33,942 nt of DNA, taken from positions 1 through 33,942 of the forward strand of contig CAJOEG010000017.1 of the NCBI GenBank assembly GCA_905233405.1, given 5' to 3'. The notes beneath the pieces were generated by a model. The model saw only the letters and a list, made by a program, of their open reading frames with translations, did not search any database and had not been told where the DNA came from. Position 1 is the stretch's first letter, and each line of letters begins with the position of its first letter. Below, piece by piece: positions 1 to 33,942 of the stretch. A program made the position numbers and the translations under genes. This stretch comes from an uncultured Bacteroidales bacterium. Its GTDB lineage: Bacteria > Bacteroidota > Bacteroidia > Bacteroidales > ML635J-15.

Positions 1-3000
1 CGTATTATTGGCGAGTAAAGGCAACCAACAGCAATGACAGTGACACATCAAGCTATTCCGAAGTTAGGAATTTTACAACCTGCTCTGCACCAATTTTGAG
101 TTCTCCAAATAATGATATGGTTTATACCTCAATAGTAAGGCCTACAGTTTCATGGAATACAATCACAGGCGTTGGAAGTTTTATACTTGAGTGGGATACA
201 GTATCGTCATTTTCATCGCCGAAGTTCAGTTCATTTACAACATCTTCTACATCTGTCAATATTAATGCATTGCTATACGGCACAAAGTATTATTGGCGAG
301 TAAAGGCAACCAACAGCAACGACAGCGACACTTCCAGCTATTCCGAAGTAAGGAACTTTACAACTTGCTCGGCTCCAATTTTGAGTTCACCAAGTAATGG
401 TATGATTTATACGACTATGGTCAGGCCTTCTGTTTCATGGAATTCAATCACTGGCGCTGGTAGTTATATCCTTGAATGGGATACGGTGTCTTCGTTTTCA
501 TCGCCGTTGTTCCGCACATATACAACATCATCGACATCTATATATATTAATGGATTGCTATACAGCACAAAGTATTATTGGCGCGTTAAGGCAACCAATA
601 CAAACGACAGCGACACATCAAGATATTCTGAGGTGTGGAATTTCACAACAGCAGGAAATGTTACTTTAATTTCTCCAACCAACAATCCAAGTACGACAGG
701 CAGGTTTTATTCACGGCAGTATTTAAAATGGAATACATTACCAGGCTCTTCGGAATACCTAATCCAGCTTGATACAACTTCCGATTTCAGTTCAAGTGTA
801 TTGCGCAATATAAGTGTATCAACATCAAGTACAAATACAGATTCATACTATGAAAAGTGTGTGTACGATTTATATTATGGAACAATGTACTATTGGAGAG
901 TTTGTGCTATAAGTTCTGTTGATACAACCGACTGGTCTGAGACTTGGCAGTTCCATACTATGGACGATGTAGTGCTGACTTTCCCAAGTGATACTAGTGT
1001 AAATGGTACTTATTTTACTCGGCAAGAATTTAAATGGCAGAATTCCCTTGGTTCATCCTTGTACATCTTACAACTCGATACTACACCAAGTTTCAGTTCG
1101 GGACTGCTGCAGACCTATACCGCGACAAACACTAATTCAAACACCGATACATACATATACAAATATATCTCCGATATGCGTTATGGTACAATGTATTATT
1201 GGCGTGTATGTTCGGCAAATGCTGTTGATACATCGGGCTGGTCTGCTACATGGCGATTCCATACTACCGATTGGGTTGCGCTATATTATTTACCGAACGA
1301 CACAAGTTCTACTGTTGGCTATTATACTCGCCAAGAACTGGAATGGAAGAATTCAAAAGGTTCTAATGCATATATTCTTCAGCTAGATACAGTTCCGAGT
1401 TTTGATTCAGGATTGTTGCAGAGCATAGATGTTTCATCATCAACCACCAACACCGATACATACATATACAAGTATGTTTCCGATATGCGTTATGGTACAA
1501 TGTACTATTGGCGAGTTTGTGCTATAAACAATGCTGACACATCGGGCTGGTCTGCAACTTGGCAATTCCATACTGTCGACTGGGTTGTATTGGATTCTCC
1601 ATCAAATAATAGTACAGGTTTGGCAGTATCTTCGCGTACATTGTATTGGAATAACTCCAGAGGCTCTTCATCGTACATAGTTCAGGTTGATACAACAAAC
1701 AGCTTTAATTCGGAACTATTGCGTAATATAAGTGTTTCGTCGACGACGACAAGTACAGAGACGTACAAGAGTACAAGCATAACGAATATGCTCTATGGAA
1801 CAACTTATTATTGGCGAGTTTGTGCTGTAAATGCTGCTGATACATCTGGTTGGTCGAATGTATGGCGTTTCACTACTGTCTACCAGCTTACTACTGCGCC
1901 TACGCTTGTAAGTCCCGCAAACGGCAGCAACGAAATACAGCCATCAGGTGTGGATTTGGTATGGAATCCGTTGGACAATGTTACCGGCTACCGCTATCAG
2001 GTGTCGACCGACAACACTTTTACTACAATATACCGCAGTGGAGCCACCGCCAACACAACGGCAACTTGCTATCTAAATTATGGCACAACTTACTATTGGC
2101 GTGTTCAAGGCTACAATGCAAGCGGAAATTCGGTTTGGTCTCAGGTGTGGAGTTTCGAGACACAAACTTGCGAACTTACTGGCGAAACAACTGTTGAGGC
2201 TTGCGCTTCGTACCTATGGCGCGGTATAACCTACACAGAATCGGGAGACTACAACTTTACCAAGCATCTGTCGAACGGTTGCGATAGCTTACTTACCTTG
2301 CATTTGACAATCAACCAGTCTTCGGAGCGTGAATTTTCGCACACCGCCTGTGGCAGTTACATCTGGAACGGCGTGACCTACGACGAAAGTGGCGACTATG
2401 TACAGAATATTGCTGCATCAAATGGTTGTGACAGCATTGTTACATTGCATCTTACAATAAACCAGCCCGTGGCTGAGCTTGTCGAAGCCGAGGCTTGCAA
2501 TTCATACGAATGGAATGGTACTGCCTATACCGAGAGTGGCAATTATACGCGTACTTTCACCGCAGCAAATGGTTGTGATTCGGTTGTTACCTTGCAGCTG
2601 ACAATAAATGAATCGCCGCGTCGCGAGTTTAGTGCAGTTTCGTGCGGCAGTTATGTATGGAACAATCATACATACAATGAATCAGGAAATTATGTACAGA
2701 CAATTTCTTCCGACAACGGTTGCGACAGCATAGTTACATTGCATCTTACAATAAATCATCCGTTGACACATCATGTCGAAGCCACGGCTTGCGAATCCTA
2801 CGAGTGGAACGGTGAAACATATACGGCAAGTGGCAATTATCAGCAGACTTTCACCGCTGCCAATGGTTGCGATTCTGTTATTACACTGCATTTGACAATA
2901 AATCATTTGACCATAGCAGAAATCACAGTTTCAGCTTGTGAATCCTACGAGTGGAATGGTGAAACTTATACCGAAAGCGGTGATTACGAACGGACTTACA

Positions 3001-3638
3001 CATTGGCTAGTGGTTGCGATTCTGTTGTGACCTTGCATTTGACAATAAATCAGCCTGTTGCTGAGCTTGTCGAAGCCGAGGCATGCAATTTCTATGTATG
3101 GAACGGTTCAACATATACCGAAACTGGTACCTATACAGGATCATTCTCTGCTGCCAATGGTTGCGACAGCGTTGTTACCTTGCACCTTACTATTAATGAA
3201 TCGGTAACATACGAGTTCGACACCTCTGCAAATGAATCCTTCGTATGGAATGGCGAAACATTTACCGAAACAGGCGACTACACGCAGGCATTTACTGCTG
3301 CAAATGGTTGTGATTCAATTGTCACCTTGCATTTGAATGTCATTACAGGAATTTCGGAAGCAGAAATACAGATAAACATTTTCCCGAACCCAGCAAACGA
3401 CATCCTAAATATCACATCATCAGAGCAAATTTCTGAAATTGAGATCGTAAATGCTTTGGGTCAGATTGTAAAGCACGTGGAAGTGAATGCCGACAATGTG
3501 GTTTGCGATATTGAAGATTTGACGAGCGGGGTGTATGTTGTGAGAATCCATAGCCGCTCCCTGCAGCGCACTGAGCCTGTCGAAGCGAGCCTGTCGAAGG
3601 GCACGGCTATCACACAACAGAAATTTGTAAAGGAATAA
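1..3638 (+). CDS. Giant modular secreted protein, 5'-truncated at the window edge: Fn3-like YYWRV modules, eight Cys-containing ~49-aa repeats, C-terminal T9SS (Por) sorting domain
   Basis: The reading frame is open from base 3 (YYWRVKATNSND...), so the TTG at 96 is not the true start. At least 8 modules end in YYWRV(K/C)A...W(S)..W.F(T/H)T. Eight repeats have the form (A/S)C.SY.WNG.TY.ESG.Y...F.AANGCDS.VTLHLTIN. The C-terminus is FPNPANDILNI...GVYVVRIH...QKFVKE, typical of Por_Secre_tail domains. Confidence 0.85.
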   Translation, partial: YYWRVKATNSNDSDTSSYSEVRNFTTCSAPILSSPNNDMVYTSIVRPTVSWNTITGVGSFILEWDTVSSFSSPKFSSFTTSSTSVNINALLYGTKYYWRVKATNSNDSDTSSYSEVRNFTTCSAPILSSPSNGMIYTTMVRPSVSWNSITGAGSYILEWDTVSSFSSPLFRTYTTSSTSIYINGLLYSTKYYWRVKATNTNDSDTSRYSEVWNFTTAGNVTLISPTNNPSTTGRFYSRQYLKWNTLPGSSEYLIQLDTTSDFSSSVLRNISVSTSSTNTDSYYEKCVYDLYYGTMYYWRVCAISSVDTTDWSETWQFHTMDDVVLTFPSDTSVNGTYFTRQEFKWQNSLGSSLYILQLDTTPSFSSGLLQTYTATNTNSNTDTYIYKYISDMRYGTMYYWRVCSANAVDTSGWSATWRFHTTDWVALYYLPNDTSSTVGYYTRQELEWKNSKGSNAYILQLDTVPSFDSGLLQSIDVSSSTTNTDTYIYKYVSDMRYGTMYYWRVCAINNADTSGWSATWQFHTVDWVVLDSPSNNSTGLAVSSRTLYWNNSRGSSSYIVQVDTTNSFNSELLRNISVSSTTTSTETYKSTSITNMLYGTTYYWRVCAVNAADTSGWSNVWRFTTVYQLTTAPTLVSPANGSNEIQPSGVDLVWNPLDNVTGYRYQVSTDNTFTTIYRSGATANTTATCYLNYGTTYYWRVQGYNASGNSVWSQVWSFETQTCELTGETTVEACASYLWRGITYTESGDYNFTKHLSNGCDSLLTLHLTINQSSEREFSHTACGSYIWNGVTYDESGDYVQNIAASNGCDSIVTLHLTINQPVAELVEAEACNSYEWNGTAYTESGNYTRTFTAANGCDSVVTLQLTINESPRREFSAVSCGSYVWNNHTYNESGNYVQTISSDNGCDSIVTLHLTINHPLTHHVEATACESYEWNGETYTASGNYQQTFTAANGCDSVITLHLTINHLTIAEITVSACESYEWNGETYTESGDYERTYTLASGCDSVVTLHLTINQPVAELVEAEACNFYVWNGSTYTETGTYTGSFSAANGCDSVVTLHLTINESVTYEFDTSANESFVWNGETFTETGDYTQAFTAANGCDSIVTLHLNVITGISEAEIQINIFPNPANDILNITSSEQISEIEIVNALGQIVKHVEVNADNVVCDIEDLTSGVYVVRIHSRSLQRTEPVEASLSKGTAITQQKFVKE
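2..660 (+). repeat. 285-bp (95-aa) intragenic tandem repeat, 2.3 copies visible
   Basis: GTATTATTGGCG(A/C)GT(A/T)AAGGCAACC recurs at 2, 287 and 572, an exact 285-bp period, with high nucleotide identity between copies. Confidence 0.9.
2166..3340 (+). repeat. Eight ~147-bp (49-aa) intragenic tandem repeats encoding the Cys-containing module
   Basis: The ...NGCDS(V/I)VTLHLTIN... unit recurs 8 times. The linker INQPVAELVEAEACN occurs twice, at about nt 2461 and 3050. Confidence 0.85.
3550..3610 (+). repeat. GC-rich REP/MITE-like short element inserted in frame inside the T9SS sorting domain
   Basis: A 7-bp inverted repeat, ATAGCCG (3550-3556) and CGGCTAT (3604-3610), flanks a tandem GAGCCTGTCGAAG (3573-3585 and 3587-3599). 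The segment is visibly GC-rich against its surroundings. It encodes SRSLQRTEPVEASLSKGTA, and the opposite strand reads ALRQARFDRLSALQ. Confidence 0.55.
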
Positions 3639-3886
3639 AATAGTGTTTTTGGAACTAGATATTTGCTACAGTATCACATTCTATTTCTTTCTCTGTTTTC
3701 TTCTCATTATTGTATCGCAACTATTTTATGCTCAAAAAATTAACCGATTATGAACAATTTGCTTGCTTGCAAGGCTGGATTAAATTTGCTTTAATCACTG
3801 CTAAATGTTTTAAAACATTGATGCATAGTGGATTATGTGCAAAAAATTATTTTCCGCTTACCGCTGTGTATCTGAAAAAAAAGTGA

Positions 3887-3894
3887 TAATTTTG
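3887..3894 (+). promoter_or_regulatory. Bacteroidota -7 promoter box (TAATTTTG) upstream of thrS
   Basis: Matches TAnnTTTG, 29 nt before the thrS ATG. No clean -33 TTTG was seen. Confidence 0.3.
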
Positions 3895-3923
3895 CGCGAA
3901 ATTTTTGACTATAAAAGAATAAG

Positions 3924-5861
3924 ATGATAAAAATTACTTTACCCGACGGTTCGGTTAAGGAATACCAGCAAGGTGTTACTGGTATGGAAATAGCTGAAAG
4001 CATCAGTCCGAGGCTTGCCAAGGAAGTGCTTTCTATCAGTGTAAATGGTAAGGTTCAGGATTTGACCATGCCAATAACGGAAGATGCTTCCATAAAGTTG
4101 CACAAGTTCGAGGACGAGGAAGGCAAGCACGCTTTCTGGCACACCTCTTCACATATCATGGCCGAGGCCATTCAGAAGTTGTTCCCTGGAACAAAGTTCG
4201 GTATCGGTCCTGCAGTAGAAAACGGTTTCTACTATGACATCGAACTTCCCGACGGAAAAATCCTTTCGGAGAACGATTTCGCAGCAATCAACAATAAGAT
4301 GATGGAAATCTGCCGTGCCGACTCAAAGCTCGTAAGAAAGGACATCTCGAAGGCCGATGCTCTCAAGTTGTTCGAGGAACGCGGTGATGAATACAAGGTT
4401 GAACTCATCTCCGAACTCGAGGACGGCAAGATTACCCTTTACAACCAGGGCGAATTCACCGACCTCTGCAAGGGACCGCATATCCCATCTACAGGCTATG
4501 TAAAGGCTATCCAGGTATTGAGCTTGGCAGGTGCTTACTGGCGTGGCGACGAAACCCGCAAGCAGCTTACCCGTGTTTACGGAATCAGCTTCCCGAAGCA
4601 GAAGATGTTGGAAGAATACATCACTATGCTCGAAGAAGCCAAGAAGCGCGACCACCGCAAAATTGGTAAGGAACTCGAACTTTTCATGTTCTCCGATATG
4701 GTTGGCAAGGGCTTGCCTATCTGGTTGCCAAACGGTACCGCATTGCGTCTGCGTCTCGAAGATTTCTTGAAGAAAATCCAGAAGCGCTACGGATACCAGC
4801 AGGTTATGACTCCGCACATTGGTAACAAGGCATTGTATGTTACTTCGGGTCACTGGGATCACTACGGCAAGGACTCGTTCCAGCCGATTACCACTCCCGA
4901 AGAAGGCGAAATGTACTTGCTCAAGCCGATGAACTGCCCTCATCACTGTATGATTTTCAAGAACAGCCCACGCAGCTACAAGGATTTGCCTCTGCGTATA
5001 GCTGAATTCGGTACAGTTTACCGCTACGAGCAGTCGGGCGAATTGCACGGACTTACCCGCGTTCGTTCGTTCACTCAGGACGATGCACATATCTTCTGCC
5101 GTCAGGACCAGGTTAAGCAGGAGTTCATCCGCGTTATGGAAATCATCGAAATCATCTTCAAGGCTCTCGATTTCCAGAACTTCGAAGCACAGATTTCGCT
5201 CCGCGACCCCAACAACACCACCAAGTATGTTGGTTCCGACGAGGTTTGGGCAATGGCAGAACAGGCAATCATCGACGCTTGCAAGGAAAAGAATCTTCCA
5301 GCACGCGTAGAATATGGTGAGGCAGCTTTCTACGGTCCTAAGTTGGACTTCATGGTAAAGGACGCTATCGGTCGTCGTTGGCAGCTTGGTACAATCCAGG
5401 TTGACTACAACTTGCCTGAGCGCTTCGAACTCGAATATGTTGGCGAAGACAACAAGAAGCACCGTCCGGTAATGATTCACCGCGCACCGTTCGGCTCAAT
5501 GGAACGCTTCGTGGCAGTGCTTATCGAGCACACCGCAGGCAAGTTCCCGATTTGGCTTGCTCCAAACCAGTTTGTAGTATTGCCAATCAGCGAAAAGTTC
5601 AACGACTATGCCCACGAAGTAGTGAACAAGCTTAAGGACTTGAATGTAAACGGTATCATCGACGAGAGAAACGAAAAGATTGGCCGTAAGATTCGCGACA
5701 ACGAATTGAAGAGAATACCTTACTTGCTGATTGTAGGCGAGAAGGAACAGGAAAACGGACAGCTTTCGGTTCGCAAGCAGGGCGCAGGCGATATGGGCGC
5801 AATGACTGTCGAAGATTTCGCAAAGATTGTAAACGATGAAGTTAAGAAGTATATTGACTAA
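3924..5861 (+). CDS. thrS: Threonine--tRNA ligase
   Basis: 645-aa ORF with a TGS-type N-terminus ([10 protein letters not shown]), HTSSH editing-domain motif, class II core motifs ([27 protein letters not shown]) and a C-terminal anticodon-binding domain. The thrS-infC-rpmI-rplT gene order is conserved. Confidence 0.97.
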
Positions 5862-5894
5862 TAAAAGGAGGTAAAAGTTTTTTATAAAATTTAT

Positions 5895-6428
5895 ATGGCA
5901 AAAGAAAATCAGCAAAACGAACACAGAATTAATCGCGCAATTCGCGCACCATTTGTACGTGTAACAGGCGATAATGTTGATAAACCTGGAGTTTACAGCA
6001 TTAGGGAAGCTTTGGACATTGCGGAACAACTCGAGATGGACTTGGTAGAAATAGTTCCGACCGCCGATCCGCCCGTATGCAAGGTTATCGACTACCAGAA
6101 ATTCCTTTATCAGCAGAAGCGCAAGCAGAAGGAGTTGCAGAGCAAGACTCATACGATGACAATCAAGGAGTTGCGCTTTGGCCCTCAGACAGATGACCAC
6201 GACTACAACTTCAAGCTGAACCATGCCAAGAGATTCCTCGACGAAGGCAACAAGGTAAAGGCATACGTATTTTTCAAGGGACGTTCGATTGTGTATAAGG
6301 AGCAGGGCGAAATATTGCTTCTGAAGCTTGCAAACGACCTCGAGGAGTACGGCAAGATCGACCAGATGCCTAAGCTCGAAGGAAAGAAAATGCAAATTGT
6401 GATATCACCTAAACCTAAAAAGAAATAA
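5895..6428 (+). CDS. infC: Translation initiation factor IF-3
   Basis: 177 aa with [12 protein letters not shown]...[23 protein letters not shown] and [17 protein letters not shown] motifs. Sits between thrS and rpmI. Confidence 0.95.
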
Positions 6429-6449
6429 TAACTTTAAAAATTTAGAACA

Positions 6450-6647
6450 ATGCCAAAAATGAAGACTAATTCCGGAGCTAAGAAGAGATTTTTCTTGACC
6501 GGAACCGGTAAGATCAAAAGAAGACACGCTTTCAAGAGTCATATCTTGACAAAGAAGGCTACTAAGCGCAAAAGAGAACTTGCTCACTACACAACAGTAG
6601 CAGAAAACAAGGAAAAGTCTGTAAAGTTGTTGCTTGGAATGAAATAG
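6450..6647 (+). CDS. rpmI: 50S ribosomal protein L35
   Basis: 65 aa, basic, N-terminus [14 protein letters not shown]. Position in operon fits. Confidence 0.95.
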
Positions 6648-6745
6648 TTTTCCGCGCAGTTAGAATGATTAATTAAATTATGAACCAGAACGTTTAGCCT
6701 CAAGTTCCGATCAAAAGGACGCTAACGCTCGCAAATTTTAAGATT

Positions 6746-7090
6746 ATGCCAAGAAGTGTAAATGTAGTTGCCGCTAGAAACAGGAGAAGAAAAGTTCTTT
6801 CTCAGACTAGAGGTTATTTTGGAGCAAGAAGTAAGGTTTGGACCGTAGCAAAGAACGCATACGAAAAAGGTCTTGCTTATGCATACAGAGACAGAAAAAA
6901 CAAGAAGAGAGAATTCCGCGCATTGTGGATTCAGAGAATTAATGCTGGTGCTCGTCTAAATGGTTTGAGTTATTCTCAATTGATGGGTAAGCTTCATGCA
7001 GCAAATGTTGACATCAACCGTAAGGTTCTTGCCGACCTCGCTATGAACAACCCAGAAGCATTTGCAGCAATCTGCAACAAGGTAAAATAA
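6746..7090 (+). CDS. rplT: 50S ribosomal protein L20
   Basis: 114 aa with [18 protein letters not shown]...GYFGARS and [20 protein letters not shown]. Confidence 0.95.
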
Positions 7091-7120
7091 TTGATATTTT
7101 TGGAATAGGTGATATAATTA

Positions 7121-7148
7121 AGGTCGTCAGTTCCTGACGACCTTTTTT
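7121..7148 (+). terminator. Rho-independent terminator after rplT
   Basis: Perfect 10-bp stem AGGTCGTCAG / CTGACGACCT with a TTC loop, followed by a T run. Confidence 0.8.
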
Positions 7149-7452
7149 ATTGTTATTCCAAAATATTCTATAAATTCGTGCAAAATACACTGTGTCAAAT
7201 TATTACATAGGCAATGAAATGTGTAGTCTTGTAATTAATAACCTCGGAGAGGTTTCATATATATAGAGAGAAAAATGACCATTTTTAGTAGCGAACTACA
7301 AAAATGCGCCAACGACAGGTTCCCCAAGCATACAATGTTCCATAAGCTGAATGCATTATAAAACAAATGCAAGACTTTTGTAATGTTGAAGCGATAAACA
7401 TCTACAAAGTAAAAAATTATGACAACGCACAATTTAGCGGTCATCAATAAAA

Positions 7453-8520
7453 TCAATTCTCTATCGCTTTGTCAAATCCGACAACAGGAACCTCTCTTTC
7501 TTCGTATTCAAACAAAACTTTGGCAGGAATTTCGATTTTGCCGTGGTTTGGTCCACGAGAAATAAGCACGGCACCTTCTTTTTCGTAATCGTATGTGTAT
7601 AGATTGCCATTGTTGTCGCCAAATGTGTCAGGATCGCGGTAGTAAGTGCCTGAAAAACTTTTTTCTGAACTGGAGTTTGATTCTGTCACATACAAACAAC
7701 GTCCATACATCTCGATACTGATTTTGTAATCATCACCGTCAAACGAAATTGTCTTATTATTTATCGGCAACCATTTGTATAAACGGCTTTCGGCTTTTAT
7801 CACATCATCCAAATAAAATTTAACTTCAAACCACGCATTTCCCTTGCCGTCTGTAATAACATTTGCAGAATAATAGCCTTCTTCACCATATTCCTGACGG
7901 ATATATGTTCCTGAAACTTTAGTCATAGGAACGTTCGATGACAGCCTCTCAAAAGGTAGCCATGTGTCATTTTGCGGAGCGACGAACTTTTTGGAATTGT
8001 TGTCGAAGTTGTTTTTGAACCATTTCCATGTAACTTCCTTGCCGTCGTACTCACATTCGTGGTCAACATTGTCGGTTTCAAGATTGTACATCTGCACATC
8101 CGATGCAAAATGAGTTATCGAGCTATTCTCAATGACAGAATACGATGCAAAGAAAGCCCCTGTTCCAGCAGGTCCCGATGCGCATACCACATTCCCATTC
8201 ACCGAAACGAACGATTTCGACCAAGTTGTTGCAATGATTTCTAGCGAATCGCCTCCACGACAGAAAAAAGCACCGTTTTCGGCAACTATTTCTTTCAGCC
8301 ACAGCTCATTAATGCCATCACCGTCAAAATCGACAAGTCCATACTGATATATAGGACCATCACCTTCATTAATTTCATATACAGGGCATTCGTCGCTGAA
8401 CATCTGCATAATTTCGTCGGCATGCTGCGAATAGAAAATTTCGTCGGCGTTAAGGTTTACCTGTGCGTTTAGCACAACAGAAAAAGTAACAGAGATTACT
8501 ATAAAAAGTATTTTATTCAT
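7453..8520 (-). CDS. Hypothetical secreted protein (355 aa), last gene of the radical-SAM cluster
   Basis: Signal peptide MNKILFIVISVTFSVVLNAQ. Contains a DFDGDGINELW Ca-binding/FG-GAP-like motif. Starts 3 nt after the stop of the upstream gene. Confidence 0.75.
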   Translation of the reverse strand: MNKILFIVISVTFSVVLNAQVNLNADEIFYSQHADEIMQMFSDECPVYEINEGDGPIYQYGLVDFDGDGINELWLKEIVAENGAFFCRGGDSLEIIATTWSKSFVSVNGNVVCASGPAGTGAFFASYSVIENSSITHFASDVQMYNLETDNVDHECEYDGKEVTWKWFKNNFDNNSKKFVAPQNDTWLPFERLSSNVPMTKVSGTYIRQEYGEEGYYSANVITDGKGNAWFEVKFYLDDVIKAESRLYKWLPINNKTISFDGDDYKISIEMYGRCLYVTESNSSSEKSFSGTYYRDPDTFGDNNGNLYTYDYEKEGAVLISRGPNHGKIEIPAKVLFEYEEREVPVVGFDKAIEN

Positions 8521-8523
8521 AAT

Positions 8524-9018
8524 CTATTCTTCTTTAGAGCCTTCTTTTTGCGGTTTGCACAAATCGATTATAATCTTGTTTATCTCGTATGTAGGGTCGT
8601 AATCGGGTCCGGCCATATATCCGCTAGACCAGAAAAAGTTTTTCCCAAATTTTACATCCAACGACCAGCTGTCACCATCGAAAACGTCGGGGTTGGAGTA
8701 GGAATGTTCCCAATCCTGAACATTGGCCTTGGCAAGCATATCACCAATCTCTTCCAATTTTTCACGAGGCACATTGCTGACCGAATCAACCTTGCACTCC
8801 TCGTTAGGTAACAGAAAATTGCAATCGCGCACTATAGCAGACACGACGCTATCTTTGCACATTATTTCAAATTCCTTTGACATGCCGGAATATCCATTAT
8901 GTACTTTATAATGATAGTAAACAAGATCGCTACCTTTCAATTTGTATCTATCACTGTTAAAACAACAGCAGCAACAAAATATCAGTGCTGTTAAACTGAT
9001 AAAAATATTTCTTATCAT
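8524..9018 (-). CDS. Hypothetical exported protein or lipoprotein (164 aa) with a penta-cysteine run at the signal-peptide end
   Basis: N-terminus MIRNIFISLTALIFCCCCCFNSD. ATG start. No family recognised. Confidence 0.7.
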   Translation of the reverse strand: MIRNIFISLTALIFCCCCCFNSDRYKLKGSDLVYYHYKVHNGYSGMSKEFEIMCKDSVVSAIVRDCNFLLPNEECKVDSVSNVPREKLEEIGDMLAKANVQDWEHSYSNPDVFDGDSWSLDVKFGKNFFWSSGYMAGPDYDPTYEINKIIIDLCKPQKEGSKEE

Positions 9019-9094
9019 AAGAATGAAGTTTAAATTAATCGCAAATGTAAAGAAAATCGACGAATACCCAAAATCATAACTTTATTCCTCGTTT

Positions 9095-9706
9095 TTACCT
9101 TACTACATACTCAAACCTGTCGATTTGTGTAACGCCCATTTGCTGCAGCAGCCTAACGGAGCGGTCGCAGTCGTCGGTGGCATTGAAACCAGGGATTAGC
9201 GGTACGCGAACCATGATGCGTTCCGGACCTTTGGCAGAAATGAGCCAACGGAGATTTTGAAGGCTCTGCCGGTTGCTGCGTGTTGTGTATGCCTTGTAGA
9301 TGGACGGATTGGTATCCTTTATGTCGACAATAAAGTAGTCAATGATTTCGGAAGCCGCTTCGACCGCCGAACGCGGCACGGCAAGCGAAGTTTCGGCTGT
9401 AATTTTCCAGGCATCACCACAAAGTTTGCGAAATTCACGGATAAAATCAGTCCTAAGCAATGGTTCACCGCCGCCAAAGCAGATACCTCCACCAGTGTAA
9501 AGGAAATAAATGTTGTCGATGCGTACGTGGTCGAAAAGTGTCTGGGGTGTATAATGCGGAAGATTGTCCGTCTTCCCGAAACAGGATGGATTCAGGCAGT
9601 AACGGCAATGTAGCGGACATCCATGAAATGCCGCCAAAGTTGTAACTCCAGCACCGTCTATATTAATGCGATGCCTCGAAACTCCGATGAATGGCACTGC
9701 TTCCAA
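9095..9706 (-). CDS. Short radical SAM enzyme, glycyl-radical-activase-like (PflA/NrdG-type fold)
   Basis: 203 aa with IDGAGVTTLAAFHGCPLHCRYCLNP (CxxxCxxC cluster motif) and GGGEPLL (SAM-binding motif). There is no in-frame ATG, so the start is TTG at 9706 (or GTG at 9697), 3 nt after the TAG of the upstream small ORF. Confidence 0.85.
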   Translation of the reverse strand: MEAVPFIGVSRHRINIDGAGVTTLAAFHGCPLHCRYCLNPSCFGKTDNLPHYTPQTLFDHVRIDNIYFLYTGGGICFGGGEPLLRTDFIREFRKLCGDAWKITAETSLAVPRSAVEAASEIIDYFIVDIKDTNPSIYKAYTTRSNRQSLQNLRWLISAKGPERIMVRVPLIPGFNATDDCDRSVRLLQQMGVTQIDRFEYVVR

Positions 9707-9709
9707 AGA

Positions 9710-9862
9710 CTATTTCTTATTTTCGTCGGGATTTTCTGTTGGACTATTATATTCGGGAACCTTGCCCCTAAGGGGTATGTCCATATCGCGAGGTTCGATT
9801 ATAGGGTCAATTTCTGTTTTGGCAGAATCGATTTCTGGCACTTTTACAGGAACAATGCCCAT
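9710..9862 (-). CDS. Unlisted 50-aa Pro/Glu-rich ORF, or frame-shifted C-terminal tail of the upstream Cys-rich lipoprotein
   Basis: My translation is MGIVPVKVPEIDSAKTEIDPIIEPRDMDIPLRGKVPEYNSPTENPDENKK. The ATG lies 7 nt after the TGA of 9870..10211. It shares VPE and P(V/L)RGK motifs with that protein's tail. Confidence 0.4.
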   Translation of the reverse strand: MGIVPVKVPEIDSAKTEIDPIIEPRDMDIPLRGKVPEYNSPTENPDENKK

Positions 9863-9869
9863 AAGAGGT

Positions 9870-10211
9870 TCATTCTGGCACAGTGTCTATAGAGGTCTGG
9901 TGGGTTGTGTCGGGATCAACCATTTTGCCTCTAACTGGCACATCGCCCACAAGTTGATGACCTCCGCTATTACAAGCCGCTACGCTAAGCGTAATTCCCG
10001 CGATAGTTGCCACCTTGCCTAGAATGTTCATCTTGCCCTTGCGCGAAAGTTCCTGCTCGATGTATTTCACTTCGGCTTCGCAATGCGGACAGGTGCCGTT
10101 GCATTCGCCCTCGAAAGTACATTCTTCCTGCTCGAGCGGAATATTATTTTCGTCCGCAATGTTCTTGCGAATCTCTTTCAAGTATTTGCAGATATTTTTA
10201 CCGTTCTTCAT
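9870..10211 (-). CDS. Cys-rich domain protein fused to a lipoprotein-type signal peptide (radical-SAM-associated putative lipoprotein-like), paralog A
   Basis: 113 aa with the C31-x5-C37-x3-C41-x2-C44 motif (ECTFEGECNGTCPHCEAE). This is followed by KGKMNILGKVATIAGITLSVAAC|NSGG, which is a charged n-region, a hydrophobic core and a lipobox. Confidence 0.75.
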   Translation of the reverse strand: MKNGKNICKYLKEIRKNIADENNIPLEQEECTFEGECNGTCPHCEAEVKYIEQELSRKGKMNILGKVATIAGITLSVAACNSGGHQLVGDVPVRGKMVDPDTTHQTSIDTVPE

Positions 10212-10224
10212 GTGTTTTAGGTTT

Positions 10225-10512
10225 TTAAAAATATGATGCTAGCACATCGCCCGTAAGTTCTTCGTATTCGTCACATTTTTCCCATGCAAGAAAATCAGAT
10301 TCTCTTTCTTTGTAAACATTTAGTTTCTCTATTTTGCCTCGTTTTATAAGTTCTTCTTCAAGATATTTTACCTCTGCATCGCAATGCGGACAAGTACCGT
10401 TGCATTCCCCCTCGAAAGTACATTCTTCCTGCTGAAGCGGAATATTATTTTCGTCCGCAATGTTCTTGCGAACTTCTTTTAGATACTTGCAGATATTTTT
10501 ACCGTTGTTCAT
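10225..10512 (-). CDS. Cys-rich domain protein, soluble paralog B
   Basis: 95 aa. The first ~57 aa are nearly identical to paralog A. The C-terminus is acidic and unrelated (KERESDFLAWEKCDEYEELTGDVLASYF), with no hydrophobic segment. Confidence 0.75.
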   Translation of the reverse strand: MNNGKNICKYLKEVRKNIADENNIPLQQEECTFEGECNGTCPHCDAEVKYLEEELIKRGKIEKLNVYKERESDFLAWEKCDEYEELTGDVLASYF

Positions 10513-10546
10513 TGGCGTTGGGTTTCTAATTTTGAAATGTGTTTTG

Positions 10547-10577
10547 CAAAAATATGCATTTTCATAAAAACAGCAAA
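10547..10577 (-). promoter_or_regulatory. Bacteroidota sigma-A-type promoter for the Cys-rich/radical-SAM cluster
   Basis: On the minus strand: TTTG (10574-10577), a 19-nt spacer, then TATTTTTG (10547-10554). This lies about 35 nt upstream of the ATG at 10512. Confidence 0.45.
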
Positions 10578-10607
10578 AAAGAGCCTGCGGGGAACAGACT
10601 CTTTTTT
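10575..10607 (-). terminator. Terminator-like hairpin closing the upstream YtrA/ABC/GIN operon (symmetrical A/T flanks)
   Basis: AAAAAAGAGCCTG-CGGGGAA-CAGACTCTTTTTT, with one mismatch in the stem and T runs on both strands. Confidence 0.5.
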
Positions 10608-10630
10608 GAAGTAAGTAAATTTATGTTATC

Positions 10631-10745
10631 GATGAGGTTGACGAAATTTGGGGTAGTTTGAAGTTGTTTGATATTGTTTGACATTGTTTGAGGTTGTTTA
10701 AAATGGTTTGAACTGTTTTGAGATTGTTTCAAATAGATTGAACAG
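10631..10745. repeat. Exactly 10-bp-phased tandem array of the motif nnnTTGTTTGA (about 9-11 units)
   Basis: Consecutive 10-nt blocks from 10631 to 10740 end in TTG, TTTG, TTTA or TTTC, and each is followed by A: ...gggtagtttg aagttgtttg atattgtttg acattgtttg aggttgttta aaatggtttg aactgttttg agattgtttc aaatagattg. Confidence 0.85.
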
Positions 10746-10829
10746 CATAAACCTATAAACGCTGCAGTCATTGAAACGGCGAAGCCATCAAACCTTTCAA
10801 ACGGCGGAGCAATTCAAACAACCATAAAC
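10746..10829 (-). repeat. Dispersed intergenic repeat, copy 1 (CGCCGTTTC / GTTTGA family), directly after the GIN-gene stop
   Basis: The reverse complement of 10773-10810, GCTCCGCCGTTTGAAAGGTTTGATGGCTTCGCCGTTTC, is about 80% identical by eye to 33156-33193. Confidence 0.7.
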
Positions 10830-11546
10830 CTATTCCTTAGTCAAAACCTTTCCCAATCCTTCATTGGAAACCCCAATATCCTCGCAGTCCAAATCGGATG
10901 CATCAATATTGCCAACACCCTCGTTTATGAGTTTTGCCGTCTCAGTCTTGCCGGAAATGCTTATGCTTCCTACGCCTTCGTTGTCTAGTCGGACATACTT
11001 TGCATCAAGCACTTCGACACTGATTTTGCCTACACCCTCGTTGTCGGCTTTCAGGCAAGAAACCGCCAGTTTGCTCAACTCTATTGAGCCAACGCCCTCG
11101 TTCTTCACTATCAAAGTGTCGGCGCGAAGCGAGTCGCAGGTAATGTTGCCAACGCCTTCGTTCTTGATTGACTTGCAAGCGGGCGAATATACCTTTATAT
11201 CGAATTTTGCATTATTGTTTCTGCGCGGCCTGCTCGAAAAGTCGATGCGCAGAACGTCATCGTCAACATCAGTTTCTATTAGACTGATATAATCGCTTGG
11301 CGCTGTTATTTCAACCGCCGACTTTTTCGACTGCACATAGACAATATCGCACATTCCATTGTTTTCAATGGCATCAAAAGCCTCAAGTTCCCTTGTTTCA
11401 ACCTTTTCCGTTTCGTCGACATTGGCTCTTTTCCTGTGCGGACTATCATTGTCAAATTTCGCAAACCAAAACAATACACCTACAACCATTAGCACAAATA
11501 TTACAGCCAATCCGCTGAACAATAATATATTAGTTTTCTTTTTCAT
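10830..11546 (-). CDS. Membrane-anchored head GIN domain (DUF2807-like) protein
   Basis: N-terminal TM helix (ILLFSGLAVIFVLMVVGVLFWF), then six NEG(V/L)G(N/S/K) repeats spaced about 20 aa apart, typical of the PF10988-type beta-helix. Confidence 0.75.
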   Translation of the reverse strand: MKKKTNILLFSGLAVIFVLMVVGVLFWFAKFDNDSPHRKRANVDETEKVETRELEAFDAIENNGMCDIVYVQSKKSAVEITAPSDYISLIETDVDDDVLRIDFSSRPRRNNNAKFDIKVYSPACKSIKNEGVGNITCDSLRADTLIVKNEGVGSIELSKLAVSCLKADNEGVGKISVEVLDAKYVRLDNEGVGSISISGKTETAKLINEGVGNIDASDLDCEDIGVSNEGLGKVLTKE

Positions 11547-11913
11547 CTTTCTTTGCTTTTAAAAATCCGTCATAATATTCTTTCAATTCACTTATATCAA
11601 TTCCAAGAAGTTCCATCTCCTGAAATATGCGTGGAAGTTCGCGGTTTACAAACCTTTCGCGTCGCAACTCCTTTATCTTCGCTATTGCGTCCTCGGAAGC
11701 AAAGTATCCTATGCCCCTGCGGTTGGAAATAATGCCCGAACGCTGCAGGAAATCGTAGGCGCGAAGCACCGTGTTGGGGTTCACCTCGAGTTGTACGCCG
11801 AGTTCACGCACCGAGAGTATCCTGTCGTTTTCCTTCCACTTGCCCATCAGAACTTGCTCGCACACATAGTCGGCAATCTGCTGGTAAATAGCCTTCGATT
11901 CTGAAAAGTCCAT
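11530..11913 (-). CDS. GntR-family transcriptional regulator, YtrA subfamily
   Basis: 127 aa with a winged HTH (LSVRELGVQLEVNPNTVLRAYDFLQRSGIISNRRGIGYF) and a short C-terminal helical region typical of YtrA. Overlaps the downstream GIN gene by 17 nt. Confidence 0.85.
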   Translation of the reverse strand: MDFSESKAIYQQIADYVCEQVLMGKWKENDRILSVRELGVQLEVNPNTVLRAYDFLQRSGIISNRRGIGYFASEDAIAKIKELRRERFVNRELPRIFQEMELLGIDISELKEYYDGFLKAKKDEKEN

Positions 11914-11914
11914 A

Positions 11915-12634
11915 CTAAGCCTCCGTTTCCTTTAACCTTAAATAACTCAAAACCCAGAAAAAGGCTATCACACAGAGCATAAATACCGAAAATATCACAT
12001 TCCCGTATTCGATTTTATCTGCCGTTAAATATAATGCTTCGTGGAGACACATTTTGAAAACAATAAGCGTCATAACTATTGAATAAAGTGTAATGAACGC
12101 AAACTCGCAAAGCAAAGTCTTTATCACGGCAGCCTTACGGAAATACACCGAGCCGAACATCATAATTGCATTGTTGAGGAGTATGAACAGGCAGAGATAC
12201 CATATTTCAATGCCCCAGAATTTAGCTGAACCAATGAACTCTATGCTCTTGAATGTAAACTCGTCGTAAATGAAGTAGCAGAAGAACGAACTTGCCCAAA
12301 TTCCAAGGCACGAAGCCACAATGAGCAGAGCCGGGTAGTAGAAATGGCTTAGGATGATGTTGACGGTAAGTTTCTCGCCACGGCTGGCAGGAAGCATAAG
12401 GTAGTTAATTGCCTTCTGCGGTTTTCCGAGCATACCGAATATGCGTCCCGAATAGAGAATGAAGAAAACGAAAAGCACTGCCCACGAGATTGTTGAAACC
12501 TCCTGTTCGAGCGATGTAAGCATTTCGACAGCGAAAATTATAGCCGCTACAATGACATCCTTTTTCCAGTTTTCGCAGAAATAACGCTTGAAAAGCAGTC
12601 CGATACGATAGAATGATATATTTTTCATAGCCAT
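11915..12634 (-). CDS. Polytopic membrane protein, probable permease partner of the ABC ATPase
   Basis: 239 aa with about 6 hydrophobic segments. Lies between the ABC ATPase and the GntR regulator with gaps of 6 and 1 nt. Confidence 0.65.
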   Translation of the reverse strand: MAMKNISFYRIGLLFKRYFCENWKKDVIVAAIIFAVEMLTSLEQEVSTISWAVLFVFFILYSGRIFGMLGKPQKAINYLMLPASRGEKLTVNIILSHFYYPALLIVASCLGIWASSFFCYFIYDEFTFKSIEFIGSAKFWGIEIWYLCLFILLNNAIMMFGSVYFRKAAVIKTLLCEFAFITLYSIVMTLIVFKMCLHEALYLTADKIEYGNVIFSVFMLCVIAFFWVLSYLRLKETEA

Positions 12635-12640
12635 ACCTTT

Positions 12641-13549
12641 TTAATTGTTCAACTTAGTTTCCATTTCACTGGCAAATCTCGATTTGCCGTTTTCCTTTTC
12701 GGCGAAGATTTCATGCATCTTTTCTCTTGCCGAGATAGCCGCGCAGAACAGCAGTTCCATATCGAACTTGTCGTCGGCATCGTCGATGTGAGTGCAAACT
12801 GCCACCTTGCCGGCAATGTTGTCCTCGCTGTAGAGCACCTTGCCCTGTTGCGAAAGTTCCTCGAACTCATTAGCCGACAGAACCTTGAAAGTAAGGCGGT
12901 CGCAAATGGTGTTGATGTCGGCGTTGAGAAGAATTTTGCCATTGTCGAGCACCAGCACGGCATCGATTACATTCTGCAGGTCGCGCACCTGATGCGTGGA
13001 GATGATGAACGCCTTGTCGTCGGTAATTGCCGAAGCCACTACCTTGCGGAATGTGCTTTTCGACGGGATGTCCATTCCGTTGGTCGGCTCGTCCATAATT
13101 AATAACTTGGTGTTGGTTGCAAGCGCAAAGCTCACAAGCACCTTTTTCTTCTGTCCGTGCGACATCTTTGTCAATTTCTGCTCCATATCGGCAATTTCGA
13201 ACTGACGGAGATAGTTCTCGAAGTCACTGATGCTGAAGTTCGGATAGAAGGGCGCGTAAATCTTCACATATTCGTTTACGCTGACTGTCGGCACATCCAT
13301 TTCCTCGGTGACGAAGTAAATGTCGGCGAGCATTTCCGGATTGCGTTGTTCAGGCTTCATGCCAAATACCGAGACCGTTCCGCTGTTGCAGAAGCGAAGT
13401 CCCGAAATAATTTTCAGCAGGGTAGTTTTTCCCACACCGTTTTTCCCAAGCAGACCGTAAATATGTCCTGCCTCGAGCGAAAGATTCAGGTTGTCGAAGA
13501 TTTTCCTCTGCGGCACATACCCGAAATTCATGTTTTTAATCTCAATCAT
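12641..13549 (-). CDS. ABC transporter ATP-binding protein
   Basis: Walker A GKNGVGKTT, signature-like MSHGQKKK, Walker B LLIMDEPT. I place the start at the ATG at 13549 (MIEIKNMNFGY). The GTG at 13615 sits at or within a few nt of the start site predicted from the promoter box at 13618..13625. Confidence 0.85.
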   Translation of the reverse strand: MIEIKNMNFGYVPQRKIFDNLNLSLEAGHIYGLLGKNGVGKTTLLKIISGLRFCNSGTVSVFGMKPEQRNPEMLADIYFVTEEMDVPTVSVNEYVKIYAPFYPNFSISDFENYLRQFEIADMEQKLTKMSHGQKKKVLVSFALATNTKLLIMDEPTNGMDIPSKSTFRKVVASAITDDKAFIISTHQVRDLQNVIDAVLVLDNGKILLNADINTICDRLTFKVLSANEFEELSQQGKVLYSEDNIAGKVAVCTHIDDADDKFDMELLFCAAISAREKMHEIFAEKENGKSRFASEMETKLNN

Positions 13550-13617
13550 ACCAATTATTATTTTAGTTAATTTTCCGTTGTTTTTGTTTATTAGTGTATT
13601 AGTGATGTAATACACTG

Positions 13618-13648
13618 CAAAAGTATAGCATTGCAGAATACTGGCAAT
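13618..13648 (-). promoter_or_regulatory. Promoter of the ABC/YtrA operon, with an overlapping 6-bp inverted repeat
   Basis: On the minus strand: ATTG (13645-13648), a 19-nt spacer, then TACTTTTG (13618-13625). The inverted repeat CTGCAA (13615-13620) / TTGCAG (13631-13636) overlaps the -7 box and may be a YtrA operator. Confidence 0.4.
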
Positions 13649-13833
13649 AGGGAATTTGGGGTATTAGACTAAAAGCATATTTATATATATTTTTATTTGT
13701 TAGTGATATATAAATTAACTAGTCGATATGTTGGGTGAAGTTAAGCGAATAAGAATATCCTATATAAGTTCAACTTAGAAAGTTGTAAAAATGGGATAAT
13801 AAAGAATCCAGTAATGACGTGATCTAATTATAA

Positions 13834-14628
13834 CTATTTAAATTGGATTTTTAAACAATCCAATTTATTTTCACCGAGCATGTAAAGCAAGTCGTGTCTA
13901 ATTCTGAATTTGGTAACATTTTTCCCTTCGGTCGGAATGACAATAGTATTGTCGGCAACAACATCGTATGCCGAAATTTCTCCATTCTGGCTATAATACA
14001 GCACATCGTTGTCTATGCAGAAGTCCGTACAACTGCCACCTACTTCCAACGACCTGTAGAAATTGCCGAACTTGTCCAGAACCAAGATTTTACCATCGTC
14101 GGCAAATAGAAAAAGGTAGTTTATCGATTCGCGCATTGCAATCACATCGGCATCGGCGAGCTTGTTGTAAATGTTGGTTCCCTGCTGTGAAATTTCAAGG
14201 TTGCTGTCAACCCTTCTAACGCAGACATTCTGTTCGTCGAACACCCAGAAACCGCCAAACGACGACGAACATACCACCTTCGTATTGTATAGTTCCGCAT
14301 CATCGAGCATAATTGGACTGCGAAGTTCCGCAAACTTGCTGTCGAGATACATAAGTTTGTTGAACTCGGAATAGAACACTATCACCTTGAACGGATTGGA
14401 AACGTCAAGCGACGACATACTGCCAGCAGGATAATTGTCGTATGCACAAAGGAAATTCATTTCGGCATCGTACTTAGTTACAACATTGCCCTTGACGAGA
14501 TATATGTTTCCAAGCCTATCTATTTCAAGTGCATCGGCTATGACATCCCTGCTCCACGGCAACGACTCCTGAGCACCACCAAAAAATGGCAGCAACAGCA
14601 GAATCAATATTTCCAAAATCTTCTTCAC
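13834..14628 (-). CDS. Hypothetical secreted protein
   Basis: ORF 13834..14679. The GTG at 14628 gives a canonical signal peptide, (M)KKILEILILLLLPFFGGAQE, whereas the 17 residues upstream look non-native. No family recognised. Confidence 0.6.
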   Translation of the reverse strand: MKKILEILILLLLPFFGGAQESLPWSRDVIADALEIDRLGNIYLVKGNVVTKYDAEMNFLCAYDNYPAGSMSSLDVSNPFKVIVFYSEFNKLMYLDSKFAELRSPIMLDDAELYNTKVVCSSSFGGFWVFDEQNVCVRRVDSNLEISQQGTNIYNKLADADVIAMRESINYLFLFADDGKILVLDKFGNFYRSLEVGGSCTDFCIDNDVLYYSQNGEISAYDVVADNTIVIPTEGKNVTKFRIRHDLLYMLGENKLDCLKIQFK

Positions 14629-14739
14629 GGCACAAATGTAAGAAAAATTTGCGCTTTGAACACTGAAAATAATCGCCACTCATTTTCCACCATACATTAC
14701 AATAGATTTATTATCTTTGCACCTTGATTTTTATGACAG

Positions 14740-15765
14740 ATGCCAGCACGAACAGCAATCGTAATACTCAACTGGAACGGTGAAAAATTTCTCCGTCAAT
14801 TTCTGCATACGCTTGTCGAGAACACCAATCCCGACCTTGCTCGCATCTGTATTATAGACAATGGCTCCACCGACGGTTCGTTGGCTTTCCTTTCAGAAAA
14901 CTTTTCGCAGATACAACTTGTAAAACTCGACAAGAACTATGGTTTTGCCGGCGGTTACAATCGTGGTCTGAAGGAAATTGAAGCCGAATACTTTATGTTG
15001 CTCAATTCCGATGTCGAGGTTGGCAAGGACTGGATTACGCCACTTGTGGAACTTATGGACAGCGACCCGACCATAGGTGTGTGCGGACCAAAACTCATCG
15101 ACTACAACAACCGCGACAAGTTTGAATATGCTGGTGCAGCTGGCGGTTATATCGACAAGTACGGCTATCCGTTTTGTCGTGGAAGGCTTTTCGAGTGCCT
15201 TGAAACAGACAACGGTCAGCACGACACGCGCGAGGATTGCCTTTGGATAAGTGGAGCGGCATTGTTCATTCGTTCAAAGTTATTTTTTGAGGTAGGTGGT
15301 TTCGATGATGATTTCTTTGCACATCAGGAGGAAATAGACCTTTGCTGGCGAGTACAAAATTCTGGTTGCCGCGTTGTGTGCGAGCCAAAATCGACAATCT
15401 ACCATGTCGGTGGCGGTGCATTGCCCAAGTCAAATCCTTTCAAGACTTTCCTAAACTTCCGCAATAACCTTTACCTTGTTGTTAAGAACCTTCCGAACAA
15501 GGAAATAGGCTGGGTGCTCTTTGTGCGTTTCTTCCTTGATGTGATTGCCGCTGTAAGAATGATTTTCCAAGGAAATTTCAAGGAATGTCATGCAGTATTC
15601 CGTGCCTACGGCGCTTTTTTGAAGAATAAGCGCAAAATGAAACAAAAACGCCTACCCGTAACACGCAAAGTCTCATCGCAAATTACAGGAATGTACTGCG
15701 GAAGTATAGTTTTCAAGCATTTCTTAGGAAAAAAGAAAACTTCGGTGGAGATATTTGGGAAATAA
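14740..15765 (+). CDS. Family 2 glycosyltransferase
   Basis: 341 aa with AIVILNWNG...DNGSTDGS...LLNSDVEV and the downstream acidic motif QEEIDLCWR. A TATCTTTG -7 box lies at 14712-14719. Confidence 0.85.
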   Translation: MPARTAIVILNWNGEKFLRQFLHTLVENTNPDLARICIIDNGSTDGSLAFLSENFSQIQLVKLDKNYGFAGGYNRGLKEIEAEYFMLLNSDVEVGKDWITPLVELMDSDPTIGVCGPKLIDYNNRDKFEYAGAAGGYIDKYGYPFCRGRLFECLETDNGQHDTREDCLWISGAALFIRSKLFFEVGGFDDDFFAHQEEIDLCWRVQNSGCRVVCEPKSTIYHVGGGALPKSNPFKTFLNFRNNLYLVVKNLPNKEIGWVLFVRFFLDVIAAVRMIFQGNFKECHAVFRAYGAFLKNKRKMKQKRLPVTRKVSSQITGMYCGSIVFKHFLGKKKTSVEIFGK

Positions 15766-15773
15766 GCAAAACC

Positions 15774-17237
15774 TTATTGTTGCTCTTTCTTTTTGGAGAT
15801 GCTGTCCTTTATAATGACTAGCGCCGAACGCAAATCCAATACGCGTAGCAAAATGGCCACCACGACGCAGAACACAAGAACCAAGCATACAATTACCCAC
15901 CAGTTGCAATTTATCATAGTGGCAAAATAAGCACCAACAACCGAAACTGCAACAAAAATCACAGTTACAATCGTAAACTTCAGGTTGAAATTGAACTTGA
16001 ACAGGCGGAATGCTATGATGTACTGGCAAAGTCCGGTTGCAAGCTGTGTGACCATACTCGAAATTGCCGCACCGATTACACCATAATGCGGTATAAGAAT
16101 GAAATTTAGTACAATATTTAGCACCATTCCACAGGCAGCCATAATGTTCAAATATTTAAGACTTCCGTTTGAGGTAAGCAAGGTGCCGAAAATGTAGGTT
16201 ATGCAGATTCCGACGAAACCTACCATCAGTATTGCCAGCACAATGGAACTTGTCTCGATATGCTCGAAGTACATAAGCCCCATAATTTCGCGGTTGAAGA
16301 ATAGGCAGACACTCATAAGGGCGATGGCAGGCACGAAAATCAGCACGAAAGCCGTCTTGCACAGACCTTCCACATTTTGTTTCTGCTTTATCATACGGGC
16401 AAACATCGGCAGTAGTAAAACTGAGAAAAGGTAGGCGAACATAGAAGCGGCTTCCAAAATTCTGAACGCCTGTGCGTAGATTCCTGCCTGTTCCTTGCCA
16501 TTGGGGAGCATCCTCTCAAGCATTACAGAGTCGATGCGGTTGTAGAACGCCATAAGTAGTATAAGTAACGCGTACGGGAAACTCTGCTTGATGAAAGCGA
16601 TGAAATATTTCATCTGGAAGTTTAGGTGGAAATGCTTTGTCTTGCTGAAGACGATAAGGAATGCCACAAGAGCGGTGATGAAATATGCCGCCGTCTGCGT
16701 AAGGACGAACCATTCAATTTTTATAGGCGTGTCGGTCACGTGTCCCCAGACGAGTATGCTGCAGAAAATTATCATTAGCAGGCGGTCGAGTACCGAGAGT
16801 ATACTGTCGGTCTTGAACATCTGCATACCGCTTACATTGGAGCGTAGGTAAAGCGTCATCGACTGCAGGAACTGGTTGATAACCAAAATGCCTAGTATTT
16901 TCATCTGGCGCAACTCGTATCCGAGGCACAGCGCGACAATCATTGATATTGCAACATATACTCCAGCGAGTACAATCCTGAGTGCCAATAGGTTGGAAAG
17001 GCTTTTGTCGAGCAAGTTGCGGTTCTGGGCGATGTTGCGGTTGTTGAAGTTGGTGATGCCCATGTCGAGGATGATATTGAGCAGCAGCGAGAAGTTGAGC
17101 AGCGAAAAATATATGCCGAACTCCTCGGCGCCGACAATATTCTGCACCGAACGCTCAACCCCGAATATCCAGAAAGGCTTTACCAAGATATTGAGGAAGA
17201 GAAGAAAACATAAGTTTATTACAAAATTTCTCTTCAT
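15774..17237 (-). CDS. Polysaccharide/oligosaccharide flippase (MOP superfamily, Wzx-like)
   Basis: About 12-14 TM segments throughout. The ORF track starts at a TTG (17255); the first ATG is at 17237 (MKRNFVINL...). Confidence 0.75.
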   Translation of the reverse strand: MKRNFVINLCFLLFLNILVKPFWIFGVERSVQNIVGAEEFGIYFSLLNFSLLLNIILDMGITNFNNRNIAQNRNLLDKSLSNLLALRIVLAGVYVAISMIVALCLGYELRQMKILGILVINQFLQSMTLYLRSNVSGMQMFKTDSILSVLDRLLMIIFCSILVWGHVTDTPIKIEWFVLTQTAAYFITALVAFLIVFSKTKHFHLNFQMKYFIAFIKQSFPYALLILLMAFYNRIDSVMLERMLPNGKEQAGIYAQAFRILEAASMFAYLFSVLLLPMFARMIKQKQNVEGLCKTAFVLIFVPAIALMSVCLFFNREIMGLMYFEHIETSSIVLAILMVGFVGICITYIFGTLLTSNGSLKYLNIMAACGMVLNIVLNFILIPHYGVIGAAISSMVTQLATGLCQYIIAFRLFKFNFNLKFTIVTVIFVAVSVVGAYFATMINCNWWVIVCLVLVFCVVVAILLRVLDLRSALVIIKDSISKKKEQQ

Positions 17238-17309
17238 CCTTGTAATGGAGCGCAAAAATACAACATAAAAGCGAATCTAAAAACGATAACGAATAATATG
17301 CGAAAATGT

Positions 17310-17342
17310 TTTGTTGCTGTTGAAAAAAATTAACTACCTTTG
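17310..17342 (+). promoter_or_regulatory. Promoter of the ferredoxin gene
   Basis: TTTG (17310-17313), a 21-nt spacer, then TACCTTTG (17335-17342), 44 nt upstream of the ATG. Confidence 0.45.
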
Positions 17343-17386
17343 CCAGCGAAATTTTCAGTATTAATTAATATTTAAATTTTAAAGAA

Positions 17387-17554
17387 ATGGCTTATAAAAT
17401 CAGTAACGACTGCGTATCTTGCGGTACATGCGCTGGCGAATGCCCAACAGGCGCTATCAGCGAAGGAACTCCTTATGTAATCAATGCTAACGAATGTGTA
17501 TCTTGCGGTACTTGCGCAGGTGCATGCCCAGTTGGTGCAATTTCAGAGGAATAA
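17387..17554 (+). CDS. 2x[4Fe-4S] clostridial-type ferredoxin (55 aa, below the ORF-track cutoff)
   Basis: My translation is MAYKISNDCVSCGTCAGECPTGAISEGTPYVINANECVSCGTCAGACPVGAISEE. It carries two CxxCxxCxxxCP motifs and is followed by a strong terminator. Confidence 0.9.
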   Translation: MAYKISNDCVSCGTCAGECPTGAISEGTPYVINANECVSCGTCAGACPVGAISEE

Positions 17555-17575
17555 TAGCAGTCTGAAAAAAGATTG

Positions 17576-17605
17576 ATAGGTTGCCGATTGGCAACCTATT
17601 TTTTT
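17576..17605 (+). terminator. Rho-independent terminator after the ferredoxin gene
   Basis: 10-bp stem ATAGGTTGCC / GGCAACCTAT with a GATT loop, followed by a T6 run. Confidence 0.8.
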
Positions 17606-17716
17606 GAATCCACTGGTCATTCCACAAGTCAGAACATACACGCGATACGAAACGGAGAGCGTTGTAATGTTCGACTATGCGGAATCTCCTAAAGAATAAT
17701 ATTAAACTAAATTTTT

Positions 17717-17905
17717 ATGCAGAAAACTTGTCCAGAATGTAACAAAACATTTGAATGCTCTCAAAGCGAAAACTGCTGGTGTACACGCATCACAATTCCA
17801 GAAGACGTAGCCAACTATTTGAGAAGCAAATACTTCGACTGTCTTTGCGAGGGCTGTATGACCAAAATTTTAAAAAACAAGGAAAAAATTTTGCAGGGTA
17901 AATAA
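17717..17905 (+). CDS. Cysteine-rich CWC-family small protein
   Basis: 62 aa with 8 Cys, in the pattern CPECNKTFEC...NCWC...CLCEGC that is characteristic of PF14375-type proteins. Confidence 0.7.
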   Translation: MQKTCPECNKTFECSQSENCWCTRITIPEDVANYLRSKYFDCLCEGCMTKILKNKEKILQGK

Positions 17906-17920
17906 AATGCACTACCTTTG
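17890..17920 (+). promoter_or_regulatory. Promoter of tRNA-Cys
   Basis: TTTG (17890-17893), a 19-nt spacer, then TACCTTTG (17913-17920). The box ends 11 nt before the mature tRNA 5' end. Confidence 0.5.
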
Positions 17921-17931
17921 CATCCACTTAA

Positions 17932-18002
17932 GGTACCTTGGCCGAGTGGTGAGGCACCAGTCTGCAAAACTGGGTACTGCAGTTCGATTCTGCAAGGTAC
18001 CT
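17932..18002 (+). tRNA. tRNA-Cys (GCA)
   Basis: 71-nt cloverleaf folded by hand. Acceptor GGTACCT/AGGTACC, anticodon stem CCAGT/ACTGG with loop CTGCAAA, T arm TGCAG-TTCGATT-CTGCA, discriminator U73. No encoded CCA. Confidence 0.9.
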
Positions 18003-18006
18003 CAAC

Positions 18007-18036
18007 AAAAAAGACATCCGATTGGATGTCTTTTTT
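18007..18036. terminator. Bidirectional terminator shared by tRNA-Cys and convergent higA
   Basis: 13-bp stem AAAAAAGACATCC / GGATGTCTTTTTT with a GATT loop. A/T runs on both sides. Confidence 0.8.
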
Positions 18037-18039
18037 AGT

Positions 18040-18351
18040 TTAAAACACAGCTGCAATTTTTTGTATTCCTTTTAGCATATCAGTAAGCGATTTATCTTTT
18101 CGCGCTGTTTGCATATTGTATTTTGTTTGTAGATACATTAGAGAATCTGCTGGCACATCAAGAACCGCTTCAAACATTAAGGCAGTTTTTGCTGTAAGTG
18201 GACGATGCCCATTTAGTATTTCATTTACAACAGAATAAGTTAGTCCCATACTTTCTGCCAATTGACGCTGACTGATGCCACGATATTCTATTTCATCTTT
18301 CAGTACCTCTCCTGGATGTGTCGGGTATGCACCGTAACCTAAATTTCCCAT
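18040..18351 (-). CDS. higA: HigA-family antitoxin (XRE-type HTH)
   Basis: 103 aa with THPGEVLKDEIEYRGISQRQLAESMGLTYSVVNEILNGHRPLTAKTALMFEAVL. Starts 11 nt downstream of the toxin gene. Confidence 0.85.
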   Translation of the reverse strand: MGNLGYGAYPTHPGEVLKDEIEYRGISQRQLAESMGLTYSVVNEILNGHRPLTAKTALMFEAVLDVPADSLMYLQTKYNMQTARKDKSLTDMLKGIQKIAAVF

Positions 18352-18362
18352 TTTTTCCTCCT

Positions 18363-18671
18363 TTATTTATAATGGTTTGACAATTCTATTATATTGCAGA
18401 TGGTAATTCCGTCTTTTTCTGATGACTTAAATTCTATCCTATACTGGTCATTAACGCGCACCGATTCAAATCCTTCCTTGTCACCTATCAGATTTTCGTA
18501 ATGCAAGGCTTGATAGCGATATAAGTCAGTAGTTTTGTCAACAGAATCGAGAATATTTATTACGCGAATGTATTTCTTCACTATATGGGGTTGATAGCGA
18601 TGTTGTTTATCGTTTGCCTTGCCATGATAGAATAATTCGCGCAGATATTCTTTTTCAAATTTTATATCCAT
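18363..18671 (-). CDS. higB: HigB-like toxin (RelE/ParE superfamily, plasmid-maintenance-killer type)
   Basis: 102 aa with C-terminal ...LIGDKEGFESVRVNDQYRIEFK...ICNIIELSNHY. The toxin-first gene order is typical of higBA. Confidence 0.75.
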   Translation of the reverse strand: MDIKFEKEYLRELFYHGKANDKQHRYQPHIVKKYIRVINILDSVDKTTDLYRYQALHYENLIGDKEGFESVRVNDQYRIEFKSSEKDGITICNIIELSNHYK

Positions 18672-18693
18672 CCACTATATTAATTTTCGGGTA

Positions 18694-18739
18694 CAAAAAT
18701 AATATTAATAAATCATTATTCGCAATTTTTGCGAATAAT
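18694..18739 (-). promoter_or_regulatory. higBA promoter with a 25-bp perfect palindromic operator
   Basis: On the minus strand: TATTTTTG (18694-18701), a 21-nt spacer, then ATTG (18723-18726). The perfect inverted repeat ATTATTCGCAA-TTT-TTGCGAATAAT (18715-18739) overlaps the -33 element. Confidence 0.5.
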
Positions 18740-18863
18740 TTTTATAATTAATTATAAAACAATAATTTACTATTTAAAACAAACCCATATAAAATTACAT
18801 TCCGATTTGCCTGCACACTTTTTTTTCACTATTTTAGCACCGAAAATTTTAAAATCAAACACA

Positions 18864-19728
18864 ATGAAAAAGTTTTGTTTGTTCATATTCTTGGTATTGG
18901 CAAGCGTATATTCGTTTGCACAGAACGCATCGATATGAAAAAAGCGAGCGTTTCTGGATTTATGTAAACGGCAAGCAACAGAACCATCATCCAGAATCTT
19001 TTATACAAATAGACGGACTTTATGCCGATTGGGACTACAATATCCGCATTGTAATGGAAAACAAGCGCAGGTCGGAAATGTCAACGGTAATGCGCCTTCA
19101 CCATGGAAACAACAGCTATTCGCTAAATTGTAATTCACGAAGCGGACAAATAAGCCTTAACCAGAAACATGGTAATTATCCTCCACATCCACAAAATGGT
19201 AATCACAACCAGCAGTATCCTCCGCAAGGTAATCCACCTAAGTTTCCACCTCAGGGAAATCATCAATATCCACCACAAGGCAATCCTCCTCAGTTCCCAC
19301 CGCAAGGGAACCACCAATATCCTCCGCAGGGTAATCCTCCACAATTTCCTCCACAAGGAAATCCACCTACTCCTCCTCAGCACGGAAATCACAACCACAA
19401 TAAGCCACCAGTACCACCAGTTGCAGAACCTATACCCGCACCAATGCCGTGCTCCGATGCTGATTTTGCCGATGCAAAACGTACAATTGAAAAGGCTGAT
19501 TTTGAAGATACTAAACTTACAATTGCCAAGCAAATTGTTGCATCGGAACTGATGACCGCCAAGCAGTTGGCAGAAATCGCAAATCTTTTCGATTTCGAGC
19601 ACACCAAGCTTGAATTCCTAAAATTTGCCTATCCGTACTGCTTCGACCAGAACAAATATTATATGGTGAATGATGTATTTGATTTCTCGTCGTCTGTTGA
19701 CGAACTGAACAAGTTTATAAACAAATAG
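18864..19728 (+). pseudogene. DUF4476-domain secreted protein, frame-disrupted just after the signal peptide
   Basis: The signal peptide MKKFCLFIFLVLASVYSFAQNASI* (18864..18938) is in one frame. The rest, ...YEKSERFWIYVNGKQQN...PQGN repeats...DUF4476-like C-terminus (DADFADAKRTIEKADFEDTKLTIAKQIV...FDFEHTKLEFLKFAYPYC), is in the +1 frame and only has a TTG at 18916. Confidence 0.6.
19198..19380 (+). repeat. P/Q/G/N-rich tandem peptide repeat (51-bp unit)
   Basis: The unit GNH(N)QQYPPQGNPP(K/Q)FPPQ occurs three times plus a partial copy. Units at 19255-19305 and 19306-19356 encode identical 17-mers. Confidence 0.9.
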
Positions 19729-21588
19729 TTATACTTTCTCGTTCTTTACCATAAACTTGTGCAGAACAATAAGCGACCACAACCTATTATATAGGTATCC
19801 GTGGCCTGCACGGAATTTCTTTATAAGTTTCTGCACTTCGGCATAGTTTACAAGATTATACCTTGCAATAATGTCTTCGTTCAGGTAGTCGTCGATGAGG
19901 TACGACAAGTCGGTTTGTAGCCAACGTTCCAGCGGAATGGAGAACCCGCTCTTCTTCCTGTCGAAAAATTCCTTTGGAACATATCCGTAAAGCACTTCCT
20001 TCAAAATGTACTTTTGTACTCCATTGGAAATCTTGAATTTAGGACTGATGTTCAATGCCAATTCAACCAGTCTATGGTCGAGAAGCGGAACACGGACTTC
20101 AAGTGCATATTTCATCGAAGCGCGGTCAACTTTCACAAGAAGGTCGTCCTTCAAATAGTAGCGTATGTCGAAAATTGCCTGTGCCTCCTCGGGTGTAAGT
20201 TTGCGAACATAATTTGAATAGTCCTGTTCAACGCCTGTATCAACAAAAATATTGGGATTAAGCATTTTAGAAAGTTCCAATTCGCTGAAAAGGTATTGCT
20301 CCTGCGAGAAAATATGGCTCTTGAGATGTTCCTTGTTCTTATACTTGAAAATGTACGAAGCGCGCTTGTACCTGTCGGATGGAGACATACTTAGCAAATC
20401 GCCAATGACCTGCTTGAAAGGTTCCTTGCCGAGGTTGTGCATACGCTTTGCCCATATATAAGCCCCGTAGCCGTGGAAAAGTTCGTCGCCACCGTCGCCC
20501 GAAAGCGCCATAGTGACTTCCTGCTTTGCAAGCCTCGATACCATCATCGTGGGTATCGCCGACGAATCGGCAAAAGGCTCGTCGTAAAACTCAAGCATAT
20601 CTCCAATAAGTTCCTTTGCATCATTCTCGGTAACTTCATATTTATGGTGTGCCGTTCCAAGATACTCGGCAATCTTTTGTGCATACTCCGACTCATCGTG
20701 GGCGCGGTCGGCAAAACCGATAGAGAACGTGTTTAACTTTCCGCCGCAAACCTTTGCTGCAACAGCAGTTACAAGACTTGAATCAATGCCGCCGCTCAAA
20801 AATGTTCCATACGGCACATCGCTGATAAGTTGCATCTTTACCGCAGATTCAATGGTCTCGCGTATGCGCTGCTTGGCTTCCTCGTAGTCGCTAATGATGT
20901 TGCGGCGGATTATTCCCTCAACATCCCAGTAGTTTTCAGTACGGAAGCCTTTTTCGGATACTATGCCGATTTCACCGCTTGGGAATTTCTTTATTCCTGA
21001 ATAAATGGTGTCGGGTTCGGGAATGAAGCCCAAATTCAAGAACTCACTGATTGCTATATTGTTAAGCTGACGATTGTCACGGATTTTCTTTATCTTAAGC
21101 AGAGACTTTATTTCCGACGAGAAAGCAAAGTTTTCGCCGTCCCAGTAGTAGAACAGCGGCTTTATTCCTAATCTGTCGCGGAAAAGGTACATAATGTGTT
21201 CCTGCTTGTCGTAAATGCAGATGGAGAAAATTCCGTTGAGTTTATTTATAAAGGTAATACCCCATTCAGCAAAAGCCTCTACCACGACCTCGGTATCGCA
21301 GTTGGTCTTGAGCTCGATGTTGAGCTCCGAGGCGATTTCCATAAAGTTGTAGATCTCGCCATTGAACACGCAGATGTAGCGCATCGAGTGCGATTCCATC
21401 GGCTGGTTTGCGTCGGTAGAAAGGTCGAGTATGCTTAGGCGACGATGTCCAAGTCCTACATAATCGTTGTAGTATTGCCCCTGCGCATCAGGACCGCGAT
21501 GACCAATGCAGTCGGTCATTGCCTTCAGTTCGTCGCGGGAGACAAATTCATTGTGCTTTATAGAGTAGAATCCTGTTATTCCACACAT
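19729..21588 (-). CDS. asnB: Asparagine synthase (glutamine-hydrolysing)
   Basis: 619 aa with the Ntn nucleophile MCGITG, the GHRRLSILD motif and the PP-loop FLSGGIDSS. Confidence 0.9.
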   Translation of the reverse strand: MCGITGFYSIKHNEFVSRDELKAMTDCIGHRGPDAQGQYYNDYVGLGHRRLSILDLSTDANQPMESHSMRYICVFNGEIYNFMEIASELNIELKTNCDTEVVVEAFAEWGITFINKLNGIFSICIYDKQEHIMYLFRDRLGIKPLFYYWDGENFAFSSEIKSLLKIKKIRDNRQLNNIAISEFLNLGFIPEPDTIYSGIKKFPSGEIGIVSEKGFRTENYWDVEGIIRRNIISDYEEAKQRIRETIESAVKMQLISDVPYGTFLSGGIDSSLVTAVAAKVCGGKLNTFSIGFADRAHDESEYAQKIAEYLGTAHHKYEVTENDAKELIGDMLEFYDEPFADSSAIPTMMVSRLAKQEVTMALSGDGGDELFHGYGAYIWAKRMHNLGKEPFKQVIGDLLSMSPSDRYKRASYIFKYKNKEHLKSHIFSQEQYLFSELELSKMLNPNIFVDTGVEQDYSNYVRKLTPEEAQAIFDIRYYLKDDLLVKVDRASMKYALEVRVPLLDHRLVELALNISPKFKISNGVQKYILKEVLYGYVPKEFFDRKKSGFSIPLERWLQTDLSYLIDDYLNEDIIARYNLVNYAEVQKLIKKFRAGHGYLYNRLWSLIVLHKFMVKNEKV

Positions 21589-21641
21589 AATGAAAAAATT
21601 TGCGCAAAAATATTACTTATTGGCTAAACTTGAAAATGAAA

Positions 21642-23021
21642 TTATACCATTTTTCGCGGATTGACTGCTTCATCGAAGTCTTCTGCCGATATAAAGCCTG
21701 TTTTAAGAGCCGCCTCGCGAAGCGAAATGTTCTCCTTGTGAGCAGTTTTTGCGATTATTGCAGCCTTTTCGTAACCAATTTTTTCGTTAAGGGCAGTCAC
21801 AAGCATAAGCGACATTTCCATATATTTCGCAACCTTTTTCTCGTTTATGCGTATTCCCGAAACGCAGTTGTCGGTAAACGACACGCAGGCTTCGGCAAGC
21901 AGATTTGCAGACTCAAGGAAGTTTTTGATAATCATTGGTTTATAAACGTTCAGTTCAAAATGACCGTTCATTCCGCCTACGGTTATTGCAGTGTCGTTGC
22001 CTATGATTTGAGCGCAGACCATCGTCATTGCTTCTATTTGCGTTGGGTTAACCTTTCCGGGCATTATCGACGAGCCAGGCTCGTTTTCAGGAATCAAGAT
22101 TTCGGCAAAACCACAGCGCGGACCACTTGCCATATAGCGCAAGTCACCGGCAATCTTGGCAAGGCTTACGGCAAGCTGCTTCAGTGCAGCGTGAGTTTCA
22201 ACAATGGCATCGTGCGAAGCAAGCGACTCGAATTTGTTGGGTGCAGGAACAAACTGCAATCCGGTTTCTTCGGAAATGTGTCGGCAAACGGCAGCGTCGA
22301 AGCCTTTTGGAGCATTAAGCCCTGTACCTACTGCAGTTCCGCCTATTGCCAGTTCCGACAAGTGCAACAAACTATGCTTCAGCACTTTCAGCCCGTGGTC
22401 GAGTTGCGACACATAACCCGAAAACTCCTGCCCAAAACTTATAGGTGTAGCATCCATAAAGTGGGTGCGACCAGTCTTTATCACGTTGACAAACTCCTGC
22501 GACTTGGCATTCAAGCAATCGCGCAACCTCTCAATGGCTGGAATGGTCTTACACGAAATTGCCTTCAGTGCAGCAATGTGCATTGCCGTCGGAAAAGTAT
22601 CGTTCGACGACTGGCTCTTGTTAACGTCGTCGTTGGGGTGCAAGATTTTTTTCGCATCGGTAAGTTTTCCGCCCGAGATGATGTGTGCACGGTTTGCAAT
22701 CACCTCGTTGACGTTCATATTGGTCTGAGTTCCAGAGCCTGTCTGCCAGACCACCAGCGGAAACTGGTCGTCGAGCCTACCGTTTGAAATTTCGTCGCAG
22801 ACCTGAGCAATAAGGTTAGCCTTTTCGGTTGGCAGTTTGCCAAGTTCCTCGTTGGCGCGTGCGGTGGACTTTTTCAGCACGGCGAAGGCGCGTATAATCT
22901 CTATCGGCATTCGTCCGCCAATCTTGAAATTCTGAAACGAGCGTTGTGTCTGTGCGCCCCAGTATGCCTCGGCAGGAACCTTTACGATTCCCATTGTGTC
23001 TTTTTCCTCGCGATATTCCAT
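21642..23021 (-). CDS. fumC: Class II fumarate hydratase
   Basis: Signature [13 protein letters not shown]. The start is taken at the ATG at 23021 ([28 protein letters not shown]), giving 459 aa. The 42-aa upstream extension in the ORF track looks non-native. Confidence 0.93.
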
Positions 23022-23184
23022 TCTAAAATTTTTAACGATTGCGAATATAGAACAAAAATCGGAAAGTTGGACAAAATGTTTGAAAATTGTATGGCAATAG
23101 ATGTGGTTTACAAGGTTGATGTATTCGGATTGCTGGATAAACCCCATTTTTTGAAGCGGCGAAACCTTTGAAACAAGAAACTGC

Positions 23185-26100
23185 CTAGAAATCGAGGCTT
23201 AGCGACAAGTAGAACATCATCTTCTGAATTTCGCCGTTGCTGATACCCCAAGCCCAGTCAGCACGGATGAAATAACCGAAAAGTTTGCTCCTCACCCCTA
23301 CTCCATATCCAGCAACCAAAGGATTGTTTCTGTTGTTCAATATAACAGTTACAGGATATTGCTCGTGATAGTCGTTTTCGTAGGCATTGTTTCCACCATA
23401 CGGATTCAAGCCGCTCCAAGCCATTCCAGCGTCGAAGAAACCAACTACTTGGAAGTTCTTTAGAAACTCATTATTTATAGGTTTACGGCTGAAATATGAA
23501 ATTACAGGAAAACGAAGTTCAAAATTGGTCACTGCAAAGTTGGTTCCGTTGCGAATGTTCTGGCTAAAACCGCGAAGATTGGTCTGCTTGATATACATAA
23601 TTTATTTCCGGGTCAATCTTGATGTTGGTATTGAACATTTGCTGCCGTGGCACTACGTTTAACCAGTTGTCGATTCCACCTAGATAGTATATCAGTTTTG
23701 CATTGCCAAACGATGCACTGGCTGCTGCCCTGAACGCAAAAATCAACGAGCGATGTATTGGCTGGTAGTAGCGGAAGTCAGCACCTACAACTTCCATATC
23801 GGTCTTTTTCTTGTCGAACTGCATAAAGGCCTCGGCAAAAACCTTGAACCTTATGCCTGATAATATATTGGTTGCCAATTCCTTGCTATTGTCAAAAATG
23901 TATTCCGCCTTAATGCTTCCCCAATAGTCGTATGTATCGGGCTTTTCAAGTGTGTTTAAATCGGTTGACAGGTAAACGTCCCTATTTTGCCTGATGTTGG
24001 CGGTAAACTGCATTGCATCGACCTGCGAGAACGGATAGCGAAGTATGTAGAATGCCTCGTGGGTGAACGATTTTGTGAAGTTGTTTTCAAGGTCGGAAAC
24101 TGCCTGACGGTGCAAGACCAATTGTCTGTTCCATCTGTGCTTAAGATTTTCAATAGTAAGCAAATATTCGTTTCCATCCATACCAACATCGAAACGGAAA
24201 CCTGCACTAATGCGGTAGTCTTCAAACAAATCGGATGTACCTACCTTGAATATAAGATTAAACCCAGGATTGAAGTAGAATGCACTGCCTGTGTATTTCT
24301 GGTACGAGTTGAACAGATAACTGAAATCGACCTGTGTCATAAGGTAGTTGGTGTAGAAAGTGGTATGATATTTTGATGTACGCACTTTCTTTACCTCTTT
24401 GTTATCCTGTGACTTCTGAACTATTTTTTCCACCACTTCTGGCTCAAAGGAATAATCGCTGATATTTATTTCGTTGCCGTTAGCATTTTCAACTGGCATT
24501 TCGTAGTTGGATTCCTCGTTCCGCTTTTTTTCGGTTGCCTCGAAAAGATTTCTGTTTACAGTATTCGCTATTTCTGAAATTTGTTCCTCTGGACTTTCTT
24601 TCTTCAGTATTCGGAACTTTTTTTCGTCGCGATAACTTACACCAATATTGTTTGAAAACTTGTCGTAACCGGCATTCTGTATGTTGTAGCGGTAGTTTGA
24701 AAGTTGTGCTGTATGATATGTGTACGAATAATGCGTAGTGGTATCAATGAAACTTATTGTCGAATCAAGTTTTGTGGTGTAAAGGTTTTTGTTTCCGTTT
24801 TTGTCGGAAATGAAGAAATAGTCTTCGCCCAACTTGAACGGCATTGTCTCCGAAGCATCTGGCGTTTCGGTTACACGGCTGATTGACTTGCTTGCAATGT
24901 CGTAAACATAAATGTCGGTAAAGTCTTGTGTATAAACTGAATTATCCTTATTTGAACCGATTTTTTCTTCGTCACGGTTTGAAGCGAATACAATCTGTTT
25001 CGACTTGTTAATGTACAACGGTTCGTAGTCATCGGCCTCATCGTTGGTGATATTCTCGATTGTATTTCCAGCAATATTGAATATGAAAATGTCCGACTGT
25101 CCGTTGTTGAAGCCAGCAATTACAAGGCTTTGACCGTCGTTAGAATAGTCAAACGAATTTATCTTTTCCATCGACGGCATCTGGATTTCGTTCTTTTTCT
25201 TGGTTTCAAACTGATAGGTGGTGTAGTATATTTCACCTTTCTTTTCAATCATAAAGCCGAGCATTTTCCCAGATGGATGCCACCTTACCACTGGATAAGT
25301 GTTGTCGATAATCTGGTCAAGTTTGTGCTCACGACGGAATATAGTCTTGCGCTTTCCTGTGCCGAAATCGTATGTTTTTATCCAGTATTTGCCAAACTTA
25401 TTTTCGCTCCAAGCCATCATATCTGTATTTGAATTGTACTGTGCCTGTGCGTAAGTGACATTTTTACGGCTTCGTTTCAGCACATCCTTGCCCTGCGGTT
25501 CATCGGCGGTGGCATTGAAATCCTCGTACTGTGTCTTGTAATATTCGGTCCAGTTTTCTTGCAGTGTCTTCAGATTTGCACCAAGCACATACATAAATGC
25601 ACTTTCCACGCTTTTGGTTATTCTTGTGAGGTACACAATGTTGGAAATCACCTGTGAACCATAGATTTTTGCCACATAGTTCCATATTGCAAAGCCCATT
25701 GTTTCGGCATCGTTTCCCGATAACTGGTTGATGTTGTTGAATTTATTTGACAGCGCATAAACCTTATTTAAGTTGTCGGCATCCGAATCCCAGTCACGCG
25801 AAAGGTAGGCGACAAGTCCGCTAGTGTACCATTCTGGCATTCCGATGAGGGTATTGTTGGCAATCTTGTTCTTTATGTTTGAACCGTAGATTATTTCGTT
25901 GAGGATAATGCTTGAAATTGCCGCCACAACTTGCTCGCGGAACTTTTGCACTGGTCGAGCATAGGTGTTTGCGACTTTCCTTGAGTGTGCCGCCGATGTT
26001 GTATTCGTCGGCATCGGTGTTTAGACCTATGTTGCTCTGCCTAAAGTCGGAAAGGTTCTGGAACATTACCAATATCATTCGCTTTTCGAGTTTGTGGTCG

Positions 26101-26378
26101 AAGAAAGTTTCGAGTTGAGGAATCATTTCAGTTGCAATTGCGCTTGCCATCTCGGCCATATCGCTGCCACCTGCGTAGAAATAAGTGTCGAACTGCGGAT
26201 AACGGTAGTAGTACCATTCAAACTCATCAAACTGCACACGGTTTTTGCCGAACCTCATCTGATGTCCGTTGTAGAACTGCGAAAATGCCGGCTGCACAAG
26301 CAAACCAAGCACAAGCAGTAGCAATATTATCCTACCGCATTTCAAGTGAAAACAAATTTGGGCGCAATTTACTAACAT
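23185..26378 (-). pseudogene. Large PD40/TolB-like beta-propeller plus Omp85-type C-terminal barrel protein, split across three reading frames
   Basis: ORFs 25821..26378 (signal peptide ...ADEYNIGG), 23564..26014 (AAHSRKV...PD40-like repeats...LYYLGGIDNWL...EINYVY) and 23185..23598 (YIKQTNLRGFSQN...barrel ending in F) are colinear pieces of one protein. The successive frames are 2, 1 and 0 (start coordinate mod 3). Confidence 0.65.
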
Positions 26379-26402
26379 TTTGGCAAATTGCGAGTTATTT
26401 TT

Positions 26403-27275
26403 TTACATTCCCGCATACGCCATCAGCACAATCGTTGCCAAGGCACACACACCACCTATAATGTTCAACTTCGACAGTTTCTCCTTGAAAAACATTACGC
26501 CAATGAGAATGGACAGCAGTATGGTAGATGTGTTGCAAATGCCATATAATGAAGAAGTTGTGATTAGCCCTGTGTTCATCGAACGTATTACAAAATATAT
26601 GGAGCCGAAGTTGAATGAACCAAGCAATATTCCAAAGAGCCAAGCCTTGAATGTCAAGAAATTGCGTAAAGTTCCTTTCTTTACAATGGAATATATGATT
26701 CCGCACAGAAGCGATATTGCAAATAGTGTAGCCGTGAAAAGTGCTGCATCGTCGTAAATGCCAAATTTTTCACGTGAATATATTACTAGAGAATCGTTTG
26801 CGCCCATTGCAACGAAGATTATTGCCGGCAACAGAAACTTCCATACGTCCGACTTCGCTTTGCTGCCAGATGGCTTGTAGGTGCATAGGAAAACCGATGC
26901 AACAGCAAGTACTATTGCCACAACCTTGACAACCGAAACTGTTTCATTGTAGGCTATTATCGAAAACAGCATAGGTATTACAAGCGACATCTTGCTGGCT
27001 ACCGTAGTTATGACAATGCCTGTCTTTCGCGACGAAATGCCTATCAGGAAGAATGTCACTATGAAAAGGAATCCTAGCAGAATACCTATTGGAAACCAAC
27101 TTGCCTTCACTATGCTAACGACTGGAAGCGAACCGAAAACGATAAAACCGAGTATTGCGGCGGTAAGGTAGTTTACAACAATGCAATTTATAAGAGGAGC
27201 CTTTTTGATGTCTATTATCTTGAACATCACGAAGATGCCTATGTATGATATTGCACAGAGTATTATCCAGACCAT
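26403..27275 (-). CDS. DMT-superfamily (EamA-like) transporter
   Basis: 290 aa with about 10 TM segments arranged as two 5-TM halves. No soluble domains. Confidence 0.6.
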   Translation of the reverse strand: MVWIILCAISYIGIFVMFKIIDIKKAPLINCIVVNYLTAAILGFIVFGSLPVVSIVKASWFPIGILLGFLFIVTFFLIGISSRKTGIVITTVASKMSLVIPMLFSIIAYNETVSVVKVVAIVLAVASVFLCTYKPSGSKAKSDVWKFLLPAIIFVAMGANDSLVIYSREKFGIYDDAALFTATLFAISLLCGIIYSIVKKGTLRNFLTFKAWLFGILLGSFNFGSIYFVIRSMNTGLITTSSLYGICNTSTILLSILIGVMFFKEKLSKLNIIGGVCALATIVLMAYAGM

Positions 27276-27320
27276 AAAAAAAATGGGGCAAAGCCCCAGT
27301 CATTATTATATGAAAAATTA

Positions 27321-28748
27321 CTACATCTTCAGTCTCTTTTCAATCTCGTCAAGGTCGTGCTTAAAGTTCTTGTCAGTCTCGATGAGATTGTTTACGGTCT
27401 TGCAAGCGTGGAGTACAGTGGCGTGGTCCTTGTTGCCTATTGCATTGCCTATTACAGCAAGCGAACACTTTGTCATATTCTTTGCAAAGTACATTGCAAT
27501 CTGGCGGGCCTGAACGATTTCGCGTTTGCGTGTCTTGCTGCTGAGTACATCCACCGACATCGAGAAATAGTTGCAAACAACCTTCTGTATGTAGTCGATT
27601 GATATTTCGCGCTGTGTGTTCTTTACTAACTTGTCAATCATACCCTTGGCAAGTTCGAGGGTGATTTCCTTCTTGTTGAGGGTTGCCTGTGCAAGCAATG
27701 AAATGAGAGTGCCTTCAAGTTCGCGTACATTGTTTGTAACGTGCGATGCGATGTATTCGAGGATTTCTTCCTTAATTTCGATTCCGTCCTTGTAGGTCTT
27801 TCTCTTCAGTATCTTGATTCTAGTCTCGAAGTCCGGTTCCTGAAGGTCGGCTGCAAGTCCCCATTTGAATCTCGACAGCAAGCGTTCTTCCATTCCGTTC
27901 AAATCTACTGGTGCCTTATCCGACGTAAGAATGAGTTGCTTCTGATGTTGATGCAAATAGTTGAAAATCTGGAAGAAAACTTTCTGAGTACCTTCCTTGT
28001 CTGCGAAATACTGTACATCATCGAGGATAAGCACATCTATCATCTGGTAGAAATGGATGAAGTCGGTCTGGTTGTTGTCGCGGGTAGCCTGCATATACTG
28101 AGTCAGGAACTTGTTGGCATCGACATAAAGCACAACCTTGTCGGGGAAGTTTTTCTTCACCTCAAGTCCTATTGCGTTGGCAAGGTGAGTTTTACCGAGT
28201 CCCGAGCCGCCATAGATGAAAAGCGGGTTGAACGAAGTACCAGCAGGATTTCCTGCCACAGCAAAACCAGCGGCACGGGCGAGACGGTTGCATTCGCCTT
28301 CAACAAAGTTGTCGAATGTGTATTCCGGATTCAGATGCGGGTCTATCTGTATGGGTGTGTATCCAGGATAAGCATACGGATTTGGCGATTCGCCTTCTCC
28401 GAGCCTCGGTCTCTTAGGTATATTGGGGACATTTTTAGGAGTATCGTTTGACGGCATCTTTACAGTTACCGACTTCCCGATATTCTGGTCGCTACTTACC
28501 ACAACCCTGTAGTCCAACTTGGCATTCGGTCCGATAACCCTGTGCAACGTCATTGCCATCAGTTCAATGTAATGCTCTTCGAGGTATTCATAAAAGAATG
28601 TACTTGGCACCTGTATAGTCAACTGGTTGTCCTTGAGTTCGACTGGAACTATCGGAGCAAACCACGTATTGAAAGCCGCCTTTTGCAGATTCTCCTGAAT
28701 TATTTCCAAGCATTTCGCCCAAACCTCTTCGCAATTTTTTGTTGTCAT
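27321..28748 (-). CDS. dnaA: Chromosomal replication initiator protein DnaA
   Basis: 475 aa with Walker A GGSGLGKTHL, Walker B LILDDVQYF, sensor region SDKAP, and domain IV REIVQARQIAMYF...IGNKDHATVLHACK. Confidence 0.97.
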   Translation of the reverse strand: MTTKNCEEVWAKCLEIIQENLQKAAFNTWFAPIVPVELKDNQLTIQVPSTFFYEYLEEHYIELMAMTLHRVIGPNAKLDYRVVVSSDQNIGKSVTVKMPSNDTPKNVPNIPKRPRLGEGESPNPYAYPGYTPIQIDPHLNPEYTFDNFVEGECNRLARAAGFAVAGNPAGTSFNPLFIYGGSGLGKTHLANAIGLEVKKNFPDKVVLYVDANKFLTQYMQATRDNNQTDFIHFYQMIDVLILDDVQYFADKEGTQKVFFQIFNYLHQHQKQLILTSDKAPVDLNGMEERLLSRFKWGLAADLQEPDFETRIKILKRKTYKDGIEIKEEILEYIASHVTNNVRELEGTLISLLAQATLNKKEITLELAKGMIDKLVKNTQREISIDYIQKVVCNYFSMSVDVLSSKTRKREIVQARQIAMYFAKNMTKCSLAVIGNAIGNKDHATVLHACKTVNNLIETDKNFKHDLDEIEKRLKM

Positions 28749-29277
28749 AAGACCGTATCCTTAATTTTCGTTAAACAGTTAAATAATATTTTTGCCGCAA
28801 GTCGGCAAGAGATTGTGAAAACTTCTTGAAAAAACATTTTTTTCAAAAAATCTTGCAATTCCGAACACTTTGCACAAGTTCCAAACTTCTTTGACAACTT
28901 GCTGTGTTTCTGTTTGTTAGTGGGCTAAAACCCAAAACTCAAAATTCAATCTCCTGCATTATTTTTGCAGCCCATAAAAGTACTCAAATCTTTCGCTCCT
29001 ACCAAACATTTTTGGTGTTTTTTTTGTCTTTTTTGCTGCTTTTTTTCAATGGAGACATTATCAAAAATGTAAACTTATCAACTTAAACCAAAAGTTAATT
29101 AAATCCACATTACAAGCCTAATTACCAATAATTTATTTGCTGTAAAATCGTTTTTGTCAAACTAATCGGTTAATAATCGGAATGTTACAAGATTTTATGC
29201 TGTAAAACACGCTTTATGTAGCCTTAATCGTGCAGTATAATAGCAAAAATATGCTAAATATATTATGTTCAAGGTAG
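28749..29277. other. Candidate oriC / dnaA control region (529-bp AT-rich intergenic)
   Basis: This is the largest non-coding gap in the window and lies directly upstream of dnaA. It has T-rich tracts (29013-29050). Three same-orientation degenerate DnaA-box-like 9-mers are present: TTATCAAAA (29058), TTATCAACT (29075) and AAATCCACA (29101). TGCTGTAAAA is directly repeated at 29139 and 29199. Confidence 0.35.
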
Positions 29278-30273
29278 TTAGACAACCATAAGGTTACATC
29301 CGCGTACATCGGCACTGTCGAAACGTCCCGAAACGGAGAAAGAACCGTCGTCGAAAACCTGTCCCAAATCGGATGTCTGAAGGAAACTGCAGGAGTAAAT
29401 ATTTGCAAGGTCAACCACATTTATGGCACCACTTCCCGACCTATGAACAGACAATGGGTCATTTGGCTCACGCACAAGGACTTTCATTGTCCTGCTGCAC
29501 TTGTAAACACCATTGCCAAACGAATATGCCTGCGACAAAAGTTCGGTCATTCCATATTCCGAATGTATGCTTTGCACACCAAAAGCATCTTTCAGCACCG
29601 AGTGAAGTTCGGAACGCACCATCTCCTTCCTGCGCCCTTTCATTCCGCCGGTCTCCATCACAATGCCGTGCCGTATGTTCATCAACTTGTACTTTTCGGC
29701 AAAGTCGAGCAGGGCGAAACTTACACCTATAAGAATATATTTCTGGTGCCTTGCCTCAAGACGACAGATTGTATCGTAAAGTTCTTCGTGGTTGTGCAGG
29801 AAAAATCCGCTCAACTTGTTGTCCGACAATTTGATAAGCCCATCAACCATATACACAAGGCTCGAACCTGTGCGTTCAAGGTAGGCGGGCAACAATCCAA
29901 GTATGCAGAAATCGGAAGGTTCGCCATAGAATTGTCTGAATCCCGCCAGAAACGCTTTCCTGTATATTTCGAGGTCGGCAACATAATGCGACGAAGGTAC
30001 AGAGCCAGTCGTACTACTTGATGTGAAAACAATTTCGGAGTCCCTTCCGTCACAGATAACTTTGTGTAACTTAAAGAACTCTACTGGCATAAACGGTACA
30101 TCCTCGATATAGTTCACGGCACCAACATCAATGCCAAGCAGGTCGCAATAGTGGTGATACACAGGATTCTGCATATACTGAAAATAGAAGGCTTGCATAG
30201 CCAAGCCTTCAAATTTTTCTGTCGCAGAATCGGATTCTAGTTCTGCACAATATTTTTGGATGTCGAAATTCAC
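29278..30273 (-). CDS. LuxE-family acyl-protein synthetase / acyl transferase-like adenylating enzyme
   Basis: FQYMQNPVYHHYCDLLGI...PFMPVEFFK...FTSSSTTG...METGGMKGRRKE...SEYGMTELLSQAY. The start is taken at the GTG at 30273, 4 nt after the upstream stop, giving 331 aa. The longer ORF-track version overlaps the upstream gene by 134 nt. Confidence 0.7.
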   Translation of the reverse strand: MNFDIQKYCAELESDSATEKFEGLAMQAFYFQYMQNPVYHHYCDLLGIDVGAVNYIEDVPFMPVEFFKLHKVICDGRDSEIVFTSSSTTGSVPSSHYVADLEIYRKAFLAGFRQFYGEPSDFCILGLLPAYLERTGSSLVYMVDGLIKLSDNKLSGFFLHNHEELYDTICRLEARHQKYILIGVSFALLDFAEKYKLMNIRHGIVMETGGMKGRRKEMVRSELHSVLKDAFGVQSIHSEYGMTELLSQAYSFGNGVYKCSRTMKVLVREPNDPLSVHRSGSGAINVVDLANIYSCSFLQTSDLGQVFDDGSFSVSGRFDSADVRGCNLMVV

Positions 30274-30277
30274 CAGA

Positions 30278-31099
30278 TTATTTTTTCTTTCTCTTGAACT
30301 TCTTGAACTTCTCTTCGTAAGTGACGAAATATTTGCCCTTTGGCAGAGATGAAATATCAACTTTATTGTTAGTGCCGCGCAACTTGATATTTCCGTAAGC
30401 CTTGTCAACAATGATATATTCAGTTACACCTGTGAATCTTATTTCCTTAACTTTCTTATTTTGTACAATCTTTTCAAGTTCAACGACTTCCTTCTTCGGC
30501 GACTCTACGGTAACATCAAACGACCTCTGTGTGTCGTCCTCGTTCCTCTGATAAATCTTTATCTTGTTTTCGCCAGGGAGACCTGCGATTGGCAACGAGT
30601 ATGTTTTTTCTTCCATTCCGCCCTTGCCGATTACTGCTCCTATCCTAACCCACTTGTTGGCGCGGAAATGGTCGATGTAGAACGGCATAGCCGATGATTC
30701 GTCCTTGATAGTGAAATACAACTTGCTGTCGCTACCTTCCTGCTCTATTTTTGCCGAAACAAGCACAAACGTTGACTTTGTTACAAAAGCGCCCTTATTG
30801 ATAATCACTGGCTTTGCGTTCTCATCGTAGTTTATTACCATATTAAACAATTCGCCAGACTTCAAGCCCAACTCCGAAAATTTCACAACTACAAGACCTG
30901 TGTTCAAGTTGGCGTTTGCAGACTTGCCATTTACTGAAATACTCTTAATGCAGAAGCCAGATTCCATCGAAGGATTCTTAATATACATATTCTGCTCAAA
31001 AAACATTCCGCCAAATTCCATCTCAGCAGAAAAAACGCTATTGATTGATAAGCAAGCAATTACAACTGCAAAAATCCTTTTAATTCCGTTAAAAAGCAT
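30278..31099 (-). CDS. Hypothetical secreted protein with a possible degenerate T9SS-like C-terminal domain and a Lys-rich tail
   Basis: Signal peptide MLFNGIKRIFAVVIACLSINSVFSA. The C-terminus YIIVDKAYGNIKLRGTNNKVDISSLPKGKYFVTYEEKFKKFKRKKK loosely resembles a Por sorting domain. Confidence 0.65.
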   Translation of the reverse strand: MLFNGIKRIFAVVIACLSINSVFSAEMEFGGMFFEQNMYIKNPSMESGFCIKSISVNGKSANANLNTGLVVVKFSELGLKSGELFNMVINYDENAKPVIINKGAFVTKSTFVLVSAKIEQEGSDSKLYFTIKDESSAMPFYIDHFRANKWVRIGAVIGKGGMEEKTYSLPIAGLPGENKIKIYQRNEDDTQRSFDVTVESPKKEVVELEKIVQNKKVKEIRFTGVTEYIIVDKAYGNIKLRGTNNKVDISSLPKGKYFVTYEEKFKKFKRKKK

Positions 31100-31314
31100 A
31101 CTAAATTCCGTTAAAATAAGTTATCAACAAAAGTACATTGTTTTTTTATACTGAACAAATTTTTCCTTTTCATATTTTTTGCAAATCAGAACGATAAGCA
31201 CAAACAACCGATAAGATTAGGCTCAACCGCCATCTGTTGAAAAAAAGCGAGGAGTTTACACCTTAATATTATATATAAGGGGTAAATTTGTTGGTTTGTA
31301 AATTTGCACCTAAA

Positions 31315-33135
31315 ATGAAGATACGATTTCTATTCGCACTCGTCGCGCTGACAGCAACAATCGCAGCAACGGCACAGGAATATACTCAGGAGAAGATACT
31401 CTACAAGAACGGCAACACCAAGGAAGAAGGCTCCCTTTACCTTGGACTGCGTTTCGGTACGTGGACATTCTACACACCCGACGGAAAGGTTGCAGCAAAG
31501 ACCGACTTCTACAAGGATATGCTCCACGGCGAGAATACTACTTTCTACGACAATGGCAACAAGCACGAGATGTACAACTACCGAGCCAACAGCCGTCACG
31601 GAGCCTGCGAGGAATACTACGAGAACGGCAAACCGAAAATGAAAGGATTTTACAACAGCAACGTCCGTGACAGTATTTGGCAGTTGTTCTACGACAACGG
31701 AAATCAGCAGTCTGAAATCACATACAAGGATGGTAAAATCTTCAGCATCAACAAGTTCTACACCCGTGATGGCAAACAGACCGTGACTGCTGGAAACGGT
31801 TCGATGATAAATTACTACGACAGCGGCGCAAAGAACTCGGAAGGCAACATTAAGAATGGCGTTGAGGATGGCAAATGGATATACTACCACGAAAACGGCA
31901 AAAAGAAATCGGAAGGCACATTTGCTTCGGGCGAACGCGTAGGCGAATGGAAGGAATGGTACGACAACGGTCAACTAAAGACCGAAATCAACTACGAGAA
32001 CGGTCTAAATACCTTTTGGACACGCACCGGCACCAAAGAAATGGAAGGCATTATGGCCGACGGCAAGCGCGACAAGACTTGGACTTACTGGTACCGATCT
32101 GGCAAGGTGCGTAGCGTAAACAACTACAAGATGGATGTGCGTGACGGCTTGCAAACCAAGTACTTCGAAAATGGGCAGAAGGAGTCGGAAATGACTTACG
32201 TCAATGGCAAGCTCAACGGTGAAGCACACTTCTGGCTCGAAAACGGTCAGCCCGACATCGACGGAAACTTCAAGGACGACCTGCAGGAAGGCCTTTGGAC
32301 CTACTGGCGCAAGGACGGTCAGAAGGGCAACGAAGGAAAATACTCGAAAGGCAAGATGGATGGTCGCTGGACATACTGGTATTCAAACGGTCAAGTGTGG
32401 AAGCAAGTTGACTATACCGCAGGAATCCGCACTGGCGCGTGGCTCATCTTCTTCGAGAACGGACAGAGATTTCGCGAAGGTCAGTATGAAAACGACGAGG
32501 AAACTGGTCTGTGGACCGAATGGAACGAAGACGGCGTGATGGTTCTCCGTGGCAACTACAAGAACGGCATAATGGAAGGCAAATGGGAGGCTTGGCACGA
32601 CAACGGCAACAAGAAGTCGGTGGTGGAATATTGTGACGGACTACTTTGCGGAAAGAACTATTTCTGGTTTGAAAATGGCAAGCCACAATTTGAGGAAAGC
32701 TACAAGATTACCGATTCAAAAACAGGCGAAGGCAAAACTTCTGTACTTAACGGCGAATACAAAAACTTCAATATCCGTGGCGTTGAAATGATTAGCGGAA
32801 CCTACAATATGGGCAAGCGCAACGGCAAGTTCACATACCGCAACGCTAATGGCGGTGTCATTAAGGTCGAGTACTACAAGGACGACAAGCCCGATGGCAA
32901 GTGGCAAGAGTTCTACGACTTCGGAGGCGTGCAGACCGAAACCAACTACAAGAACGGCATGAAGGAAGGCAAGTTCACCCGCTATGACCAACGTGGCAAT
33001 ATAACATTCCAGTCGAAGTTCCTCGCCAACCGTCAGGTTGAAGTCATCGTAGATGACAACCCGAATTTGCCTCAGAACAAGCAAAAGGCGGGGCAGGGAA
33101 ATCAGCAGAATACGAGAAGCGTAGGATACAGATAG
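31315..33135 (+). CDS. MORN-variant (YwqK-like, PF07661-type) repeat protein, secreted
   Basis: The start is taken at the ATG at 31315 (MKIRFLFALVALTATIAATAQE signal peptide). More than 20 units of G.W..(Y/W)Y.NG....E..Y..G...G follow. TAAATTTG boxes lie at 31283 and 31299. Confidence 0.85.
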   Translation: MKIRFLFALVALTATIAATAQEYTQEKILYKNGNTKEEGSLYLGLRFGTWTFYTPDGKVAAKTDFYKDMLHGENTTFYDNGNKHEMYNYRANSRHGACEEYYENGKPKMKGFYNSNVRDSIWQLFYDNGNQQSEITYKDGKIFSINKFYTRDGKQTVTAGNGSMINYYDSGAKNSEGNIKNGVEDGKWIYYHENGKKKSEGTFASGERVGEWKEWYDNGQLKTEINYENGLNTFWTRTGTKEMEGIMADGKRDKTWTYWYRSGKVRSVNNYKMDVRDGLQTKYFENGQKESEMTYVNGKLNGEAHFWLENGQPDIDGNFKDDLQEGLWTYWRKDGQKGNEGKYSKGKMDGRWTYWYSNGQVWKQVDYTAGIRTGAWLIFFENGQRFREGQYENDEETGLWTEWNEDGVMVLRGNYKNGIMEGKWEAWHDNGNKKSVVEYCDGLLCGKNYFWFENGKPQFEESYKITDSKTGEGKTSVLNGEYKNFNIRGVEMISGTYNMGKRNGKFTYRNANGGVIKVEYYKDDKPDGKWQEFYDFGGVQTETNYKNGMKEGKFTRYDQRGNITFQSKFLANRQVEVIVDDNPNLPQNKQKAGQGNQQNTRSVGYR

Positions 33136-33300
33136 AAAGTTTCTAGGTTTCTGTGGCTGCGCCGTTTCTGAGTTTGAATGACTTCGCCGTTTCTAAGTTT
33201 CAGGTCTAAAGTTCAATAGTTCAAAGTTGTAGCGGCGCAATGTTTTGCGCTCGTTGAATGGTTTTAATGGCTACGTTCGTTTGAAGATTTGATTGCCTGC
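33136..33300 (+). repeat. Dispersed intergenic repeat, copy 2 (CGCCGTTTC / GTTT(C/G)A family), directly after the MORN-gene stop
   Basis: GCTGCGCCGTTTCTGAGTTTGAATGACTTCGCCGTTTC (33156-33193) matches the reverse complement of 10773-10810. It is followed by more GTT(T/C)(C/G/A)A units and a hairpin GCGCAA-TGTT-TTGCGC (33235-33250). Confidence 0.7.
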
Positions 33301-33377
33301 GGCATTTAAAGATTTTAAAATTTAAAAAAATTAATCCCCATCGGTCATTAAGAGTTTAATAAATCATAAGCATTTGC

Positions 33378-33942
33378 CTATATAAGTATTCTTGTTTTCT
33401 TCCTATATTCAGCGTATCCGGGTTTGTTTTTCAACTGGCGTTTTTCCATCAGAGGAATGCTGATGCCGAGAAATAGGGCTGTCATTGCTATCGGGCAGCA
33501 AATAAACCAGTTGAAACCGTTGAGCGAAGCGTACATTATCCATATTCCCCACCAGAATTGCACTTCTCCGAAATAATTCGGATGCCGTCCGTGTTTCCAT
33601 AGTCCTACATTGCAGTATTGTCCAGGATGTGTGGCACGGAAATCGTGAATTTGTTTGTCGGCGATAAGCTGAATGGTTGCTGACGAAAGGCATACGACAA
33701 AACCAAACCAAGTAAGGACATTTGCTGTTTCAACAGTCTCGTAAATCATAAGTCCTGGTAGCATGGCGGCAAAGACGACAAGCGTCGGCATCATATTCAG
33801 TCCGAAGAAATTTATTAGATGGAAAATAATTGGATGCTGAGTTTCTCGGTAGTGCGTATAACGCCAGTCCTCATGCGCGATGCCTTTGAAGGTGATTGCC
33901 CAGTTCCGCGTAAGACGAATGCCCCAGTACCACGATGCGACA
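33378..33942 (-). CDS. DUF1295 / steroid 5-alpha-reductase-like membrane protein, 5'-truncated at the window edge
   Basis: The frame stays open from 33794 to 33942 (...WYWGIRLTRNWAITFKGIAHEDWRYTHYRE...). It contains the conserved GLWKHGRHPNYFGEVQFWWG motif. Confidence 0.8.
   Translation of the reverse strand, partial: VASWYWGIRLTRNWAITFKGIAHEDWRYTHYRETQHPIIFHLINFFGLNMMPTLVVFAAMLPGLMIYETVETANVLTWFGFVVCLSSATIQLIADKQIHDFRATHPGQYCNVGLWKHGRHPNYFGEVQFWWGIWIMYASLNGFNWFICCPIAMTALFLGISIPLMEKRQLKNKPGYAEYRKKTRILI

Follow-up and report, generated by a model that had tools for sequence, protein, structure and literature searches.

A PFL-activase-like radical SAM enzyme encoded beside proteins with a five-cysteine N-terminal domain in Bacteroidales

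The activating enzyme of pyruvate formate-lyase (PFL-AE, or PflA) has an open, minimal barrel adapted to protein substrates, and acts on a protein loop. Radical SAM enzymes that mature peptides usually carry SPASM or twitch domains, or an RRE domain. Two such groups serve here as mechanistic analogues only: the anaerobic sulfatase-maturating enzyme (anSME) modifies a protein in the cytoplasm before Sec export, and in the long-leader RiPP systems one maturase serves several tandem precursors, which are recognised through a conserved N-terminal region and vary at the C-terminus. In Bacteroidales, a putative lipoprotein defined by TIGR04134 in Bacteroides is genetically tied to a radical SAM enzyme. 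Bacteroidales are dominant in gut and rumen and rely on TonB-powered outer-membrane transport, and most of their TonB paralogs have no known role (PMC10350073). B. thetaiotaomicron encodes 11 TonB homologs, among which TonB7 and TonB11 carry a CarboxypepD_reg (SusC-NTE-like) domain (PMC10350073).

Here we compare these systems with a locus in a 33,942-nt stretch of DNA from an uncultured Bacteroidales bacterium (GCA_905233405.1 CAJOEG010000017.1:1-33942), referred to below as the window. Its features are as follows.

10574-10608, minus strand: intrinsic-terminator-like hairpin with a 15-pair stem and a T-run (inverted repeat, 14-nt arms, 93% complementary)
10547-10577, minus strand: match to the Bacteroidetes-type promoter consensus (TTTG-N19-TATTTTTG) ahead of gene B
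10225-10512, minus strand: paralog B, 95 aa; N-terminal domain with five Cys, helical soluble tail, LTGDV motif
9870-10211, minus strand: 5' part of paralog A, 113 aa as read in the window, with a five-Cys domain, a signal-peptide- or lipobox-like ITLSVAAC and an LVGDVP motif
9872-9874, minus strand: junction of a 14-nt deletion within gene A
9710-9862, minus strand: 3' remnant of gene A, previously described as a 50-aa Pro/Glu ORF, with LMGIVP and LRGKVP motifs
9095-9706, minus strand: radical SAM enzyme of 203 aa, minimal and PFL-activase-like, read from a TTG start, with CX3CX2C and GGGEP motifs
9042-9072, minus strand: second Bacteroidetes-type promoter, TTTG-N19-TACATTTG, a perfect consensus within the 76 nt that separate the enzyme gene from the 164-aa gene
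8524-9018, minus strand: ORF for a 164-aa secreted protein
7453-8520, minus strand: ORF for a 355-aa secreted protein

Re-reading the window reproduced the six minus-strand ORFs of the preliminary description, with successive gaps of 13, 7, 3, 76 and 3 nt, and the CPLHCRYC and GGGEPLL motifs and the CCCCC run were all found in the products. The promoter it had placed at 10547-10577 is borne out: the pattern occurs six times in the window against 1.1 expected, and none of 100 shuffles reaches six. The hairpin said to lie upstream is present at 10574-10608 and insulates the module from the GntR/DUF2807 operon that precedes it. At the other end, as had been claimed, the cluster closes in a gap facing the convergent rplT gene (6746-7090), and a terminator lies there at 7120-7144. 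The actual unit is a three-gene module, made up of the radical SAM enzyme and two proteins with the five-Cys N-terminal domain (N-domain), rather than six genes. The promoter at 9042-9072 marks the downstream boundary of this module and the start of a separate unit for the 164-aa and 355-aa proteins.

The 50-aa ORF, counted earlier among six genes, is ruled out as an independent gene because a 14-nt deletion splits gene A, which is intact in conspecific contigs, where ATCTCCCGAAATAC is present. Two of these contigs (L093 and L094) show 0 mismatches and 1 gap to the window across the 1,418-nt module and their A gene is undisrupted, with a product of 171 aa; in L092 the deletion junction coincides exactly with the end of a scaffold N-run. 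The product of the 50-aa ORF aligns with the C-terminal third of 171-aa A orthologs, and A homologs are 166-181 aa long. The A tail of the window is short and acidic, with repeated L-x-G-x-V-P motifs. Paralog B lacks a hydrophobic segment; its AF2 model shows a helix (residues 3-21), a loop (22-41) and a further helix (42-58), and its ortholog in the related loci L082 and L083 is 88% identical. In their DNA, A and B contain a 182-nt tandem repeat of 85% identity, and besides the N-domain the only block still conserved between them is the L-x-G-(D/E) motif (21 nt, 86%).

The 203-aa product is a member of the radical SAM superfamily (63.6 bits against Pfam PF04055, cut-off 29.5). In an alignment of 89 sequences its cluster motif C30-x3-C34-x2-C37 and its GGGEP motif are invariant and three extra cysteines (C42, C76 and C96) are conserved at 89-98%; the N-terminus MEAVPFIG is also conserved. 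PflA and the activases of TIGR02493 and TIGR02494 have in common with it the CX3CX2C motif, an N-terminal DGxG loop and a SAM-binding motif of GGE type. The AF2 model (pLDDT 91.4) is built of alternating strand and helix elements and has the minimal partial-barrel fold of PflA: the top Foldseek matches are 3CB8 and 3C8F, structures of PFL-AE together with its peptide substrate (E = 7e-14 to 1e-13, TM 0.80-0.83), the next family follows at E = 2e-7, and the PFL-AE E-values are 6-7 orders of magnitude better than that of any small-molecule radical SAM enzyme. By sequence, the match to PflA in the PDB has E = 1e-15, and identity to PflA is 23%. Unlike PflA, the enzyme is about 40 residues shorter, reads DGxGVT instead of DGPGIR and carries C42, C76 and C96; compared with the TIGR02494 group it lacks the ferredoxin insert of about 55 residues, as profile positions ~45-105 are unmatched.

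The best HMM matches of the enzyme are all activases of glycyl-radical enzymes (GREs), yet it scores 123.4 bits against TIGR02494 (PFLE_PFLC; cut-off 174.35) and 91.9 bits against TIGR02493 (PflA; cut-off 231.75), and three relatives likewise fall below both cut-offs. Scores for NrdG (21 vs 126), NrdG2 (48.5 vs 131) and the QueE models (24-30 bits vs 260-300) are lower still. With a score short of every curated cut-off, the enzyme is no ortholog of PflA, NrdG or QueE, so the orthology that the preliminary description had named as refuting its proposal is not borne out. Nor does it look like a peptide maturase of the usual type. Its core barrel extends to the final residue, 203, and a SPASM or twitch domain is absent; SPASM-family HMMs match its N-terminal cluster region only (E about 0.01), and no SPASM-type radical SAM model matches it or its relatives at the curated cut-off. 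In agreement with the earlier reading, there is no GRE among the large ORFs of the window, and none is found in any annotated neighborhood that was fetched.

The genes beside the enzyme define a large family, with about 2,600 clusters at 50% identity, for which the databases use the name 'energy transducer TonB' (long forms) or 'hypothetical'. Its N-domain of about 60 aa, which has no Pfam or NCBIfam model, carries the invariant residues C8, C31, C37, C41 and C44; all invariant columns lie within residues 1-62, and overall column identity is 10%. The N-domain precedes a signal-peptide-like segment and then variable exported parts (TonB_C, CarboxypepD_reg or acidic tails). A hydrophobic segment follows the domain in all 240 sampled members and terminates with a lipobox-like Cys (113 members) or with A-x-A (78 members), with cleavability judged by regular expressions rather than by a trained predictor. 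The motif [LIMVFY]xG[DE][VPIML] occurs in 127 of the 240 (38.6±5.7 in shuffles) and a TonB-box-like C-terminal motif, GVKVIVR, in 44. The glycyl-radical signature RVxG[FYW] is absent from the partner sequences examined. Judged from its sequence, the N-domain is probably metal-binding and cytoplasmic; because its structure model is of moderate confidence (pLDDT 69.5) and a search for structural neighbors found none, we infer metal binding from the cysteine pattern alone. A zinc-binding anti-sigma (ZAS) domain was considered and rejected: the Cys spacing is RsrA-like (C8/C31/C37/C41/C44 vs C11/C31/H37/C41/C44 in the verified RsrA sequence), but hhalign gives the N-domain profile 0.2% probability against RsrA, Pfam zf-HC2 does not match and no sigma gene is adjacent.

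Comparison with Bacteroidetes TonB transducers shows both a likeness and clear differences. TonB_C terminates 65 of 147 family representatives (44%) and CarbopepD_reg_2 is present in 29 (20%); TonB_C (PF03544/TIGR01352) is absent from A and B of the window and from the intact 171-aa A. Unlike the transducers, the family has the five-Cys domain ahead of its hydrophobic segment, and this segment resembles a cleavable signal or lipoprotein peptide, not an S-x3-H anchor: His is missing from such segments (for example GKVATVAGLALGLA), and a lipobox or A-x-A is their usual ending. No exbB or exbD was found in the annotated neighborhoods, where the obligate neighbor is the radical SAM enzyme.

That Cys-rich proteins are partners or substrates of the enzyme had been proposed from the window, and gene neighborhoods support it. 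In 69 of 80 species-representative loci the enzyme gene has an N-domain gene no more than 6 kb away. Seven of the 11 misses are at contig edges, so the linkage rate is 69/73 (about 95% of informative loci); the other four have full flanks. These loci hold 97 N-domain copies, 1-5 per locus and nearly all on the strand of the enzyme, often 4-40 nt from it on either side, and five of five reverse look-ups from N-domain proteins found the enzyme alongside. Bacteroidales of gut and rumen repeatedly show this pairing, although the order of the genes varies and their flanks are unrelated; the annotated neighborhoods contain neither a sigma factor nor a conserved third gene of another kind. In L082 and L083, whose enzyme is 96% identical, DNA homology covers exactly B, A and the enzyme gene (window 10512-9095) and stops there. 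Of the neighbors in the window, the N-domain genes are kept with the enzyme and the genes for the 164-aa and 355-aa proteins are not.

One enzyme with many tandem paralogs of conserved N-terminus and variable C-terminus can be read as the classic maturase/precursor pattern. We tentatively prefer, at somewhat short of an even chance, the reading that a two-component system conserved in Bacteroidales is represented once in the window and that its enzyme modifies N-domain proteins in the cytoplasm before export. The components would be a minimal PFL-AE-like radical SAM enzyme and one or more tandem paralogs in which the N-domain is followed by a hydrophobic segment resembling a signal peptide and then by an exported part that is hypervariable. 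The N-domain may act as a long leader or docking domain that recruits the enzyme to the unfolded precursor, and the enzyme, in the mode of PFL-AE, would abstract a hydrogen atom from the protein backbone of its partner. The conserved Gly of L-x-G-(D/E)-(V/P) is the leading candidate site, with a residue in the Cys-rich loop as the alternative, and a stable modification would be installed before Sec export and signal-peptide cleavage. The system differs from that of PflA in its conserved partner, which is no GRE but a family of small exported TonB-like proteins. The absence of SPASM/twitch and RRE domains from the enzyme, the L-x-G motif that does not match RVxG[FYW], and the four full-flank loci with no nearby N-domain gene count against modification before export. 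Unlike anSME substrates, the window system has no C/S-x-P-x-R sulfatase motif, and unlike that of RiPP maturases its 'leader' is a Cys-rich domain predicted to fold, followed by a Sec-type signal and not by GG cleavage.

A more specific form of this proposal is unlikely, if far from negligible. It holds that a five-Cys 'leader domain', located in front of a Sec or lipoprotein signal, recruits the PFL-AE-like enzyme to periplasmic proteins of TonB-like and SusC-NTE-like type, and that the enzyme modifies these before export, at the Gly of L-x-G-(D/E)-(V/P) or at the TonB-box-like C-terminal strand, through a backbone radical, epimerisation or a cross-link; this would constitute a class of radical SAM protein modification in Bacteroidales that has gone unrecognised. 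What the data show is the family itself, an unannotated five-Cys N-domain almost always encoded beside a dedicated PFL-activase-like enzyme, with its domain architecture and the PFL-AE-like fold of that enzyme; topology, cleavage, the substrate role of the partner, the site and the chemistry are inferred. If the enzyme modifies or controls N-domain proteins, the substrates of the GRE-activase branch would extend beyond GREs and an anaerobe-specific layer of envelope biology would be revealed; should the more specific form hold, radical chemistry in anaerobic gut bacteria would have a link to transport across the outer membrane.

Instead of a leader, an invariant five-Cys domain that folds could equally be a stable subunit. 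Such a subunit would belong to bitopic, TonB-like proteins of the inner membrane, in which, on the cytoplasmic side, it would bind metal or Fe-S and dock, tether or regulate the enzyme. Periplasmic sensing, through TonB_C or through SusC-NTE-like domains that have a TonB-box-like C-terminus, would then be coupled to a cytoplasmic radical enzyme acting on another substrate, a layout resembling an anti-sigma or trans-envelope signalling arrangement. We regard this as possible, leaning to improbable. The co-occurrence of enzyme and N-domain applies to it equally, the frequencies of TonB_C and CarbopepD_reg_2 and the database name agree with it, and so do the GVKVIVR C-termini (the TonB box of SusC is DEVVVI; PMC10350073). 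Since the enzyme lacks the ferredoxin insert of TIGR02494, its nearest HMM family, a Cys domain acting in trans could compensate; the N-domain might supply electrons, or a bridging cluster with Cys42, Cys76 and Cys96 of the enzyme. The resemblance of its Cys positions to ZAS points the same way, but is opposed by the hhalign result and by the lack of a sigma factor or other conserved third gene. Also against this reading, the hydrophobic segment of 80% of members ends in lipobox-like or A-x-A fashion, which points to cleavage; the N-domain would then be separated from the periplasmic part. The hydrophobic segment, as read from the sequences, lacks the TonB-type S-x3-H, paralog B has no membrane segment at all, and up to five paralogs for a single enzyme suit substrates more naturally than subunits.

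Two further readings dispense with a dedicated pair. That the enzyme is an ordinary GRE activase (PflA, NrdG or an orphan GRE-AE) whose substrate is encoded elsewhere, with incidental Cys-rich neighbors, draws on its HMM matches, its PFL-AE-like fold, the four full-flank loci without an N-domain gene and one homolog (P0126) labelled 'pyruvate formate lyase activating enzyme' by one source. It is very unlikely given scores far under every equivalog cut-off, the lack of a GRE in the window or any fetched neighborhood, and an adjacency that would be unexpected for an incidental neighbor, as it holds at about 95% despite changing order and flanks. The preliminary description instead saw a six-gene operon whose matured products act in the envelope with the two secreted proteins. 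All six ORFs are co-directional with short gaps, no terminator separates the enzyme gene from the 164-aa gene, and conspecific L093 and L094 share the arrangement; yet the 50-aa ORF is a frameshift remnant, none of 80 related loci encodes the 355-aa protein and only one the 164-aa protein (L005, 47% identical, 3 kb from the enzyme), and unrelated genes follow the enzyme in L082 and L083. Because their unit has its own promoter, a perfect consensus inside the 76-nt gap, and is absent from related loci, the secreted proteins are unrelated neighbors outside the system, which leaves the six-gene operon hardly credible.

The preliminary description had also pointed to the 'radical SAM-associated putative lipoprotein' family (TIGR04134). 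This assignment was rejected, as A and B of the window give no match at E<=0.1 (cut-off 39.8 bits), and the model does not cover the five-Cys N-domain. The relative at L019 gives a weak match (26.8 vs 39.8 bits) confined to its C-terminal CarboxypepD_reg-like part.

The unit conserved within the six-ORF cluster is the radical SAM enzyme (rSAM) together with one or more proteins carrying a five-Cys N-terminal domain (N-domain), and we rate the system as a radical SAM enzyme that has partner proteins dedicated to it. All six minus-strand ORFs of the preliminary description are present at the coordinates that it claimed, with gaps of 13, 7, 3, 76 and 3 nt. The motifs attributed to rSAM (GCPLHCRYC and FGGGEPLL) and the CCCCC run of the 164-aa protein (LIFCCCCCF) are read in the sequence as well. 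The promoter claimed upstream of paralog B corresponds to one copy of the Bacteroidetes pattern scanned here (TTTG-N18-21-TAnnTTTG), and the hairpin ahead of it is a good terminator candidate. The window has six matches to the pattern where 1.1 are expected, and six or more matches occurred in 0 of 100 shuffles.

Features of the cluster and its borders
10574-10608, upstream hairpin, terminator candidate
10547-10577, minus strand, promoter-pattern copy upstream of B
10225-10512, minus strand, B, 95-aa N-domain paralog
9870-10211, minus strand, A, N-domain paralog
9095-9706, minus strand, rSAM, 203 aa
9042-9072, minus strand, second perfect promoter site, TTTG-N19-TACATTTG, within the 76-nt gap between rSAM and the 164-aa gene
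8524-9018, minus strand, 164-aa secreted protein (p164)
7453-8520, minus strand, 355-aa secreted protein (p355)

An rSAM alignment was used to seed a scan in which each GTDB species was represented by one genome; it returned 80 loci with rSAM identities of 53-86%, all of them from uncultured Bacteroidales of the rumen or gut. The Cys-rich domain was sought within ±6 kb of rSAM by tblastn and by profile HMM, and both methods detected one or more copies at 69 of the 80 loci (97 copies in all, one to five per locus). As about 500 nt or less separate rSAM from a contig end in 7 of the 11 misses, the rate among informative loci is 69/73. The genetic linkage is tight and independent of gene order: copies stand upstream or downstream of rSAM, nearly always on its strand, and in many cases the gap to it is just 4-40 nt. 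Reverse look-ups from the Cys-domain proteins P0196, P0266, P0225, P0299 and P0356 found this rSAM type adjoining each, with arrays of up to four paralogs after it. One enzyme accompanies one to five paralogs, which share an invariant N-terminus and vary in the remainder.

On two contigs with a 96%-identical rSAM (L082 and L083), DNA homology covers exactly window positions 10512-9095, that is B, A and rSAM, and the flanking genes differ. Neither the window's upstream genes (DUF2807, GntR) nor rplT was found in the 80 loci, and ORF clustering across them, naive and noisy from shadow ORFs, gave no third conserved gene. A UvrD-like helicase adjoins in 18/80 loci only. In a Bacteroides sp. MAG (L089, 2196-9886), rSAM and its Cys-domain TonB-like gene have a UvrD-type helicase of 1060 aa on one side and a 961-aa PD-(D/E)XK nuclease on the other, the two resembling an AddAB pair.

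The conservation of neighbourhood that the preliminary description proposed to examine therefore extends to rSAM and the Cys-domain protein and stops short of the two secreted proteins, p355 being found in 0/80 loci and p164 in a single one (L005). Not kept in relatives and having a promoter of their own, these two do not belong to the rSAM system, in which they had been placed; they are lineage-specific neighbours. They form a separate pair (7453-9072, minus strand) behind the TTTG-N19-TACATTTG promoter. The CCCCC run of p164 lies within its signal region, and p355 has a signal peptide ending ...VLNA/QV. The p164 homolog in L005 is 47% identical and lies 3 kb from the rSAM of that locus. Neither protein has a match in Pfam, NCBIfam, PADLOC or PDB sequences.

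The system here is one of three genes, not four. The 50-aa ORF, listed before as a separate gene, is an artefact of a 14-nt deletion in A: homologs of A are 166-181 aa long, and their alignment spans the 113-aa ORF and the 50-aa ORF together. Compared with L082, which encodes an intact 171-aa protein, the window is short of 14 nt at the DTVPE/EPLMG junction. The conspecific metagenome contigs L093 and L094, whose rSAM is identical, differ from the 1,418-nt module by one gap and no mismatch, and the 14 nt are present in both. In a third conspecific scaffold, L092, the end of an N-run coincides exactly with the junction; the deletion site (window 9872-9874) is the exact edge of this 137-N scaffold gap (L092 9699-9835). 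The deletion thus reflects either polymorphism between strains or an error of assembly; the site may vary within the population, or it may be prone to mis-assembly because it adjoins the 85%-identical A/B tandem repeat. Several relatives (L084 5235-6944, L086 6001-6827, L087 1387-2213) have the N-domain in a short ORF (80-107 aa) with a separate TonB_C/CarbopepD_reg_2 ORF directly after it, which resembles the split in the window. Such arrangements suggest that the low-complexity linker repeatedly suffers frameshifts or indels.

The best HMM matches of rSAM are all activases of glycyl-radical enzymes (GREs), and every score is under the curated cut-off: 123 bits against TIGR02494 (cut-off 174), 92 against PflA (232), 21 against NrdG (126) and at most 30 against QueE (260-300). 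Three relatives likewise fall below every curated cut-off. The preliminary description had allowed for orthology to PflA, NrdG or QueE; membership scores fail for all three. The TIGR02494 match skips profile positions ~45-105, where GRE activases of that group have their ferredoxin insert. Among PDB sequences rSAM finds PflA (E=1e-15), and its AF2 model (pLDDT 91.4) superimposes on PFL-AE (3C8F/3CB8) with a TM of 0.80-0.83, the PFL-AE E-value being six to seven orders of magnitude better than those of BlsE, sactipeptide maturases, viperins or QueE. The target of this closest structural relative is a protein loop, and rSAM may work in a similar mode, although without a GRE partner. Extra Cys residues are conserved among 89 orthologs: C42 (89%), C76 (91%), just ahead of the GGE motif, and C96 (98%). 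A role in anti-phage defence was rejected, the only PADLOC match of rSAM being a trivial one to viperin (E 0.007).

The N-domain comprises about 60 residues with invariant C8, C31, C37, C41, C44, G39, T40 and P42; the locus-derived set has G35 throughout, as do at least 90% of 147 representatives. An exhaustive HMM search returned 2,940 clusters at 50% identity (2,606 at E<=1e-10), in which the domain is always N-terminal. It is covered by no Pfam or NCBIfam model. The partners do not match TIGR04134, the lipoprotein family that the preliminary description referred to, nor TIGR04133; one relative matches TIGR04134 below threshold, on its CarboxypepD_reg-like part. The AF2 model has a helix (3-21), a Cys-bearing loop (22-41) and a second helix (42-58), with pLDDT about 73-86 over most of it and down to 67 in the loop (residues 31-40). 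Foldseek found no structural neighbours in the PDB, and the PDB sequence profile reached at best E about 0.3, to zinc-ribbon and ferredoxin fragments. The C-P-x-C knuckle, taken with these weak similarities, suggests a metal site.

A basic stretch and a hydrophobic segment follow the N-domain in 240/240 sampled members; B is atypical and has no such segment. Since the segment ends in a lipobox-like Cys (113) or A-x-A (78) in most members (other, 49), it has the appearance of a signal peptide, of Sec or lipoprotein type, placed behind a cytoplasmic domain. The remainder is hypervariable: of the 147 representatives, 65 carry TonB_C, 29 carry CarbopepD_reg_2 and the rest have no recognisable domain. 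Databases label the long forms 'energy transducer TonB', but likeness to TonB proteins is limited to this optional C-terminal domain, which the window copies lack. The motif [LIMVFY]xG[DE][VPIML] is enriched downstream (127/240 against 38.6±5.7 in shuffles, maximum 56). In the window its forms are LVGDVP, LMGIVP and LRGKVP in A and LTGDV in B, and at the DNA level it is the sole block besides the N-domain that A and B share (21 nt, 86%). A TonB-box-like terminal strand, GVKVIVR, occurs in 44/240 members; the TonB box of SusC is DEVVVI (PMC10350073). At the extreme C-terminus, paralogs with differing middle domains have in common ...(E/D/Q)GVKVIV(R/K) or ...GV(P/Q)(L/V)R(I/V)QY (loci L017, L019, L021-L024, L032, L045, L047 and others), similar to a TonB box or to a terminal beta-strand. 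In a second subgroup the ending is NPLD(K/R)KAQ.

We tentatively favor a mechanism in which the N-domain would dock rSAM as a cytoplasmic or 'leader' domain, and rSAM would abstract a hydrogen from the backbone of the precursor ahead of Sec export, with the motif glycine as the best candidate site and a stable modification as the product. Anaerobic sulfatase maturation is a known case of a radical SAM enzyme modifying a protein ahead of its export. The main competing explanation, which we consider somewhat less likely, makes the N-domain a stable subunit with a metal or Fe-S centre, by which rSAM would be tethered or regulated at the membrane in an anti-sigma-like, trans-envelope layout. The Cys positions do echo those of the ZAS protein RsrA, but profile comparison gives no support for homology (hhalign probability 0.2%, no Pfam zf-HC2 match) and no sigma factor is nearby; the likeness is a pattern-level resemblance only.

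The activase affinities of rSAM would also fit an orphan GRE activase among incidental neighbours. This proposal is poorly supported and improbable: the neighbouring Cys-domain genes are conserved, the window encodes no GRE, as had been claimed, and none was found in any annotated neighbourhood. The six-gene envelope system first proposed has its ORFs in place on one strand, but p355 is missing from all related loci and p164 from all but one, and the proposal is poorly supported and the least probable of all. Full-text searches of the literature yielded no description of the rSAM/Cys-domain pairing; the rSAM mentioned in a P. gingivalis TonB preprint is unrelated.

Other features of the window were noted.

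17310-17342, Bacteroidetes-type promoter ahead of the ferredoxin/Cys_rich_CWC pair
within 17310-18002, plus strand, 55-aa ferredoxin and 62-aa Cys_rich_CWC (PF14375) protein
17890-17920, another Bacteroidetes-type promoter, directly ahead of the tRNA
17932-18002, tRNA, after the ferredoxin/Cys_rich_CWC pair
18040-18671, minus strand, HigB-like toxin (102 aa) and HTH_3 antitoxin (103 aa), from Pfam annotation of the conspecific L092
23564-26014, minus strand, 816-aa ORF with no Pfam match at E<=1e-5
27321-28748, minus strand, dnaA (DnaA_N, Bac_DnaA and Bac_DnaA_C domains)

Since dnaA is present, the chromosomal replication origin is probably close to the window.

Follow-up and report, generated by a model that had tools for sequence, protein, structure and literature searches.

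Signal peptides are usually seen as short N-terminal tags that are discarded. A standard lipoprotein signal occupies the extreme N-terminus of its protein, with the Cys falling within roughly the first 35 residues. Signals that depart from this scheme include the ESPR of type V secreted proteins (PMC8151025) and the long signal peptides of eukaryotes and retroviruses, which have post-targeting functions (PMC2447879, PMC2649029); both carry an extra conserved N-terminal segment before an otherwise normal signal, and the leader, once cleaved off, may act in its own right. In Bacteroidetes, exposure of a Gln at position +1 is a known signature of signal peptidase I (SPI), the 'Q-rule' (PMC5837995). 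[quoted passage not shown] Finally, TIGR04134, a hypothetical equivalog named 'radical SAM-associated putative lipoprotein', stands for Bacteroidetes lipoproteins that are paired with a radical-SAM gene, and small radical-SAM enzymes similar to PflA are known as activases of glycyl-radical enzymes (TIGR02493, TIGR02494). The locus described here shares features with each of these systems. It encodes two members of a Bacteroidales family that is very large but unannotated and has a two-part N-terminal leader, for which we found no description in the literature on this architecture, on TIGR04134 or on extended signal peptides of Bacteroidetes.

The window, i.e. the whole stretch of DNA that we analyzed, comprises 33,942 nucleotides from an uncultured gut/rumen Bacteroidales bacterium (GCA_905233405.1, contig CAJOEG010000017.1), and the genes in question lie on its minus strand. 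Paralog B (10225..10512; 95 aa, taken from the ORF list) consists of a module with five Cys, hereafter the Cys5 module, and a hydrophilic acidic tail, while paralog A (9870..10211; 113 aa plus stop) combines this module with a lipoprotein-type signal peptide and a 33-residue mature peptide. The module spans residues 1-58 in both proteins, at 10339..10512 in paralog B, where it was delimited by its invariant positions and an AlphaFold2 model, and at 10038..10211 in paralog A, where it was delimited by alignment and an AlphaFold2 model. Three nucleotides past the end of the reading frame of paralog A starts the ORF of a PflA-like radical-SAM protein (9095..9706; 203 aa, TTG start), in which Pfam recognizes the Radical_SAM and Fer4_12 domains. 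A strong terminator-like hairpin with a 15-bp stem (10574..10608, minus strand) marks the boundary between the upstream GntR/DUF2807 genes and the group formed by paralog B, paralog A and the radical-SAM gene. The conservation of two proteins encoded further downstream in the window, of 164 and 355 aa, does not extend beyond the closest relatives.

The two paralogs are most similar at their starts. Between 10078-10211 and 10379-10512, 12 of 134 positions differ (91.0% identity), in agreement with an earlier note on this DNA, which had estimated about 90% identity and about 12 mismatches by eye and had also quoted the encoded peptides correctly. The complete divergence that it described beyond this point is real at the DNA level, where ungapped identity falls to 29%, the chance level, over the following 120 nt, but does not extend to the proteins, which are homologous over their full length. 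Paralog B aligns with paralog A end to end and keeps both a Cys matching the lipobox Cys (WEKC) and an ELTGDV motif, with charged residues replacing the hydrophobic core of paralog A. Its tail is indeed acidic and soluble, as had been noted, and contains no lipobox pattern. Because this tail is hydrophilic and acidic and no signal peptide is present, paralog B appears to be a free-standing, permanently cytoplasmic copy of the module. It is kept as a 95-aa protein in relatives (P0023, P0024 and the loci L007-L009).

Paralog A, on the other hand, is truncated in the window, at 113 aa versus 166-181 aa in its homologs. In the three near-identical loci L007-L009, it is intact at 171 aa and contains a 14-nt segment, CGCCCGAAATACAC, which is deleted in the window; a DNA alignment places a premature TGA stop (9870..9872, minus strand) at the deletion junction. 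The last 50 codons survive out of frame (9710..9862, minus strand); their product, MGIVPVKVPEIDSAKTEIDPIIEPRDMDIPLRGKVPEYNSPTENPDENKK, is a Pro/Glu-rich tail and matches intact homologs at their C-termini. Since the deletion creates the stop and shifts these codons, the Pro/Glu-rich tail which had been attributed to paralog A is not in frame here.

The module itself had been described as a 4-Cys domain, but we find five invariant Cys (C8, C31, C37, C41 and C44), spaced as C-x22-C-x5-C-x3-C-x2-C. Further invariant positions are K5, L11, K12, R15, A19, I24, L26, G35, G39, T40, P42 and E47. AlphaFold2 models the module of paralog A as a helix (residues 3-21), a loop (22-41) and a second helix (42-57), with pLDDT values of about 71-82 for residues 11-60, and that of paralog B in the same manner (helix 5-21, Cys-rich loop 22-41, helix 42-57), with values of about 63-77. 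The confidence of these models is moderate, with block means of 63-82 in the module core and about 60 across the first ten residues. The module is presumably a metal-binding (Zn or Fe-S) helical hairpin with the Cys in the connecting loop and at the helix ends.

The module is not represented in Pfam, NCBIfam or the PDB. Searches against Pfam and NCBIfam gave no match at E <= 0.1 other than weak ones at the level of the Cys knuckle (YvyF, rubrerythrin-like, YacG and NapF); the GTCPxC knuckle weakly resembles rubredoxin and zinc-ribbon sites (NF033497 at E = 0.004, LysW at E = 6.8). LysW, at this same E-value, was also the sole match in a sequence-profile search of the PDB, a Foldseek search of the PDB with the AlphaFold2 model of the module found nothing (best E = 8), and a PADLOC search likewise returned nothing. 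The invariant Gly of the module (G4, G35 and G39) do not lie within a glycyl-radical motif of the RVxG[YF] type.

Directly behind the module, paralog A continues as ...RKGK-M61-NILGKVATIAGITLSVAA-C80-NSGG. The segment of residues 59-80 (9972..10037, minus strand) has the parts of a lipoprotein signal peptide, as the earlier note had recognized: its n-region (RKGKMNILGK) is basic, its h-region (VATIAGITLSVAA) comprises 13 residues, and its lipobox, VAAC, ends in Cys80, which is conserved in the family; residues 66-80 (KVATIAGITLSVAAC) match the lipobox pattern. From the flanking charges, an orientation with the N-terminus inside and the C-terminus outside is predicted. The full-length protein fails a lipoprotein pattern anchored at residue 1; its Cys is located at position 80, which is also the median position in the family. 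When started at Met61, it fits the anchored G+LPP-type lipoprotein pattern; paralog B gives no lipoprotein match.

This architecture is conserved. A short hydrophobic segment follows the module in about 95% of the members examined, and the uncharged run between the K/R and the Cys, with a median length of 16 residues, is as long as in a signal peptide. At its end, we find two classes of cleavage sites, which occupy the same distance from the module: a lipobox in about two thirds and AxA followed by Gln (AxA/Q) in about one third. For 107 proteins of species-representative genomes, the site types are 50 lipobox, 44 AxA/Q and 13 SPI-like, and with stricter patterns, 237 lipobox and 83 AxA/Q sites are found in 372 pooled family sequences. 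The segments resemble Sec/SPII and Q-rule signals, with their basic n-region, their Ala/Gly/Leu-rich h-region of 13-16 residues, and either a lipobox ([LVMAF][ATSG][AGS]C) or AxA with Gln at +1. They differ from ordinary Sec signals in starting from about residue 60, behind a conserved, folded-looking domain, and in the near invariance of R-x-x-LGK in the n-region and of AG inside the h-region, which is unusual for signal peptides. Among the known extended signals, the ESPR is proteobacterial, about 25 aa long and free of Cys, and its Pfam family (PF13018) matches neither paralog A nor paralog B; the eukaryotic and viral long signals are unrelated in sequence, and neither type is Cys-rich or linked to radical-SAM genes.

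Because either a lipobox or an AxA/Q site ends the segment, these motifs argue for a real, cleavable Sec signal peptide over an anchor or a mis-called start. The possibility of a plain transmembrane anchor, which the earlier note had also considered, is at odds with the lipobox Cys, which is retained in divergent homologs (VAAC, MAAC, LASC, LSGC, LTAC, FTSC), and the N-terminal roughly 60 aa, whose absence from homologs would point to a mis-called start, are present and conserved in every one of them. The family also includes versions that have no signal, such as paralog B and the proteins P0027 and P0109, which end in a basic amphipathic tail; such versions fit a module that functions on the cytoplasmic side.

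An annotation artefact, with the true start inside the reading frame and the upstream 60 or so codons either untranslated or a separate small gene, would explain why the Met61 version of paralog A fits the standard lipoprotein pattern, and a Met is indeed found at most four residues upstream of LGK in 97 of 349 members. As a general explanation we reject an internal start, as 72% of the members have no such Met. Furthermore, in the thousands of clusters the module is conserved at the protein level and in every case runs in frame, without a break, into the signal peptide, and its two copies in the window differ by 13 synonymous and 9 non-synonymous codon changes over the first 58 codons. We therefore regard the artefact as very improbable, although alternative initiation at Met61 may occur in the paralog A of the window itself. 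A Tat signal, to which the similarity of RRxLGK to RRxFLK might point, was rejected as well: RR occurs in 138 of 349 members (40%), many others have R-x-R, and paralog A reads RKGKMNILGK.

A profile search with the module yielded at least 2,855 clusters (50% identity) at E <= 1e-3 and 2,405 at E <= 1e-10, and a second search yielded 481 clusters at 90% identity. The module is placed at the very start of these proteins: among the best 150 matches, which are 72-821 aa long, the match begins within the first few residues in most. In their sources, the cluster members are named 'hypothetical protein' or 'TonB family protein' alone. All members found stem from metagenome-assembled genomes of uncultured Bacteroidales, strict anaerobes of rumen and gut, and the family is often present in multiple copies per genome and in tandem arrays. 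The passengers behind the leader vary and include domains of the periplasm or envelope: in 107 relatives, we found CarboxypepD_reg 40 times and TonB_C 32 times. Short Pro/Glu-rich tails are a further kind of passenger. Passengers of the TonB_C and CarboxypepD_reg type also occur behind ordinary signal peptides in the same loci.

The 32 relatives with TonB_C carry it after a Pro-rich linker, like TonB proteins, and the Pro/Glu-rich tail of intact paralog A resembles such a linker. The hydrophobic segment, however, carries a cleavage site instead of serving as a TonB-type anchor; moreover, TonB_C (PF03544) is absent from paralogs A and B, and ExbB/ExbD do not recur near the related loci. Similarly, TIGR04134 does not match paralogs A and B. 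One family member encoded beside a radical-SAM gene (L078:5001-6017) matches it at E = 4e-6, below the cut-off (26.8 versus 39.8 bits), but the match covers the CarboxypepD_reg-like passenger (residues 203-274) and not the module.

A cytoplasmic Cys-rich domain, a single hydrophobic segment followed by a signal-peptidase site, and a periplasmic domain are also what one would expect of a membrane-tethered regulator of the RsiV or zinc anti-sigma type, to which the earlier note had likened paralog A. In such a system, the module would bind a cytoplasmic transcription factor and the hydrophobic segment would serve as an anchor; signal peptidase would cut it only upon a periplasmic cue, perceived by the TonB_C or CarboxypepD_reg domain, and an intramembrane protease would then free the module; the TonB_C passengers could conceivably sense the TonB boxes of loaded transporters. 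Neither zf-HC2 nor any other anti-sigma family matches the module, and we rejected the zinc-binding anti-sigma identity, there being no HxxxCxxC/zf-HC2 match (E <= 0.1) and no ECF sigma gene beside the genes of the window. Across 80 related loci, an ECF sigma gene is found within 5 kb in two, without being adjacent in either case. A sensory passenger domain is lacking in many members, paralog A among them. Two thirds of all members have lipoboxes, and lipoprotein processing is normally constitutive. A regulator of this kind is distinctly unlikely.

The strongest functional lead is the radical-SAM gene directly downstream of paralog A. Including the window, 31 of the 80 module loci have an ortholog of this gene (phmmer E of 1e-64 to 1e-122) within 5 kb on the same strand, in most cases directly adjacent, and this linkage extends to a member with 45% identity (L011). 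Of four loci that were looked up in the reverse direction, with the radical-SAM protein as the starting point, two have a module gene at a distance of 9 nt upstream. In the remaining 49 of the 80 module loci, there is no radical-SAM gene within 5 kb, and in the other two of the four radical-SAM loci, a stretch of 4 kb is free of module genes. Within the DNA examined, the link is therefore frequent, but not obligatory. In genomes with several module loci, the radical-SAM gene is usually found at only one of them, and the idea that radical-SAM-adjacent modules constitute a separate subfamily was rejected, as they form no clade of their own. Clustering all neighbors of the 80 loci revealed no third conserved partner gene, only lineage synteny (EF-Ts, ribosomal proteins) and insertions. 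Insertions between the radical-SAM and module genes are of the toxin-antitoxin, PD-(D/E)XK and DUF86 types.

The partner enzyme (9095-9706) features a CX3CX2C motif with the invariant residues C30, C34 and C37, a DGxGV loop and a GGGEP motif; three additional Cys (C42, C76 and C96) are conserved and might hold an auxiliary cluster. Its closest solved structure is E. coli PflA (3C8F; E = 1e-15 over residues 15-191), and its best NCBIfam matches are glycyl-radical-enzyme activases, whose curated cut-offs it does not reach (TIGR02494, 123.4 versus 174.35 bits; TIGR02493, 91.9 versus 231.75 bits). It is of PflA size and has no ferredoxin insert, but its recurrent neighbor is the Cys5-module family rather than a glycyl-radical enzyme. 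Since the window contains no gene for a Gly_radical or PFL-like protein, we rejected a glycyl-radical enzyme as its substrate; at the related loci, none of the 25 Pfam families that occur most often in the immediate neighbors is of this kind. In Pfam and NCBIfam searches, the enzyme has the Radical_SAM and Fer4_12 domains only, with neither RRE nor SPASM.

This linkage bears on two further explanations. In one, the radical-SAM enzyme has no role, and export is gated by metal or redox status: Zn- or Fe-S-dependent folding of the module would decide whether the signal gains access to Sec/SRP, thereby coupling the export of TonB-like or receptor-like proteins to cytoplasmic iron, Fe-S or oxygen status. 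This would suit the five invariant Cys, with their C-x3-C-x2-C run and the rubredoxin- or zinc-ribbon-like GTCPxC knuckle, as well as the anaerobic hosts and the passengers, which belong to the sphere of TonB-dependent uptake. It leaves unexplained, however, both the recurrent same-strand, often abutting radical-SAM gene and the signal-less copies such as paralog B, and no iron-regulatory genes recur in the neighborhoods, so that we consider it unlikely.

In the other, the module resembles the leader of a RiPP: folded, it would recruit the radical-SAM enzyme to the passenger before export, and signal peptidase would then remove it. Anaerobic sulfatase-maturating enzymes offer a precedent, since they are cytoplasmic radical-SAM enzymes that modify proteins before Sec export. 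The target might be the L-[EQ]-G-[DE]-[VP] motif located just after the lipobox. A motif of the form L-x-G-[DE]-[VP] occurs in 173 of 257 SPII-type members, with an enrichment of about 5-fold over the 25 residues that follow the lipidated Cys, although the sequence sample is redundant and this enrichment may be inflated; its retention in the signal-less paralog B (ELTGDV) suggests that it is read in the cytoplasm. Yet only 15 of 103 SPI-type members have the motif, and these members are found equally often beside a radical-SAM gene (e.g. L025, L030, L044, L066 and L075). Furthermore, the enzyme is without the RRE and SPASM domains, and we rejected an assignment to the RiPP precursor class, given candidates of 72-821 aa with folded passengers and a maturase of this composition. 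Overall, a modification of the passenger appears rather unlikely.

We favor, with somewhat better than even confidence, a two-part export leader whose metal-binding cytoplasmic module partners with the radical-SAM enzyme and is removed along with the signal peptide. The data show the architecture, its conservation, the two classes of sites and the gene linkage, from which cleavage, metal binding and an action of the enzyme on the module are inferred. Its first part would be the module of roughly 58 aa, a presumed Zn or Fe-S binder, and its second part, directly following, an ordinary cleavable Sec signal peptide. In paralog A, this signal would be of the signal peptidase II type, and the passenger would be exported and lipidated at Cys80: LspA would cut before this residue, leaving the module and the short h-region on the cytoplasmic side. 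As an h-region of 13-16 residues is too short for a stable anchor, the module would probably be released or degraded afterwards. The module would act in the cytoplasm, at the membrane, where the co-encoded PflA-like enzyme would use it as a docking site or as a substrate, and a genome typically appears to have one radical-SAM gene that serves several proteins with the module.

For the family, this means that a conserved, apparently folded five-Cys domain precedes both lipoprotein and ordinary signals in thousands of envelope proteins of Bacteroidales that are abundant in gut and rumen. These proteins will probably be misclassified by standard predictors and annotation rules, which look for a lipobox no further than about 35 residues from the start. 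The repeated linkage to a radical-SAM gene that has no glycyl-radical enzyme in its vicinity suggests that PflA-like enzymes have a new substrate or partner here, and anaerobic radical chemistry or metal status may be coupled to protein export or TonB-dependent uptake. More tentatively, and as a possibility to which we give less than even weight, the Cys5 module might represent a new class of cytoplasmic 'pre-signal' domains, metal- or Fe-S-binding hairpins that a dedicated PflA-like radical-SAM enzyme would service, by modification, activation or docking, and that SPI or SPII would split from the exported protein. If so, a small, modified protein would stay behind or be set free in the cytoplasm with every export event, or the radical-SAM step would license export, and radical-SAM chemistry would be linked to protein export and to TonB-related envelope proteins in anaerobic Bacteroidales.

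Paralogs A (9870-10211, minus strand; 113 aa as encoded in the window) and B (10225-10512, minus strand; 95 aa) are separated by only 13 nt and open with the same N-terminal domain of about 58 residues, the Cys5 module. While an earlier note on this DNA had counted four cysteines in this domain, there are actually five: C8, C31, C37, C41 and C44 show little or no variation in any of the alignments. Its estimate of about 90% identity between nucleotides 10078-10211 and 10379-10512 holds (12 of 134 positions differ, i.e. 91.0% identity). The claim that the genes diverge completely thereafter is correct for ungapped identity, which falls to the chance level of 29% just beyond the repeat, but B is related to A over its full length: the cysteine of its WEKC motif aligns with the lipobox cysteine of A (VAAC), the subsequent L-x-G-D-V motif is also retained, and charged residues replace the hydrophobic core between module and cysteine. 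This 95-residue form is kept in two relatives (P0023 and P0024). Over the first 58 codons, A and B show 13 synonymous and 9 non-synonymous codon differences, and two translated copies under selection would therefore fit. Both module copies contain, on their antisense strand, an identical small hairpin, CGCAATGTTCTTGCG (10155-10169 and 10456-10470, forward strand); most likely, it merely follows from the duplication of the coding sequence.

Searches with module residues 1-58 in Pfam, NCBIfam, PADLOC and the PDB sequences were negative, and the sole library matches are weak ones to rubredoxin- and zinc-ribbon-type sites at the GTCPxC knuckle. The AlphaFold2 models of A and B (alignments of 21 and 124 sequences, respectively) agree with each other and are of moderate confidence; they show a basic helix (residues ~3-21), a cysteine-rich loop (22-41) and an acidic second helix (42-57). 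A Foldseek search of the PDB with this model returned nothing. A reasonable reading is a helical hairpin closed by a putative metal site.

In paralog A, the module is followed by a lipoprotein-type signal peptide, as the earlier note had proposed: residues 59-80 (RKGKMNILGK-VATIAGITLSVAA-C) start with a basic n-region, continue with an h-region of 13 residues and end in a lipobox. Conservation among homologs, the check suggested in the earlier note, also favours a signal peptide, as a lipobox-like tetrapeptide is found about 33 residues past the CPxC motif in all but ~12 of 122 proteins from two sequence searches; the exceptions include four proteins without a hydrophobic segment, one with an AxA|Q-type end and a few with an off-pattern cysteine context. 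Decisive here is an exhaustive profile search: of the 143 diverse representatives that carry the Cys motif, about two thirds have a lipobox. Roughly one third have no cysteine there, and their hydrophobic stretch ends in ...AQAQ|A, ...AAAQ|V, ...SAQ|D or ...FAQ|Q; an AxA site with Gln at +1 is a hallmark of Bacteroidetes signal-peptidase-I (SPI) substrates (PMC5837995). Similarly, 107 family proteins from species-representative genomes divide into 50 with a lipobox, 44 with AxA|Q and 13 with an SPI-like site, and stricter patterns identify 237 lipoboxes and 83 AxA|Q sites in 372 pooled family sequences.

From the distribution of charges, the N-terminus is predicted to stay inside, and the uncharged stretch before the cleavage motif has a median length of only 16 residues. 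Two types of cleavage motif at one position, after so short a stretch, would be hard to explain by a plain membrane anchor. A related alternative is a regulated, RsiV-like membrane-tethered regulator, in line with the likeness to anti-sigma regulators seen in the earlier note; the module neighbourhoods hardly ever contain an ECF sigma factor (2 of 80 loci). Another is a mis-called start: the version of A that begins at Met61 matches the standard lipoprotein pattern, and a Met near the segment start occurs in only 97 of 349 members, so that we reject an internal start as a general explanation. A Tat signal is also unlikely, with consecutive arginines in only 138 of 349 members.

The profile search, which covered 1.84 billion representatives, yielded 2,855 module clusters (50% identity, E <= 1e-3), of which 2,405 have E <= 1e-10. 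For most of the best 150 of these 2,855 clusters, the module match begins in the first few residues, and lengths range from 72 to 821 aa. Species-representative genomes contain more than 561 module copies, and the 80 loci kept all stem from rumen or gut Bacteroidales MAGs, in which several module loci per genome are common and tandem arrays reach up to five genes. The exported passengers contain CarboxypepD_reg (40 of 107) or TonB_C (32 of 107) domains and otherwise nothing recognizable. Since the same loci also encode proteins with identical passenger domain types and ordinary signal peptides, the module is an accessory that secreted proteins of otherwise normal make-up may or may not carry. 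Signal peptides are lacking in a few members: those of the B type, as well as P0027/P0109, whose C-terminal end is a basic amphipathic segment.

Homologs of paralog A are 166-181 aa long. Three near-identical loci (L007-L009) have the same gene order as the window: B (95 aa), then an intact A of 171 aa, then a radical-SAM gene. A DNA alignment with these loci reveals a 14-nt deletion in the window (CGCCCGAAATACAC in L007-L009; junction 9871/9872), which frameshifts A and creates a TGA stop (9870-9872, minus strand). The last 50 codons are intact in an out-of-frame remainder (9710-9862, minus strand), which matches the Pro/Glu-rich C-termini of the homologs. The deletion may represent a recent pseudogenization, a truncated variant or an assembly error.

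The radical-SAM gene (9095-9706, minus strand; 203 aa) starts 3 nt beyond the point where the reading frame of A originally ended. Upstream of B, a strong terminator-like hairpin with a 15-bp stem (10574-10608) closes off the preceding GntR/DUF2807 genes. Given this hairpin and the 3-nt spacing, B, A and the radical-SAM gene look like a single transcription unit. The intergenic region that separates the DUF2807 gene from the terminator contains a tandem array (10647-10743) of ~8.7 copies of the 10-bp unit GTTTGAAATT, or alternatively 3 x 30 bp. Downstream of the radical-SAM gene, a 164-aa protein without family match (8524-9018, minus strand) has a hydrophobic N-terminal segment that ends in five consecutive cysteines (LIFCCCCCFNSD); its conservation does not extend beyond the closest relatives (L007-L009, gene calls of 112-164 aa). 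The wider setting is an ordinary chromosome: thrS, infC and rplT flank the genes on one side, and further along lies dnaA (27324-28748, minus strand), whose presence probably places the window near the chromosomal replication origin. A 1,180-aa protein (96-3638, plus strand) combines purple-acid-phosphatase N-terminal, Fn3 and Ig-like domains with a type IX secretion C-terminal sorting domain.

In Pfam scans of immediate neighbours, Radical_SAM with Fer4_12 is the one recurrent family beyond lineage synteny (7 downstream, 9 upstream). Direct searches detect an ortholog of the window protein in 31 of 80 module loci (E 1e-64 to 1e-122); the strand is shared in every case, and most of these orthologs abut a module gene or array. 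Even at L011, where the module protein is only 45% identical to A, the pairing persists and the genes overlap; in a reverse look-up, two of four radical-SAM proteins had a module-bearing CarboxypepD_reg gene 9 nt upstream. In multi-locus genomes, the enzyme gene is usually seen at one module locus only, and the modules adjacent to it form no separate clade, which suggests that one enzyme serves many module clients. Tandem arrays of 2-5 module genes have differing passengers (L030, L071, L078, L088/L090 and others), usually with the radical-SAM gene at the border, and several loci have small toxin-antitoxin-like, PD-(D/E)XK or DUF86-like genes inserted between the two.

The best family matches of the radical-SAM protein, all below cut-off, are glycyl-radical-enzyme activases, and among solved structures it is nearest to E. 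coli PflA (E = 1e-15); no glycyl-radical enzyme is encoded within the window. It has no ferredoxin insert. Besides CX3CX2C, its PflA-like subfamily conserves C42 (89%), C76 (99%; within a GGGxCFGGGEP motif) and C96 (99%), which may form an auxiliary cluster or a substrate-binding site.

This gene linkage has to be set beside a rival reading in which export is gated by metal or redox and the enzyme is not involved. In another, the passenger undergoes a RiPP-like modification, with L-[EQ]-G-[DE]-[VP] as candidate target. This motif is ~5-fold enriched within the 25 residues that follow the lipobox cysteine (173 of 257 lipobox members), but SPI-type members, which show the linkage to the enzyme to the same degree, have no such enrichment (15 of 103). 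The window copies are LVGDV in A (residues 87-91) and LTGDV in B (residues 85-89), the latter kept though B is signal-less.

Neither family libraries nor literature searches yielded a description of the module. NCBIfam TIGR04134 ('radical SAM-associated putative lipoprotein') matches the passenger of one relative only, below threshold. Compared with standard signal peptides, the likeness lies in the signal-peptide part itself, whereas here it is placed behind a conserved domain. Extended signals are known from ESPR (PMC8151025) and from long eukaryotic and retroviral signal peptides with post-targeting roles (PMC2447879, PMC2649029). Unlike the module, these are cysteine-free and have no enzyme partner, and their sequences are unrelated to it. 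We rate the family as an N-terminally extended cleavable signal peptide, the known kind nearest to it; that it is something further removed, a radical-SAM-serviced pre-signal domain, we regard as less likely than not, but still a substantial possibility.

The best-supported interpretation is a two-part export leader: a cytoplasmic Cys5 module with a true Sec signal peptide behind it, which in paralog A is of the lipoprotein type. Paralog B carries this module but no signal. While the arrangement of the parts, its conservation and the linkage of the genes are observations, cleavage, metal binding and a relationship between enzyme and module are inferred. On this reading, the passenger would be parted from the module by export and cleavage, and the module itself would function on the cytoplasmic side, most likely as a partner or a target of the linked radical-SAM enzyme.

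What the first reader, a model, noticed from the sequence alone, without database searches (positions are those of the whole stretch)
10631..10745. Perfectly helical-phased (10.0 bp) GTTTGA array in a 3' flank / inter-operon spacer
About 9-11 consecutive units of nnnTTGTTTGA recur with an exact 10-bp period. They line up with the 10-column print blocks from 10631 to 10740. The array contains no spacers and is too short-period for a CRISPR. It codes for nothing credible.

The same-face presentation of a 6-mer on every helical turn is what one expects for cooperative binding of a DNA-bending or nucleoid-type protein, or for intrinsically curved DNA. On the transcribed minus strand it gives UCAAAC(A)A repeats in the 3' UTR of the YtrA/ABC/GIN operon, ahead of the terminator hairpin.

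Immediately to its right (10746-10829) the complementary motif (T)CAAAC appears 3-4 times. The region is therefore also a long imperfect inverted repeat. For example, GGTTGTTTAAA at 10692 faces TTCAAACAACC at 10813.
Basis: seen in the sequence. Interest (0 to 1): 0.65.

Follow-up and report, generated by a model that had tools for sequence, protein, structure and literature searches.

The report
Dispersed 10-base satellite repeat, rumen Bacteroidales
The perfectly spaced GTTTGA array is real, but it is one copy of a short tandem repeat scattered between genes in this rumen bacterium and a few relatives, and because it gains and loses whole units between strains and is missing from the same spot in sister species, it looks like satellite DNA rather than a control site for the neighbouring operon.

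Summary
Positions 10636-10741 hold about 10 in-register units of RRTK-GTTTGA, where shuffled sequence gives none. The array lies between the stop codon of a DUF2807/GIN gene and that gene's terminator hairpin, and it faces an inverted arm at 10746-10829.

It is not a locus-specific element. This MAG carries about 20 such arrays, always with a 10-bp period. A sub-lineage of the genus and four other Bacteroidales families carry them too, but 0 of 300 sampled Bacteroidota genomes do.

At this locus:
- Conspecific strains in cattle gut metagenomes carry a 12-unit allele made by two single-unit duplications.
- Sister species that keep the operon and the terminator have 0 or about 5 units, including two genomes that are rich in arrays elsewhere.

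My best reading (0.6) is a slippage-prone dispersed satellite that forms one module of mosaic intergenic repeats, comparable to cyanobacterial STRR and other short dispersed tandem repeats.

A wedge model predicts strong curvature (99.7th percentile). However, sister satellites in the same genome have an 8-bp period, so helical phasing does not look like the selected property. A function as curved DNA, as a protein-binding array or as a G-free RNA tract is not excluded.

Interest is moderate: a new member of a known but unexplained class.

The parts
10636..10741 (+). 10-bp tandem array with unit consensus RRTK-GTTTGA, 10-11 units (well-formed from 10656). The + strand has almost no C. The transcribed minus strand reads (UCAAAC MAYY)n with 27% C and 4% G.
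10746..10829 (+). Inverted arm: xAAAC units in the opposite polarity, interrupted by GC mini-hairpins (GGCGAAGCC at 10778-10786, GGCGGAGC at 10802-10809). The same modules follow the array at other loci of the genome.
10746..10756 (+). CATAAACCTAT, first copy of an 11-bp direct repeat that brackets the inverted arm.
10823..10833 (+). CATAAACCTAT, second copy. It overlaps the TAG stop codon (10830-10832, minus strand) of the GIN gene.
10574..10608 (-). Intrinsic terminator hairpin with T-tail of the GntR/ABC/GIN operon. It is conserved in 7 relatives, whereas the spacer in front of it is not.
10830..11546 (-). DUF2807 / GIN-domain protein, last gene of the operon. The array lies in its 3' untranslated region.
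10547..10554 (-). TATTTTTG, which matches the Bacteroidota -7 promoter box TAnnTTTG (consensus recalled from my own knowledge). It lies 35 nt before the ATG at 10512 of the next gene (10225-10512), downstream of the terminator. The array therefore sits about 80-190 bp upstream of this box.
33136..33300 (+). Second copy in the window of the hairpin-unit module (GTTTCN + GGCTNCGCC units, then a GTAG-type palindrome). It starts right after the stop codon of the gene 31288-33135.

Best explanation
The array is one copy of a dispersed 10-bp satellite with unit RRTK-GTTTGA. The satellite is one module of mosaic intergenic repeats in a sub-lineage of this rumen Bacteroidales genus and in a few other Bacteroidales families.

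**How it behaves**
- At this locus it has filled the gap between the stop codon of the GIN gene and a conserved terminator.
- It grows and shrinks by whole units, through slipped-strand mispairing or unequal exchange between units. The invariant TKGTTTGA core would supply the microhomology for this.
- Units with a damaged core would no longer take part in amplification. That would keep the core and the exact 10-bp register uniform while the 4-nt spacer drifts.
- It has no function specific to the GntR/ABC/GIN operon.
- Its predicted curvature and its pairing with the inverted arm follow from its sequence. They are not demonstrated purposes.

**Shown here**
- Dispersal across the genome.
- A strict period.
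- Whole-unit polymorphism between strains.
- Loss or gain at the orthologous site.
- A patchy distribution among taxa.

**Inferred**
- Slippage as the mechanism.
- Core-dependent amplification as the reason the core is conserved.
- The way copies reach new loci, which remains unknown.
For: **Dispersed family**
- The three-unit pattern hits 75 times in the own genome, against 5 for the reversed-pattern control.
- There are 12 arrays of at least 4 units and about 20 real loci of at least 3 (25 chains scanned, a few of them spurious), nearly all intergenic.

**Strict unit**
- Neighbouring GTTTGA cores are 10 bp apart 42 times. They are 9 bp apart twice and 11 bp apart never.
- Triplets of cores occur only at period 10.

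**Whole-unit polymorphism at this locus**
- Contigs of runs X4, X5 and X6 carry 20 extra bases plus three apparent substitutions.
- Together these amount to duplicating GTTTGACATT once and GTTTGAGGTT once, giving 12 units.
- Runs X1 and X3 carry the 10-unit form.
- Runs X7 and X8 carry an unalignable spacer of about 285 nt between the same two genes.

**Higher-order periods**
- The array shows a 30-bp higher-order period, and array C114 shows a clear one. Both point to multi-unit duplication.

**Orthologous loci**
- The terminator is conserved in L011, L013, L014, L016, L017, L018 and L020.
- The stop-to-terminator gap is about 40 nt with no array in L016 and L020, and about 95 nt with no array in L017 and L018. 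The genomes of L017 and L018 (G024 and G008) hold 45 and 78 pattern hits elsewhere.
- L011 and L014 have 2-3 plus 3 TCAAAC units, split by a GTAG palindrome.
- L013 lacks a further 20 nt or so of the second block.

**Patchy distribution**
- 10 of 25 genomes of the genus have arrays, own genome included. 6 of the 8 positive relatives have a close GIN orthologue, against 0 of the 16 negative genomes, which suggests a single sub-lineage.
- 9 of 401 sampled Bacteroidales genomes have arrays, in 5 families.
- 0 of 300 sampled Bacteroidota genomes have arrays.

**Period is not a helical constant**
- Sister satellites in the same genome have an 8-bp period.
Against: - The hexamer core and the T at position -2 are nearly invariant, while three spacer positions vary freely between A, G and T. 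Plain neutral decay does not predict this. It needs either selection or the core-dependent amplification that I infer.
- C is almost excluded from the G strand even at the variable positions: 2% overall, and 7 of 258 at the three variable positions. This points to a constraint on strand composition.
- The same 10-mer with the same RRTK spacer pattern turns up in unrelated Bacteroidales families and in some Flavobacteriales and Saprospiraceae. This needs horizontal spread, a shared seed or a shared factor.
- Within this genus, arrays between co-directional genes are oriented with TCAAAC as the sense strand 20:4, or 15:4 when counted by locus.
- No dispersal mechanism was identified.
Confidence: 0.6

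Rival explanations
1. The array is a functional DNA-level element. It would be intrinsically curved DNA, or a same-face array of GTTTGA sites bound cooperatively by a nucleoid-type protein. It could also be bound by the primary sigma factor, whose -33 element in Bacteroidota is TTTG (recalled from my own knowledge). It would act as a promoter-upstream or boundary element between transcription units.
For: - The wedge model predicts about 70 degrees of bend per 60 bp here, at the 99.7-99.8th percentile. All nine arrays of at least 5 units fall at the 97.4-99.99th percentile.
- The core is conserved while the spacer is free, and the register is never broken.
- Many arrays in the genus lie 60-280 bp upstream of a start codon, with a TAnnTTTG box in between. 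Here the array is about 80-190 bp upstream of the box at 10547-10554.
- In the broad sample, arrays occur in all four gene-pair configurations at similar frequency, as expected for a double-strand property.
Against: - Any asymmetric 10-bp repeat is predicted to be curved, so the prediction is nearly automatic. The angle table was also recalled from memory.
- 8-bp sister satellites share the same intergenic niches.
- The array is absent from the orthologous site in array-rich relatives, and its length is polymorphic within the species.
- The family is missing from 98% of sampled Bacteroidales and from all 300 sampled Bacteroidota. A conserved host factor is therefore unlikely.
- There is no TAnnTTTG box inside the array.
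Confidence: 0.15
2. The array is a functional RNA-level element. On the sense strand it is a roughly 100-nt G-poor, C-containing, unstructured tract with a pyrimidine cluster (YYUC) every 10 nt. It could load Rho, serve as an unstructured spacer or leader, or pair with the inverted arm into a long 3'-UTR hairpin that affects mRNA decay.
For: - The minus-strand composition is A 44%, C 27%, G 4%. The C-minus-G skew is at the 99.7th percentile of 100-nt windows.
- The genus shows an orientation bias of 20:4 with TCAAAC as sense.
- In other Bacteroidota, 22 arrays end no more than 35 nt before an ATG in the TCAAAC-sense orientation. Within 30 nt the counts are 21 for this orientation against 5 for the opposite one.
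- The stop-to-terminator RNA folds with z = -4.2.
Against: - An intrinsic terminator follows 30 nt later, so a Rho site would be redundant here.
- The broad sample shows no overall orientation bias: 31 against 25.
- Only about half of the array can pair with the shorter inverted arm.
- Metatranscriptome contigs do not cover the array, so transcription through it is inferred from the gene and terminator layout only.
- Loss at orthologous sites and length polymorphism argue against a required element.
Confidence: 0.15
3. The array plus the inverted arm is a discrete non-autonomous mobile element, like a MITE or a REPIN. It would be moved as single-stranded DNA by a Y1 (IS200/RAYT-type) transposase, and the tandem units would be only its internal filler.
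For: - The array-switch-inverted-arm layout, with homologous modules (ATAAACYTATRAAC, then AAACGGCGNAGCCAT units), recurs at 7 own-genome loci and in G010.
- GTAG-tagged palindromes of the REP type (PMC3733652) share the same spacers.
- The genome encodes a Y1 transposase at C31:5737-6081.
Against: - The copies are modular with variable module numbers. They are not colinear elements with fixed ends.
- No target-site duplication or empty-site junction could be defined.
- Y1 transposase genes occur in 34 of 41 relatives, with or without arrays.
- Many arrays lack the inverted arm.
Confidence: 0.08
4. The array is an operator for the operon's own GntR (YtrA-type) regulator, or it encodes the 69-aa ORF at 10562-10771.
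For: - The array is adjacent to a GntR-family gene.
- An ORF is open across the array on the minus strand.
Against: - The same array occurs at about 20 unrelated loci.
- Relatives that keep the operon lack it.
- It lies downstream of the operon, not at the operon's promoter.
- The ORF has no family match, runs through the terminator, and is frame-shifted by the natural +20-bp allele.
Confidence: 0.02

Closest known systems
Dispersed short tandem repeats of bacteria. These include cyanobacterial STRR heptamers, the 'long simple sequence repeats' with 5-11-bp units of Mrazek et al. 2007 (as summarised in PMC4679880), and the TAACTGA direct repeats of Beggiatoaceae, Cyanobacteria and five Bacteroidetes (PMC4679880).
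   Same: - One short unit is repeated head to tail at many intergenic loci of a genome.
- The distribution among taxa is sporadic.
- Copy number is variable.
- One orientation contains stop codons and the other is open.
- Some copies lie directly upstream of start codons in one orientation.
- No mechanism or function has been established.
   Different: - The unit is 10 bp, with an invariant 6-8-nt core and a degenerate RRTK spacer, rather than a perfect heptamer.
- One strand uses only three letters.
- The array is regularly joined to an inverted arm that carries GC mini-hairpins.
- The carriers are rumen and gut Bacteroidales.
REP / BIME mosaic elements of enterobacteria and the GTAG-tagged palindromic repeats (PMC3733652, PMC2817692).
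   Same: - They are intergenic mosaics of a few short module types in alternating polarity.
- They are often placed between a stop codon and the next signal.
- GTAG-type palindromes occur in the same spacers here.
- Y1 transposase genes are present.
   Different: - The array units are not palindromes and carry no GTAG or CGTC tag.
- They are tandem without linkers.
- There is no correlation with Y1 transposase presence.
Phased A-tract curved DNA, and the arrays of 7-11-bp direct repeats bound cooperatively by plasmid partition or ribbon-helix-helix proteins (parC/ParR, omega heptads, met boxes). This comparison is recalled from my own knowledge.
   Same: - Short direct repeats occur at about one helical turn.
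- A T3/A3 tract is present once per unit.
- Curvature is predicted.
   Different: - There are more than 20 chromosomal loci rather than one site per replicon or regulon.
- There is no adjacent partition or regulator gene.
- The tracts are only 3 bp long.
- Binding was not tested.

Membership tests
Dispersed short tandem repeats (STRR / 5-11-bp LSSR class) | Head-to-tail iteration of a unit of 5-11 bp without spacers | tested here: met
   The period is 10 with 8.7-10 copies. Core spacing is 10 bp in 42 of 44 close pairs (8-11 bp apart) in the genome.
Dispersed short tandem repeats (STRR / 5-11-bp LSSR class) | The same unit forms arrays at many separate, mostly intergenic loci of one genome | tested here: met
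   There are 75 pattern hits against 5 for the control, and about 20 loci, nearly all between ORFs.
Dispersed short tandem repeats (STRR / 5-11-bp LSSR class) | Copy number varies between strains in whole units | tested here: met
   A 12-unit allele occurs in runs X4, X5 and X6, and a 10-unit allele in X1 and X3. L013 lacks about 20 nt relative to L011.
Dispersed short tandem repeats (STRR / 5-11-bp LSSR class) | Sporadic, lineage-restricted distribution | tested here: met
   Arrays occur in 10 of 25 genomes of the genus, 9 of 401 of the order (5 families) and 0 of 300 of the phylum sample.
REP / BIME (RAYT-associated palindromic repeats) | The unit is a 20-40-bp imperfect palindrome with a GTAG or CGTC tag | tested here: not met
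   The units are 10-bp direct repeats without dyad symmetry. GTAG palindromes occur only as neighbours at other loci.
REP / BIME (RAYT-associated palindromic repeats) | Co-occurrence with a cognate Y1 (RAYT) transposase | tested here: inconclusive
   PF01797 is present in 34 of 41 relatives, regardless of whether they carry arrays.
CRISPR array | Repeats of 23-50 bp separated by unique spacers of similar length | tested here: not met
   The unit is 10 bp with a 4-nt degenerate spacer.
Plasmid-type iteron or centromere arrays (parC-like) | One or two clusters per replicon, next to partition or replication genes | tested here: not met
   There are about 20 chromosomal loci. The neighbours here are a DUF2807 gene and a Cys-rich protein gene.
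Intrinsically curved DNA (phased A/T tracts) | A/T tracts repeated at about one helical turn, giving net curvature | tested here: inconclusive
   A T3 tract occurs every 10 bp. The wedge model gives about 70 degrees per 60 bp, at the 99.7th percentile. However, the parameters were recalled from memory, the tracts are short, and there is no physical measurement.
Rho utilisation (rut) site | An unstructured, C-rich, G-poor tract of at least about 70 nt on the transcript, upstream of Rho-dependent 3' ends | tested here: inconclusive
   The composition fits: C 27%, G 4%, skew at the 99.7th percentile. Rho dependence is not testable here. An intrinsic terminator follows. The orientation bias is seen only within the genus.
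Protein-coding small ORF | An open frame conserved in length and phase, with homologues | tested here: not met
   There is no Pfam hit. The ORF crosses the terminator. A +20-bp allele exists. Orthologous spacers range from 40 to 225 nt.

The most novel reading that the evidence does not exclude
The invariant TKGTTTGA core, the never-broken 10-bp register and the near-total exclusion of C from one strand could be kept by selection. The arrays would then be cis-acting structural modules. They could be curved or protein-coated DNA that insulates neighbouring transcription units. Alternatively they could be G-free RNA tracts read by Rho or by another single-strand-binding factor. In either case several Bacteroidales lineages would have acquired and spread them independently.
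Probability: 0.15. Interest if true: 0.7.

Novelty: new member of a known kind. Interest (0 to 1): 0.4.

Why it matters
- It removes a tempting misreading. A perfectly helical-phased array next to a regulator-containing operon is here not an operator. It is a copy of a genome-wide satellite.
- It adds a well-defined 10-bp family to the still unexplained class of dispersed short tandem repeats in bacteria. The family has a conserved core, a degenerate spacer and a three-letter strand composition, and it is joined to an inverted hairpin-bearing arm.
- It shows that these repeats account for length differences between strains and species in the spacers of rumen Bacteroidales. That bears on MAG assembly breaks, strain typing and the annotation of 3' UTRs and promoters.
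- A few cultured carriers exist, for example Draconibacterium sediminis and Cloacibacterium rupense. Curvature, protein binding and Rho dependence could therefore be tested directly.

Tried and rejected
- **RNA family search.** At gathering thresholds the window yields only a tRNA. A relaxed search of 10400-10950 gives three hits far below threshold.
- **Transcription evidence.** Four rumen metatranscriptome runs hold only sparse contigs of the flanking genes and none over the array. This is uninformative.
- **Phylum-wide conserved site.** I first thought the motif was phylum-wide, because a scan of 185,579 species returned many Bacteroidota loci. Even sampling showed 0 of 300 Bacteroidota and 9 of 401 Bacteroidales genomes, so I dropped the idea. 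Hits outside Bacteroidota are mostly perfect single-unit repeats that merely contain GTTTGA.
- **Promoter array.** There is no TAnnTTTG box in the array. The unit cannot form one.
- **IHF-like consensus (WATCAANNNNTTR, recalled from memory).** The units do not fit it on inspection.
- **Y1/RAYT association.** There is no correlation.
- **Link to the replication strand.** The G strand lies on the locally C-rich strand at 12 of 17 loci, p = 0.14. This is not significant.
- **Viral contigs.** Only 10 hold a 5-unit array, several of them giant-virus bins. I did not pursue this.
- **Literature.** Four full-text searches found nothing on this 10-mer.

Full report
**1. What is there**

The + strand from 10636 to 10741 is a run of 10-11 units in exact 10-bp register. 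The well-formed units run from 10656 to 10741: GTTTGAAGTT, GTTTGATATT, GTTTGACATT, GTTTGAGGTT, GTTTAAAATG, GTTTGAACTG, TTTTGAGATT, GTTTCAAATA, GATTGA.

- Tandem Repeats Finder reports period 10 with 8.7 copies, and a better-scoring 30-bp higher-order period.
- The repeat finder reports 8 in-register copies, all spaced by 10.
- A three-unit pattern with up to two mismatches hits 7 times in the window, all here, and never in 100 dinucleotide-preserving shuffles.

**2. Context**

- The minus strand carries a four-gene operon: an ABC ATPase (12641-13615), an unannotated 239-aa gene, a GntR-family regulator (11530-11913) and a DUF2807/GIN-domain protein (10830-11546).
- The stop codon of the GIN gene is the TAG at 10830-10832.
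- A 15-pair hairpin with a T-tail lies at 10608-10574 on the same strand.
- Read along the transcript, the order is: stop codon, a G/U-type arm with GC mini-hairpins (10829-10746), the (UCAAAC+4)n array (10741-10636), about 30 nt, then the terminator.
- After the terminator comes a TATTTTTG box (10547-10554). It matches the Bacteroidota -7 consensus TAnnTTTG (recalled from my own knowledge) and lies 35 nt before the ATG of the next gene.
- The two arms are complementary (pairs I1-I4). The stop-to-terminator RNA folds at -64.4 kcal/mol against -44.9 +/- 4.6 for shuffles. Only about half of the array can pair with the shorter arm.
- The 69-aa ORF across the array has no family match and runs through the terminator.

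**3. It is a dispersed family**

- The same three-unit pattern hits the MAG 75 times, against 5 for the reversed-pattern control. The MAG is 2.39 Mb in 273 contigs, and the window is C17:1-33942.
- My own scan finds 12 arrays of at least 4 units. It finds 25 chains of at least 3 units, a few of them spurious T-rich matches and several sharing a spacer, so about 20 real loci. Nearly all lie between ORFs.
- The logo from 86 units is R R T K G T T T G A:
  - The T at position -2 was not part of the search pattern, yet it is T in 78 of 86 units.
  - The three variable spacer positions use A, G and T.
  - C makes up 2% of this strand.
- Core-to-core spacing in the genome is 10 bp 42 times, 9 bp twice and 11 bp never.
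- Triplets of GTTTGA occur only at period 10. Two sister satellites, ATTTGA+2 and GTTTCT+2, occur only at period 8.

**4. It is one module of a mosaic**

- At seven own-genome loci the array is followed by the same switch and inverted arm, in variable number: ATAAACYTATRAAC, then units of the type AAACGGCG-N-AGCCAT-NN-AAAC. The same holds in the relative G010.
- GTAG-tagged palindromes of the REP type (PMC3733652), TTACGA repeats and the 8-bp satellites share the same spacers.
- A second copy of the hairpin-unit module starts right after the stop codon of the gene that ends at 33135. An earlier first-stage note on this genome had flagged this copy.

**5. Turnover at this locus within the species**

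Cattle gut metagenome assemblies hold this species.

- Contigs of runs X1 and X3 span the array with the 10-unit form.
- Contigs of X4, X5 and X6 are about 3% divergent. They carry 20 extra bases after 10663 plus changes at 10672, 10682 and 10683. Read together, this is the reference with GTTTGACATT and GTTTGAGGTT each duplicated once, giving 12 units.
- Adjacent identical units are the footprint expected of slippage.
- In X7 and X8 a contig joins the two flanking genes through about 285 nt that do not align to the 325-nt spacer at 90% identity.

**6. Turnover between species**

Close orthologues of the GIN protein (73-79% identity) occur in 11 genomes of the genus. Seven of them keep the same terminator. 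In those seven the stop-to-terminator gap is as follows.

| Loci | Gap length | Array content |
|---|---|---|
| L016, L020 | about 40 nt | none |
| L017, L018 | about 95 nt | none |
| L011, L013, L014 | 190-215 nt | 2-3 TCAAAC units, a GTAG palindrome, then 3 more units (the second block is missing in L013) |

- The genomes of L017 and L018 (G024 and G008) hold 45 and 78 pattern hits elsewhere.
- L011, L013 and L014 have the same orientation and the same 3' boundary (CATCGWTAACATAAATTT) as here. L013 lacks about 20 nt of the second block.
- The array is therefore old enough to be shared with some sister species, but it is dispensable for the operon and unstable in length.

**7. Distribution**

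- In the genus, 10 of 25 sampled genomes have arrays, counting the own genome. All 16 array-negative genomes lack the close GIN orthologue, while 6 of the 8 positive relatives have it. The carriers therefore look like one sub-lineage, which is an inference.
- In an even sample of the order, 9 of 401 genomes have a four-unit array. They belong to 5 families and show the same RRTK spacer pattern.
- In an even sample of the phylum, 0 of 300 genomes have one.
- A scan of 185,579 species found heterogeneous arrays of this kind almost only in Bacteroidota. These were many rumen and gut Bacteroidales and Paludibacteraceae, some Saprospiraceae and Lewinellaceae, a few Flavobacteriales, and Draconibacterium. 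A GC-richer variant occurred in one Verrucomicrobiales MAG.
- Hits in other phyla are mostly perfect one-unit repeats that merely contain the hexamer.

**8. Orientation**

- In the own genome and G010, arrays between co-directional genes have TCAAAC on the sense strand 20 times against 4 (p = 0.0015). Counted per locus this is about 15 against 4 (p = 0.02).
- In the broad sample of 119 loci the split is 31 against 25, and convergent (30) and divergent (26) spacers are equally used.
- In that sample, 22 arrays end no more than 35 nt before an ATG in the TCAAAC-sense orientation. Within 30 nt the counts are 21 against 5 for the opposite orientation (p = 0.02). Most of these arrays lie directly after the preceding gene and have no -7 box upstream, so they act as intercistronic spacers.
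- I read this as selection filtering where each orientation is tolerated. The GTTTGA strand carries a TGA in every frame as well as alternative start codons. The TCAAAC strand is open and cannot fold on itself.
- ORFs were called crudely, by first ATG and a minimum of 110 aa. These counts are therefore approximate.

**9. Physical properties**

- I used a dinucleotide wedge model with Bolshoy-Trifonov angles recalled from memory. An (A6N4)12 positive control gave 130 degrees and random sequence gave 28 degrees.
- The array is predicted to bend about 62-69 degrees per 60 bp across 10630-10710, the top 0.3-1% of windows in the contig.
- All nine arrays of at least 5 units score at the 97.4-99.99th percentile. 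The two 8-bp arrays score at the 70th and 94th.
It is almost automatic for any asymmetric 10-bp repeat, and the model's own twist angles give about 10.4 bp per turn for these units, so the bend direction drifts along the array.
- On the transcript strand the tract is 44% A, 27% C and 4% G. Its C-minus-G skew is at the 99.7th percentile, which is the generic composition of a Rho loading site.

**10. Interpretation**

The weight of evidence favours a dispersed, slippage-prone satellite with no function specific to this operon (confidence 0.6). That evidence is the many loci, whole-unit polymorphism, loss at orthologous sites even in array-rich genomes, sporadic lineage distribution, and 8-bp sister families in the same niches.

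Several features are not explained by plain neutrality:
- the invariant core,
- the unbroken register,
- the avoidance of C,
- the recurrence of the same 10-mer in separate families.

I account for the first two by core-dependent amplification, which is an inference. The rest leave room for a structural DNA role (0.15), an RNA-level role (0.15) or a mobile-element origin (0.08). An operator for the adjacent GntR regulator or a coding ORF is effectively excluded.

**11. Comparison with known systems**

- The closest described class is the dispersed short tandem repeats of bacteria. These are the cyanobacterial STRR heptamers, the 5-11-bp 'long simple sequence repeats' of Mrazek et al. 2007, and the TAACTGA repeats of Beggiatoaceae, Cyanobacteria and some Bacteroidetes (PMC4679880). 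The last also sit close to start codons in one orientation, and they too have no established mechanism.
- The mosaic layout recalls BIMEs, and the neighbouring GTAG palindromes are REP-like (PMC3733652, PMC2817692). The array units themselves fail the REP definition, and Y1 transposase genes do not track the arrays.
- Four literature searches found no description of this 10-mer family.
- Earlier notes of this scan describe 7-, 8-, 9- and 21-bp analogues and 'polarity-switching GTTTGA/TCAAAC blocks' in other Bacteroidales genomes. I used these as leads only.

Noticed in passing
window 10778-10786 (+), and right arms of arrays at own-genome contigs C28, C67, C72, C110, C114, C132: The inverted arm carries mini-hairpins of the form GGC-GNA/GNNA-GCC, for example GGCGAAGCC, GGCGCAGCC and GGCGTTAGCC. 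GCGAAGC is, from my own recollection, the classic extra-stable DNA mini-hairpin. That hints that this arm is read as single-stranded DNA.
   Followed up: partly
window 10746-10756 and 10823-10833: An exact 11-bp direct repeat, CATAAACCTAT, brackets the inverted arm. The second copy supplies the TAG stop codon of the GIN gene. That gene ends ...LTKE*, whereas orthologues end ...LTKNN* or similar, so the repeat has reshaped the last codons of the gene.
   Followed up: partly
own genome, e.g. C31:11304 (+) and C126:1025 (-); G010 loci L150, L151: Two sister satellites have a strict 8-bp period: ATTTGA+2 (20 triplet hits) and GTTTCT+2 (11 triplet hits). TTACGA repeats also lie between arrays and promoter boxes. 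All of these share spacers with the 10-bp arrays.
   Followed up: partly
loci L023-L141 (other Bacteroidota), e.g. L046, L060, L062, L097, L110, L123: In other lineages the arrays often fill the gap between a stop codon and the next ATG, in the TCAAAC-sense orientation, and end 3-20 nt before the start codon. They therefore serve as G-free intercistronic leaders.
   Followed up: partly
runs X7 and X8 laid on window 10440-10900: A related strain joins the GIN gene and the Cys-rich gene through about 285 nt that do not align to this 325-nt spacer, while the flanking coding sequence is 89-100% identical. The whole spacer is hypervariable.
   Followed up: no
loci L024, L027, L035, L048, L061 (Verrucomicrobiales MAG palsa_1400): A GC-rich variant (GTTTGA + YYSG) is dispersed over at least five contigs of one Verrucomicrobiales MAG. 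This is an independent family built on the same hexamer outside Bacteroidota.
   Followed up: no
G028 (another family of the order): This genome has 137 pattern hits and also 23 hits to the reversed control pattern. It therefore carries further 10-bp satellites beside GTTTGA.
   Followed up: no
window 33220-33250: A GTAG-tagged imperfect palindrome (GTAGCGGCGCAATGTTTTGCGCTC) of the REP type follows the hairpin-unit module after the gene that ends at 33135.
   Followed up: no
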